A DNA stretch of 44,948 bases, from contig SDNO01000002.1 of assembly GCA_004524435.1 (NCBI GenBank), positions 1-44,948 on the forward strand, given 5' to 3'. The position numbers and the translations under genes were made by a program. This document shows, piece by piece, positions 1-44,948 of the stretch; the first letter of the stretch is position 1; each line of letters starts with the position of its first letter. The notes under the pieces are model-generated. The model had not been told where the DNA came from, did no database searches, and saw only the letters and a list, made by a program, of their open reading frames with translations. Source of the stretch: Candidatus Thorarchaeota archaeon (GTDB lineage Archaea; Asgardarchaeota; Thorarchaeia; Thorarchaeales; Thorarchaeaceae).

Positions 1-33
1 ACCGAGCTCATCCTTAGCAAGCGTCTTGACAAC

Positions 34-492
34 TTGAGTGATGAACCATCTGGAGGGTTAGATTCGGCTCGATTCACCGTATCCAAGGACTCGACTAAGG
101 AGGCACAGATGACCGTGAGAAGGGGTCTCGGCAAAAACTTCGATGATCATGTCGGAGAACTGCTGAAGAAGTACCCCCAGATTCCGCTTCAACTGATAAT
201 CCGAAAGAACAACGGAGAAGTCATCGGTGGTTTCTGTGGCTATTCAATCCTTGGTACCATGACCATAGATGACCTATGGGTACATGCGAGGTATCGTGGT
301 CAAGGCTATGGGACTGACCTGCTGGAGCATGCCGAAGCCATAGCAAGAGAGAGAAAATGCATGGCGGTTCAGACTGCTTGCTTCTCCTTTCAGAACCTTG
401 CTTTTCTGAGGGGAAGAGGTTTCGAACCGTTCGGAGTATCTGATGTCTATCCAAAGAGCGTCAAGGAGTACTATCTGATCAAAAGGCTATGA
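34..492 (+). CDS. GNAT family N-acetyltransferase
   Basis: Acetyl-CoA motif A 'LWVHARYRGQGYGTDLL'; C-terminal 'FLRGRGF'. Confidence 0.85.
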   Translation: MSDEPSGGLDSARFTVSKDSTKEAQMTVRRGLGKNFDDHVGELLKKYPQIPLQLIIRKNNGEVIGGFCGYSILGTMTIDDLWVHARYRGQGYGTDLLEHAEAIARERKCMAVQTACFSFQNLAFLRGRGFEPFGVSDVYPKSVKEYYLIKRL

Positions 493-811
493 GTAGTAGC
501 CGTTCATTGTATGTTGGACAAACTTGGACACCAGAGAGTTGTCCTCCCAGGTAACGGCACTGGGTGGTCTCTGTCATGGTCAGCGATAGTGTGTCAGTGA
601 CCAGCTCTCAGTCATGGGCTGGAGGATATAAACTCCTGCGCTGAAATGTCCACGTTTTCGGTAGCTGCTGATATACCCCAAGACCTGTCTTTCATCTGGA
701 TTTGGCCCATCTACTACACATGCCACATTTTTGCTATGACTATGATACGAAAGGCTAATCTCAGAGCTATACGATAGGAGCTGTTTGGATTGATCGGGAG
801 ATAGACAGAAG

Positions 812-2308
812 ATGAAGCCCATAGGGAGCATTACTCTCTTCTATAGATTCTTAGATGCTGAAGATCGGGCTATTATGGATGCTATAATGGAAAAGGCAAC
901 TGGCTATGTTGATTTTATCCATATGTTGGGACAGCATCTCTTGAAAACCGAAGCCTCTCCGAAACTCGTACATGTATGTGTCAGACTTGCACGAACAATA
1001 GAATCCTATGGTCTAATGGAACGACTAGGAGAGAGATATCCTGAGAACGATCTTATACGCCCACACTACGTCTGGGCAAGAGTTCGTACTGGCACGGCAG
1101 AAGTATCTGCACTAGAAGAAGCGACCAGAGTTGCAATAGAGGCACATCACGACGACTGGATTGCTTTCTCATTCCACTTCCTAAGATTGTCGACCGACCT
1201 CCCAGCAAGCACCAAGGCTCACCTAGATAATCTATCAGCGATGGACCGAATAGTGAAAGATAATCCTGAGCTCTCATTTCTGGGGTCATATGTTCCCTAT
1301 CTCATATCCATGGACAAAGAGAGAGAAGGGTTCATAGATGAAGCGATAGATCTGAGAAAGAAATCGGTTGCCATTGCAGTGGAATTCGATGACTACATCC
1401 TTGCCATTCCCATTCTGAGAGAACTAGCCCCTTTGATGATGAAGAAATACCCTTCAGAAGCTATGAGGATCATTAAGAATTTGGAGGATTACTATCCGCA
1501 TCTAGGTACTCCCGCCTCAGAATCCTCATACTATCAATCAATCAGAGGCTATCTGCATCTAATTCGTGGCGAGTTTGATACTTCGGTTGAAGCCTTCGAA
1601 CGAGCGATAGACATAGTGGAGAAACAACATCCCTTTTCGACGCTGAGAAATGTTCCACATAGGTTGGCATTGACCTATCTTGATATGGGAAGAATGGAGA
1701 GCGCTGCGGAATGGGCGAACTTTGCTTTAGCCTCCAAATCAACTTCAACTGCGTATCCGTTCCTCATGCCTCTTGCCCATCTGATACTGAGCTGTGCACT
1801 GTGTGAGACGGGAGATGTAGACGAAGCAGAGGAACAGCTCTCTCTGGGCCATGAATCATCACTAAAGATTGGGAATGAGTCAATCCTTATCTACAGCTAT
1901 TATGCAAGTGGTCTGATTGACATCGCTCAAAACGATATTCTCTCAGGAATGGCAAGTCTGGAACGGGCTCTAGAGATTGCCGAGCGTCTGATCATCCGAG
2001 ACCGAATTCATTCGATTCTCCTGAAACTTGTCGAGTGTGAAATCGCTCTTTCTGACGCGGACGTATCTGAACAGACCTCAGGTCGGTGGATGGACCGTCT
2101 GGAGTCTGTACTCCTGAAAGATGATTTTCCTGGGATTCGTGGTCTGTCATCGCTTCTGAAAGCTCGGTTTCGTATCAAACAAGGGCGAATTAAAGAGGCA
2201 TATGAAATCTTGAAGGAAACAAGGACCTTGGCCAGTAATCCTGGTCTACAGTATCTGAATGAGAAAACCGATGAGGTACAATCGAAGGTAGAACACACAT
2301 CTGGATGA
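812..2308 (+). CDS. TPR-repeat helical protein
   Basis: 498 aa; repeated TPR-like helices (RGYLHLIRGEFDTSVEAFERAIDI; LALTYLDMGRMESAAEWA; LCETGDVDEAEEQL). Confidence 0.75.
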   Translation: MKPIGSITLFYRFLDAEDRAIMDAIMEKATGYVDFIHMLGQHLLKTEASPKLVHVCVRLARTIESYGLMERLGERYPENDLIRPHYVWARVRTGTAEVSALEEATRVAIEAHHDDWIAFSFHFLRLSTDLPASTKAHLDNLSAMDRIVKDNPELSFLGSYVPYLISMDKEREGFIDEAIDLRKKSVAIAVEFDDYILAIPILRELAPLMMKKYPSEAMRIIKNLEDYYPHLGTPASESSYYQSIRGYLHLIRGEFDTSVEAFERAIDIVEKQHPFSTLRNVPHRLALTYLDMGRMESAAEWANFALASKSTSTAYPFLMPLAHLILSCALCETGDVDEAEEQLSLGHESSLKIGNESILIYSYYASGLIDIAQNDILSGMASLERALEIAERLIIRDRIHSILLKLVECEIALSDADVSEQTSGRWMDRLESVLLKDDFPGIRGLSSLLKARFRIKQGRIKEAYEILKETRTLASNPGLQYLNEKTDEVQSKVEHTSG

Positions 2309-2405
2309 TGAGAGCTAAGAATCTAAACCAAGACACGGCCTACTGCTATCTCGAAAGCTTGATAAGCACACCCAGAGGTCGGGAGCCGAGTCAGGTGATG
2401 GTCAG

Positions 2406-2852
2406 ATGAAATATGACATAATTGCGGAGCCAGTTGTAAGATCCCCCGGTGAAGGAAAACCAAGAAGGGGACGCGGCTTCAGTCGCAAGGAGATCGAAGA
2501 GGCAGACATCACAGTGAATGAGGCGAGGGATATGGGGCTCATAGTGGATCTGAGACGAAGAACTGCCTACCCTGAGAATGTCGAGGCGCTGAAGGAGTAC
2601 GAAGAAGATCTCAAGACCGTCGCTGATGAACTCGTCGAGGCGATGACTCCATCCGAGGACGTCGAAGAGGCAATCAAGGAACTCTCATCACTATCCTCAG
2701 TCAAGAAGTCCGAGGCGATGGCTCTCGTTGAGGCCGATGTCAAGAGTCTTGAGGACCTGGCATATTGTGACATAGAGAAAGTGTCGAACAAGACTGATAT
2801 CGATCCAGACCGACTGACCAAGATGGTCGAGGCTGCCCTGAAGAAGATATAG
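2406..2852 (+). CDS. rpl13e: 50S ribosomal protein L13e with acidic C-terminal HhH-like extension
   Basis: 'PVVRSP...RRGRGFSRKEI...GLIVDLRRRTAYPENVEALK' is the L13e signature. Confidence 0.9.
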   Translation: MKYDIIAEPVVRSPGEGKPRRGRGFSRKEIEEADITVNEARDMGLIVDLRRRTAYPENVEALKEYEEDLKTVADELVEAMTPSEDVEEAIKELSSLSSVKKSEAMALVEADVKSLEDLAYCDIEKVSNKTDIDPDRLTKMVEAALKKI

Positions 2853-2876
2853 AGAGAACAGAGCGAGGCTCGAAAG

Positions 2877-3983
2877 ATGCAGGAGCTGGAGTATGGTCGG
2901 CTCGTGCAAGTCCTACGAGAAGGCCGCGAAACAAAGACACCCGTCTTGCTACCTGACTTCTTTCTCGATCACTTTGTTATAGCAGAGGACTTCGCCAGTT
3001 TTGACGCCCAACTGGAACGACTTGCCAACCGGGGTGGTGGCAATCTCACCGGCACCTCTCAGTTCATCCGTCGAGGGGGAAATTCAGTCAACACTGCATC
3101 TGCGTTGCTCTCCCTTGGGGCGCACCCTGTCCTGATTGTGAAAACCGACCCACAGGGGTCCCGCCTCCTTCGTGAGATGACCCCACCTGAGTTGGACCTC
3201 TCCCACGTTAATACAAACGGCACCCTCTCGTCCACTGTTTCTCTTGAGTTAGACCACAGGGGTCGGCGAGTCAACCTGATGGTTAGTGACAGTGGATCTG
3301 CTGCGGACTATGCCTTCTCAGACCTTCAGGATGCAGACAAGGAGGCGATGCGCTATTCGGGACTCGTTGGACTGCTCTGTCTTAATCACAATCTTGAGGC
3401 TCCAATTTTAGCATACGATGTCTTTTCTTTCGTACGAAACGAGTCAGACGCAATGACATTCATGGACATGGGTGATCCGTCCAGTAATCCTGGCATTGTC
3501 AAGCCGCTTGCAACGGATGTGCTTGCCAACGGCCTGGTTGACATACTCGGCGCAAATGAGAATGAGATCTGCTGGCTTGCCTCTGTTCTCTCTGATGACA
3601 AGAAGTGGATGAATGCCGTCAATGAGCCTGACGACTGGCTTGATGCCGCGAAGTTGGTTTCGCAGATGACGGGTGCTCGTATTGACATGCACACCCCCTA
3701 CTTCGCTGCAACAGTGGAAGATGACTCTACCACAGGAATCCCTGTTTTCGATGTCGAGAACCGAGTGATATGTGGAGCAGGGGATGCCTGGAATGCTGGT
3801 GATATCTACGGCACACTTCTGAATCTAGAATCTTCTCTGCGACTTGTACTTGCGAATGCAGTGGCCGCTCTGTACGTGTCCTCTTCAGACGCTTCTCATC
3901 CGTTTCCCCGCGACTTGATCGATTTTCTAGAGTCGAATCCGCCCGTTTCGGAACATGGTAATAAGTTACTTATGCGCTCTTGA
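2877..3983 (+). CDS. PfkB/ribokinase family carbohydrate kinase
   Basis: 'GGNSVNTA' PfkB motif 1, 'NENE', and 'CGAGDAWNAG' PfkB motif 2. Confidence 0.85.
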   Translation: MQELEYGRLVQVLREGRETKTPVLLPDFFLDHFVIAEDFASFDAQLERLANRGGGNLTGTSQFIRRGGNSVNTASALLSLGAHPVLIVKTDPQGSRLLREMTPPELDLSHVNTNGTLSSTVSLELDHRGRRVNLMVSDSGSAADYAFSDLQDADKEAMRYSGLVGLLCLNHNLEAPILAYDVFSFVRNESDAMTFMDMGDPSSNPGIVKPLATDVLANGLVDILGANENEICWLASVLSDDKKWMNAVNEPDDWLDAAKLVSQMTGARIDMHTPYFAATVEDDSTTGIPVFDVENRVICGAGDAWNAGDIYGTLLNLESSLRLVLANAVAALYVSSSDASHPFPRDLIDFLESNPPVSEHGNKLLMRS

Positions 3984-4029
3984 GCAGGTATGATGAGCCT
4001 CTCAGAGCATACTGGATGGTATTTGCGCG

Positions 4030-4956
4030 TTGAACCTAGAGAGAGTACTGACAAAACTGAAGTTTGATGAATCAGTCAGTGGTTACGCTCTCTTGACCAA
4101 CGATGGCTCTCCATTCCTGTCATTTGCACTCCCCGAGCATTCCCTCCCTCTGATTCAAGGGACAATGAAGATACATGCCTCCTCACTGAAGATGATGAAT
4201 ATCATGACCGGTGATGGGGTTGTGATTCTTGCGCGCGTGAACCCCGAATGGGTGTTAGCCGTGAACTTCTCAGAGTTACAGCTCGGGATTGCGCTGAAGC
4301 GAACGCAGGATGTTGTGGAGCTGCTGAAAGAAGTAGATCTCCCTGCTCCTCCTACTCCTGATGAGGAACCAGAAGAGGAGATGGAGCCCGAACCAGACGT
4401 TCCTGAAGCAGAGATAGAACCGGCAGAGACTTCCGAACCAACGGAGGAAATCATTGAGGAGATTCCACTTGATGAGGTTGAGATACGTCACGGATGCCTC
4501 ATATTGCGTGGCCCTCTGTATAATGATGCAGCAAGCATTGACTCGGAGCTGAGCCGTACTCTCAAAGAGAAGTACTCGGGTCTTGGAACAGACATTCTGC
4601 TAATGGTAGACGAGAAGCGAACCACCCTCAAGATTGCTGAGATTCTTGGCAAGACGGTAGATAACGTCATTCAAGTGCTATGTTGGTGCGTTTCGAAGCG
4701 CATCTTAGATGCAGAGTGTCCTGAAGAACAGGAGTCAGGCATTCGTGAGATAGTCGAGGTTCCGCTTTTCGAGGGCTCTCTCGAAAAGGCCAAGAAGGAG
4801 CATCGGCAGGTCTTGGAGCTGTGCAATGGCATCAACACACTGCATGAGATTGCAGCGAGGTTAGGCGTCCAGTATTTCGAGGCTCTACAGAGCACTCTGC
4901 CCTACAAGGGTAAGACTCTACGATATGTAAAACGAGATAAATCCACCAAAGGATAG
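4030..4956 (+). CDS. Roadblock/LC7-like domain + acidic Pro/Glu linker + tandem winged-helix protein (paralog A1)
   Basis: N-terminal ~105 aa with roadblock pattern ending 'LQLGIAL'; PEEE-rich linker; 'VLELCNGINTLHEIAARLG'; clear paralog of 6974..7969. Confidence 0.6.
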   Translation: MNLERVLTKLKFDESVSGYALLTNDGSPFLSFALPEHSLPLIQGTMKIHASSLKMMNIMTGDGVVILARVNPEWVLAVNFSELQLGIALKRTQDVVELLKEVDLPAPPTPDEEPEEEMEPEPDVPEAEIEPAETSEPTEEIIEEIPLDEVEIRHGCLILRGPLYNDAASIDSELSRTLKEKYSGLGTDILLMVDEKRTTLKIAEILGKTVDNVIQVLCWCVSKRILDAECPEEQESGIREIVEVPLFEGSLEKAKKEHRQVLELCNGINTLHEIAARLGVQYFEALQSTLPYKGKTLRYVKRDKSTKG

Positions 4957-4963
4957 TGAAATT

Positions 4964-5470
4964 ATGGGTATTAAGGGAAAACTGGCTTGGGCCCTCAAGA
5001 TTGACAAGGTCTCAAAACCACTCTTTCAGGCAATCTATCGTGAGATGATGAACTTCCTCATCCAGACTAGTGATACAGTCGATGAGGTCAATCGAAAACT
5101 AAAGGACCTAGGCTTCAAGGTGGGAGAGCATTTGCTCATGGACTACGCCGAACGAATTCGCGAACACGCAGCAGAGTTCCATGAGTTCGGTTCCACATTG
5201 CAACTCGCATACAAGGTCAACTCGGGACAAGACTTCACAAGTGCTTGGGTCAGTGATGACAGGAGGACAATCAAGTTCTCCGATGATAACTGTCCAATAT
5301 GTGAGGGAGTCGAAATCACAGATATGCCTGGTCTGCAGTACTGTAATCTCATCAGTGGCGTCTTCCAAGCAGTCCTCGATCTTCGTGGTTTTCAGGGTGA
5401 GGCCTACCAGGAGTCTTGCAAGGCTCTGGGTGACTCCACCTGCACGTGGACCATTCATAAGATAGATTGA
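4964..5470 (+). CDS. Bet3/TRAPP-like V4R domain protein (B1)
   Basis: 'LFQAIYREMM...VNRKLKDLGFKVGEHLLMDY' Bet3-like N-terminus; V4R Cys pattern 'YCNLISG...ESCKALGDSTCTW'. Confidence 0.8.
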   Translation: MGIKGKLAWALKIDKVSKPLFQAIYREMMNFLIQTSDTVDEVNRKLKDLGFKVGEHLLMDYAERIREHAAEFHEFGSTLQLAYKVNSGQDFTSAWVSDDRRTIKFSDDNCPICEGVEITDMPGLQYCNLISGVFQAVLDLRGFQGEAYQESCKALGDSTCTWTIHKID

Positions 5471-5547
5471 GCTCCCCCTCAGAATGGCGTATGTATAAAA
5501 GATGAAGATGGGTGTCGAGTCAGTAGAGAATAATCGGAGGCTATTCG

Positions 5548-6048
5548 TTGGGTCAAGGCATAGGCACTATTGTTGGTCTTGTGACTACTTTCGCAGTTGT
5601 CTTCATCATCCTCTCCTTTGGAATATTCATCCCTGAAGATGTGATTGACCCGTCGATAGTTGCGGATTTCATGAATCGCCCCGATCTTGAGCTTAAACTC
5701 GCTGTTGTCGGGACAATCCTTTATCCTCCCCACCTAGGAGTGCAATTATCATTTGGGGCTCAGGGCGGGACAGTACTCATGGCTCTCGCGTGGGGTGTTG
5801 GTGGGCTGCTAGCCGGCCTTCTTTCACGCGATATTGTAGGCGGAATCTTTGCAGCCGTCTTTGCGGTGGTCATCGGTGCCTTTCTGACCTGGCTTCTCGT
5901 ATTCTTCATTGGCACTGCAGATATCTCGCAGATTTTGGGTGCCCCTTCCCTATTACTACTACAGTTTGTCTTGGAGGGCATGCTTTATCCCTCCATAGCT
6001 GCAATAATTGGTGGCCTGCTTGGCGGTGCTATCACAAGAAAACGCTAG
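5548..6048 (+). CDS. Gly-rich multi-pass membrane protein (C1)
   Basis: About 4 hydrophobic segments with GxxxG motifs; basic C-terminus. Confidence 0.75.
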   Translation: MGQGIGTIVGLVTTFAVVFIILSFGIFIPEDVIDPSIVADFMNRPDLELKLAVVGTILYPPHLGVQLSFGAQGGTVLMALAWGVGGLLAGLLSRDIVGGIFAAVFAVVIGAFLTWLLVFFIGTADISQILGAPSLLLLQFVLEGMLYPSIAAIIGGLLGGAITRKR

Positions 6049-6055
6049 AACTGGT

Positions 6056-6622
6056 CTAGCTCTGAGTTTTCTGCTCCAAGACTCTGCCGCACTCTGAGCA
6101 TAGAATAGGATTTGATTTGAATACTGCTCCACATTGGCATCGGGTTTCTATTCTCTCTGGTGCCTCCGGAGGCTCTTTCGCGCGGATTCTGTTGACTATG
6201 AGTGTGGCCGGAATCGAGGACACGAGAGATAACTGAGAGGTAAGCAGGGCTACGATGAAAGAGACCAGAATCACCACATTCCTGTCAGTCTGATACCAGA
6301 AACTGGGATTGAGGAGAAGTGTAGATGCGAGGTGTACCGTTCCGATGACCAAGCCGACCCATACGGCGGTCCTTACATTGGTCCACGTCCCATCCGAAAA
6401 CAGCCCAGACAAGAATCCAATGAGCAGCCAGGCCAATAGGTGCTGCAGAAAGTCTATACCCCAACTCAGAGTGGAGAAGGTGTTCAAGAGGACGGAGGAT
6501 GCCGCCAAGAAAATGGCAAAGGTCCCATAGGGCACAGGGTACTCCGGGATGTCTAGCCCCAGGGCATAGAGCACGAGCGAGCCGACAACAAAACTGAGAA
6601 TCGCCCCGATGAGGTTTTTCAT
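6056..6622 (-). CDS. Multi-pass membrane protein with C-terminal zinc ribbon (C2)
   Basis: Hydrophobic segments followed by 'RCQCG...CSECGR'. Confidence 0.75.
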   Translation of the reverse strand: MKNLIGAILSFVVGSLVLYALGLDIPEYPVPYGTFAIFLAASSVLLNTFSTLSWGIDFLQHLLAWLLIGFLSGLFSDGTWTNVRTAVWVGLVIGTVHLASTLLLNPSFWYQTDRNVVILVSFIVALLTSQLSLVSSIPATLIVNRIRAKEPPEAPERIETRCQCGAVFKSNPILCSECGRVLEQKTQS

Positions 6623-6973
6623 GATTTTTGCACCACGAGAACACTAGCTTCCAGTCATCGATGGTCCAAAATAAAGATAGGTGTTCTGATGCGCTGCTGG
6701 CAGCGGTCCAGCGATATGTAGATCTTTGCAGAAGTGCAGGACTCGGCTGGAGGGATCAGATTCTGTACGAGAATACTTCTTAACACCTCCCTCATTATTG
6801 AATGACGTGGACGTCCTTCGAATCGGAACCCACGCATTGGGAGATGATTTCATCACGTTCAGCCGCTCCGTCTGAGAACTTGGTTTATCGAATACCACAA
6901 CGCTTTTCAGACTACTGCGGACTTCCTGATACTTGAAGGACTAGTTTCCTCAGCGAATGCGAGGTGTAGCAGA

Positions 6974-7969
6974 TTGGCCAGTGACTTAGAAAGAGCTCTG
7001 TCGAAACTACGTTTCGACGATCAGGTTCTTGGATACTCCTTGATGACCAAAGGAGGTCGTCCATTTGTCAGTTTCTCATTTCCTGATGAGCTGTTTCCCC
7101 GCGTCAAGGACAGCATCAATCTCTACAAGTCTGATTTGAGGCTCATGACCATTGATACGGAGCAGGGCCTTGTTGTCTTGGCTCCGGTTGATGATAATTG
7201 GATTCTGACTGTTCTATATGTGCCAGAACTCCAACTCGGTCTCGCAATCGCAAAGACCAAGAACGTCCTTCGTCTTCTAGAGGGAATCGAGCTCCCGCCT
7301 CCACCTGAGGATTTCGAGGAATCAGCAGAAGGGAACCTAGAGGTTCTGGAGAGCATCGCCATTCAGGCAGCATCCACGGAGGCTGTTGCACCCTCCCCTA
7401 CTTCTACTGAGCCCACGCCGCCTCCGGTTGAACAACCGGAACCAACAGTAGAGCTTGAACCGGAAGAGCTATCCCCCAGCGATTTCCAGCTTGGACCATC
7501 AACAGTACCCGGCCGGGGCGAGGCCTATGCAAAGGCTCTGTCCCTAGACTCTGAACTTTATCAGGAGATGAAGAAGTCCTACCGCAACTTCGGATTCGAT
7601 GTTCTGATGTTGGTGGACGGGAATACCTCCGTTTCCGACGTAGCGGACTCGATGTTTCAGCCCCTTGAGCGAGTGATAGAGCTGCTCAGATGGGCTGCGT
7701 CGAAAGACATTGTTACTGCTCCTTTGGCCGAACCGTCTGAGGTGTCTGGCGGAAAGACGGGCGGTTTTGGTCGGTTTGTGAAGGTGCCCCTATTCGAAGG
7801 CGATCTGTCCAAGGTACGTCCTGAGGACAAACCGATAATCGAGATCTGCGATGGTACAAAGACGCCAGAACAGATTGCGAAGTCCACGGGTCTGCCAGTT
7901 CCAAGAGTAATCCAAGTATTGGCGCAATACAGACGACACGGTCTGCAAATGATTGGCAAGACCATCTAG
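6974..7969 (+). CDS. Roadblock/LC7-like domain + Pro/Glu linker + tandem winged-helix protein (paralog A2)
   Basis: 'LERALSKLRFDDQVLGYSL...LQLGLAI' aligns with A1; 'VPLFEG...EICDGTKTPEQIAKSTG'. Confidence 0.6.
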   Translation: MASDLERALSKLRFDDQVLGYSLMTKGGRPFVSFSFPDELFPRVKDSINLYKSDLRLMTIDTEQGLVVLAPVDDNWILTVLYVPELQLGLAIAKTKNVLRLLEGIELPPPPEDFEESAEGNLEVLESIAIQAASTEAVAPSPTSTEPTPPPVEQPEPTVELEPEELSPSDFQLGPSTVPGRGEAYAKALSLDSELYQEMKKSYRNFGFDVLMLVDGNTSVSDVADSMFQPLERVIELLRWAASKDIVTAPLAEPSEVSGGKTGGFGRFVKVPLFEGDLSKVRPEDKPIIEICDGTKTPEQIAKSTGLPVPRVIQVLAQYRRHGLQMIGKTI

Positions 7970-8001
7970 ATATCCAGACTACCAGAAGAGGTCAGATCTC
8001 A

Positions 8002-8475
8002 ATGGCAAAGATAGAGAATCCGTTGTTTCTAAGCATCTATTCCAAAATGGTTGATGACATTCTCATGTCCACAGCGAATGTGGAGGAAGCAAATGAGAAG
8101 CTGCGAGAACTTGGCAGTGAGATGGCTCAGCAAATCTATCTTACAACTGAGATTGTTGACAAGACCAAAGAAACCATCACGACTCGGGAAGACGTTTCGA
8201 AGCTGATTGAAGTTCTCTTCAAAGTATTATTCGACAAGAAACCGTCTGATATAGACATGGAGTCTGCTAGAGGCTCAGTACGAGTCAGCGATGAATCTTG
8301 TATCTGGTGTCAAGAGGTCAATCTGGAGGGAATGCGAGGTTTCGGGTATTGTGAGGCCTTCAGTGGAATCCTTCAGTCCATTCTACAGTTCAAAGGTGTA
8401 GATGCAAAGGTCTTCGAGGAGTCCTGCAAGGCGACCGGAGCCGAGCAATGTACCTGGAATGTACGTCTTGTCTAG
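8002..8475 (+). CDS. Bet3/TRAPP-like V4R domain protein (B2)
   Basis: 'PLFLSIY...ANEKLRELG', 'CIWC', 'YCEAFSG', 'ESCKATGAEQCTW'; paralog of B1. Confidence 0.8.
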   Translation: MAKIENPLFLSIYSKMVDDILMSTANVEEANEKLRELGSEMAQQIYLTTEIVDKTKETITTREDVSKLIEVLFKVLFDKKPSDIDMESARGSVRVSDESCIWCQEVNLEGMRGFGYCEAFSGILQSILQFKGVDAKVFEESCKATGAEQCTWNVRLV

Positions 8476-8539
8476 CACATCATGACAAGAAACTTAACCA
8501 TCTACGCGATAGAAAGCCTACTGATTGGTGAGCCTCAGA

Positions 8540-9097
8540 ATGTCAAAGGAGCAAGATATCATAGAATGGTGGCAAGGTCGCCTCAAAGAGAGAGAGCTGA
8601 TGCGTGCTTTCTTCAGCAAGACTTGGACAAAAATCGGAAATCGCATCGAGGTAATGTTTCCAGACAAGACGAAGGACCTCTATTACAGTGCAGGTAGGCT
8701 TGCCGGTCTAGAGGCCCAGCGAGAGTATTTCAAGATAGGTAAGCAGACCCCACCAGGCGATTTCAAGGGCATCATCGAGTTCATCAAGATGGCACTAGAG
8801 ACCCTCATCGTCCCCTTTGGCGATATCAAGATTGCGAAGCTGTACAAACTCTTCCTGGATGAGGAGGCAATTATCGAGGTCAAAGACAACCCCTACGCGG
8901 CGGGTCTTGACAGTGATGAGCCCACCTGCTACTTCCTGAAGGGGTTCATAGAGGCAGTCCTAGAATACTTGACCGATTTCAATAGAATCGAGTATGAGAA
9001 ACTCGTGGTCACTGAAGAAACGTGCATGTCGATGGGAGCTGAAGCGTGCACTTTTCAGATCACGATGTCCTATCCCGCCCGTGGTGAGAGACCCTAG
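8540..9097 (+). CDS. V4R domain protein (B3)
   Basis: 'LYYSAGRLAG', 'PTCYFLKGFIEAV', 'TEETCMSMGAEACTF'; start placed at ATG 8540. Confidence 0.8.
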   Translation: MSKEQDIIEWWQGRLKERELMRAFFSKTWTKIGNRIEVMFPDKTKDLYYSAGRLAGLEAQREYFKIGKQTPPGDFKGIIEFIKMALETLIVPFGDIKIAKLYKLFLDEEAIIEVKDNPYAAGLDSDEPTCYFLKGFIEAVLEYLTDFNRIEYEKLVVTEETCMSMGAEACTFQITMSYPARGERP

Positions 9098-9161
9098 ACT
9101 TCTTGGAGTACAATAGTACATCCTTTCATCGAAACCAAGCTTTAACTACTAATCCACCCTA

Positions 9162-9938
9162 ATGGGCTCGGTCTACACCATGAATGGCAGGACTACGAAA
9201 CAGATTCTTGCGACAACAGCATTCCTCTTGCTCATAACAGGTATGTTGGGGCTCTACCTTGTACAGATGGATTCTGGGGAGCAGTCCCTTGCCGTTCAGG
9301 ATCTCTCTTTCTCCGAAGGCACAGGAACTAGCGGTCTTCTGAACTCGACCCTAAGCATAGCCCCGGTGGAATTCGGCACGATGGATGCCTTCTCTTGGAC
9401 AGGATGTGCAGGTTCAATCTCAGGGCTGTTTGCATTGGGTCTTGGAACCGTCGCGACTGAGCGACGCGAAAGGAGCAGCGGGAAGCTGCGTGACCGAGTG
9501 GTGGCTGAAATTGCAGACCAGCCAGGAATACACTTACGTGAATTGAAGCGCACAGTCGACTGCGCCATGGGGGCTCTTCAGTATCACCTGCGAAATCTTG
9601 AAGATGAGCGTGTGGTTGAGTCTCACAAGTCAGGGAATACGAAGCATTTCTTCCTCTCTGAGTTCTCTTCGGACTCGGAAGTGCTCCATCTTGCCTCGGT
9701 GCTACGAAATCCCACCGCTCGAGTCATCCTTTGTGAGATTCTTGACGTTGGGAGGATAACTCAGGCTGAACTCAGCAGAAGCTTAGAACTCGATAAGAGC
9801 CTAGTCTCCTACTATGTTAGCAGTCTTCTAGAAGACGGCATTCTCAACTCCATTCGCGTCTTTGGCAGAGAGAAGCCGCTGGTACTAGCTGACTGGGCTC
9901 GGATGGAGCTTCCCAGTCTACTCTCTCTGATTCAGTAG
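9162..9938 (+). CDS. Membrane-anchored tandem winged-helix transcriptional regulator
   Basis: N-terminal hydrophobic helix; 'PGIHLRELKR...GALQYHLRNLE' and 'TQAELSRSLELDKSLVSYYVSSL'. Confidence 0.8.
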   Translation: MGSVYTMNGRTTKQILATTAFLLLITGMLGLYLVQMDSGEQSLAVQDLSFSEGTGTSGLLNSTLSIAPVEFGTMDAFSWTGCAGSISGLFALGLGTVATERRERSSGKLRDRVVAEIADQPGIHLRELKRTVDCAMGALQYHLRNLEDERVVESHKSGNTKHFFLSEFSSDSEVLHLASVLRNPTARVILCEILDVGRITQAELSRSLELDKSLVSYYVSSLLEDGILNSIRVFGREKPLVLADWARMELPSLLSLIQ

Positions 9939-10062
9939 AAGCGTGGTACGTTCGCCGTCCTACCTCTATCCTTATCTTCACAAAGGAATTGATGCCCAAC
10001 AAGGAAGGCGGGCCCATCAACGGTCCCAGTAGTTCGAACAAGTAACAACAGAGGCTACTTCC

Positions 10063-10812
10063 ATGGATGATGAGGCGTTTCTAGGAATCGATGAATCAGT
10101 TGATGACCTTGACATAGAGGGTCTGGAAGAGGTGGAGTATGCCGTTCGACTCAGCAATGTAAGCCGAACCTATACTCTTGGTACCCGAGAAGTTACGGCT
10201 CTGAACAATGTGAATCTAGAAGTGAGATCTGGTGATTACGTGGTCGTTCATGGTCCCTCTGGTTCTGGAAAGACGACTCTCTTGAACATCATCGGTTGCA
10301 TCGATCTGGCGACCTCAGGGCGGGTCCTCGTCATGGACGTGCCCATAGGTGACTACGACGAGTCTTTCAGAGCCACTTTCCGTCTTGCTAACACGGGTTT
10401 CGTCTTTCAGAGCTATAACCTCATTTCGACGCTGACCGCAATTGAGAATGTCATGTTTCCAATGCAGCTCCAAGACCATCCCGAGTCCGAACTACGAGAT
10501 GAAGGATCTCGACTGCTAGACTTGGTCAATCTAGGGGAACGTCAAGACCATCTGCCTTGGCAGTTGAGCTCTGGAGAGCAACAGAGAGTGGCGATTGCTA
10601 GAGCGCTTGCAAATGATCCCCCCGTACTTCTCGCGGACGAACCCACAGCAAATCTGGATCAGGAGAGTGCACAGATGATACGCGACATACTCTCGGGTCT
10701 GAACAGTGATGGCAGGACTGTCATCGTCATGACTCACGATCCAGCCATCATCTCTCATACAGGTACTCGCAGATTCACCATGAGCAAAGGAGAGCTGTCG
10801 GCGATTGAATGA
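10063..10812 (+). CDS. ABC transporter ATP-binding protein (LolD/MacB type)
   Basis: Walker A GPSGSGKT, signature LSSGEQQR, Walker B LLADEPT. Confidence 0.95.
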   Translation: MDDEAFLGIDESVDDLDIEGLEEVEYAVRLSNVSRTYTLGTREVTALNNVNLEVRSGDYVVVHGPSGSGKTTLLNIIGCIDLATSGRVLVMDVPIGDYDESFRATFRLANTGFVFQSYNLISTLTAIENVMFPMQLQDHPESELRDEGSRLLDLVNLGERQDHLPWQLSSGEQQRVAIARALANDPPVLLADEPTANLDQESAQMIRDILSGLNSDGRTVIVMTHDPAIISHTGTRRFTMSKGELSAIE

Positions 10813-12658
10813 AACACAGGACTACGCAAGCACTGACCTGAAGAGAAGACCCTTTCGCAGCGGTGTTGTTCTTCTCTCCATGACGACGTCCGTTGCCTCA
10901 ACGGTGTTTCTCTTCCTATTCGCGAACTCACTGCTCGATGTTACACTCCTGTTTACGTCTACAGGGTTGATGCAGTCTCTGAGTGTATTCTTTGAGGCAT
11001 TCATCTGGGCAACTCTGCTTCTGGTTATCGTGCTTGGTGGCGTTGTGGTCTCTAGTACCATCTCAATGGAGATGGTCAGCAGAAGAAAGGACATCGGACT
11101 CATGAAATCCATAGGTTCTCTGATGGATACCATATTTGACCACTTCATGGCTCAAGCGGTGATTCTCCTTCTGGCAAGCATCGTTCTGGGTGTTTCCTTT
11201 GGCACACTGTTCTATTTGATTGGGATGGGCTGGCTAGCATCTATGGCTCCCGGGCTGGAGTACACGTTTCAGTTTCCCTTTGTTCAGATTGGTCTCCTCG
11301 TCGGAATCTACCTCTTCCTCGGGTATTTCGCCTCACAGAAGCCCATCTACGATGCGGTGCACGAGTCACCCATTTCGGCATTGAATCCCGACATTGGTGA
11401 TCGTGTTCGTCGGGTTGGCTTGTTTGACTCCTTCGGATTACCCTTCAGGATTGCAACTCGGGGAACGGGACGTCGTGTCAAGGGGATGAGACGAACTCTT
11501 CTCTCTCTCTTCTTGGGTGTGACCATTGCATCAGTGATTTGGATAGGCGGCGGAATTGTTGAAACAACCACGGATGCCTACATAACCCGGTCAATGGGAA
11601 CGAATGTCATAGCTGTTGGAAATCCTCAGCTTCTTCAGCAATATTACAATGCCTACACCCTGACAGGGTCAGTGCTTGACTCCAACTTCTCCTTCGTCGG
11701 CAGCGACTCGCTTCTGCCTACTAGCTTGATCCAGAGTCTTGAGGATAACAGCCATGTTGAGTCATTGGAGTCCCGTCTAGTACACTATACCGGAATCAGG
11801 GAACTGCCTGGAATCATTCGGAATCCTACCACTAATGAGTACGAATGGGTCGGCCAGAACCGAACCAGTTCCTGCCTCATAATGGGAATAGACTGGCAAG
11901 AGACAGAGTCCACCTGGTACTATGAGGGGCTTGAGCCAAACGCCACAAATCAGGCCTGGGTCGGAGGCACGCTGGCCAATCAGGTCTACGAGGACCCTCT
12001 TGTACAGAGCCTGGCATTTGGGGGATTTGCCTTTGACATTCAAGCCGTCGCCTTTGAGTTGGCAAATGGTGGGATGGTCGCAATGGTCGATATTTCAGCC
12101 TTGCAGACGGTCTTAGACCTAGATGGGGCGAATCTACTGCTCCTCCGTGTGGACTCTTACTCAGAGGAGGCCATCTCCGAAATTGAATCTCTGGCTGAGG
12201 ACTACGGTTTTGGCATCTACCTTCAGGATGAGATTCTAAATGCAAATCTTGGAATCATCCACGACATCTGGTTCCTTCTGCAGCCGTTGTCTGTCATGGC
12301 ACTCATCGGTGCATTTCTGAATCTCATGAACTACCTCTTGGTATCGGTGTTCAGCAGGTTCCGAGACTACAAAATCATGCGAAGCATTGGCGCAACTCCA
12401 GACTTCATCGTCAAGACCATGATTGCAGAAGGCCTTGACATGGGTCTGAAATCGGGCGTTCCTGCAGTACTTGCTGCGACGCTCTTCAGCGTATACTTCT
12501 TGGTCCCTGAAGCCGCGGTCCCCTCTGTGCTCTATCTTCCGGCTTCCATGACGGTCATGATTATGTTTCTCGTCATAGTCACGCTTCTTGCTGCAATACC
12601 CGTCTACTACATCTTCAATAGGAAGTCAGATTTACAAGTATCCGAGTTCTCCGTGTGA
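10805..12658 (+). CDS. ABC transporter permease (two FtsX-like domains)
   Basis: 'RRKDIGLMKSIG' and 'RFRDYKIMRSIGA' motifs; extracellular domain; overlaps the ATPase gene. Confidence 0.85.
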   Translation: MNETQDYASTDLKRRPFRSGVVLLSMTTSVASTVFLFLFANSLLDVTLLFTSTGLMQSLSVFFEAFIWATLLLVIVLGGVVVSSTISMEMVSRRKDIGLMKSIGSLMDTIFDHFMAQAVILLLASIVLGVSFGTLFYLIGMGWLASMAPGLEYTFQFPFVQIGLLVGIYLFLGYFASQKPIYDAVHESPISALNPDIGDRVRRVGLFDSFGLPFRIATRGTGRRVKGMRRTLLSLFLGVTIASVIWIGGGIVETTTDAYITRSMGTNVIAVGNPQLLQQYYNAYTLTGSVLDSNFSFVGSDSLLPTSLIQSLEDNSHVESLESRLVHYTGIRELPGIIRNPTTNEYEWVGQNRTSSCLIMGIDWQETESTWYYEGLEPNATNQAWVGGTLANQVYEDPLVQSLAFGGFAFDIQAVAFELANGGMVAMVDISALQTVLDLDGANLLLLRVDSYSEEAISEIESLAEDYGFGIYLQDEILNANLGIIHDIWFLLQPLSVMALIGAFLNLMNYLLVSVFSRFRDYKIMRSIGATPDFIVKTMIAEGLDMGLKSGVPAVLAATLFSVYFLVPEAAVPSVLYLPASMTVMIMFLVIVTLLAAIPVYYIFNRKSDLQVSEFSV

Positions 12659-12707
12659 CGATAACCTTCTTTAGAAGAAGCGGATGGCCAACCTTAGGGA
12701 TATCACT

Positions 12708-14372
12708 ATGTCCGGTAGGGACGAACAGGAATTCTCAATTCATTGGATTCAGGATGTTGTTGACAGGGTTCTTGCCCGAGATGTTGATGATTATCTGATA
12801 TCTGCTGGAAAGAGTCCAAGTGGAAGAATCCACATAGGCATACTAAGAGAGCTTATCGTATGCGACGTCATCAAACGCAGACTAGTGGAGCGGGGCAAGA
12901 ACGCCCGGACTATGTTCGTCATCGATGACTATGATCCTGTCAGGTCCTTCCCGCCCTCGACTTCTCTCTCACTTGACAAATACGCCGGAGTGCCCTATTC
13001 TGACGTACCCGACGAGTTTGGCTGCTGTGAGAGCTACGGCGCACACTGGGCAAATGAGCTCATAGAAACATTTCCTGAGTTTGGTATTGACCCTAAGATT
13101 GTATGGACATCCAAACTCTATGAGACCTCGGAGATGCTTGAGGAGGTTCGGATATGCCTCCGGAAGACCGAAACCATTCGTGACATCATGGTGGAATACG
13201 TGGCGCGCGACTTCAACGAGGAGCAGAAACAGCAGTATACTGAGGGGATGAAGACCTGGTTTCCTGCATCTATAGTCTGTCCTAATTGTGGGCGCCTGCA
13301 GAGTGGTGTCAAGGGCGGGATTGAACCTAACAGGGTGACCGAATATGATCCCAACACCGATGAGGTCAGTTTCGCCTGCCCTGGGTGTGGACATGCTGCG
13401 ACCCTCCCTCTCAGCGATGTTCGCATCAAGCTCACTTGGAGGGTTGACTGGCCTGCAAAGTGGCATCTCTTTAAGGTCACGTGCGAGCCTGCAGGCAAAG
13501 ATCACGCTGTCAAGGGGGGTTCCTACGATACTGGTCTCGAGGTATCTCGAAGAGTCTTTGGATGGAAAGGTCCTGTGAAGGTACCATACGAATGGGTCCA
13601 AATTGGTGGTCGCGACATGGCCACTTCTGAGGGAATCGTGTTCATTCCGAAGACTTGGCTTGAGATTGCACCTCCCGAGCTCTACAGGTTCCTGATGTTG
13701 AAAACCGACCTGAAGAGGACCATCAATATCCAACCAGACCGTATTCCCGACTTAGTAGATCGGTACGAGCGCTTTGAACGGAGTTACTATGGAATCGATA
13801 ATCCCACAGACGAGGAGCGAGAACTGGCCGAACTACTGTATCCATTGAGTGAAGCGGAAACACCCAGCGAGCACTTCATTCCAAAGTTGTCGTACAAGTT
13901 TGCGATAGTGACTTCCCAGCTAGAGGCGCTGCTGGGTAAGGAAGTTGTCCTAGAGAGATGCAAGGAGGCCGTCCGAAAGCAACATGATATTGAGGAGCTT
14001 TGCCCCGAAACAATCTCCCACATCCCGATTCGTTTGAGCCGGGCCAGGGCTTGGGTCTCCGAGTTTGGCTCTGAACGGGACCAGATTCAAGTCACCGAAG
14101 AGGTTCCCCAGGATGTGCGCCAGACTCTGAACGAGCAGGACCGAGAGTTTCTTGCCACGATGCTTGAGCTACTCAAAGGCCAGCCGAAGAATGACGAAGA
14201 GCTCCAGACTGCAGTCTTTGAAACAGCAAGAGAGATTGGCATGAAGCCTCGCCGGGCATTCACCGTATTCTATCGATTACTCATCTCCAGAAAATCGGGT
14301 CCGCGACTTGGTCCTCTCCTCAATCTCTTGGGGCCGGATTGGGTTGCACAGAGGATAGAGTCCATACTCTAG
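12708..14372 (+). CDS. lysS: Class I lysine--tRNA ligase
   Basis: 'PSGRIHIG', 'KLTWRVDWPAKW', 'EPAGKDH', 'GPRLG', CPNCG/CPGCG zinc motifs. Confidence 0.97.
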   Translation: MSGRDEQEFSIHWIQDVVDRVLARDVDDYLISAGKSPSGRIHIGILRELIVCDVIKRRLVERGKNARTMFVIDDYDPVRSFPPSTSLSLDKYAGVPYSDVPDEFGCCESYGAHWANELIETFPEFGIDPKIVWTSKLYETSEMLEEVRICLRKTETIRDIMVEYVARDFNEEQKQQYTEGMKTWFPASIVCPNCGRLQSGVKGGIEPNRVTEYDPNTDEVSFACPGCGHAATLPLSDVRIKLTWRVDWPAKWHLFKVTCEPAGKDHAVKGGSYDTGLEVSRRVFGWKGPVKVPYEWVQIGGRDMATSEGIVFIPKTWLEIAPPELYRFLMLKTDLKRTINIQPDRIPDLVDRYERFERSYYGIDNPTDEERELAELLYPLSEAETPSEHFIPKLSYKFAIVTSQLEALLGKEVVLERCKEAVRKQHDIEELCPETISHIPIRLSRARAWVSEFGSERDQIQVTEEVPQDVRQTLNEQDREFLATMLELLKGQPKNDEELQTAVFETAREIGMKPRRAFTVFYRLLISRKSGPRLGPLLNLLGPDWVAQRIESIL

Positions 14373-14449
14373 ATGCCTGCTCTACCAGACTCCGCAACAG
14401 CTTTATTAGCAGGTCGAAAGTGGGCCACGAGCTGTGGCCTGTGATCTAG

Positions 14450-15172
14450 ATGCTGGGTAAACTGAGAGAAAGATATCAGAGAGCGATGCTGCCTGTTGGA
14501 AGGGTACTGGCTAAGACCGGCATAACCCCTAATGCTATTACTGCGTTGACTCTGATGGTTTCGATTGTGAGCGCTTATTTCTTCTATCTCGGAGACTTAT
14601 TGGTTGGCTTCGTGATAATGCTCTTGACTGTAGTCATGGACATGTTTGATGGGGCGGTGGCGAGGGCGGCTAATCTTGCATCTCCATTTGGCGCAACTTT
14701 CGATCATACGCTCGACCGATACGCCGAGTTCTTCTTCATTCTCGGACTCATGGCTGGCCCGTCTGGCACACCGAATATCGTATGGTGGCCTTATGCCACA
14801 GGTGATAGTTTCGTTCCTTGGTTCTGGGGATTTGTCGCCCTCTTTGGAATGCTCATGGCAAGCTTTTCCAGAGCAAAGGCTGAGTCCGTGGGCGGCATGG
14901 AGAACTGTGCTGTCGGAATTGCCGAGCGACAGGAGAAGCTCCTCCTCCAGTTTGCAGGCATTCTCTTGCTTGCGTTGCCTACGACGAACATCTGGATGGA
15001 TTTCCTCAGTATCTTTCCGACACCATTCACGACATTCTTCGCTGCAATCCAGATTACCAATGTACTCACACTCTGCATTGTAATTGTGGCCATTCTCTCT
15101 CATATCACTGTGGCTCAGCGTTTAGCATACGCACGAAAGGTCATCTTGTCAGAAGAGCAGGAAGCGACATAG
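14450..15172 (+). CDS. CDP-alcohol phosphatidyltransferase (probable archaetidylinositol-phosphate synthase)
   Basis: 'TPNAIT', 'DMFDGAVAR...SPFGATFDHTLDRYAE', 'RAKAE...VGIAERQE'. Confidence 0.88.
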   Translation: MLGKLRERYQRAMLPVGRVLAKTGITPNAITALTLMVSIVSAYFFYLGDLLVGFVIMLLTVVMDMFDGAVARAANLASPFGATFDHTLDRYAEFFFILGLMAGPSGTPNIVWWPYATGDSFVPWFWGFVALFGMLMASFSRAKAESVGGMENCAVGIAERQEKLLLQFAGILLLALPTTNIWMDFLSIFPTPFTTFFAAIQITNVLTLCIVIVAILSHITVAQRLAYARKVILSEEQEAT

Positions 15173-15173
15173 A

Positions 15174-16085
15174 ATGTATAGAGCACTTGTCGTGGGAAAC
15201 CCTGCTTACCGAAAGATGGTCGGTGCATCCGGTGGGAATGGTCAGCATCTTCCCTCTGGGCCTGCTATACATACAGCGCAAGTCATCACTAAGCTGGGTG
15301 TCGAGGAATCTGCACTGATTGGGTGCACCTCGAGAAGTACGAGGCAACAACTGTCTGCTGACCTCGACCTCTGTGGCATCAAAGAGCGGCATCTCATCGA
15401 GTGTGAGGAGACCAATCGTTTCACAATCAACCTGCCTGGAACCACACCCCCCACATCGGAGCTCATGGGGCTTGGTGATGCAATTCGGATACGGGATTTT
15501 CCTGAGGAGTTTCTGAGAACAGAGTGTATCCTTCTCAGTCCGATACTCCAGGAGGTTGATATGGAACTCATAGAGTGGCTCTCCAATTCTTCTGATGCAA
15601 TCATCCTCTGGAATCCTCAGCTGTACCAGGTGAGCTTGAAACGAGGATTGGCCGCGAACATTGATACGCGTACAATACGTCAAATCCTCCGCTTGGTGGA
15701 CGTAATCAAAATCAACCGCACTGAAGCGTTTCTCATGACGGATGACAAAGACCCCTTTGTTGCTGCTGAAATCCTCGTTGAATGGGGGGCCCCCCTCGCC
15801 GCGGTCACTTTAGATTCTGAGGGCAGCATAGTCTATGATGGCAAAGATTTCTTCGTCGTTCCAGCATATCCAGCCAAGATAACAGAGACATACGGTGCAG
15901 GAGACGCCTATCTGGCAGGCTTTGCCCTGAGAACGATAGAGGGCGCCAGTCTTGCTGAGTGTGGCGCCTTCGGGACTGCCGCAGCCAGTATGATGATTGA
16001 ACGTTTGGAATGTGAATCCAATATCACGTATCCGGGGATAATGAAGCGCTCAGAAGAGCTATATCCAAGAATCACTGTTCGTTAG
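15174..16085 (+). CDS. PfkB family kinase
   Basis: 'KINRTEA' and 'YGAGDAYLAGF'. Confidence 0.85.
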   Translation: MYRALVVGNPAYRKMVGASGGNGQHLPSGPAIHTAQVITKLGVEESALIGCTSRSTRQQLSADLDLCGIKERHLIECEETNRFTINLPGTTPPTSELMGLGDAIRIRDFPEEFLRTECILLSPILQEVDMELIEWLSNSSDAIILWNPQLYQVSLKRGLAANIDTRTIRQILRLVDVIKINRTEAFLMTDDKDPFVAAEILVEWGAPLAAVTLDSEGSIVYDGKDFFVVPAYPAKITETYGAGDAYLAGFALRTIEGASLAECGAFGTAAASMMIERLECESNITYPGIMKRSEELYPRITVR

Positions 16086-16429
16086 CTTACCTGTGTGAGA
16101 TCAAAGACCTTCTCAAGCGTTTCAAGTAGGAATTCTTTTGCATCTCTCATCGCCTGTAGCCCCTCATCGGTTATCCCGTAGTATTTCCGGGGTGACTCGT
16201 CTCGCTCTTGTTCCTCGATGAGCCCATCTTTCACAAGGCGATATATTATTGCATAGCCGCTTACGGTTGCCGGCGAGAAACCGAATCTCTCGGTGACCAG
16301 ATTCTTGATCTCATACCCGTACCTTGGTTTCTCCTGTAATAGGCGGAGAATATAGATCCACAACATCTCTTTGGTGAGTTTCTTGACCAATCTATGAATT
16401 GCTTTTGGCCGGTCTGAAGACGGTTTCAT
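16082..16429 (-). CDS. PadR family transcriptional regulator
   Basis: 'ILRLLQEKPRYGYEI...LVKDGLI...RKYYGITDEG'; ATG 16429 overlaps the trmY stop. Confidence 0.9.
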   Translation of the reverse strand: MKPSSDRPKAIHRLVKKLTKEMLWIYILRLLQEKPRYGYEIKNLVTERFGFSPATVSGYAIIYRLVKDGLIEEQERDESPRKYYGITDEGLQAMRDAKEFLLETLEKVFDLTQVS

Positions 16430-17022
16430 CTGTTTTTCATCCCTTCCATTTCCGAGATCACCGACGCTATGCAATGGCTACTCAGATAGCTGTGCGGTCC
16501 CAATGAGATTGGGCTGATGTCTAGCTGGCCAATCATATGCAGGATGTCCTTACCAAATCCCTGATGGTCTCCAAGGATAAAACTGTTCTGCGCTTCCACA
16601 TCGAGGTTCGTGATAGACCGGATATCCGGCCCACTCTCCTCGAGCACCCAGAGGCTGCTATTCTCCTCCGCAAGAAGACTTCGGAGTAGTTCCTTCGTGT
16701 CAACTGATTGTTTCTCTATGAGGTCGCTATCATTGCCATCTAAGACCGACTGGATCTCTTCAGCCCACGCTCTCTCCCCAACAGGTATTCTCCCGCCAGG
16801 ATGGTGGAACAAAAGAGCGACATCCTCCGGTAATAGGACGATGAGCTCAAGGGCGTTTCTTGGCCACTGGTCGGGTCCCCAGTCAAAACAGGCAGCAAGA
16901 TCACGGCAGAGAAGGTCTATCCTCTTCCCTGAGCCGGGAAGGTCCTTCAGAATGAATCTCCCATCTCTCGGGCCGTCTAGAAGCAGTTGAATGAACCTGA
17001 GCAAAGGTTGTTCTCGAGTCAT
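16426..17022 (-). CDS. trmY: tRNA pseudouridine-54 N1-methyltransferase (SPOUT)
   Basis: 'KDLPGSGKRIDLLCR', 'FILGDHQG', 'ISLGPHSYLSSHCI'. Confidence 0.8.
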   Translation of the reverse strand: MTREQPLLRFIQLLLDGPRDGRFILKDLPGSGKRIDLLCRDLAACFDWGPDQWPRNALELIVLLPEDVALLFHHPGGRIPVGERAWAEEIQSVLDGNDSDLIEKQSVDTKELLRSLLAEENSSLWVLEESGPDIRSITNLDVEAQNSFILGDHQGFGKDILHMIGQLDISPISLGPHSYLSSHCIASVISEMEGMKNR

Positions 17023-17099
17023 CTGGAATACCAGCTACCTTGAAGTTACAAGTTCTTGATGCCTTGCGTATTGAATGATCGGGCATTGTGGATTTGTTC

Positions 17100-17372
17100 T
17101 CAGCTTCTGCGCTTGCCCTCTTCTCGAATCTGTACGCGTCCCGAGTGCACAGCGCAACTAATGCAATAGTACTGAGTGATCTTCTTCGTATGGATGAAGG
17201 CACCCTGTTTCCTCAATTCCCGTGCCAGCTGTGGGTCAACAGGAGATACTCGGCGTGTGTACTTCTTTGCCTTGTCTGCGGGGACAATCCGTCCGCATTT
17301 GGAGCACTGTACTGTACCGGTCTTTCCTGATTTACCCTTGCTTCGGCCACCCGATTTTCTCTTTTTAGCCAA
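17100..17372 (-). CDS. rps26e: 30S ribosomal protein S26e
   Basis: 'KKRKSGGRSKG', 'CSKCGRIVPADKA', 'YYCISCAVH'; TTG start at 17372. Confidence 0.95.
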   Translation of the reverse strand: MAKKRKSGGRSKGKSGKTGTVQCSKCGRIVPADKAKKYTRRVSPVDPQLARELRKQGAFIHTKKITQYYCISCAVHSGRVQIREEGKRRS

Positions 17373-17444
17373 TTCTAGACCACCGTATGGGGTTGTCAAC
17401 GGGGCCTCAGAGGCTGACCTTAAAACATCTTGCCTTACGCCGAA

Positions 17445-18518
17445 CTACCAGAACGGACTGAAGGTCTCAACGATAGACTCCATGATTCTCTCGTTGCTCT
17501 CCACAATGAGTTCGTTTATCTCTCTCTCCACTTGATCTTGTAGCGAAGGGAGTGATTTCTCGGCTAGGCCATGGAGAGATGCTTCAATGGATGGCCCGAT
17601 GGCGAAGGGATTGTAACCCCCCTCTAGTACCCAGAATGAGCCCATTGCATTCACCTCACGCACCAGATCAGAAACTGCTTTTCCAATATGGTGAAACGTA
17701 GAACTATCAACGTCCATGTTTCCTACAGGGTCAGCATAATGGGGGTCATAACCTGCCGAAACTGCAATGATATCAGGATCGAAGGAACGAACGGCCGGTT
17801 CTATGATTTTTTCAAACGCACTTCTATAAGAGGCATCAGGTGAGAAGTCAATGAGGGGAATATTCACGTTGGTGCCTTCTGCATCACCATATCCAATCTC
17901 TGAGAAGTGGCCTGTGCCGTAGTTCTCATAGTCGTATTCATGAATCGAGATGTACTGTACATCCGGGTCCGCATAGAACACATCTGCTGTACCATTGCCG
18001 TGATGATCGTCGAAATCGATGATGCTAACTTGCCCGATTCCATCCTTGGCTTGAAGGTTCTTCACTGCGATGGCAATATTATTGAAATAGCAGAGTCCCA
18101 TTGCGGTGGAGATGGATGCATGATGACCTGGAGGACGCATGAGCGAAAAGGCATGACGAACCTCTTTCTCATACACAGCTTCTCCCGCACGCACGGCTCC
18201 ACCCACGGCACGTAGAGCACTTCGTAGGAGTTCTGGACTAGCATATGCCGCCTCTCCAATCTGCCCGCTGCCCAGATCTGTCATGAGTCTGACTGAGTCA
18301 ACAAGGTACTCGCTATGAACACTCAGAGCCATCTCTATGGGCACCTTGGGAGCTTGCTGGGTCTTCACTCTTCCAAGCACCCCTCGTTCCTTGAGATAGA
18401 CTTCTGCCATCTGCACTCGCAATGGGTTCTCAAAGGACTCCAGATGGGGGCGTGGAAAGGGCATATTATGCTGGATTGAGCTCGGATGTGAGAGAAACAG
18501 AATCTTGTCCCAGGCCAA
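17445..18518 (-). CDS. Histone deacetylase family (Zn-dependent) protein
   Basis: RPPGHHA, GLCYFNN, DFDDHHGNGT, SAGYD, EGGY all intact. Confidence 0.93.
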   Translation of the reverse strand: MAWDKILFLSHPSSIQHNMPFPRPHLESFENPLRVQMAEVYLKERGVLGRVKTQQAPKVPIEMALSVHSEYLVDSVRLMTDLGSGQIGEAAYASPELLRSALRAVGGAVRAGEAVYEKEVRHAFSLMRPPGHHASISTAMGLCYFNNIAIAVKNLQAKDGIGQVSIIDFDDHHGNGTADVFYADPDVQYISIHEYDYENYGTGHFSEIGYGDAEGTNVNIPLIDFSPDASYRSAFEKIIEPAVRSFDPDIIAVSAGYDPHYADPVGNMDVDSSTFHHIGKAVSDLVREVNAMGSFWVLEGGYNPFAIGPSIEASLHGLAEKSLPSLQDQVEREINELIVESNERIMESIVETFSPFW

Positions 18519-18564
18519 GAATATTCACCAACGTCAGGCAGTGCATTGTTTCATTAAATCCTTG

Positions 18565-20013
18565 TCATCCCGTGAGTTGTATCTCCTCTACCCTCAGAAC
18601 TGCCTCTCGGAGGATGTTGGCCACTTTTCGAGTCAGTTCTCCGGTTTCCTGCAGAATCTCTAGGTTTTCTAGTCGCTCTTTCGTGATCAAGTCCTTGACC
18701 ATTTTGCGTGCAGATGTCCATGCTCGGGTCTCTGTTATCCACAGATATCCATCCCTCTCATAGGCATTAGGATGCTGAGCTTTGAACTGCTCTGCGGCAT
18801 TCTTCATACGGAGAGGCGGCCCTCGACGCGGATACTCCTTTTTCACAGACGGTCGCTCCAGCAGGAATCCGAGGGCGTATCTCGGTGTTTCGAAGTACAG
18901 CTCGAAGATACAGTCGCCGAATCGTTTCTCTCCAGTTCGTTCTCTTGAAATTCTTTCACTGATTCTGTTCGCCTGACTATACAGTTTATCCCTGAGGATG
19001 GTATAGTGCTCGGAGCCCACCGATTCGAATTCTATGCCTACGAAATGCTCCTGCAGTTCTGGGGGTAAGGGTGCTGTGCTTATGGGTTCTTCAATGAACA
19101 GACCAAAGACGGCGTCTGAGTCTTTGGAATGAGCGGCATCAAGCAATTCATGTACTCTGCTGATTGTCCAGTCAACGCTTCTTCTGGAGAAGCTCGAGGC
19201 GACATTCCTGTCAGTATCTACCGGGTCAATCACAAACACGTAGTCGTTCCGGAATTCTGGCGTGTTCTTCAACTGAGCGAGAGTTCTATCCCTTGGATCA
19301 AGAGGGTTCTCCCGTAGACATTGCATAGCTCTGACTGCCCCATCCAGTCCTTCTCCCCATATCACCATGAGTTCCAAGCAGTAACCGGTGAGTCCCATTC
19401 TACCTACTGCACATCTGTCCCCGTAGGCGTGACCCGCCCGTATGAATGATTTCAACAATCGTACATCTGCCCTGAGTCTATCATCAAGCCGCTTCGATAC
19501 GCATCGAGTATGATGGATGGTACGATCCACCGCAGTAATAGGTCCCTTTGCTTGAAGGTAGTCCGCAGGTAAGTCGAAGCAGGTAACAATGTCCGCTTCT
19601 AGACCTTCCATCATCAATGACAGATAGGGGTGCTGTGAGTAGGTCTTCTTGATGTTCTCTGCTCCAGTTGACTCAGCAGCTGGCCGAAACCAGTCATCTA
19701 CAAACCTTTCCAACTCAGCACTGAGTCTTCGGTCCCTCTTCTCGGGAGGTAGTTCCAAGACTGAATGAAAGCATTGAGGCTTCAGAGCAACAAAGAGGTC
19801 AATGTCTGCTGCGCCTCTTAGTTGCGTCTGTTTTCGCCCGGTTGAACCATGGGGCTCAATGAATGAGTACTCCACGTCAAGGGTTTCGGCTCTCTCTTCT
19901 AGGGCTGTGGTTAGACTCTCAATGATTCGTCTTTGTTTTGTAAGTTCATCCTCAGTTGGAGTGATCTCTGCTAGAATACGTTCTCGTAGTTCTTGGTCCA
20001 GTATATCACTCAA
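18565..20013 (-). CDS. cca: Archaeal CCA-adding enzyme (class I nucleotidyltransferase)
   Basis: 'GS...ADIDLF', 'YSQHPY', 'TAVDRT', 'VRLLKSF', 'GYCLEL', 'IDPVDTDRNVA', 'GPP'; TTG start 20013 preferred. Confidence 0.9.
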   Translation of the reverse strand: MSDILDQELRERILAEITPTEDELTKQRRIIESLTTALEERAETLDVEYSFIEPHGSTGRKQTQLRGAADIDLFVALKPQCFHSVLELPPEKRDRRLSAELERFVDDWFRPAAESTGAENIKKTYSQHPYLSLMMEGLEADIVTCFDLPADYLQAKGPITAVDRTIHHTRCVSKRLDDRLRADVRLLKSFIRAGHAYGDRCAVGRMGLTGYCLELMVIWGEGLDGAVRAMQCLRENPLDPRDRTLAQLKNTPEFRNDYVFVIDPVDTDRNVASSFSRRSVDWTISRVHELLDAAHSKDSDAVFGLFIEEPISTAPLPPELQEHFVGIEFESVGSEHYTILRDKLYSQANRISERISRERTGEKRFGDCIFELYFETPRYALGFLLERPSVKKEYPRRGPPLRMKNAAEQFKAQHPNAYERDGYLWITETRAWTSARKMVKDLITKERLENLEILQETGELTRKVANILREAVLRVEEIQLTG

Positions 20014-20138
20014 TCCATGGTACCCAGAAGATTGGTGTCCGATAATCGCTAATAACTTTCGGCTTCTTCTCCAGCTAGAGTTTATAGGAGCTTGCCCTCT
20101 CATATCCTCCCTGTATACAGTCTCATCGAGTGTTCGAT

Positions 20139-20633
20139 ATGGCTCCGTTAGTGCCGATTGTAATCACGATCCTCAAACATCAGGATGACTACCTCTTCAT
20201 CAAGCGACGAAAATCTCCATACGAAGGCCTTTGGAGCTTGGTTGGAGGAAAGATCGACTTGGGCGAGCATGTCAAGGAAGCGGCAGAGCGCGAAGTCCTC
20301 GAAGAAACCGGAACAGGTAATCTGACGGACTATAGATATCGTGGTCTTGTCTCTGAGCGTCTCGTTGATGATCGTGGCTCCCTCCAGGCGCACTTCCTCA
20401 TCTTCGTTAGTAGTGCAATAGTGTCGGACTATCATCAGGATTCCAGAGAGGGCGAACTCCGTACCTTCACTCGAAAAGACATTCTCTCGTCGAGGAAGGA
20501 TTTCCTCCCCTCCGATTGGTACATGTTCAAATCGTTCGAGCTGGATAATGAAGCAGGTGTACCCTACGAAGCGGAGCTTGTCCATGACGGTGCGGGCTAT
20601 CACCTGAACTACTATAGGAAGGCCTACGATTGA
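20139..20633 (+). CDS. NUDIX hydrolase
   Basis: Nudix box 'GGKIDLGEHVKEAAEREVLEETG'. Confidence 0.92.
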   Translation: MAPLVPIVITILKHQDDYLFIKRRKSPYEGLWSLVGGKIDLGEHVKEAAEREVLEETGTGNLTDYRYRGLVSERLVDDRGSLQAHFLIFVSSAIVSDYHQDSREGELRTFTRKDILSSRKDFLPSDWYMFKSFELDNEAGVPYEAELVHDGAGYHLNYYRKAYD

Positions 20634-21604
20634 TAGTCGGCGATGTTGAGATTCTCCCGCTAGCTGCAGAGACTATGGGAGTACGCTCCCTATGCACCGT
20701 AGTTGTAACACCAGATCTACGAATCTTGTTCGACCCATCTGCGGGACTTGCAAAGAGATACGGCCTTGAACCACACCCCTTGGAGTACAAAGCCCTTCAG
20801 AGCTGCCTAGAGAGAATCTTTGTTGAGGCCCGAAAAGCCGATGTACTCTCTATATCTCACTATCACTATGACCATGTCCGACCTGGCTTCACGAACTTCC
20901 GATACAATTTCAGCTCGCGAGAGGAACTGCAAAGGATGTTTGAAAACCGTCTGGTTCTTGCCAAGGACAACAGGGAGAACATCAATCCCTCGCAGCGCCG
21001 TAGAGGATACTACTTCGAAAAGGATGTTGAAGATGTCGTCACAGCCATAAAGTGGAGTGACGGAAAGCGATTCCGTTTCGAAGATACGATGCTGACATAT
21101 TCTCCTGCCCTGAGCCATGGCCCCAAATCGAGCCCTCTTGGATATGTTGTGGCGACCTGCGTCGAGTATGGTTCCATACGCATCGTATTCGCTCCTGATG
21201 TCCAAGGTCCCGTTGAACAAGAAACAACTGACGTACTACTCTCAATGAATCCCGACTTGATGATAGTGGGAGGGCCGCCTATCTACCTGCATGTGTTTAC
21301 CGACGAACATCGGGCAGCGGCCCGGGCATCGCTGTGTAGGTTAGCAGCAGTTGTTCCCATCTTGGCTGTGGACCACCACCTGCAACGATCCCCCTCATGG
21401 AGAAGATGGCTCTCTCCGGTTTACGGCTCTGCAGAAGAAAACGGAAATCAGGTGACCACTTTGGCTGCACTCGCTGGTAAAGATGTGCAGTGCTTGGAGG
21501 CCGAGCGTCAACTTCTGTATCAGACCCGCCCACCATCTGATGAGTTCAGAATCTGGACCGAAGCAACCGACGAATACAAAGACTCGCATATGCCTCCATT
21601 GTGA
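20630..21604 (+). CDS. Metallo-beta-lactamase fold hydrolase (UPF0282-like)
   Basis: 'AAETMGVRS', 'SHYHYDH', 'DVQGP', 'GGPP', 'DHH'. Confidence 0.85.
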   Translation: MIVGDVEILPLAAETMGVRSLCTVVVTPDLRILFDPSAGLAKRYGLEPHPLEYKALQSCLERIFVEARKADVLSISHYHYDHVRPGFTNFRYNFSSREELQRMFENRLVLAKDNRENINPSQRRRGYYFEKDVEDVVTAIKWSDGKRFRFEDTMLTYSPALSHGPKSSPLGYVVATCVEYGSIRIVFAPDVQGPVEQETTDVLLSMNPDLMIVGGPPIYLHVFTDEHRAAARASLCRLAAVVPILAVDHHLQRSPSWRRWLSPVYGSAEENGNQVTTLAALAGKDVQCLEAERQLLYQTRPPSDEFRIWTEATDEYKDSHMPPL

Positions 21605-21660
21605 GGATAGAGGAATACATCATAGACATGTTTTAGGGCAGAGTTTCTGTAGGACCTGGT

Positions 21661-21936
21661 ATGGAGTCATCTGAGAGTTCAACCATCGCTACATTCAGTG
21701 CGGAGACCATCCGCCATCTGATAGGTGGCATGGGGATTGAACTCCTCTCCCTCATTCAGCAAGGTTGTGTGAACGACTACGAACTCAAGCGCTATAGCTC
21801 GATCACCCAAGGCTGTCTCGATGTGAAGATTCCTTTGTTGAAGACTCTCAGCCTACTCACAGGCGATTCAGATGGCTATGAAATCACAGCACTGGGCGAA
21901 ACATTCTTGCAGAGGGTTCTTGGATGGGAAGACTGA
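21661..21936 (+). CDS. Small winged-helix-like protein
   Basis: C-terminal 'YEITALGETFL' wing motif. Confidence 0.55.
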   Translation: MESSESSTIATFSAETIRHLIGGMGIELLSLIQQGCVNDYELKRYSSITQGCLDVKIPLLKTLSLLTGDSDGYEITALGETFLQRVLGWED

Positions 21937-22352
21937 AGACGCTGACAAAAGGTAGGCTCACAGAAGTGAGGGATGGCCATCTACTTCTGGGATCATTCGC
22001 CTCAGACATGGACATTGACGATGGATCTTCTGTCTTAGTTATCGGAACGAAGAGTCGTTTCCTTCGTGTCATCGGGGTGGACCGAGACCTAGTAGTACTT
22101 ATTCGGGTGAGCTTCTCTCTGGAAGGGTTCACGGAATCCGCCAAGGAGGTCTTCTCAGAGATCAAGAGTCGATCGATAGCCATGGTTCATTCCACAGGGT
22201 TCTGCCCATTCGAGGATTCCTGTGTTTGGGAGGGGTATTTCAGTCCGGAGCCTAAGGACAATATTGAAGAGCTTGCTAGATGGATTGAAAAACGACCAAG
22301 TGTACTTGGTGTTGAGATCGAACGCCTAACCGGCGACTTCGGTGAGGCGTAG
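21924..22352 (+). CDS. Hypothetical protein, possible AbrB-like + ACT-like domains
   Basis: Beta-rich N-terminus then a beta-alpha-beta pattern with 'HSTGFC...CVWEGYF'. Confidence 0.5.
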   Translation: MGRLKTLTKGRLTEVRDGHLLLGSFASDMDIDDGSSVLVIGTKSRFLRVIGVDRDLVVLIRVSFSLEGFTESAKEVFSEIKSRSIAMVHSTGFCPFEDSCVWEGYFSPEPKDNIEELARWIEKRPSVLGVEIERLTGDFGEA

Positions 22353-22379
22353 CCACGATCATTCAAGAGGGATTGTGAA

Positions 22380-22937
22380 TTGGAGAGCTCAGAGCTGAAA
22401 TCAACACGGGCCATCCTTGACAGGTTCAAGAAGGCGACGGAAGAAGCTAGCGAGCTCCTTAGAAACCAGGAATACCAGCAGGCCATGGCTCTCTACTACG
22501 ATGCAAGTCGGTCGGCAGATGAGATGTGTGAGAGATTCATCAAACTGCTGATGAAGACGGCTCCGAGTAATGCGCACCGCATTCTTCTCGTCGAGGTCCT
22601 AAGCTGGAGACTGAGATACTACACCACCCAGTACGACTATCATCTGGCAGTGGCCCAGACGCTGAGCGGCCTACCACGCGAAGAGTGGATTGCTAGGCTC
22701 GAAACCATCCTTGTGCTTTCCCAGAGTCTTGTTGCCAAACTCCTACCGTTTCTAAAGGATGTGACAGATCCAGGAATCACGGGCCGCATCAGGCAGGTAT
22801 TGACTGACTGGGTCTCTGGTATTCATGATCTGGTGGCAAATCTCCGTGTCTGGGGAATCCCTAGTGCCCAAGCAGCTCAAGTACTAGAATGGGCCTTCGA
22901 CAATAGTATAGAAGCGCATCCCCTCGAAGACGAGTAG
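22380..22937 (+). CDS. Hypothetical all-helical protein
   Basis: 185-aa ORF with amphipathic helices; co-oriented with upstream genes. Confidence 0.65.
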   Translation: MESSELKSTRAILDRFKKATEEASELLRNQEYQQAMALYYDASRSADEMCERFIKLLMKTAPSNAHRILLVEVLSWRLRYYTTQYDYHLAVAQTLSGLPREEWIARLETILVLSQSLVAKLLPFLKDVTDPGITGRIRQVLTDWVSGIHDLVANLRVWGIPSAQAAQVLEWAFDNSIEAHPLEDE

Positions 22938-22960
22938 CATAACACATACAAGCCATTTCA

Positions 22961-23179
22961 CTAGGTTTCTTTGGCCTGAGCCTCTATGTAGGCGGATGCC
23001 ACTTCCGTGTCAGCCAGCTGATAGTGGCTATCCACATAACAGACAAGATAGTGATCGTTGTGTTTTATCACTATGGGAGTGGGGAACCTGTCGACGTCCT
23101 TGAGTACGTCAGATGGCACCTTCCAGTAGATCGTTTCCTTGCACACAGGACATTGCAACCATTTGAGTCCTTCAGACAT
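22961..23179 (-). CDS. Small putative zinc-binding protein
   Basis: 'CPVC...HNDH...YVD'; GGTG SD-like sequence upstream. Confidence 0.7.
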   Translation of the reverse strand: MSEGLKWLQCPVCKETIYWKVPSDVLKDVDRFPTPIVIKHNDHYLVCYVDSHYQLADTEVASAYIEAQAKET

Positions 23180-23356
23180 TTGGCACCACCTGTTGATAAG
23201 GACGCAGGCAAGTTGGCAGCTTGAGTAAACGTACTGAAAAAGATTTCTTACACAGGCCTCTGATACATTCTGAGGGTCTGGATGTCGTCAAAGGCGAGTA
23301 CTCAGCTGTCAAATGGTGCATATCTGTGGTCCAATACCGCGACATACAGTGGGTTT

Positions 23357-24190
23357 CTATTCGTCTTCTAGATCGACATCCCATGCCCCAGGATCCTCCA
23401 AGTCTGTGCTCAGTATAGGACGTTTTCTTCTTCTCACGTCCGATAGGTCGGTTCTGTCTGTGTCAATCACTAACTCCTCGGAGGTGCGGTCAAAGTATGC
23501 AGGGATCAGGCCCGTCTCAATACCTTTGAGTACAATCTCCCGGATCCTCTCAAACCCAAGCCCGGTGCTTTCTACGAGGCTAGATAGGGAAACAGCTAGC
23601 TCAGATTCCAGGGTTGTTCTGACGAATCCGATCAACACAAGCCTGAATATCTCCTTAATCTCGAAGTATTTCCGCCTGTCCACAACTCTCGCAACGGCCG
23701 CATCGATATAGCGGGCTGCATCGCCGAACTGGTATTCCGTCAACATGAGTGCAAGATTGATGAGCTCTTTTGCCCCGCCACGTATTGTTTCAGCGGCTGC
23801 GTGGATGAGCTGACGAGAGAGTTCCAGGTCGCCTCCGAGGATTGCAGAATAGGCACCGTCCAACAGCCGATTTGGGTTCTTCTCCTTCTCTGCTGCCAGA
23901 ATATGTGCCTCGGCCGCTATCTGATGATCGATCTCAAACTTATCATGTTCGCCAATCTTAATCCATGCGTTTCCTGCGTTCTTCATGATCTCTGCTGCCT
24001 TGGTATACTCTTGGGCCAACATGCCGTGTTCATATGCTCGCTCGTAGCAATCGGCAGTCTTCGCGAACGATTCCCATCTCTGCCAACACCGTCCCGCTTC
24101 AAGGAAGAGTTCAAAGGCTTCTTGGTTCATGCCTTCTGCTGCACGCTGATTGGCTGTTTCCTCCATCTCGCGGCAGTCACCGGTCTCCAT
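23357..24190 (-). CDS. SNAP/TPR-like helical repeat protein with C-terminal PCI-like winged helix
   Basis: 'ADCYERA', 'AAEIMKNAG' repeats; 'VSLSSLVESTGL...IREIVLKGIETGLIPAYFDRTSEELVI'. Confidence 0.65.
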   Translation of the reverse strand: METGDCREMEETANQRAAEGMNQEAFELFLEAGRCWQRWESFAKTADCYERAYEHGMLAQEYTKAAEIMKNAGNAWIKIGEHDKFEIDHQIAAEAHILAAEKEKNPNRLLDGAYSAILGGDLELSRQLIHAAAETIRGGAKELINLALMLTEYQFGDAARYIDAAVARVVDRRKYFEIKEIFRLVLIGFVRTTLESELAVSLSSLVESTGLGFERIREIVLKGIETGLIPAYFDRTSEELVIDTDRTDLSDVRRRKRPILSTDLEDPGAWDVDLEDE

Positions 24191-24263
24191 GGATTACTGG
24201 GCTCCCGATACTGCCTGCGGGACGGAGTGCAGGTATCTAAAGTTTTGCCACGAAATACTCTGG

Positions 24264-24944
24264 TTACCCTCTGACGACACCATCTTTCATTCGGAGAATC
24301 CGCTTGGCGTTCTTAACCAGGTCTTCATTGTGTGTGACTAAGACGACAGTCATGTCCTTCTCCTTGTTCAGTGCCGAGATGATCTTCATGATATTCTCGC
24401 CTGACTTCGAGTCCAGATTTCCAGTTGGTTCATCACAGAAGAGAACCGGCGGATGATTGACAAGGGCACGCGCGATGGCCACACGCTGCTGTTCTCCACC
24501 GCTCAGCTGTCTGGGGAAATGATCCCTTCTCTCCAGCATGTCGACCTCTCTCAGCACTTCCAGTGCCATGGACTCCTGCTTCTGTTTCGTAATCTCCTCA
24601 TTGGGCCACAAGACGGCCTGTATGTTCTCAAATGCCGTCAGATCCTCAATTAACAAGAAGGCCTGAAAGACGAAGCCAATCTTCTGTGCTCTGACCTTGG
24701 GGAGGTCTCTCTCGCTTATCAGCGTGACATCGACTCCGTCAAGAAGAACCCGTCCAGATGTGGGCGCCTCAAGACCGGACATGACATGCAAGAGGGTTGA
24801 CTTGCCGCAACCCGATGGCCCAACAACACCAACAAACTCTCCACGCCTGATCTCTAGATTGACATCCTTGAGCGCAGCGACGGTCTTTTTCCCTGATCCA
24901 TACTCTTTGTTGACCTCTTCCACTTGGATTATTGCGTTTGGCAC
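24264..24944 (-). CDS. ABC transporter ATP-binding protein (LolD type)
   Basis: GPSGCGKST, LSGGEQQR, FCDEPTGNLD. Confidence 0.95.
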   Translation of the reverse strand: MPNAIIQVEEVNKEYGSGKKTVAALKDVNLEIRRGEFVGVVGPSGCGKSTLLHVMSGLEAPTSGRVLLDGVDVTLISERDLPKVRAQKIGFVFQAFLLIEDLTAFENIQAVLWPNEEITKQKQESMALEVLREVDMLERRDHFPRQLSGGEQQRVAIARALVNHPPVLFCDEPTGNLDSKSGENIMKIISALNKEKDMTVVLVTHNEDLVKNAKRILRMKDGVVRG

Positions 24945-24947
24945 TTT

Positions 24948-25466
24948 CTATTCCTCCCTGAGAGCTCTCATTGGTGGTATCTTCATGGCACGATACTGTG
25001 CCAGTCCTAGGCCCGGTAGCTGCAACACAACCACTAGGAGCAGTGTGGTCAACATGGGGGCTACTGGAACTACAATCAGCCTCTGTATGTCCAAGAGGAA
25101 CGCGATATCTCCGAAGTATGCTATCAATCCTAGAACCTCGATGCTGAGTTGAAACACGACAAAGAACGCGGCCAGAGCGACGAGGACAACTTCTCCTATG
25201 AGGAGTATCATTATGTCTTGATTGCCCCATGACACGCACTTCAGTATCGCAATATCTCTCCTTCTGAACTGACTGATCAGAATGGCATAGATGGTTGAAA
25301 CAACGAAGGCCAGTATGATCCAGGGCCATTCAAGTCCTATAGGAGCTCCTGCAAGCTCCTTCCCAACTAGTACGTAGAGAATAGCATAGATTATGATGAA
25401 GGAGATGACTCTTCTCCTTGCTCTGAACGCGAATTTTACGCTCTTGAAGAATATTCTAAGATTCAC
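24948..25466 (-). CDS. Minimal FtsX-like ABC permease
   Basis: 'RRRDIAILKCVSW', C-terminal 'PMRALREE'; GTG start 25466 after GGAGG. Confidence 0.8.
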   Translation of the reverse strand: MNLRIFFKSVKFAFRARRRVISFIIIYAILYVLVGKELAGAPIGLEWPWIILAFVVSTIYAILISQFRRRDIAILKCVSWGNQDIMILLIGEVVLVALAAFFVVFQLSIEVLGLIAYFGDIAFLLDIQRLIVVPVAPMLTTLLLVVVLQLPGLGLAQYRAMKIPPMRALREE

Positions 25467-25746
25467 AGTATCGCATCCTCCTAAACATGATGTGATGGCT
25501 AGGATGCTCTTGTTTGCAGCATTAAAGTGTCTTGCGGGTGTCTGAAAGAAATTACTCCTGCCTCTCACTCTGGACCAGATGAGGCATCCCATCAACCCAG
25601 AGCTCTTTCATAAGCAGATCCCGAATGGCCACCCGTATAGCCTCACTTCTACTAGGATACATACCCTCTTCTACCAGCTTGTCTATTCCCTTCACGTAGA
25701 TTTCGCTCATCTTTACTGTGATCAGTCGCACTGTCTGGCCTCCCGG

Positions 25747-25770
25747 CTGGTACTACCCGGGTAATACCAG
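25747..25770. promoter_or_regulatory. Near-perfect 24-bp palindrome, candidate operator
   Basis: CTGGTACTACCCGGGTAATACCAG (one mismatched pair) in a divergent intergenic region. Confidence 0.5.
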
Positions 25771-25939
25771 ATATAACCTCTTTGTGGATATCTTCAGAAA
25801 TGGACCGCTGGGCGCGAAATGGAAGCTGCGAAAAAAGGCTAAATAGGTTCCATCAGACTCGTCCTTGTCCGTCGATTACTTCACCGTGGGCACGAACGAG
25901 TGAAGTGGTCAGACAATCAACGATCCTATCATTTGAGGC

Positions 25940-26479
25940 TTGACTGTGTCAGAAGCGTTTCAGTACATGCGGAAGGTTGTTATGATTGGCGCCGGGGGCA
26001 GTGGCAAGACCGCGCTTGTCAATCGGTTCCTGACACATAAGTTCTCAGAGCAGTACATAGTCACCATCGGAAGCCAATTCGCTGTCAAGACGGTCGCGGT
26101 CGATAGGGACAATGGGAGTAGTGTCACCGTGAAGCTTCTGGTCTGGGATCTGGCTGGTCAGCAGCGCTTCGACTTCATCCGGTCTAGCTACTATAAGGGA
26201 GCAAAAGGTGCTCTGCTTGTGTTTGACGTGACACGAAAGAACACCTACGATGTCCTTCCCAACTGGATTGAAGAAACAGAGAATGCCCTGGGCCAGCGAA
26301 TCCCCATCATCCTCCTGGCAAACAAGGTTGATCTGGTTGATGAACGAGTCATATCTTCTGACATGGCTCACCAATTTGTGGAGGAGAATGGACTCAACGG
26401 CTATCTCGAAACCAGTGCTCTCACGGGGCAGAATGTTGAGCACGCATTCTATCTACTTGCTAAGTCTAGCCTGAACTAG
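25940..26479 (+). CDS. Rab-like small GTPase
   Basis: GAGGSGKT, TIGSQF, WDLAGQ, YYKGA, LVFDVT, NKVD, ETSA. Confidence 0.92.
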   Translation: MTVSEAFQYMRKVVMIGAGGSGKTALVNRFLTHKFSEQYIVTIGSQFAVKTVAVDRDNGSSVTVKLLVWDLAGQQRFDFIRSSYYKGAKGALLVFDVTRKNTYDVLPNWIEETENALGQRIPIILLANKVDLVDERVISSDMAHQFVEENGLNGYLETSALTGQNVEHAFYLLAKSSLN

Positions 26480-26547
26480 CATGTGCTACCGAAACCGATT
26501 TCTATGATTCTTGAGCTCACCATCTACTAGAGAACACAGAAACAGAG

Positions 26548-27693
26548 ATGATTTTGATGGATTTTGAACTAGACATTAAGCTACTCGAAAAGCTCTGTAA
26601 CGCATTTGGTCCAAGCGGTCATGAGCATGAGGTCCAGAAGGTTGTCAAGGAATACGGAATGAGCTACGCTGATGAGGTCAGTCAAGATCGCATGGGTTCA
26701 GTAGTGTTTCAGAAGGGTAATTCCGGCCCGAAGATCATGCTGGCTGGACATGTCGATGAGATCGGGTTTGTTATCACAAAAGTTGAGAAGAACGGTTTCC
26801 TCCGATTCCACCAACTTGGTGGATGGTGGGACCAGGTTCTGCTTGGTCATGAGGTCATACTCAAGCCGTCAGAGGGAGACGGTTTCATCACGGGGATAAT
26901 CGGTGCCCCTCCCCCACACATTCTCTCTCAGGAGGACCGCAGCAAAGTGGTGACTAAAGACAAGATGTACATCGACATAGGTTGCCGTTCTGCTGATGAG
27001 GTGAAGGAGCTGGGTGTTCGTGTGGGTGACCCCGTTGTCCCCCATGCCAAGTTCAGGACGATGAAGCGGAAGTTCAAGGAGAAGAAGAAGAATGGCGCGG
27101 ATGATGAGAAGATAACCCGCGAGGTGACTGTCGCCGCCTCTAAGGCCTTCGACGATAGGATTGGTGTCTTCATCATACTCGAAGTACTTCGGAAACTTGC
27201 CGAGGACAAGGCAGAGCTTCCCAATACAGTCTACTGCGTTTCCACAACTCAGGAAGAGGTGGGTCTTCGAGGTGCGAGGACTGCAGCTCAAATGCTACTT
27301 CCAGATATTGGATTCGCTGTTGATGTAGATATATCCGGAGACGTGCCTGATACTGAGGAGATTGTCCAGAAGATGGGAAAGGGCGTGTCGATATCAGCCG
27401 GAGATGGGTCTATGATTCCTAATCCCCGATTCAGGAGGTTTATCCTCGATATTGCGGAAGAGCATGATATCCGCCATCAGGCTGCTTTCCTGAAGTCGGG
27501 AGGAACAGATGCAGGTATCATCCACATCACAGGCATGGGGGCTCCCTCGGTGTTTATTGGGATTCCAACCAGACATATACACTCCCATCATGGCATCCTT
27601 GATCTGAGTGATGTAGAGAACGCAGTAACGTTGCTAGTTGAGGTTATCAAACGTCTTGATGAGAAGACAGTCAAGAGCTTCACAGAAATCTAG
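26548..27693 (+). CDS. M42 family (TET) aminopeptidase
   Basis: GPSGHE, GHVDEIG, KAFDDR, QEEVGLRGA, GGTDAG, HIHS. Confidence 0.95.
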   Translation: MILMDFELDIKLLEKLCNAFGPSGHEHEVQKVVKEYGMSYADEVSQDRMGSVVFQKGNSGPKIMLAGHVDEIGFVITKVEKNGFLRFHQLGGWWDQVLLGHEVILKPSEGDGFITGIIGAPPPHILSQEDRSKVVTKDKMYIDIGCRSADEVKELGVRVGDPVVPHAKFRTMKRKFKEKKKNGADDEKITREVTVAASKAFDDRIGVFIILEVLRKLAEDKAELPNTVYCVSTTQEEVGLRGARTAAQMLLPDIGFAVDVDISGDVPDTEEIVQKMGKGVSISAGDGSMIPNPRFRRFILDIAEEHDIRHQAAFLKSGGTDAGIIHITGMGAPSVFIGIPTRHIHSHHGILDLSDVENAVTLLVEVIKRLDEKTVKSFTEI

Positions 27694-27729
27694 CAAGCAT
27701 AAAGATGCGGGCGGCTAGAGGTTCTCCCT

Positions 27730-28818
27730 CTAGCGCTCTCTCTTCCCTTCAATGAACTCGTCTACTCTGTCTCTCGCCTCGAAGTCATCAATCTGGTATC
27801 GCGGGTGCTTGAAACTGTACGATGATATACTAGAGAGCTCTCCACCGATTCCTCTGTCCAGTCCTATCTTGATGGCACGAATGACATCAATGATGACTCC
27901 TGCACTATTTGGGGAGTCCTGCACAGACAACTTCAGGTTTAGGTCCAGGGGCAAGTCTCCAAAGGCTCTGGCTCGCATCGTGATATAGCAGACCTTGTTG
28001 TCTCCCAAGAATGGAACATAGTCACTGGGACCAATCTTGGTCGGCAGTTCGTATTTCACACAGCTTGTGACAGCCTCGGTCTTGCTAACCCTCTTTGATT
28101 TCAGGCGGTCCTCTACTTGCATGTTCTCGAAGTCAGTGTTTCCTCCGATGTTCAGCTGGTAGGTGTTATCTAGTACAAGCCCCCTCTTATCGTAGAGTTG
28201 TGCGAGAACTCTGTGCAGAATTGTAGCACCGAGCTGGCTCTTGATGTCATCACCCGCACAGGGTAGACCCTTTTCCTTGAAGCCCTTTGCAATGGGATCG
28301 TCGGGATCAGAAACGATGAACTCCGGTATTGCATTGATGAATCCTATTCCTGCATCGAGGGCGGCCTTGGCATAGTGTCTGGAGCCTTCGGCACTGCCTA
28401 CAGGAAGATAGCTGACCAGAACATCCGCATCAGCCTTCTTCAACTCCTCAGCAACATCCACCGGTTCTATTTCGTCCTCATCATATGCGAAGAACGATTC
28501 TCTCATGTGGGGGGCTACTCCGTCGGAAATGGGGCCGGGTAGCACCTTCACGCCTGACTTCGGAAGATCAGGCGCAAACTTCCAGCAGCAGTTGGGCTCA
28601 GCCCAGATGGCATCTGCTATGTCTAGTCCTATCTTCTTCCTATTAGCCTCGAAAACTGCAACAAACTTCAGATCCTTGGGGAAATATCCTCCAAAATCAA
28701 CATGCATTAGGCCAGGTATCTCTTCATCTGCCTTGGCGTTCCTGTAATAGTGTACGCCTTGTACTAATGCGGAGGCACAATTGCCAAGTCCTGCTATTGC
28801 GACACGAATGTCTCCCAT
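27730..28818 (-). CDS. ino1: myo-inositol-1(3)-phosphate synthase
   Basis: GLGNCASALVQG, YLPVGS, GDDIKSQLGAT, GGNTDF, DSPNSAG. Confidence 0.96.
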   Translation of the reverse strand: MGDIRVAIAGLGNCASALVQGVHYYRNAKADEEIPGLMHVDFGGYFPKDLKFVAVFEANRKKIGLDIADAIWAEPNCCWKFAPDLPKSGVKVLPGPISDGVAPHMRESFFAYDEDEIEPVDVAEELKKADADVLVSYLPVGSAEGSRHYAKAALDAGIGFINAIPEFIVSDPDDPIAKGFKEKGLPCAGDDIKSQLGATILHRVLAQLYDKRGLVLDNTYQLNIGGNTDFENMQVEDRLKSKRVSKTEAVTSCVKYELPTKIGPSDYVPFLGDNKVCYITMRARAFGDLPLDLNLKLSVQDSPNSAGVIIDVIRAIKIGLDRGIGGELSSISSYSFKHPRYQIDDFEARDRVDEFIEGKRER

Positions 28819-28877
28819 GAGTATCTCACCGACTATTCTATGAGCATAAAATAGCTGGACCTTTTAAGACTATCGAG

Positions 28878-29693
28878 CTAGTCATCGGTCGATTCGTCGT
28901 CTTCTTTGTCTACATAGTCTGAAAAGAGAACCTTTCTAGCAGCGGCAACCGTCTTGGGTCCGATTCCGGATACCTCCTCCCATTCATCGATTCTCCTCAC
29001 TACCTCAAAGGGGCTACCAAAGAGATTGAGTAGTGCTTTTGCCCTAACGACATTCACACTTGGGAAGCCTGCTATGAAGAACTCTTGCTCATCAGCCATG
29101 GAGTCTAGCCCCTTTCGTGTTCTCACAACCGGCAATCGGGTGCCACTCTCATCTTTATATCTGTCATCCGGAAATAGGACACCATATATGAGGCCAGCAG
29201 AATGGAGTGCATTGAAGCCCTCCAAGACCTCAATACCTCTCTCTTTTACACTCTCTATCAATGCATCAAAAGCGGAGGGGTGGATGTAACTCACTCGTTC
29301 CATCGTAACCATGAATGGTTTGTTCTTTGACTTGTTGCTCTTGAAGGGAATGTATACACACCCCTTGACCGGGTCTCTTCTGATCGAGAGGACATTCTCA
29401 ATCAAGAGGTAGGGTTTCTCGTATTCGAGAAGAGCATCCATCTGCTTCTGAAATCGCGGCACACCCGCTGCACTCCCCTTCAGCGTGTTGACGAGGTCGT
29501 TGACCGTCTTTCGCTCGATTGCGATTCCCTCTGGACCTAGAACATCGCCAATAGGGATCTTCTGTATCGTGTATTGTATCTCTTCCTTATCCAGCATTGA
29601 CATCAAGTGCTTTACGGAGTTCATCCGTTTGCCGCCCGTCTCATGAACGTCGATGACAACGACAGGCACGTTACCAAACAAATCAGTCTGCAT
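28878..29693 (-). CDS. ERCC4/XPF-type structure-specific endonuclease (nuclease + HhH2, no helicase)
   Basis: 'IDVHE...GD...IERKTVNDL'; HhH 'VSGIGPKT'. Confidence 0.88.
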   Translation of the reverse strand: MQTDLFGNVPVVVIDVHETGGKRMNSVKHLMSMLDKEEIQYTIQKIPIGDVLGPEGIAIERKTVNDLVNTLKGSAAGVPRFQKQMDALLEYEKPYLLIENVLSIRRDPVKGCVYIPFKSNKSKNKPFMVTMERVSYIHPSAFDALIESVKERGIEVLEGFNALHSAGLIYGVLFPDDRYKDESGTRLPVVRTRKGLDSMADEQEFFIAGFPSVNVVRAKALLNLFGSPFEVVRRIDEWEEVSGIGPKTVAAARKVLFSDYVDKEDDESTDD

Positions 29694-29695
29694 AC

Positions 29696-30334
29696 CTAGT
29701 CCTCTTCAAATAGGGTCATAACAGCAGCCATGGATACTTCCCTCGCAAGATTTCCGTCGTCTGACGATCCGATGACAATTGCATCGCCATCTTCAGGTCT
29801 TAGGCTGTCAGTTATGAGGAGTGTTTCTTCTGGGTAGGTGCTCAGTATGTTGAAATCATCCGGCGGCATGAGCAATAGTCCTTCTTTCATCACGAGAGTT
29901 GTGGCTCCGGCATTGCCTGCGCCCCCTTGAATGATTGCCTCATCTCTCTGTCTGATGCCGTCCACAACTGACTCTGCCTTTCCTTTGACTATGTTGGCGA
30001 AGGACTGTTTGAAGACGGTCAGGTTGCCGACGTTCAAGAACAGGCCTAGTGGCACATCATTGGTCAGGTCCTCAAAGAGCGAAGCGCCCTCTGCCGTCAG
30101 TTTTTGTCCCTGTCTTCCTTCGGGTGTGATATATCCACTGTCTGCCAGTCTTCTGAGTAGCGTCCTGACACTGCCCTCCCCTATCGACATGTTCTCGCAG
30201 AGCTCATATCTGCCTAGGGGCTGCTGCCGGCCTATCATCACCGTTGCCACGGCGACATGGTACGGTTTGAAGACAGGGGGAACTCTCCCGTCCGCCGGTA
30301 ATGCTAGTTCAGTGAGTGTGTCTTTCCAGTGCAC
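29696..30334 (-). CDS. Winged-helix protein with DUF4443-like C-terminal domain
   Basis: 'LGRYELCENMSIGEGSVRTLLRRL'; 'GIRQRDEAI..G...GATTL'; GTG start 30334 preferred. Confidence 0.75.
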   Translation of the reverse strand: MHWKDTLTELALPADGRVPPVFKPYHVAVATVMIGRQQPLGRYELCENMSIGEGSVRTLLRRLADSGYITPEGRQGQKLTAEGASLFEDLTNDVPLGLFLNVGNLTVFKQSFANIVKGKAESVVDGIRQRDEAIIQGGAGNAGATTLVMKEGLLLMPPDDFNILSTYPEETLLITDSLRPEDGDAIVIGSSDDGNLAREVSMAAVMTLFEED

Positions 30335-30375
30335 GACGAGCCAAACTCCATAGTGCTCTCCACCCGGCCTGTATT

Positions 30376-30969
30376 TTACTCTTCGGTCCATTCCAGCCGG
30401 TCATCCTGCATTGACCATATCGATACGCCAAGGTCCTGCTTGATGGCGGCTTCCAGTCTTGGCACTGCTAGGGGTAGTAGCAGGGCATTGGACAGAATGT
30501 GGACGATGGTGAACGGGGCTCCCGAAAGGACTGCTATCCAATATGGGATGCCAAACGCGAGTGAGTAGCCTGCATTTGTCAATAGATCGAAGATCAGCGT
30601 TGTGAAGGAACCCACTCCCGCCAACTTGAGCCTCCCAGGCCGACCATGCGAACTCACGATTTCACCTTTGCCCAGAACGGCCGCAGTTGCACAGACATAG
30701 CTCCAACCGATGACTTGGAATATCCAAATCTGTGGGATGAAGCCCCCCCAGGGGTTGATCATCCCGAAGACCAATGACATCAGTAGAGCGACCCAGATTC
30801 CCATATTGAGGCCGAACACATATGCCGTCACGAAGAGAATGGTTGTCCCGAATTCTACACTAGGGACTGCCACCAATGCATAATTGCCCACTAGGGCAAG
30901 GGCTGTCATCACGGAAGCGAGGGCAACCCATTTGCTCCTGGAGATGTATGTGTCTTTCTCCTCTGACAT
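30376..30969 (-). CDS. ECF transporter S component (CbrT-like)
   Basis: 'VPSVEF', 'GFIPQIWIFQVIGW', 'GAPFTIVHILSN'; about 6 TM helices. Confidence 0.75.
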   Translation of the reverse strand: MSEEKDTYISRSKWVALASVMTALALVGNYALVAVPSVEFGTTILFVTAYVFGLNMGIWVALLMSLVFGMINPWGGFIPQIWIFQVIGWSYVCATAAVLGKGEIVSSHGRPGRLKLAGVGSFTTLIFDLLTNAGYSLAFGIPYWIAVLSGAPFTIVHILSNALLLPLAVPRLEAAIKQDLGVSIWSMQDDRLEWTEE

Positions 30970-30985
30970 CTTCAAGCCTCCATGA

Positions 30986-31747
30986 TTACTTCTTCGTGAT
31001 GAGGGCCGCGCCCACTAGGAGCACCGCGGCAATGCCCGCTCCTCCTAGTCCTACAATCATGAAAAGGAGGCCTAGCGGAACAGGCTTGACCGGTTCTTTT
31101 ATCGATGACAATTCAAGGGTCAGGATGTAGGGCACTCCGAAGGAATATGATGTGTTGCAGAACACTAGAACTCCTGTTTCTAGGTCATACGCGAGTTCTG
31201 TCTGTTGAGGCGCACCAAACTCAACTGGGTCTTGAACATAGTCGAAGAAGACGCACTCGTGGGTGTGATTTGAAGCATCTAGTTCCCTCAGCGAGACCTG
31301 TATGGAGCCATTCATGTAGTTTCCACTCTTGCGCGCAGCTGCCTCTTGAGCGGTCTCGTTCAGACGTTCGACAGCCTCTGGGTCGATGGGAATAATTAGC
31401 CCCGGGAAGAATGGAGTCTTTCCCCATACACCAAGCACCAGTTCGATTCCGATTCGGGTGTTATTTGCCTGTGTAGTGAGATTTCCTATTGTGAGATTGC
31501 CAGCTATCTCTGGACTCACAGAGGTAACCTCATACTCGACCTTTGATCCCTTCTCCGCAAGCCACGTCTCGGATCCTGACCAGCCCCACGCAAAAGGGAC
31601 TGATGGACTATCGATTACATTCCACTCAATGATTGTATTGCCATTCTGTGAGGGTATTAGGCATTCGTGGTAGTTGACCGGGAGGAGCACTATCGCCAGC
31701 GTCAATGTTGCCCATATGGCTGATTGTCTGATGATGTTGCTTGGCAA
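30986..31747 (-). CDS. Secreted, C-terminally membrane-anchored protein
   Basis: Signal peptide, several N-x-S/T sequons, 'YDLETGVL', C-terminal TM followed by KK. Confidence 0.75.
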   Translation of the reverse strand: MPSNIIRQSAIWATLTLAIVLLPVNYHECLIPSQNGNTIIEWNVIDSPSVPFAWGWSGSETWLAEKGSKVEYEVTSVSPEIAGNLTIGNLTTQANNTRIGIELVLGVWGKTPFFPGLIIPIDPEAVERLNETAQEAAARKSGNYMNGSIQVSLRELDASNHTHECVFFDYVQDPVEFGAPQQTELAYDLETGVLVFCNTSYSFGVPYILTLELSSIKEPVKPVPLGLLFMIVGLGGAGIAAVLLVGAALITKK

Positions 31748-31753
31748 AGATAT

Positions 31754-32257
31754 CTACTTCCTCACTGATAGTCGTAGAACGATCAAGAACACAACTGCTG
31801 CCAATCCTACTAGGGGAAGTCCGAATAGAAGGGACCTGTCGATTTCGCCCGGCGTTGTGGTGGTGGTTGCGGTTGTTTCTGCGGGTCCAAAACGCCATTC
31901 AATGGTGTCCCCATGCTCAACTGAATAGTGATTTGCAGCTACAGACCCAATATCACCGTTGACCCAATACTGCCACCAAAGACCAAGTTCCGGATCATTT
32001 GCAACGCTAGCGATGGAAGTCACGAAAGCCATGTTTCCATACCATTCGTACTCAATATCGACAACTTCCTCTGTCACGTTCAGTACTGTAGAGCCCTGCA
32101 ATTCCTCATATGAACTGAGTGTCCCATTCCCGAAGTCAAGTATCAGACTCAGGTTATCTGCGTCTGCAATCCTAATTCCCTCAGTCTCTGTTCTGACCGT
32201 CATTGGTACCGTGAGTGATAGTACTGCCACCATTATTATGATCAGATGCATCCGCAC
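31754..32257 (-). CDS. DUF4430 (transcobalamin C-terminal-like) surface protein
   Basis: 'FVTSIA..V.N...WWQYWVNG...VAANHYSV..GD.IEW'; signal peptide, Thr-rich linker, C-terminal TM. Confidence 0.85.
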   Translation of the reverse strand: MRMHLIIIMVAVLSLTVPMTVRTETEGIRIADADNLSLILDFGNGTLSSYEELQGSTVLNVTEEVVDIEYEWYGNMAFVTSIASVANDPELGLWWQYWVNGDIGSVAANHYSVEHGDTIEWRFGPAETTATTTTTPGEIDRSLLFGLPLVGLAAVVFLIVLRLSVRK

Positions 32258-32269
32258 GATTATCCACCA

Positions 32270-32316
32270 GTTGTAGGATTGGTTAACCTACAACCTCTTG
32301 GAATCGGATTTAAGAA
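32270..32316 (-). promoter_or_regulatory. TATA-like box (32308-32316) and 8-bp inverted repeat (32270-32294) upstream of the DUF4430/ECF operon
   Basis: TTCTTAAAT on minus strand; GTTGTAGG-N9-CCTACAAC. Confidence 0.55.
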
Positions 32317-32404
32317 TTGTCATTGGTCAGAGTGCAGCCTGACGTCTGGAATGCTGCTGTCATTCGGGAGCCTTTGAGATACGGGTCGCTGGATATGTGA
32401 ACTC

Positions 32405-32418
32405 TGCAAGGGGACCAA
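32405..32418 (+). repeat. 14-bp intergenic motif TGCAAGGGGACCAA
   Basis: Exact reverse complement at 34879-34892. Confidence 0.7.
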
Positions 32419-32686
32419 GTTAAGAACGAACGCGATTGCACGCCGCATACGCGATGTTTCTTAAAGAGAGTTTACCCAGACGACTTTCCGCTCCATGGAG
32501 ACTGACTCTCCAGCCGAAGGCGTTCATATGACATTCAGTTATGCGTCCCCTTCAAGTCCTATCAGGATATAGACGATTCTTCGAAAATATACGTTTTGGC
32601 GGCATATCCTTCTCTCTCTTCACCGAAGAACCTAAAACTATCTGAACTCCGACAACTCTTGTTTGTTGGTCTTGCGGTGACTGCTC

Positions 32687-33340
32687 TTGAATGATGATAA
32701 GTACAAGCGACTGGACAGAGGGTTTCTCTTCGTCTTTGAGGGCATTGATGGCGCCGGCAAGACCGTGGTTGCAGATAGGATATCTCAGGAGCTGACATCA
32801 GAAGGATTCGACATTGTGCGTCTTCGAGAGCCGACCAATGAGAGCCCGTGGGGTCAGGAGATTCGGCAGAGGTCGCCCGAAGGAGAACTCAGTCCGGAGG
32901 AGGAGCTTACCCTCTTCATTAAGGACCGCCGGTGGCACGTCAGAGAACGGATTCGTCCCGCATTAGAGCAGAACAAAATCGTCCTATTGGATCGCTATTT
33001 CTTTGCGACCGGGGCCTATCAATCAGTCAGCACAGGTATCTCCTGGCAAGACATTCTGAGAAGAAACCGTGTTGAGATATCTCCTCCTGAACCAGACCTA
33101 GTATTTGTTCTGGATCTTCCTGCCGAGGAGGGTCTCTCTCGTATCACTGGTCGAGGCTGCAAGACAAACAAGCAATTCGAACAACTTGATCGTCTGGTCA
33201 GAGTCCGTCAGGCCTATCTGGAGATGAGCCGTGAAGACGAGGCCAACTACTGTGTTGTGGATGCGGTAGAACCTCTGAAAGATGTGGTGGGCCGAGTTCT
33301 ATCCAGAATCCATCAGGAACTGTCTGAACACGTCATATAA
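32687..33340 (+). CDS. tmk: Thymidylate (dTMP) kinase
   Basis: FEGIDGAGKT, REP, LDRY, AYQ, PDL. Confidence 0.95.
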   Translation: MNDDKYKRLDRGFLFVFEGIDGAGKTVVADRISQELTSEGFDIVRLREPTNESPWGQEIRQRSPEGELSPEEELTLFIKDRRWHVRERIRPALEQNKIVLLDRYFFATGAYQSVSTGISWQDILRRNRVEISPPEPDLVFVLDLPAEEGLSRITGRGCKTNKQFEQLDRLVRVRQAYLEMSREDEANYCVVDAVEPLKDVVGRVLSRIHQELSEHVI

Positions 33341-33457
33341 TCGAAAACCCAATTCGCGGTCGAAAAAGTGACAAGCTTTTTTAGATAGACAACGTGCATC
33401 GTATTGAGAAATATCTCCCCGCAGGCCTTGCCTCAAGGGACCGGGAGTAAGAAAAGA

Positions 33458-34597
33458 ATGCCCGTTGCGATGCTCTTAATCGATTGGGACAGTAAGATTG
33501 GCGCCGTTTTGAAGGCGAAAGTCCCGGATGACTTTGCGGACTACTACCGTGAAGACCTGAATACTGAAGCCATGAGGATCTTCACTTCACACGCAATGGG
33601 TGATGCCACTGCGGGATTCTCTACTCTCAGCGTCAGAGTAGGCGGTGAAGAGTACAATGTGGCCTCCTACTACACTGGGATTGTGCGAGAAGAGGAGCAA
33701 TACTGCGTCTCTCTCTTGCTAACACCATCTGAAGATCCTAAGACGTATGAGGCTGCCATCACATCCGTGGTGTCTCCCATCACAAATGCAGTCATATCCA
33801 TGACAGATGCAGAACTTCAGGAAGAACTCGACAACACGTATCGAAGAATCATACGTCTAGCCGGTATGACAGATGAGAGTCGTTTGGCGCGCTTGTTCTA
33901 CGATGAGGTCTCTCGTGCTGTGTTTCCGAAGCTCTGGAAAGGTGGCATCTCCAAAGAGGATTTAGAAGAGTGGCTCAAAATGGTCACTGGGCTTCCCAGT
34001 GTCAGTGTTGACTCGATACTCTCTCCATTCGAGGAGTTGGGCTTGGTCAAGAGCGAGTGGGTTGACGAGATTGGCCGGACTTGTGTGTTCATGATCAAAG
34101 ACCTTGAGGTCTTCAGAGCTCCACCTCTCACTGCGATGGAATCCGCAGCCGAGATTCTGGATCCTGAGCTTGCTGCTCAGTACAAGGCAGAGGTACTGGA
34201 GTTTCTCACGGAATGGAAGAAGACACCTGAAGATACAGTGGCTATCGCTGAGGTACTCGCAGATCCGGATTGCTATGATGTGTTGACCGAACTCCGGACC
34301 CGCCCAGTGAGCGTTGCGGAGCTGGAGGCATCCCTTGGTATTCCTCCCAAGGAGCTCAGAGCTGCAATCGAGACTCTCAAGAAGTACCGTGTGATCTCAG
34401 AAAAGAGGCGGAAGGGCGCCTCTGGCGAGTTTGACAAGTGGCTCTTCCTGCTGAACGACATCCGAGTACGGCTCTTCTTCCCTGAGTACTTCCTTCAAGA
34501 TCTCATCACCGAGCTTGAGAAGACCCCAGATGACTCTCGTGCTCGAGAGATGGTCCACCAGCATCTGCGCCTCTTGCGAGACAATTTCCCAAGGTGA
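33458..34597 (+). CDS. Longin/uDENN-like domain protein with winged-helix C-terminus
   Basis: 'MLLIDWDSKIGAVLKAKVPDDF' start typical of uDENN/NPR2-type longins; 'VSVAELEASLGIPPKELRAAIETLKKYRVI'. Confidence 0.6.
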   Translation: MPVAMLLIDWDSKIGAVLKAKVPDDFADYYREDLNTEAMRIFTSHAMGDATAGFSTLSVRVGGEEYNVASYYTGIVREEEQYCVSLLLTPSEDPKTYEAAITSVVSPITNAVISMTDAELQEELDNTYRRIIRLAGMTDESRLARLFYDEVSRAVFPKLWKGGISKEDLEEWLKMVTGLPSVSVDSILSPFEELGLVKSEWVDEIGRTCVFMIKDLEVFRAPPLTAMESAAEILDPELAAQYKAEVLEFLTEWKKTPEDTVAIAEVLADPDCYDVLTELRTRPVSVAELEASLGIPPKELRAAIETLKKYRVISEKRRKGASGEFDKWLFLLNDIRVRLFFPEYFLQDLITELEKTPDDSRAREMVHQHLRLLRDNFPR

Positions 34598-34762
34598 AAG
34601 AGGCAATCTGCACAGGTTATGTCCGGTCTTTCATTCGCTTCTGACGGGACTGAAGAATAGGTCTCCTATCCATTCTTTACTCCGATACTAAGACATGACG
34701 GGCTATCTCAACCAAGGTAGAAGACAGGCAAAGTTCTTATGTGGTGAATGTGTTCAGAATAC

Positions 34763-35076
34763 TGCGGTTCCGAGTTTGCTCGGATTTCCGCATTTCGAAT
34801 GCTCAAATGCAGGGCGTGTGAATTCCCCGTCGGAAACTCGCATTCGCAACATTGGTCCCAAAATTTGAGTTTCTAGCATTGGTCCCCTTGCAAGATCCCC
34901 TTGCAAACTTGCGCATACTGAATTCTTTCGTGCGCCTTGTGATTGGGCTGGTCTATATGACCTGACGGATGCGGAAGGTTCGCCACTACGGCCCTTGGCC
35001 TGGCGAGCCCCGCTCCTACATTTTGGAAGCAGAGAGTCTGATAGTGCTTGGCAGATGACGAATCATCTCAGGCACG
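34763..35076 (+). ncRNA. Putative structured non-coding RNA, family unknown
   Basis: At least five hairpins, some with G-U pairs; TATA-like TTCTTAT at 34734-34740; no ORF >=60 aa in the gap. Confidence 0.4.
34850..34906 (+). repeat. Nested short direct repeats
   Basis: CATTGGTCCC at 34850 and 34877; TCCCCTTGCAA at 34883 and 34896. Confidence 0.7.
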
Positions 35077-35114
35077 ACTTGACAAGGAGAATGAATTGAT
35101 TTCGTCACAGGCCT

Positions 35115-36047
35115 CTACTTCTCTATCGCCTTTCGAAAGTATAGGAGAGTGTATACCTCTCTGTAGCCTAGTTTGTGATAGAGCGAGATAGCCGGTTCTG
35201 CCTCACTATGCACTAAAAGGGATGACCTAGTTATCCCCATGTCAGCAGCTCTAGCCAAGACCGCTTTCAATATATGGGTTCCAAACCCTCTACCTCTGTC
35301 CTGTGACGCGACCCCAAAGCCTTGGATCAACAGGTTCTTTTCCTCCGATGCTTCCCCCTTGTCCAGTAGACGCCCGTGGCAATAAGAGACTATTTCTCCA
35401 TTGTGAGTCCCTACTAGACTGAGTTCTCCAACGAAATCGTCCCGTTTTCTCAACTCTTCGTAGAAGTCGGAGGTAACAGGCACATAACGGAAGTGGCCCT
35501 CGAAGAGTCGATTCTGTAAGTCCGCCCATTGGGACGAATCCACGCCCTCTGCCTTCCTGATCTCATATTCGGGAATGGCTGTGGGGTGAGTGAAATTCCG
35601 AAGACTACGCAATACCATTCTCTTTAGCCCCCCAACCTTGACACATCCCCAGTTCTTCGCGGCATTGATGGCATATTCTCTGAAGCTCGGGACGATGCAT
35701 ACAAAGGCATCGAAGTCTTTCTGCTGATCCATGGACTCTTCAAGCAGAGCGGTACCTATCCCTTGCTGTCTGAAATCTGGATGGACATGAAGGCGCATCA
35801 ACAACTCCCCCGTCCTGCGTCTGTCTGGGAAGAACACCGATGAACCGATGAGTCTGCCCTCGGAATCTCTGGCAAGAATTGCATTCTCTTCTGGCTTACT
35901 CCCGTGTCTAGAAAAGAGAAGCCGTAAGTAATCCCCATCGATATCCCGATGATCCGTATCATCTTGGCTAGTCACTGCGTTATATAGGTCTGCAAGATCT
36001 TCAAGCATATCATTGGAGCCTTTCTCAAGCGATATCATCCCACTCAC
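35115..36047 (-). CDS. Tandem GNAT acetyltransferase (MshD-like architecture)
   Basis: 'VHPDFRQQGIGTALL' and 'VASQDRGRGFGTHIL...AISLYHKLGY'; start moved to GTG 36047. Confidence 0.85.
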   Translation of the reverse strand: MSGMISLEKGSNDMLEDLADLYNAVTSQDDTDHRDIDGDYLRLLFSRHGSKPEENAILARDSEGRLIGSSVFFPDRRRTGELLMRLHVHPDFRQQGIGTALLEESMDQQKDFDAFVCIVPSFREYAINAAKNWGCVKVGGLKRMVLRSLRNFTHPTAIPEYEIRKAEGVDSSQWADLQNRLFEGHFRYVPVTSDFYEELRKRDDFVGELSLVGTHNGEIVSYCHGRLLDKGEASEEKNLLIQGFGVASQDRGRGFGTHILKAVLARAADMGITRSSLLVHSEAEPAISLYHKLGYREVYTLLYFRKAIEK

Positions 36048-36212
36048 ATTGATACCGCTCCCATCATGGGATATTAGCCTGATGGACGGCTCCGCTATTC
36101 GGTGCCTTGGATATGACTGAGATAACAATGAGTCCGTCAAGGATTGATTTACATATACATTGAAGGAAGATTCCCAAGGATAGACCATCTTCGTAGCATC
36201 GGTGAACAGGCC

Positions 36213-38042
36213 TTGATTCATAACACGTTCCTAGTCCGTGTCTCCAACAACAAAGTACTCGCATCGACCCAGTATTGGCCAGTGGATGTTGAACCGGAGG
36301 AGATTGCAGAGTTTATCGAGACCAGGTCAGATCTGCGGTCAGCCGATACCTCCATGTCTGAGATTCCTCTGATAATCGGTGACGACAAGTACCACGGTGT
36401 CGAAGTAGTCCGAGACCTCCTCTTGGTGTTCGTAACAGATACCAGTGAAGATGAACATTCCATCTTTGAACGGATGGAGGATGCGGTCAAGCCCCTGAGA
36501 AGAACACTTGAGAAGAAGGGGCTGGACGAGCTGGTCGAACACTACGAGGCTCTCATCGAACCATCCGTCACTACCCGTCTGAAGATTGCTCTTGTCGGGG
36601 AGGGTGGTGTTGGAAAGACAACGACCCTGCACCTACTGCTCGGCGATACACCTCCAAAGCAATACGTCCCCACCATAGCTCTCAATCTGGAAACCGTGGA
36701 GAACATCCGCTTTGGGAACTACAGCCTCGTTTTGTGGGACTTCGCCGGCCAGGAGCGGTTCAGAACGCTCTGGCGCTTCTACTTCCACGGCGCAGATGTC
36801 ATCTTCTTGGTGTGTGACTCTACGCTGAGGAATGTTATCATCAGTAAGGACATCCTGAAGCTGATACGCCGTGATGCTCCCAAGGTCCCTGTCTTTGCCC
36901 TAGCAAACAAACAGGACAAGCCCAACGCAATGAAGCCTGAGGTCGTCCACAAGATATTGGGGATTCCTACGTATCCCATGGTGGCAATTGACAAGGAACG
37001 CCGTGACGAAATGCTGAGGATTCTGATGAACGCTGCAGCCCAGTATGTTGGGGTAGTGCTTCCTGACCTTCCTGCAAGCGAGCTCCTGAGATTCAGCGAT
37101 GAGGCTGCTGAGAGGGCTGCTGTGGTTGACCTTCGAGGGGAAGATGAGGAAGAGGAGTACGAAACGGTTGAGGTCATCGAAGAGGTGTATGTGGACGAGG
37201 ACGGTCACATCATCGAGGACACAGACGACTACGAGATCATCGAAGAAGTCGTTGAGGAAGTGGAGATTGAACCCGGTGAGGAGCTGGATGTTGAAGATAT
37301 TGATGTGGCGCCCGAGGAGCCTGCAGTCCCTGAGACCAGCACCGATTTCGTGATAGTCGAAGAAGATGAGACCGAAACTGCGGAGGAGATTGTTGAAGAA
37401 CCCCCTGTTTCTGGAGATATCCCAGAACCTGCATATCATTCCTCCACTGAGTTGGTTCCTGTCGAAGAGGAATCTGAAGCCGCCTCTGAAGATGAGGCTA
37501 CATACGAGATAATCCCGATTCAAGAGGAAGAGGGAGAGGCAGAGGAACAGGCAGAGGAACCCCCCACTGAGACTCCTGAAGAGGAATTCGACGTGGAAGT
37601 GGAGGATAAGGGTGCCCCTGCGGAGATATCAGTTGAAGTATCAGACGAAGCCAAAGAAGAGGTGGAGGAGGTACCAGAACCTCCATCTGAGGAGGAGATG
37701 ACTGACGAGCTGCGCCTCGTCAAGGATATCCTCTCCGAAAAGCTAGATGCAGACGACATAATTGCGGAGGAAATAGACCGGACAGCTCCGGATGACCTCG
37801 ATATTGCTCTCGATGCGCTGAAGTGTGAAGAGACTGTGAGCCCGAACGGAACAGAGACTGAGGCTCCGGATGAACTGAGAGAGGATGAGCTTCTAGACCT
37901 CGATAGAATCTTGGGGCTCTTGGACGACAAGACTACACCCCCGCCAGATGACACAGAATCCGCTGAGAAACCGGAGAGTGTAGACGAAGATACCCTTGTT
38001 GAGCTTGAAGAGATAATCGACCCCAAAGAATCTCATGACTAG
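36213..38042 (+). CDS. Longin-like domain + Arf-like small GTPase + long acidic disordered tail
   Basis: GEGGVGKTT, YVPT, WDFAGQERFRTLWRFYF, ANKQD; TTG 36213 after GGTGA; E/D/P-rich C-terminal half. Confidence 0.85.
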   Translation: MIHNTFLVRVSNNKVLASTQYWPVDVEPEEIAEFIETRSDLRSADTSMSEIPLIIGDDKYHGVEVVRDLLLVFVTDTSEDEHSIFERMEDAVKPLRRTLEKKGLDELVEHYEALIEPSVTTRLKIALVGEGGVGKTTTLHLLLGDTPPKQYVPTIALNLETVENIRFGNYSLVLWDFAGQERFRTLWRFYFHGADVIFLVCDSTLRNVIISKDILKLIRRDAPKVPVFALANKQDKPNAMKPEVVHKILGIPTYPMVAIDKERRDEMLRILMNAAAQYVGVVLPDLPASELLRFSDEAAERAAVVDLRGEDEEEEYETVEVIEEVYVDEDGHIIEDTDDYEIIEEVVEEVEIEPGEELDVEDIDVAPEEPAVPETSTDFVIVEEDETETAEEIVEEPPVSGDIPEPAYHSSTELVPVEEESEAASEDEATYEIIPIQEEEGEAEEQAEEPPTETPEEEFDVEVEDKGAPAEISVEVSDEAKEEVEEVPEPPSEEEMTDELRLVKDILSEKLDADDIIAEEIDRTAPDDLDIALDALKCEETVSPNGTETEAPDELREDELLDLDRILGLLDDKTTPPPDDTESAEKPESVDEDTLVELEEIIDPKESHD

Positions 38043-38140
38043 GCTGCTCAGTTCGAGGTCTATAGCTTCTGCTCAGCTTCTTGCCGTCTCGGAAGACTCA
38101 ATTGAAGGGATATTTCTCAACTAGTGTTAGGGAACAACCG

Positions 38141-38515
38141 TTGAAGATAGAAGACGTCGAAACTAACGAGAATGTGTCAGAGGTAACAGTGAGGGTCATC
38201 TCGAAGGCTCCGCCCCGAATCATACGGACCAGAGGAGGACGGAAGACACAGCTGACCGAACTGTTGGTTGGAGATGAGAGTGGCACCATCATTCTGACCC
38301 TGTGGGGATTTGGGGAGGGCTCCGATCTCATGACTGGCGACGTTCTCAAGATTACTGATGGCTGGGCTAAGGAATGGAAAGGAAAACCGCAGCTCTCTCT
38401 TGGACGGTCTGGCAAGATGGAAGTCATCGAGGATGATGGAACCGTTCCTGAGGTCTCAGAACTTATGGGGCGAATGGATCAGTCGGGCTCCGAGCCGAAA
38501 GCCGAGTCAGATTGA
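38141..38515 (+). CDS. Single OB-fold ssDNA-binding protein (SSB/RPA)
   Basis: 'LVGDESGTIILTLWG...GDVLKITDGWAKEWKGKPQLSLG'. Confidence 0.88.
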   Translation: MKIEDVETNENVSEVTVRVISKAPPRIIRTRGGRKTQLTELLVGDESGTIILTLWGFGEGSDLMTGDVLKITDGWAKEWKGKPQLSLGRSGKMEVIEDDGTVPEVSELMGRMDQSGSEPKAESD

Positions 38516-38531
38516 TTGGTGGGTGCCCGCG

Positions 38532-39020
38532 TTGCTTCAGGGATACCTCTCAGGCCCAATAATACACGAACATCTTCAGAAGAGAGATTTCTACACAGTC
38601 GTGGTTGAGACGCTGAGAGATAGGGACATAGAGGTCTTCGCGCCACAATTCCTCGTTCCAGCAGCCGCCCGAGAGATATACTTACGTGATGTCCAATGGG
38701 TGCGACAATCGGATTTCCTCGTGGGTGAAGTCAGTAACCCGTCTTTAGGCGTTGGAATGGAGATAATGCTAGCCATCGAACTGAAGAAACCGGTGTTGCT
38801 CTTCAGGCAGGCCGAAAGCCCAAGACTGTCTCGTATGGTCTTAGGCGCAAAAGGGAAGGTTCTCTTTGTCTACAAAGAAACTGGTGACGTCGAATCTGTC
38901 CTTCGAGACATCGACTTCGAGAACCTGACGGTCAGGGAATGTCCTCACTGCGACTCGGAGGTTTCCATGAAGTCAGATGATGACTACGTATGTGTTCTAT
39001 GTGGGCAGACCGCGGATTAG
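38532..39020 (+). CDS. Nucleoside 2-deoxyribosyltransferase/DNPH1-like protein with C-terminal zinc ribbon
   Basis: 'YLSGPI', 'IYLRDVQWVRQSD', 'PSLGVGMEI', 'KPVL'; CPHC...CVLC. Confidence 0.8.
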   Translation: MLQGYLSGPIIHEHLQKRDFYTVVVETLRDRDIEVFAPQFLVPAAAREIYLRDVQWVRQSDFLVGEVSNPSLGVGMEIMLAIELKKPVLLFRQAESPRLSRMVLGAKGKVLFVYKETGDVESVLRDIDFENLTVRECPHCDSEVSMKSDDDYVCVLCGQTAD

Positions 39021-39032
39021 TTGGTGTATCAG

Positions 39033-39980
39033 ATGGGGAAGGAGATCGATATCCAGTCAAGCGATAGACCGCGAATTGCACTTCTGTTGATTCTCTCTGT
39101 TTCCATGGTTTCGAGTGCGAGCATTCTGATACGCCTTAGTCAGTCGCACCCACTTGTCATCGTATTCTGGCGAACGCTCCTTGGCGCAATACTGATGGCA
39201 TCTCTTGGCCTGATAAGAGGCGACTATACAAGGCAGGCCCGGGATACCGTGCGCCAGAACTGGAAGTGGTTCGTAACGATAGGACTCTTCCTATGCCTTC
39301 ATTTCTCTGCTTGGTTCACCTCATTGTTTCTGACGACTGTGGCTGCAAGCGTGGTATTGACAGACAGCTCACCAATCTTCACAGCGTTGCTGTCCACTTT
39401 CGTGCTAAAAGAGAAGCTCGGGGCCAAATCTTGGGCTGGGACTCTCATAGCTGTGTTAGGAGCGATTCTCCTGGCTTGGGGGGATCTCACATCCACAGGC
39501 TATGGAGCCCTCAGTGGTGATTTGCTGGCTCTACTCAGTGCACTCTTCTTGGCCCTGTACTTCATCGGAGGCCGCAGATTTGCTCGTGGTGTACCTATCA
39601 CAGTCTATACATCTATTGTCTATGCCACCGCATCTCTGTTTACACTAGTGCTCTGCCTCTTACAGGGAGTCAATGTTGTTGTTCTTGAATCAACAGAGAT
39701 GATTCTGTTTTTGGCTCTGGCCATCTTCCCTACAGTTCTTGGACATTCTGTGAACAACTATCTTCTCACATTGGTTCCAGCATATCTGGTATCTGCTGCA
39801 GTCCTAGGCGAGCCCATCGGTGCAACACTGTTGGCGGCTGCCATATTGAATGAAATCCCGCCACCAATCACCTTTGTTGGATTTCTAGTCATACTTGCAG
39901 GTATAGCTCTGGTTCTCACAGACCTTGCCCGTAGGACCCGAGGAAATGGATTAGCCCTTGATGACACCCATGGGTCTTAG
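39033..39980 (+). CDS. DMT/EamA family transporter
   Basis: About 10 TM helices; 'SPIFTALL...LKEK', 'GDLLAL', 'LGEPIGA...LNE'. Confidence 0.92.
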   Translation: MGKEIDIQSSDRPRIALLLILSVSMVSSASILIRLSQSHPLVIVFWRTLLGAILMASLGLIRGDYTRQARDTVRQNWKWFVTIGLFLCLHFSAWFTSLFLTTVAASVVLTDSSPIFTALLSTFVLKEKLGAKSWAGTLIAVLGAILLAWGDLTSTGYGALSGDLLALLSALFLALYFIGGRRFARGVPITVYTSIVYATASLFTLVLCLLQGVNVVVLESTEMILFLALAIFPTVLGHSVNNYLLTLVPAYLVSAAVLGEPIGATLLAAAILNEIPPPITFVGFLVILAGIALVLTDLARRTRGNGLALDDTHGS

Positions 39981-41396
39981 CCTTGCCACCATGGTGGCAA
40001 TTCCTGCCTCGTGCGATACCCGGACAACTTCGTCAACATCCTTGTATGCCCCTGGCGCCTCCTCTGCTATGCCTACTGCTCTGGGTGCACGAACAAGTAT
40101 TCCCTCGCTGGCAAGCCGCTTCTGAACATCCTTGCCGTAGAAGTCACGCTTGGCTTGCGTACGACTCATGACTCGACCGGCTCCGTGGGCAGTTGAACCA
40201 AAGGTGAGTTCCATTCCTCGTGGATCGCCTCTGAGGATGTACGAGGCGGTACCCATCGTACCTGGAATCAGGACTGGCTGTCCAATCTTCTTGTAGAGCT
40301 TGGGTGTTTCAGGGTGGTTCGGTGGGAATGCACGAGTTGCACCTTTTCTATGGACTACCACCTTCTTGCGTTTCCCGCCTATCTCGTGCTCCTCAACTTT
40401 TGCCATGTTGTGAGCAACATCGTAGATCAAATGCATGTCCAGGTCTTCTGGGGACTGTCCAAAGACTCGACCGAAAGTTTCCCGTGTCCAGTGCATCATG
40501 GTCTGTCTGTTGGCCCACGCATAGTTGGCTGCAGCGCTCATCGCTGCAAGATATGACTGTCCCTCGTCAGATGTCACAGGAGCACTGCATAACTCTCTGT
40601 CGGGCACCTCTATGTTGTACTTCTTCATTGCCCTGGTCATGGTCTTGATGTAATCGCTGCACACTTGGTGGCCAAGACCGCGGGACCCACTGTGAATCAT
40701 CACCGTGATCTGGCCTTCTTCCTCGATCCCCATGGCCTTAGCTGCTTCTTCGTCATAGATTTCATGAACCGCCTGTACTTCGAGGAAGTGGTTGCCAGAT
40801 CCGAGAGTTCCAACCTGTCTGTTACCGCGCCCCTTTGCATGAGCTGATACCTTGGATGCATCGGCTACCTCTAGACTCCCATTCGCCTCGGTATGATCAA
40901 GATCCTCCTCCCAGCCATAACCGTTCTCTATGTTCCATCTTGAGCCAAGATTGAGGACCTCATCTACTCCGCCTTCGTTGCGAAGATTGACCTTGCTTGT
41001 GCTGCCGACTCCACTGGGAATGTTGTCGAAGAGTCTATCCACTAGCTCTCGTAACTTCGGAGTTACGTCATCTTCTCTGAGATTGGTCCGAAGCACACGA
41101 ACTCCACAGTTGATGTCGTAGCCTACTCCGCCTGGTGAAATGACGCCCTCGTCATAATCTAGGGCTGCCACACCGCCTATCGGGAATCCGTATCCCTGAT
41201 GACCATCGGGAAGAACAATACTCTTCTCCTGGATTCCTGGTAGACAAGCAACATTGGTGCTCTGCTTTAGCGTGTTGTCTTGCTGCATCTTGTTGATCAG
41301 GGTTTGTGATGCGTAAATTCTCACAGGCACTCTCATACACGGTTGGGTGCCCTTTGGTATTTCGTAGAGATTCTCACCAATCTTCTTAACGTCCAA
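39951..41396 (-). CDS. rtcB: tRNA-splicing ligase RtcB
   Basis: PDGHQGYGFPIGG, GYDINCG, GTLGSGNHFLE, HSGSRG, HRKGAT, HGAGR. Confidence 0.98.
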   Translation of the reverse strand: MDVKKIGENLYEIPKGTQPCMRVPVRIYASQTLINKMQQDNTLKQSTNVACLPGIQEKSIVLPDGHQGYGFPIGGVAALDYDEGVISPGGVGYDINCGVRVLRTNLREDDVTPKLRELVDRLFDNIPSGVGSTSKVNLRNEGGVDEVLNLGSRWNIENGYGWEEDLDHTEANGSLEVADASKVSAHAKGRGNRQVGTLGSGNHFLEVQAVHEIYDEEAAKAMGIEEEGQITVMIHSGSRGLGHQVCSDYIKTMTRAMKKYNIEVPDRELCSAPVTSDEGQSYLAAMSAAANYAWANRQTMMHWTRETFGRVFGQSPEDLDMHLIYDVAHNMAKVEEHEIGGKRKKVVVHRKGATRAFPPNHPETPKLYKKIGQPVLIPGTMGTASYILRGDPRGMELTFGSTAHGAGRVMSRTQAKRDFYGKDVQKRLASEGILVRAPRAVGIAEEAPGAYKDVDEVVRVSHEAGIATMVARLRPMGVIKG

Positions 41397-41638
41397 GACT
41401 ATACTCTCCTCTCTGGAACAATCGCAACAATCCCAGAATTCGCTTTAAGACTTATGAAACATCGCTTATGTGAAGTCTGTAGAGTCATGTCTGTCCAGTG
41501 TCAGGGAAAACGACTATCACAGTATCTCGCTTCTCTGTGTCTTCCATGCAAATGGTATAGCATCTCATCAGTGATACGATGCCGGTGGAGAAAGAAAGCC
41601 GGTCGAACTTCTATCACTTGGCCGAGGCCATTACGGCT

Positions 41639-41815
41639 CTATTCGATGAGATGATTCAACTTGTCCAGAAGCTTGTCGAATCCTTTCAGCGAACTCAAGT
41701 CGAGGTCTGGGTCAATGAATTTCCGAATTTCGACGATCTCTTCCTCCTCCACATCGTGGAAGAGCCAGAATTCAGGTTCTTTGACTTGTTTTGTCGTTGC
41801 CAAGAGAAAGCTCAC
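41639..41815 (-). CDS. Possible small hypothetical protein (strand ambiguous)
   Basis: 58-aa acidic ORF from GTG 41815; competes with in-register antisense ORF 41579..41824. Confidence 0.35.
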   Translation of the reverse strand: MSFLLATTKQVKEPEFWLFHDVEEEEIVEIRKFIDPDLDLSSLKGFDKLLDKLNHLIE

Positions 41816-42064
41816 TCCAAATGATACTCTCACTATATACTTCGCGTTTTGCCGATATAACTTCTTTGATACGGGTTTTGTCGAAATACAGTTCGTACAA
41901 CATCGATTGGCTGTTCCCGTGTGCGCTTGCCAGTCTGCTGGTCTTCTCTAAAGGTGCTAGGAACCGGTCTAGTAACACCTAAGAGCGAGAACGCCAAATC
42001 ATTATTAACTCCCGATATGATTACGGGGACGCAATGTACGGAACGCAGGATTGGGTGCAAGATA

Positions 42065-42766
42065 ATGAAGATTGTAGTCACAGGCCCATATGAATCGGGA
42101 AAGAGCTCCATTGTTCATCATATAACCGATGGTGCATGCATCAATGTTGAGCGCAACGGTACCACTATAGCTATGGATCATGGTGTTGCCAACGTGGATG
42201 GCATGAGTGTGTTCCTATTTGGAACACCGGGCCTTCTACGATTCAGGACAATGCGGAAGATTCTCAGTTCTGGTGCTGACGGTATCATATTCGTTGTGGA
42301 TTCAGTCGATGAGGAATCCGACGCCAGAGCCAGACTCTTCTTCAGAGAGATTGCATTCTTCCTTCCCGGAGTTCCCTGTGTCGTTGCGGCAAACAAACAA
42401 GATCTTGCGAGTGCACGGCCTGTTGACAGACTACGTGAGAGTATGAGTTTTCTTGTTGGACTGCCAGTCATCCCCTGTTCAGCTAAGACAGGGGAGAACA
42501 TTGACAATGTACTGCGAACACTGCTCTATCTCTCTATGATGCAATGGTGCTCTGTGTTCAAGAAGATGGCTGAGTATAGTGGTTCATCAGATGGACTCAG
42601 TCAATTGATGGACGACCTAAACATGGATCGAGAGCAGGTTGTTGGCTACCTCAGGCGTTTTGAGCTCCGTAAGCTACTTGAGGTTCAAGTCGGAGACGAA
42701 GAATTCAAGGTCCGAGAGGAAGTCCGACCAATACTGGAGAATCCAATGACCCTGATGCGCCGATAG
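42065..42766 (+). CDS. MglA/CvnD-like small GTPase with C-terminal winged-helix extension
   Basis: GPYESGKSS, TTIAMDHG, FGTPG, VVDS, ANKQD, SAKTGENI; ATG start 42065. Confidence 0.85.
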   Translation: MKIVVTGPYESGKSSIVHHITDGACINVERNGTTIAMDHGVANVDGMSVFLFGTPGLLRFRTMRKILSSGADGIIFVVDSVDEESDARARLFFREIAFFLPGVPCVVAANKQDLASARPVDRLRESMSFLVGLPVIPCSAKTGENIDNVLRTLLYLSMMQWCSVFKKMAEYSGSSDGLSQLMDDLNMDREQVVGYLRRFELRKLLEVQVGDEEFKVREEVRPILENPMTLMRR

Positions 42767-42829
42767 TTCACAAGCAGAAAGAATCAAAAGCGACCTTAAT
42801 GCGCTCAAGGCACAGACAATGGATGTGAC

Positions 42830-43687
42830 ATGCCCATGAGTGAGGAAGACAATTTCGATGACATAGATCCCGCAATGCTGCTGGAGCAGGCTGCAGACTT
42901 GGAGGAATCTGGCAATAAAGAAGATGCTGCCAAGATGTACAATGAGATCGGGAATATCTACATGTCATTTGCAGAATATGAGGAGGCACACGATTGCTTT
43001 GACCGTTCTCTCACTCTCTATAAAGAACTAGACGATGAAGTGGGCATGAGTGATGCTCTCTACAACCTGGGTGTGGCACAGATCAACTTGGAGCAATGGG
43101 CGGAGGCTGCTGAAACCTGCAAGACGGCCATGGAGAAGTTTGAGAAGTTGGGCAACGAAGAGGGGAAGGCTGACTCTGTCTACGCTCTGGCACTGGCCAA
43201 TCTGGGCCAAGGAGACTTCGATGCGGCCATGGACCTGTTCAAAGATGCTCAGAAGTCGTACAAAGCAGCTGACAATCAACAAGGCGTTGCCAGCACCATG
43301 ATGGACATGGGTAACGCATACGCTGACAAAGAGGATTGGGACAACGCCGTCAAGATGTTCAAGAAGGCCTTGAAGGTCTACGAGGAGATTGATGACAAGG
43401 CCGGCAGAGCCGATGCTCAGTCTCTTTTGGGAGATATTGCGGAGCTCCAAGGTAATCAGAAAAAGGCTGCTGAGTATTTCACTGATGCTGCAAAGTTGTA
43501 CCTCGAGGCTGAGATATACGAGTTCTCTCGAGAGGTTGTCGAACGGGCAGAAAGCAAGATGTGGGACATTCCAAAGTCCACCCGCCGTCGACTCAGAAAG
43601 GTGATCGATGACGTCATCGACGCTCTTCCTGAAGAAGAGGAAGAGGATGAAGACGATGAAGATGACTTCGATGAAGACCTCCTGTAG
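42830..43687 (+). CDS. Acidic TPR-repeat protein
   Basis: ~40-aa TPR repeats (YNEIGNIY, LYNLGVAQ, MDMGNAY, LLGDIAE); poly-D/E tail. Confidence 0.9.
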   Translation: MPMSEEDNFDDIDPAMLLEQAADLEESGNKEDAAKMYNEIGNIYMSFAEYEEAHDCFDRSLTLYKELDDEVGMSDALYNLGVAQINLEQWAEAAETCKTAMEKFEKLGNEEGKADSVYALALANLGQGDFDAAMDLFKDAQKSYKAADNQQGVASTMMDMGNAYADKEDWDNAVKMFKKALKVYEEIDDKAGRADAQSLLGDIAELQGNQKKAAEYFTDAAKLYLEAEIYEFSREVVERAESKMWDIPKSTRRRLRKVIDDVIDALPEEEEEDEDDEDDFDEDLL

Positions 43688-43794
43688 CGACATAATCCAT
43701 ATGCATAGCTGAGCACGAATGGCAGTCCTGACTACCTCAAGAAAAAGGCTATTTGATTACGGCTCCTCCGCTTTGCTACAAGGAGCTTTGAGAC

Positions 43795-44948
43795 GTGCGA
43801 GGACCGTATCCCGCAATTGCTGCGTTCATATTAGTGCTGCTGTGTATGCCAGGTTTCCTACTTCTGGCGGACAATCCTCACCAAGCCTCTCTGCGGGTCG
43901 AAGAAGAGACTTCACGGGTCAGTCGACACACTCTCTCGGCAAACGCTTCCTCGCTGGCGCCTCTCAGGCGCATCACCTATGTGGCTGATGATCCCCTGTC
44001 CTACAGAGATGAGTTCTCCTACATGGCAGCAGTCCCGAGTTCTGTCTTCCGTAGCGGTGGGACAACCTACATGGCGCCGCTGATACTCAGTCAGAACTCC
44101 CAGTCGGAGATATGGTTGTCAGAAGACTGGGCCAGGTATACGTCGGATGACGGTGGAATCACACAGACGATGATTGTTGGAGACCTCTCTGAGGCAGTTG
44201 CCAAAGAGATCAAGCAGAGGACTGCGACCTCGATATTCCCGTGGATTCGTGGTACTTCCTCGGCTCAGATTGCAGCCGAGCTCGCCGTGGCAGACTGGCA
44301 AAGCTCAAACATAGGCGTCTTCGCTCTCGCTCAGGACTCCTTCGAGAGCCCTTCAATCTCAGGAGGGAACGCGGAACACACCTTCAACAATGATGAGGTG
44401 ACCACATATACGCCCGACGTGACAGTTTCCTCGATGGTCCCCGTTGACGTGGCCTTCACACCTCCATCTGCGTGTGGCTGGATTGAGGCCTCCATCAACT
44501 GGACCGGTAGCGCGTACTTCACCCATACGCTTGCGGACCCTGATGGTCGGATAGTGGACTACTCCGTCTGGACGCAGACCTACTGGGAACGTTTTAGTCC
44601 TCAGCTGGATGCGCCTGTCCCCCTGAAGTTCTGGATTCCCAAGACGCTCGATGGTGAATGGACTCTTCGCCTCTACCCTCAGACCTCAATTACTAGCCCC
44701 CTTCCTCTAGACTTCATTCTCACATACCACCCCAGCTTCAGTCATCAGTTCACCGTCGGGTCTGACGCATCATCTCTGCATATCGATTTGGGTTGGGATA
44801 AGACAGCTGCAGACCTCAATCTTGCCTTAGTGGACCCATCCGGCCGCCTTGTTGACTGGGCACCCTCCGGCAGTGTCATATCTAGTCCTAGTTCGGCAAC
44901 AGTTGACATAGAATATCCCATGGCGGGGACATGGACGGCCATCGTGGC
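43795..44948 (+). CDS. Large secreted/surface protein, 3'-truncated by the window edge (absent from the ORF track)
   Basis: My translation from GTG 43795 (AGGAG upstream) is stop-free to the end: signal peptide 'AIAAFILVLLC'; PPC-like beta domains 'DLNLALVDPSGR...PMAGTWTAIV'. Confidence 0.85.
   Translation, partial: MRGPYPAIAAFILVLLCMPGFLLLADNPHQASLRVEEETSRVSRHTLSANASSLAPLRRITYVADDPLSYRDEFSYMAAVPSSVFRSGGTTYMAPLILSQNSQSEIWLSEDWARYTSDDGGITQTMIVGDLSEAVAKEIKQRTATSIFPWIRGTSSAQIAAELAVADWQSSNIGVFALAQDSFESPSISGGNAEHTFNNDEVTTYTPDVTVSSMVPVDVAFTPPSACGWIEASINWTGSAYFTHTLADPDGRIVDYSVWTQTYWERFSPQLDAPVPLKFWIPKTLDGEWTLRLYPQTSITSPLPLDFILTYHPSFSHQFTVGSDASSLHIDLGWDKTAADLNLALVDPSGRLVDWAPSGSVISSPSSATVDIEYPMAGTWTAIV

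Follow-up and report, generated by a model that had tools for sequence, protein, structure and literature searches.

The closest described systems include two groups of RNAs. The first includes the small RNAs of Firmicutes with C-rich motifs, such as RsaE/RoxS, the UCCC loops of Staphylococcus RNAIII, and the icaR 3'UTR, whose UCCCC motif pairs with its own ribosome-binding site. The second comprises the large orphan structured non-coding RNAs OLE, raiA, ROOL and GOLLD, which are bacterial or phage RNAs and are all represented in Rfam. No known organisms are more closely related to eukaryotes than the Asgard archaea; to our knowledge, next to nothing is known about their non-coding RNAs.

The RNA described here resembles RsaE/RoxS, RNAIII and icaR in having exposed, repeated C-rich motifs complementary to a G-rich sequence at a ribosome-binding site; as in RsaE/RoxS-type small RNAs, it has its own predicted promoter and terminator, and its candidate target is a nearby gene. 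Unlike RsaE/RoxS, it is archaeal, ~265 rather than ~100 nt long, and contains a covarying three-way junction with further invariant strands; moreover, it has no sequence or Rfam relation to them, and its predicted pairing shows no co-evolution past six bases. With OLE, raiA, ROOL and GOLLD it shares its origin in comparative genomics, an elaborate covarying fold, a restricted lineage and a role that is not established, while it differs from them in having no match to those families and in being smaller than most of them.

The locus and its flanking genes

The window analyzed here is the whole stretch of 44,948 nt from contig SDNO01000002.1 of a Candidatus Thorarchaeota archaeon (assembly GCA_004524435.1); no tRNA genes were found in it. 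An earlier note on this DNA had pointed to a 517-bp gap between convergent genes, and the ORF listing confirms this gap at 34598-35114, with one ORF on the plus strand 5' of it (33404-34597) and a convergent ORF on the minus strand 3' of it (35115-36221).

The true start of the upstream gene is the ATG at 33458, and the identity of this gene across the family is 80-97%. Its product belongs to a multi-copy protein family present in 112 of 151 genomes of the phylum. The predicted structure of the protein is confident (pLDDT 89.2, pTM 0.80) and shows a longin domain, with helices and two winged-helix domains after it. The best Foldseek matches are GATOR1 chains of the Nprl2/3 type, SEAC, FLCN-FNIP, a Lokiarchaeota Roadblock-Longin protein and DENND1B; since their E-values range from 1e-4 to 1e-2 and the whole-chain TM-scores are low, the likeness is one of domains, and in this domain-level sense the model suggests an Nprl2/3-like longin plus winged-helix protein.

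The downstream conserved neighbour encodes an Arf/Roc/Rag-like GTPase whose N-terminus carries a long extension. In four genera, this one included, a gene for a GNAT acetyltransferase lies between the RNA and the GTPase gene, and in the genera free of the acetyltransferase the GTPase gene is the next one after the RNA, on the same strand. There, the GTPase gene is equipped with a conserved promoter-like block, a GGTGA ribosome-binding site and a start codon 75-130 nt past the RNA. The RNA gene is located 3' of the upstream gene in every locus long enough to show it, and in all loci seen it lies on the strand of that gene, 137 nt past the stop codon. Across the family the RNA is wedged between the Nprl2/3-like (GATOR1-type) gene and the longin-Arf/Rag-like GTPase gene.

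Evidence for a structured RNA gene

The region flagged by the earlier note (343 nt, 34734-35076) folds on the plus strand to -124.2 kcal/mol (z -3.15), and none of 100 shuffles folded as well; on the minus strand z is -2.65, also with 0 of 100 shuffles as good. RNAalifold, applied to an alignment of homologues, suggested a long-range helix that is absent from the earlier note. A covariance model was built for the domain comprising helices P2 and P4 (137 positions), and base pairs were counted in 71 homologues aligned to this model, 68 of them distinct.

Among the 68 distinct sequences, standard pairs occupy 88.3% of the cells, versus 30-50% when the partners are slid by 1-3 columns, and 19 of the 21 modelled pairs show two-sided changes. 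The covariation score is 0.514 versus 0.07-0.14 for slid partners. None of 500 shuffles reached the observed pair-count values, which come from an alignment fitted to the model and hence favouring structure; the slid controls carry the same bias, and the margin is still large. In the modelled helices there are 131 G.U cells versus 24 A.C cells, which assigns the RNA to the plus strand, as the earlier note had suggested from G-U pairs.

Since covariation is accompanied by further helices, by the G.U bias, by a conserved promoter motif and by the presence of one copy per genome, the comparative evidence shows a real gene at ~34760-35024 (+), namely a free-standing, single-copy gene of a ~265-nt structured non-coding RNA. 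In this respect the proposal of an unannotated structured RNA with its own promoter holds (covariation, conserved upstream motif, one copy per genome, no Rfam match), with the conserved RNA being ~265 nt long instead of the suggested ~310 nt.

Anatomy of the RNA

The homologue alignments show a fold in which a stacked long-range rod of helices P1' and P2 closes a three-way junction with hairpins P4 and P5, followed by a separate hairpin P6 and a U-run at the 3' end. They also show that conservation is highest in C-rich strands that are formally unpaired. These are CCCCGUC, GGUCCC in the loop of P4, GGUCCC(C) between P4 and P5, and CUUGCGCAU. All features described below are on the plus strand.

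The predicted promoter (34723-34741) consists of a purine-rich BRE-like stretch and the TATA-like TTCTTAT (34734-34740) and is conserved in nearly all homologues. The family consensus is ACYAGRAAGnTTCWTATG, and in the alignments it is followed by a variable 5' part and then by near-invariant blocks. The TATA-like element had been noticed before the first stem, and it is indeed located 23 nt ahead of the hairpin at 34763-34792. This hairpin, P1 (TGCGG-TTCCGAG-TTTG-CTCGGA-TTT-CCGCA), is an optional 5' element: it is kept with changes in the same genus, and in other genera its position is taken by a different hairpin or by none (by eye).

The 5' strand of P1', GCTCAA (34801-34806), pairs with its 3' strand, TTGGGC (34943-34948). 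When 5' and 3' flanks are combined, the 63 cognate combinations pair better, at -9.06 kcal/mol, than the 3614 non-cognate ones, at -6.60 kcal/mol (p 4e-11 by the Mann-Whitney test, with no correction for relatedness). P2 is formed by CAGGGCGTGTGAA (34810-34822) and TTCGTGCGCCTTG (34927-34939), with two-sided changes in 13 of 13 pairs and 85.4% of cells paired. The GTGCGC that had been assigned to a local hairpin with GCGCAT (34911-34935) is in fact a part of the P2 3' strand, and its partner is at 34810-34822.

P2 is followed by the junction strand CCCCGTC (34825-34831), where CCCGT is invariant in a 19-sequence alignment; no pairing partner of this strand was found in the homologue alignments. 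The P4 hairpin (34832-34874) is formed by GGAAACTC (34832-34839) and GAGTTTCT (34867-34874), with a loop of ~27 nt. According to the pair counts, 6 of its 8 pairs show two-sided changes, and 93.1% of cells are paired. Among the alternatives listed for AAACTC at 34834, pairing with GAGTTT at 34867 corresponds to P4, while pairing with the copy at 34772 is not kept in relatives (by eye).

The loop of P4 contains the first GGTCCC motif (34854-34859), present in 68 of 71 aligned homologues. The second, GGTCCC(C), occupies the strand between P4 and P5 (34881-34887), and GGTCCC is found here in 45 of 71 homologues; in the other 26 it is split by an inserted hairpin (14), reads (A)GTCCC (9) or has other variants (3). 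P5 (34888-34906) is a variable hairpin, here TTGCAAG-ATCCC-CTTGCAA. Of 56 distinct homologous sequences, 52 form a hairpin here with an energy of at most -4 kcal/mol (mean z -3.6), the hairpin sequences being unrelated between genera. The next strand, ACTTGCGCATA / ACUUGCGCAUA (34907-34917), is nearly invariant in alignments of the homologues, which yielded no pairing partner for it.

Past the rod, a small hairpin GGTC-TATAT-GACC (34950-34962) exists as the earlier note had described it, being confined to some genera (g1, g5 and g13) and absent in most others (by eye). The hairpin recognized at 34971-35013 is also real and extends to 34967-35016; this is P6 (GGA-T-GCGG ... CCGC-TCC), represented by 55 distinct hairpins, in which the GGA/UCC pairs at the base are conserved and pairs 4-9 take 4-5 standard pair types each. 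The likely transcript end is the T-run ATTTT (35020-35024); TTT occurs at most 22 nt past P6 in 35 of 53 distinct homologues. The last of the proposed hairpins (35044-35075) is outside the RNA, as it is not conserved within the genus and similarity ends at ~35018.

Additional pairings fared less well. The competing pairings CGAATGC/GCATTCG and CTCAAAT/ATTTGAG are not kept in relatives (by eye), and the switch or pseudoknot that had been deduced from competing pairings is not supported. Also rejected by eye were a pseudoknot between CCGU of CCCCGUC and ACGG before P6 (three sequences have an uncompensated AAGG), a contact between CGCAA of the P4 loop and UUGCG (changes in the loop lack compensation), and pairing of CGCAU with AUGCG of P6 as a possible switch (uncompensated where P6 differs). 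Mutual pairing of the two GGUCCC motifs (GG/CC twice) is supported by one variant and contradicted by another, both motifs being nearly invariant.

Distribution

A DNA search of 61 related genomes produced matches in 27, the own genome counted, including 25 of the 36 other genomes of the family to which the window belongs. The common core of these matches is ~34819-35019, and in two genomes of the same genus the identity is 86-87% from ~34749 to 35018, where it stops.

The covariance model gives exactly one match in each of 73 of the 86 family genomes. Moreover, it detects the RNA in 21 of 23 high-quality family genomes and in 14 of 16 genera. In a sample of the phylum, searched under stricter filters due to its large size, matches were obtained in 24 of 26 family genomes, while the 124 genomes sampled from 26 other families gave none. 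As far as the model detects, the RNA appears specific to one family of Thorarchaeota (Asgard archaea). In the one genome of the sister family the neighbour genes are directly adjacent, with no such RNA between them.

In the two genera missed by the model divergent versions were found by eye, bringing the RNA to all 16 genera of the family. Each version carries the promoter motif and the 3' hairpin, along with two (G)GUCCC motifs and additional inserted hairpins (by eye); one of them is 3' of the same neighbour gene, and the other is on a separate contig. A second covariance model, built from 71 sequences, did not detect the variant of genus g2 and found that of g16 only with E 0.43. An nhmmer search added one true homologue, from an 'uncultured archaeon' MAG (L048), among at least 120 loose-pattern matches listed.

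Comparison with known RNA classes

The RNA is uncatalogued and belongs to no Rfam 15 family. At gathering scores there are 0 Rfam 15 matches in the whole window, and with E up to 10 the lone match in 34550-35250 is a chance-level microRNA hit, mir-611, whose 15.7 bits compare with a gathering score of 90, so the Rfam check suggested for novelty returned no family at the locus. An Rfam scan of 20 diverse homologue loci gave four weak hits, none of them recurrent and none on the RNA. Among the titles and abstract openings returned by a full-text literature search there was no relevant paper on this RNA.

RNase P and SRP RNAs are similar to the RNA of this locus in size, in the presence of one copy per genome and in having a closing helix formed by distant segments. 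However, the genome has its own archaeal RNase P RNA (RF00373; C69:2039-2376, 156.7 bits) and its own archaeal SRP RNA (RF01857; C73:799-1107, 99.6 bits), the locus matches neither model, and no motifs common to the locus RNA and these RNAs were found.

The mobile-element origin considered in the earlier note does not agree with the data, nor does membership among omega RNAs, bridge RNAs, group II introns and the like: there is a single copy with no copies elsewhere, and the synteny between the same two neighbour genes is fixed, hence the RNA is not a mobile element. It is also not a cis-regulatory leader or a riboswitch, because the next gene is convergent here, and elsewhere the GTPase gene is provided with its own promoter-like block and ribosome-binding site. 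Box C/D and H/ACA guides were rejected by eye, as the alignments show no C/D boxes that are conserved and P6 lacks an internal-loop pocket. The longest complementarities to 16S and 23S rRNA of a relative are 10 and 11 nt, respectively, versus shuffle means of 9.1 and 9.9, that is, at the level of chance.

A candidate target in the leader of the upstream gene

The leader that precedes the upstream ATG (33458) contains on the plus strand a GGGACC box (33437-33442) followed by GGGAG (the whole element is at 33437-33447). The box is the exact complement of GGUCCC, the invariant hexamer of the RNA. GGGAC[CTA] starts at positions -21 to -18 in 30 of 40 orthologous leaders, always at most 2 nt before GGAG, GGGAG or GGA, and is the best-kept block between the promoter and the start codon. 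Thus, as for RsaE/RoxS, an exposed C-rich motif is complementary to the ribosome-binding region of the candidate target (30/40 leaders). In the remaining 10 leaders the box is one base off (6) or absent (4). It is absent throughout three genera, yet their RNAs retain both GGUCCC motifs, and hence something besides this target must hold the motifs. The one genome of the sister family encodes the orthologue of the upstream gene (65% identity) but lacks both the RNA and the box.

For leaders with a box, RNA-leader duplexes have predicted energies from -12 to -22 kcal/mol. These are somewhat better than the energies obtained with shuffled leaders (motif 1, mean z -1.8; motif 2, mean z -1.35). Comparison of cognate leaders with those from other genera reveals no preference for the former: the values are -13.48 vs -14.02 kcal/mol for motif 1 (mean rank fraction 0.62) and -15.42 vs -15.30 kcal/mol for motif 2 (0.50). 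As judged from these duplexes, there is no co-evolution of the RNA and the leader past the shared hexamer, and co-variation of the kind looked for by analogy with RsaE/RoxS was not observed (cognate duplexes no better, three genera boxless). One genus has a GGGACU box, and some of its RNAs form a subgroup with AGUCCC, making the match longer (by eye).

The genome-wide pattern counts give no sign of a wider regulon. In particular, the box with a ribosome-binding site and ATG occurs 9 times versus ~9 expected (own arithmetic), and complements of 12-mers from the exposed strands, with at most one mismatch, occur 4-26 times per word versus ~12 expected, which corresponds to chance. The search for a G-rich partner small RNA in gene-free gaps (63 GGGACY sites) gave nothing clear. 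The contact of GGUCCC with the leader, resting on six to eight bases, is plausible, since the complement is exact, fixed in position and adjacent to the ribosome-binding site of the adjacent gene. It cannot be the sole constraint on the RNA.

Possible functions

The reading that we tentatively prefer, at somewhat below even probability, is that the RNA regulates in trans by way of its C-rich motifs, its best candidate target being the upstream gene's leader. The RNA would act in trans, as the downstream gene is convergent here and the GTPase gene elsewhere has its own conserved promoter, and its exposed GGUCCC motifs would pair with a G-rich sequence, the best candidate being the GGGACC box that immediately precedes the Shine-Dalgarno sequence of the upstream gene. 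A duplex of 6-8 bp would reach the ribosome-binding site and might alter translation of the upstream gene. Repression seems likelier than activation. The same GGUCCC:GGGACC pairing could also take place inside a read-through transcript.

A 265-nt RNA with a conserved junction far exceeds the needs of a 6-8 bp antisense contact. The leader-pairing model gives no account of CCCCGUC and CUUGCGCAU.

Conserved unpaired junction strands are usual for surfaces of protein or tertiary contacts, and the strongest conservation in this RNA falls on junction strands for which no pairing partner was found. The RNA could accordingly be a ribonucleoprotein scaffold or a protein-titrating RNA, whose C-rich junction motifs bind one protein or a dimer; the complementarity to the leader would then be incidental, or the RNA and the leader would bind the same factor. 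The motifs are far better kept than the mRNA box and persist in the boxless genera, and the RNA is long, has an elaborate fold, is single-copy and occurs in every one of the 16 genera, all of which is consistent with such a role. The difficulty is the protein: the neighbours (the longin plus winged-helix protein and the small GTPase) have no known RNA-binding role. Moreover, the upstream protein family is also common among Asgard genomes without the RNA, being present in 112 of 151 genomes, whereas the RNA occurs in 0 of 124 genomes outside its own taxonomic family. As for the partners of Y RNAs and vault RNAs, no TROVE or Vault domains were found in this 87%-complete genome, the absence of Vault saying little, since the Vault search gave no signal in any control genome. 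On balance, we regard a scaffold or titrating role as possible, if doubtful.

A catalytic or ligand-sensing RNA, with the joining strands of the junction as the active site or binding pocket, is unlikely. Conserved unpaired nucleotides at a multi-helix junction closed by a rod are typical of ribozyme and aptamer cores, and here such nucleotides do cluster at a junction of this kind, closed by a long covarying rod. However, neither the window nor the 20 homologues match any Rfam ribozyme or riboswitch, even when E-values as high as 10 are admitted, inspection by eye shows no hammerhead core (consensus CUGANGA with GAAA), and the RNA is not the leader of any gene in this genome.

The constant position of the RNA, on the same strand 137 nt past the upstream stop codon, its complementarity to the leader of that very gene, and the GTPase gene next on the same strand in the genera without the acetyltransferase insertion would all fit a cis-acting part of a neighbouring message, either the 3' untranslated region of the upstream gene, which would pair back to the ribosome-binding site of that gene, or a leader of the GTPase gene. 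This we consider very unlikely, because the RNA has its own promoter motif conserved ~25 nt ahead of it and ends with a hairpin and a T-run, the GTPase gene is served by a conserved promoter-like block and a ribosome-binding site of its own, and conservation of the RNA is unharmed in the four genera, this one among them, where a convergent gene sets it apart from the GTPase gene.

It is scarcely credible that the locus is not an RNA at all: ORFs of 42-57 codons do overlap its 5' part, as for a small protein-coding gene, and the hexamer occurs three times around the upstream gene, as for GGTCCC/GGGACC operator sites of a DNA-binding regulator, but compensatory changes maintain the helices while the sequence changes, the variable-length hairpins P1, P5 and P6 would disrupt any reading frame, and the short ORFs leave the conserved core (34819-35019) uncovered.

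Significance

Trans-acting regulation, the reading preferred here, offers a concrete pairing hypothesis, with GGUCCC facing its complement beside the ribosome-binding site of the neighbour gene. A broader proposal, to which we give a very low probability, is that the RNA is a regulatory or sensing part of an Asgard small-GTPase module, in which the junction would bind a neighbour protein or a metabolite and the GGUCCC:GGGACC pairing would set the level of the Nprl-like protein. If this were true, the module would represent a forerunner, under RNA control, of nutrient and GTPase signalling of the eukaryotic type, and we know of no precedent for it.

Whether or not the pairing hypothesis holds, a mid-sized, strongly covarying, single-copy RNA is found in every genus of the family, between two eukaryote-like GTPase-signalling genes, and is a clean candidate for a new Rfam family.

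Upstream gene leader and complements to RNA motif 2

In the gene located 5' of the structured RNA (the upstream gene, ATG at 33458), the promoter block GACAAGCTTTTTTAG (33368-33384) is strongly conserved in leaders of orthologues. The leaders of many genera also contain GCTCC approximately 25 nt 5' of the GGGACC box (33437-33442 on the forward strand), the candidate target of the GGUCCC of the RNA; pairing of this GCTCC with GGAG, the ribosome-binding site, would be possible.

Another complement to motif 2 of the RNA (GGTCCC(C), 34881-34887, between hairpins P4 and P5) was observed in the gene-free gap 5' of the thymidylate kinase gene, where GGGGACCAA (32410-32418, forward strand) is an exact 9-nt complement to UUGGUCCCC. 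This complementarity may be due to chance, since the 8-mer GGGGACCA occurs 33 times in the genome to which the window belongs (contig strands as given, with the reverse strand uncounted).

Acetyltransferase gene and a nearby hairpin

Only four genera have a double-GNAT acetyltransferase gene (35115-36221, reverse strand) inserted at this place, separating the RNA from the GTPase gene; it shows just 34-47% identity among them and is far less conserved than the neighbouring genes. The strong hairpin GTGCTTG-AGATGA-CGAA-TCATCT-CAGGCAC (35044-35075), situated 40 nt past the stop codon of this convergent gene, is absent from same-genus genomes according to sequence comparison, and may be a part of the 3' end of the acetyltransferase gene.

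Other loci of the genome

A promoter-like motif similar to that of the RNA, AAAGAGTTCATAT, followed by a long inverted repeat, is found in the same genome on the reverse strand of contig C211 near position 4503, and again where contig C182 ends; this may be another small RNA gene. ARAGORN called a tRNA-Sec gene (contig C196, 17196-17286); its tRNA gene total for the assembly, which is 87% complete, is only 16.

Proteins encoded by the flanking genes

The upstream gene (33458-34597, forward strand) encodes a 379-aa protein, which the structure model, predicted with confidence (pLDDT 89.2), shows to contain a longin domain and tandem winged-helix domains. The best matches of the model are GATOR1 Nprl2/3-type chains, FLCN-FNIP and an Asgard Roadblock-Longin protein, while Pfam yields only a weak HTH_20 match. 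The protein, with 80-97% identity within the Thorarchaeota family of the window, belongs to a multi-copy protein family present in 112 of 151 genomes from the phylum.

The downstream gene (36213-38042, forward strand) encodes an Arf/Roc/Rag-like GTPase whose N-terminal extension is about 120 aa long. Its probable start codon is TTG (protein LIHNTF...), the corresponding position being occupied by M or V in other genera, and the start is preceded by a conserved GGTGA ribosome-binding site and the gene's own promoter-like block. Together, the upstream gene and the GTPase gene look like a GTPase/regulator pair.
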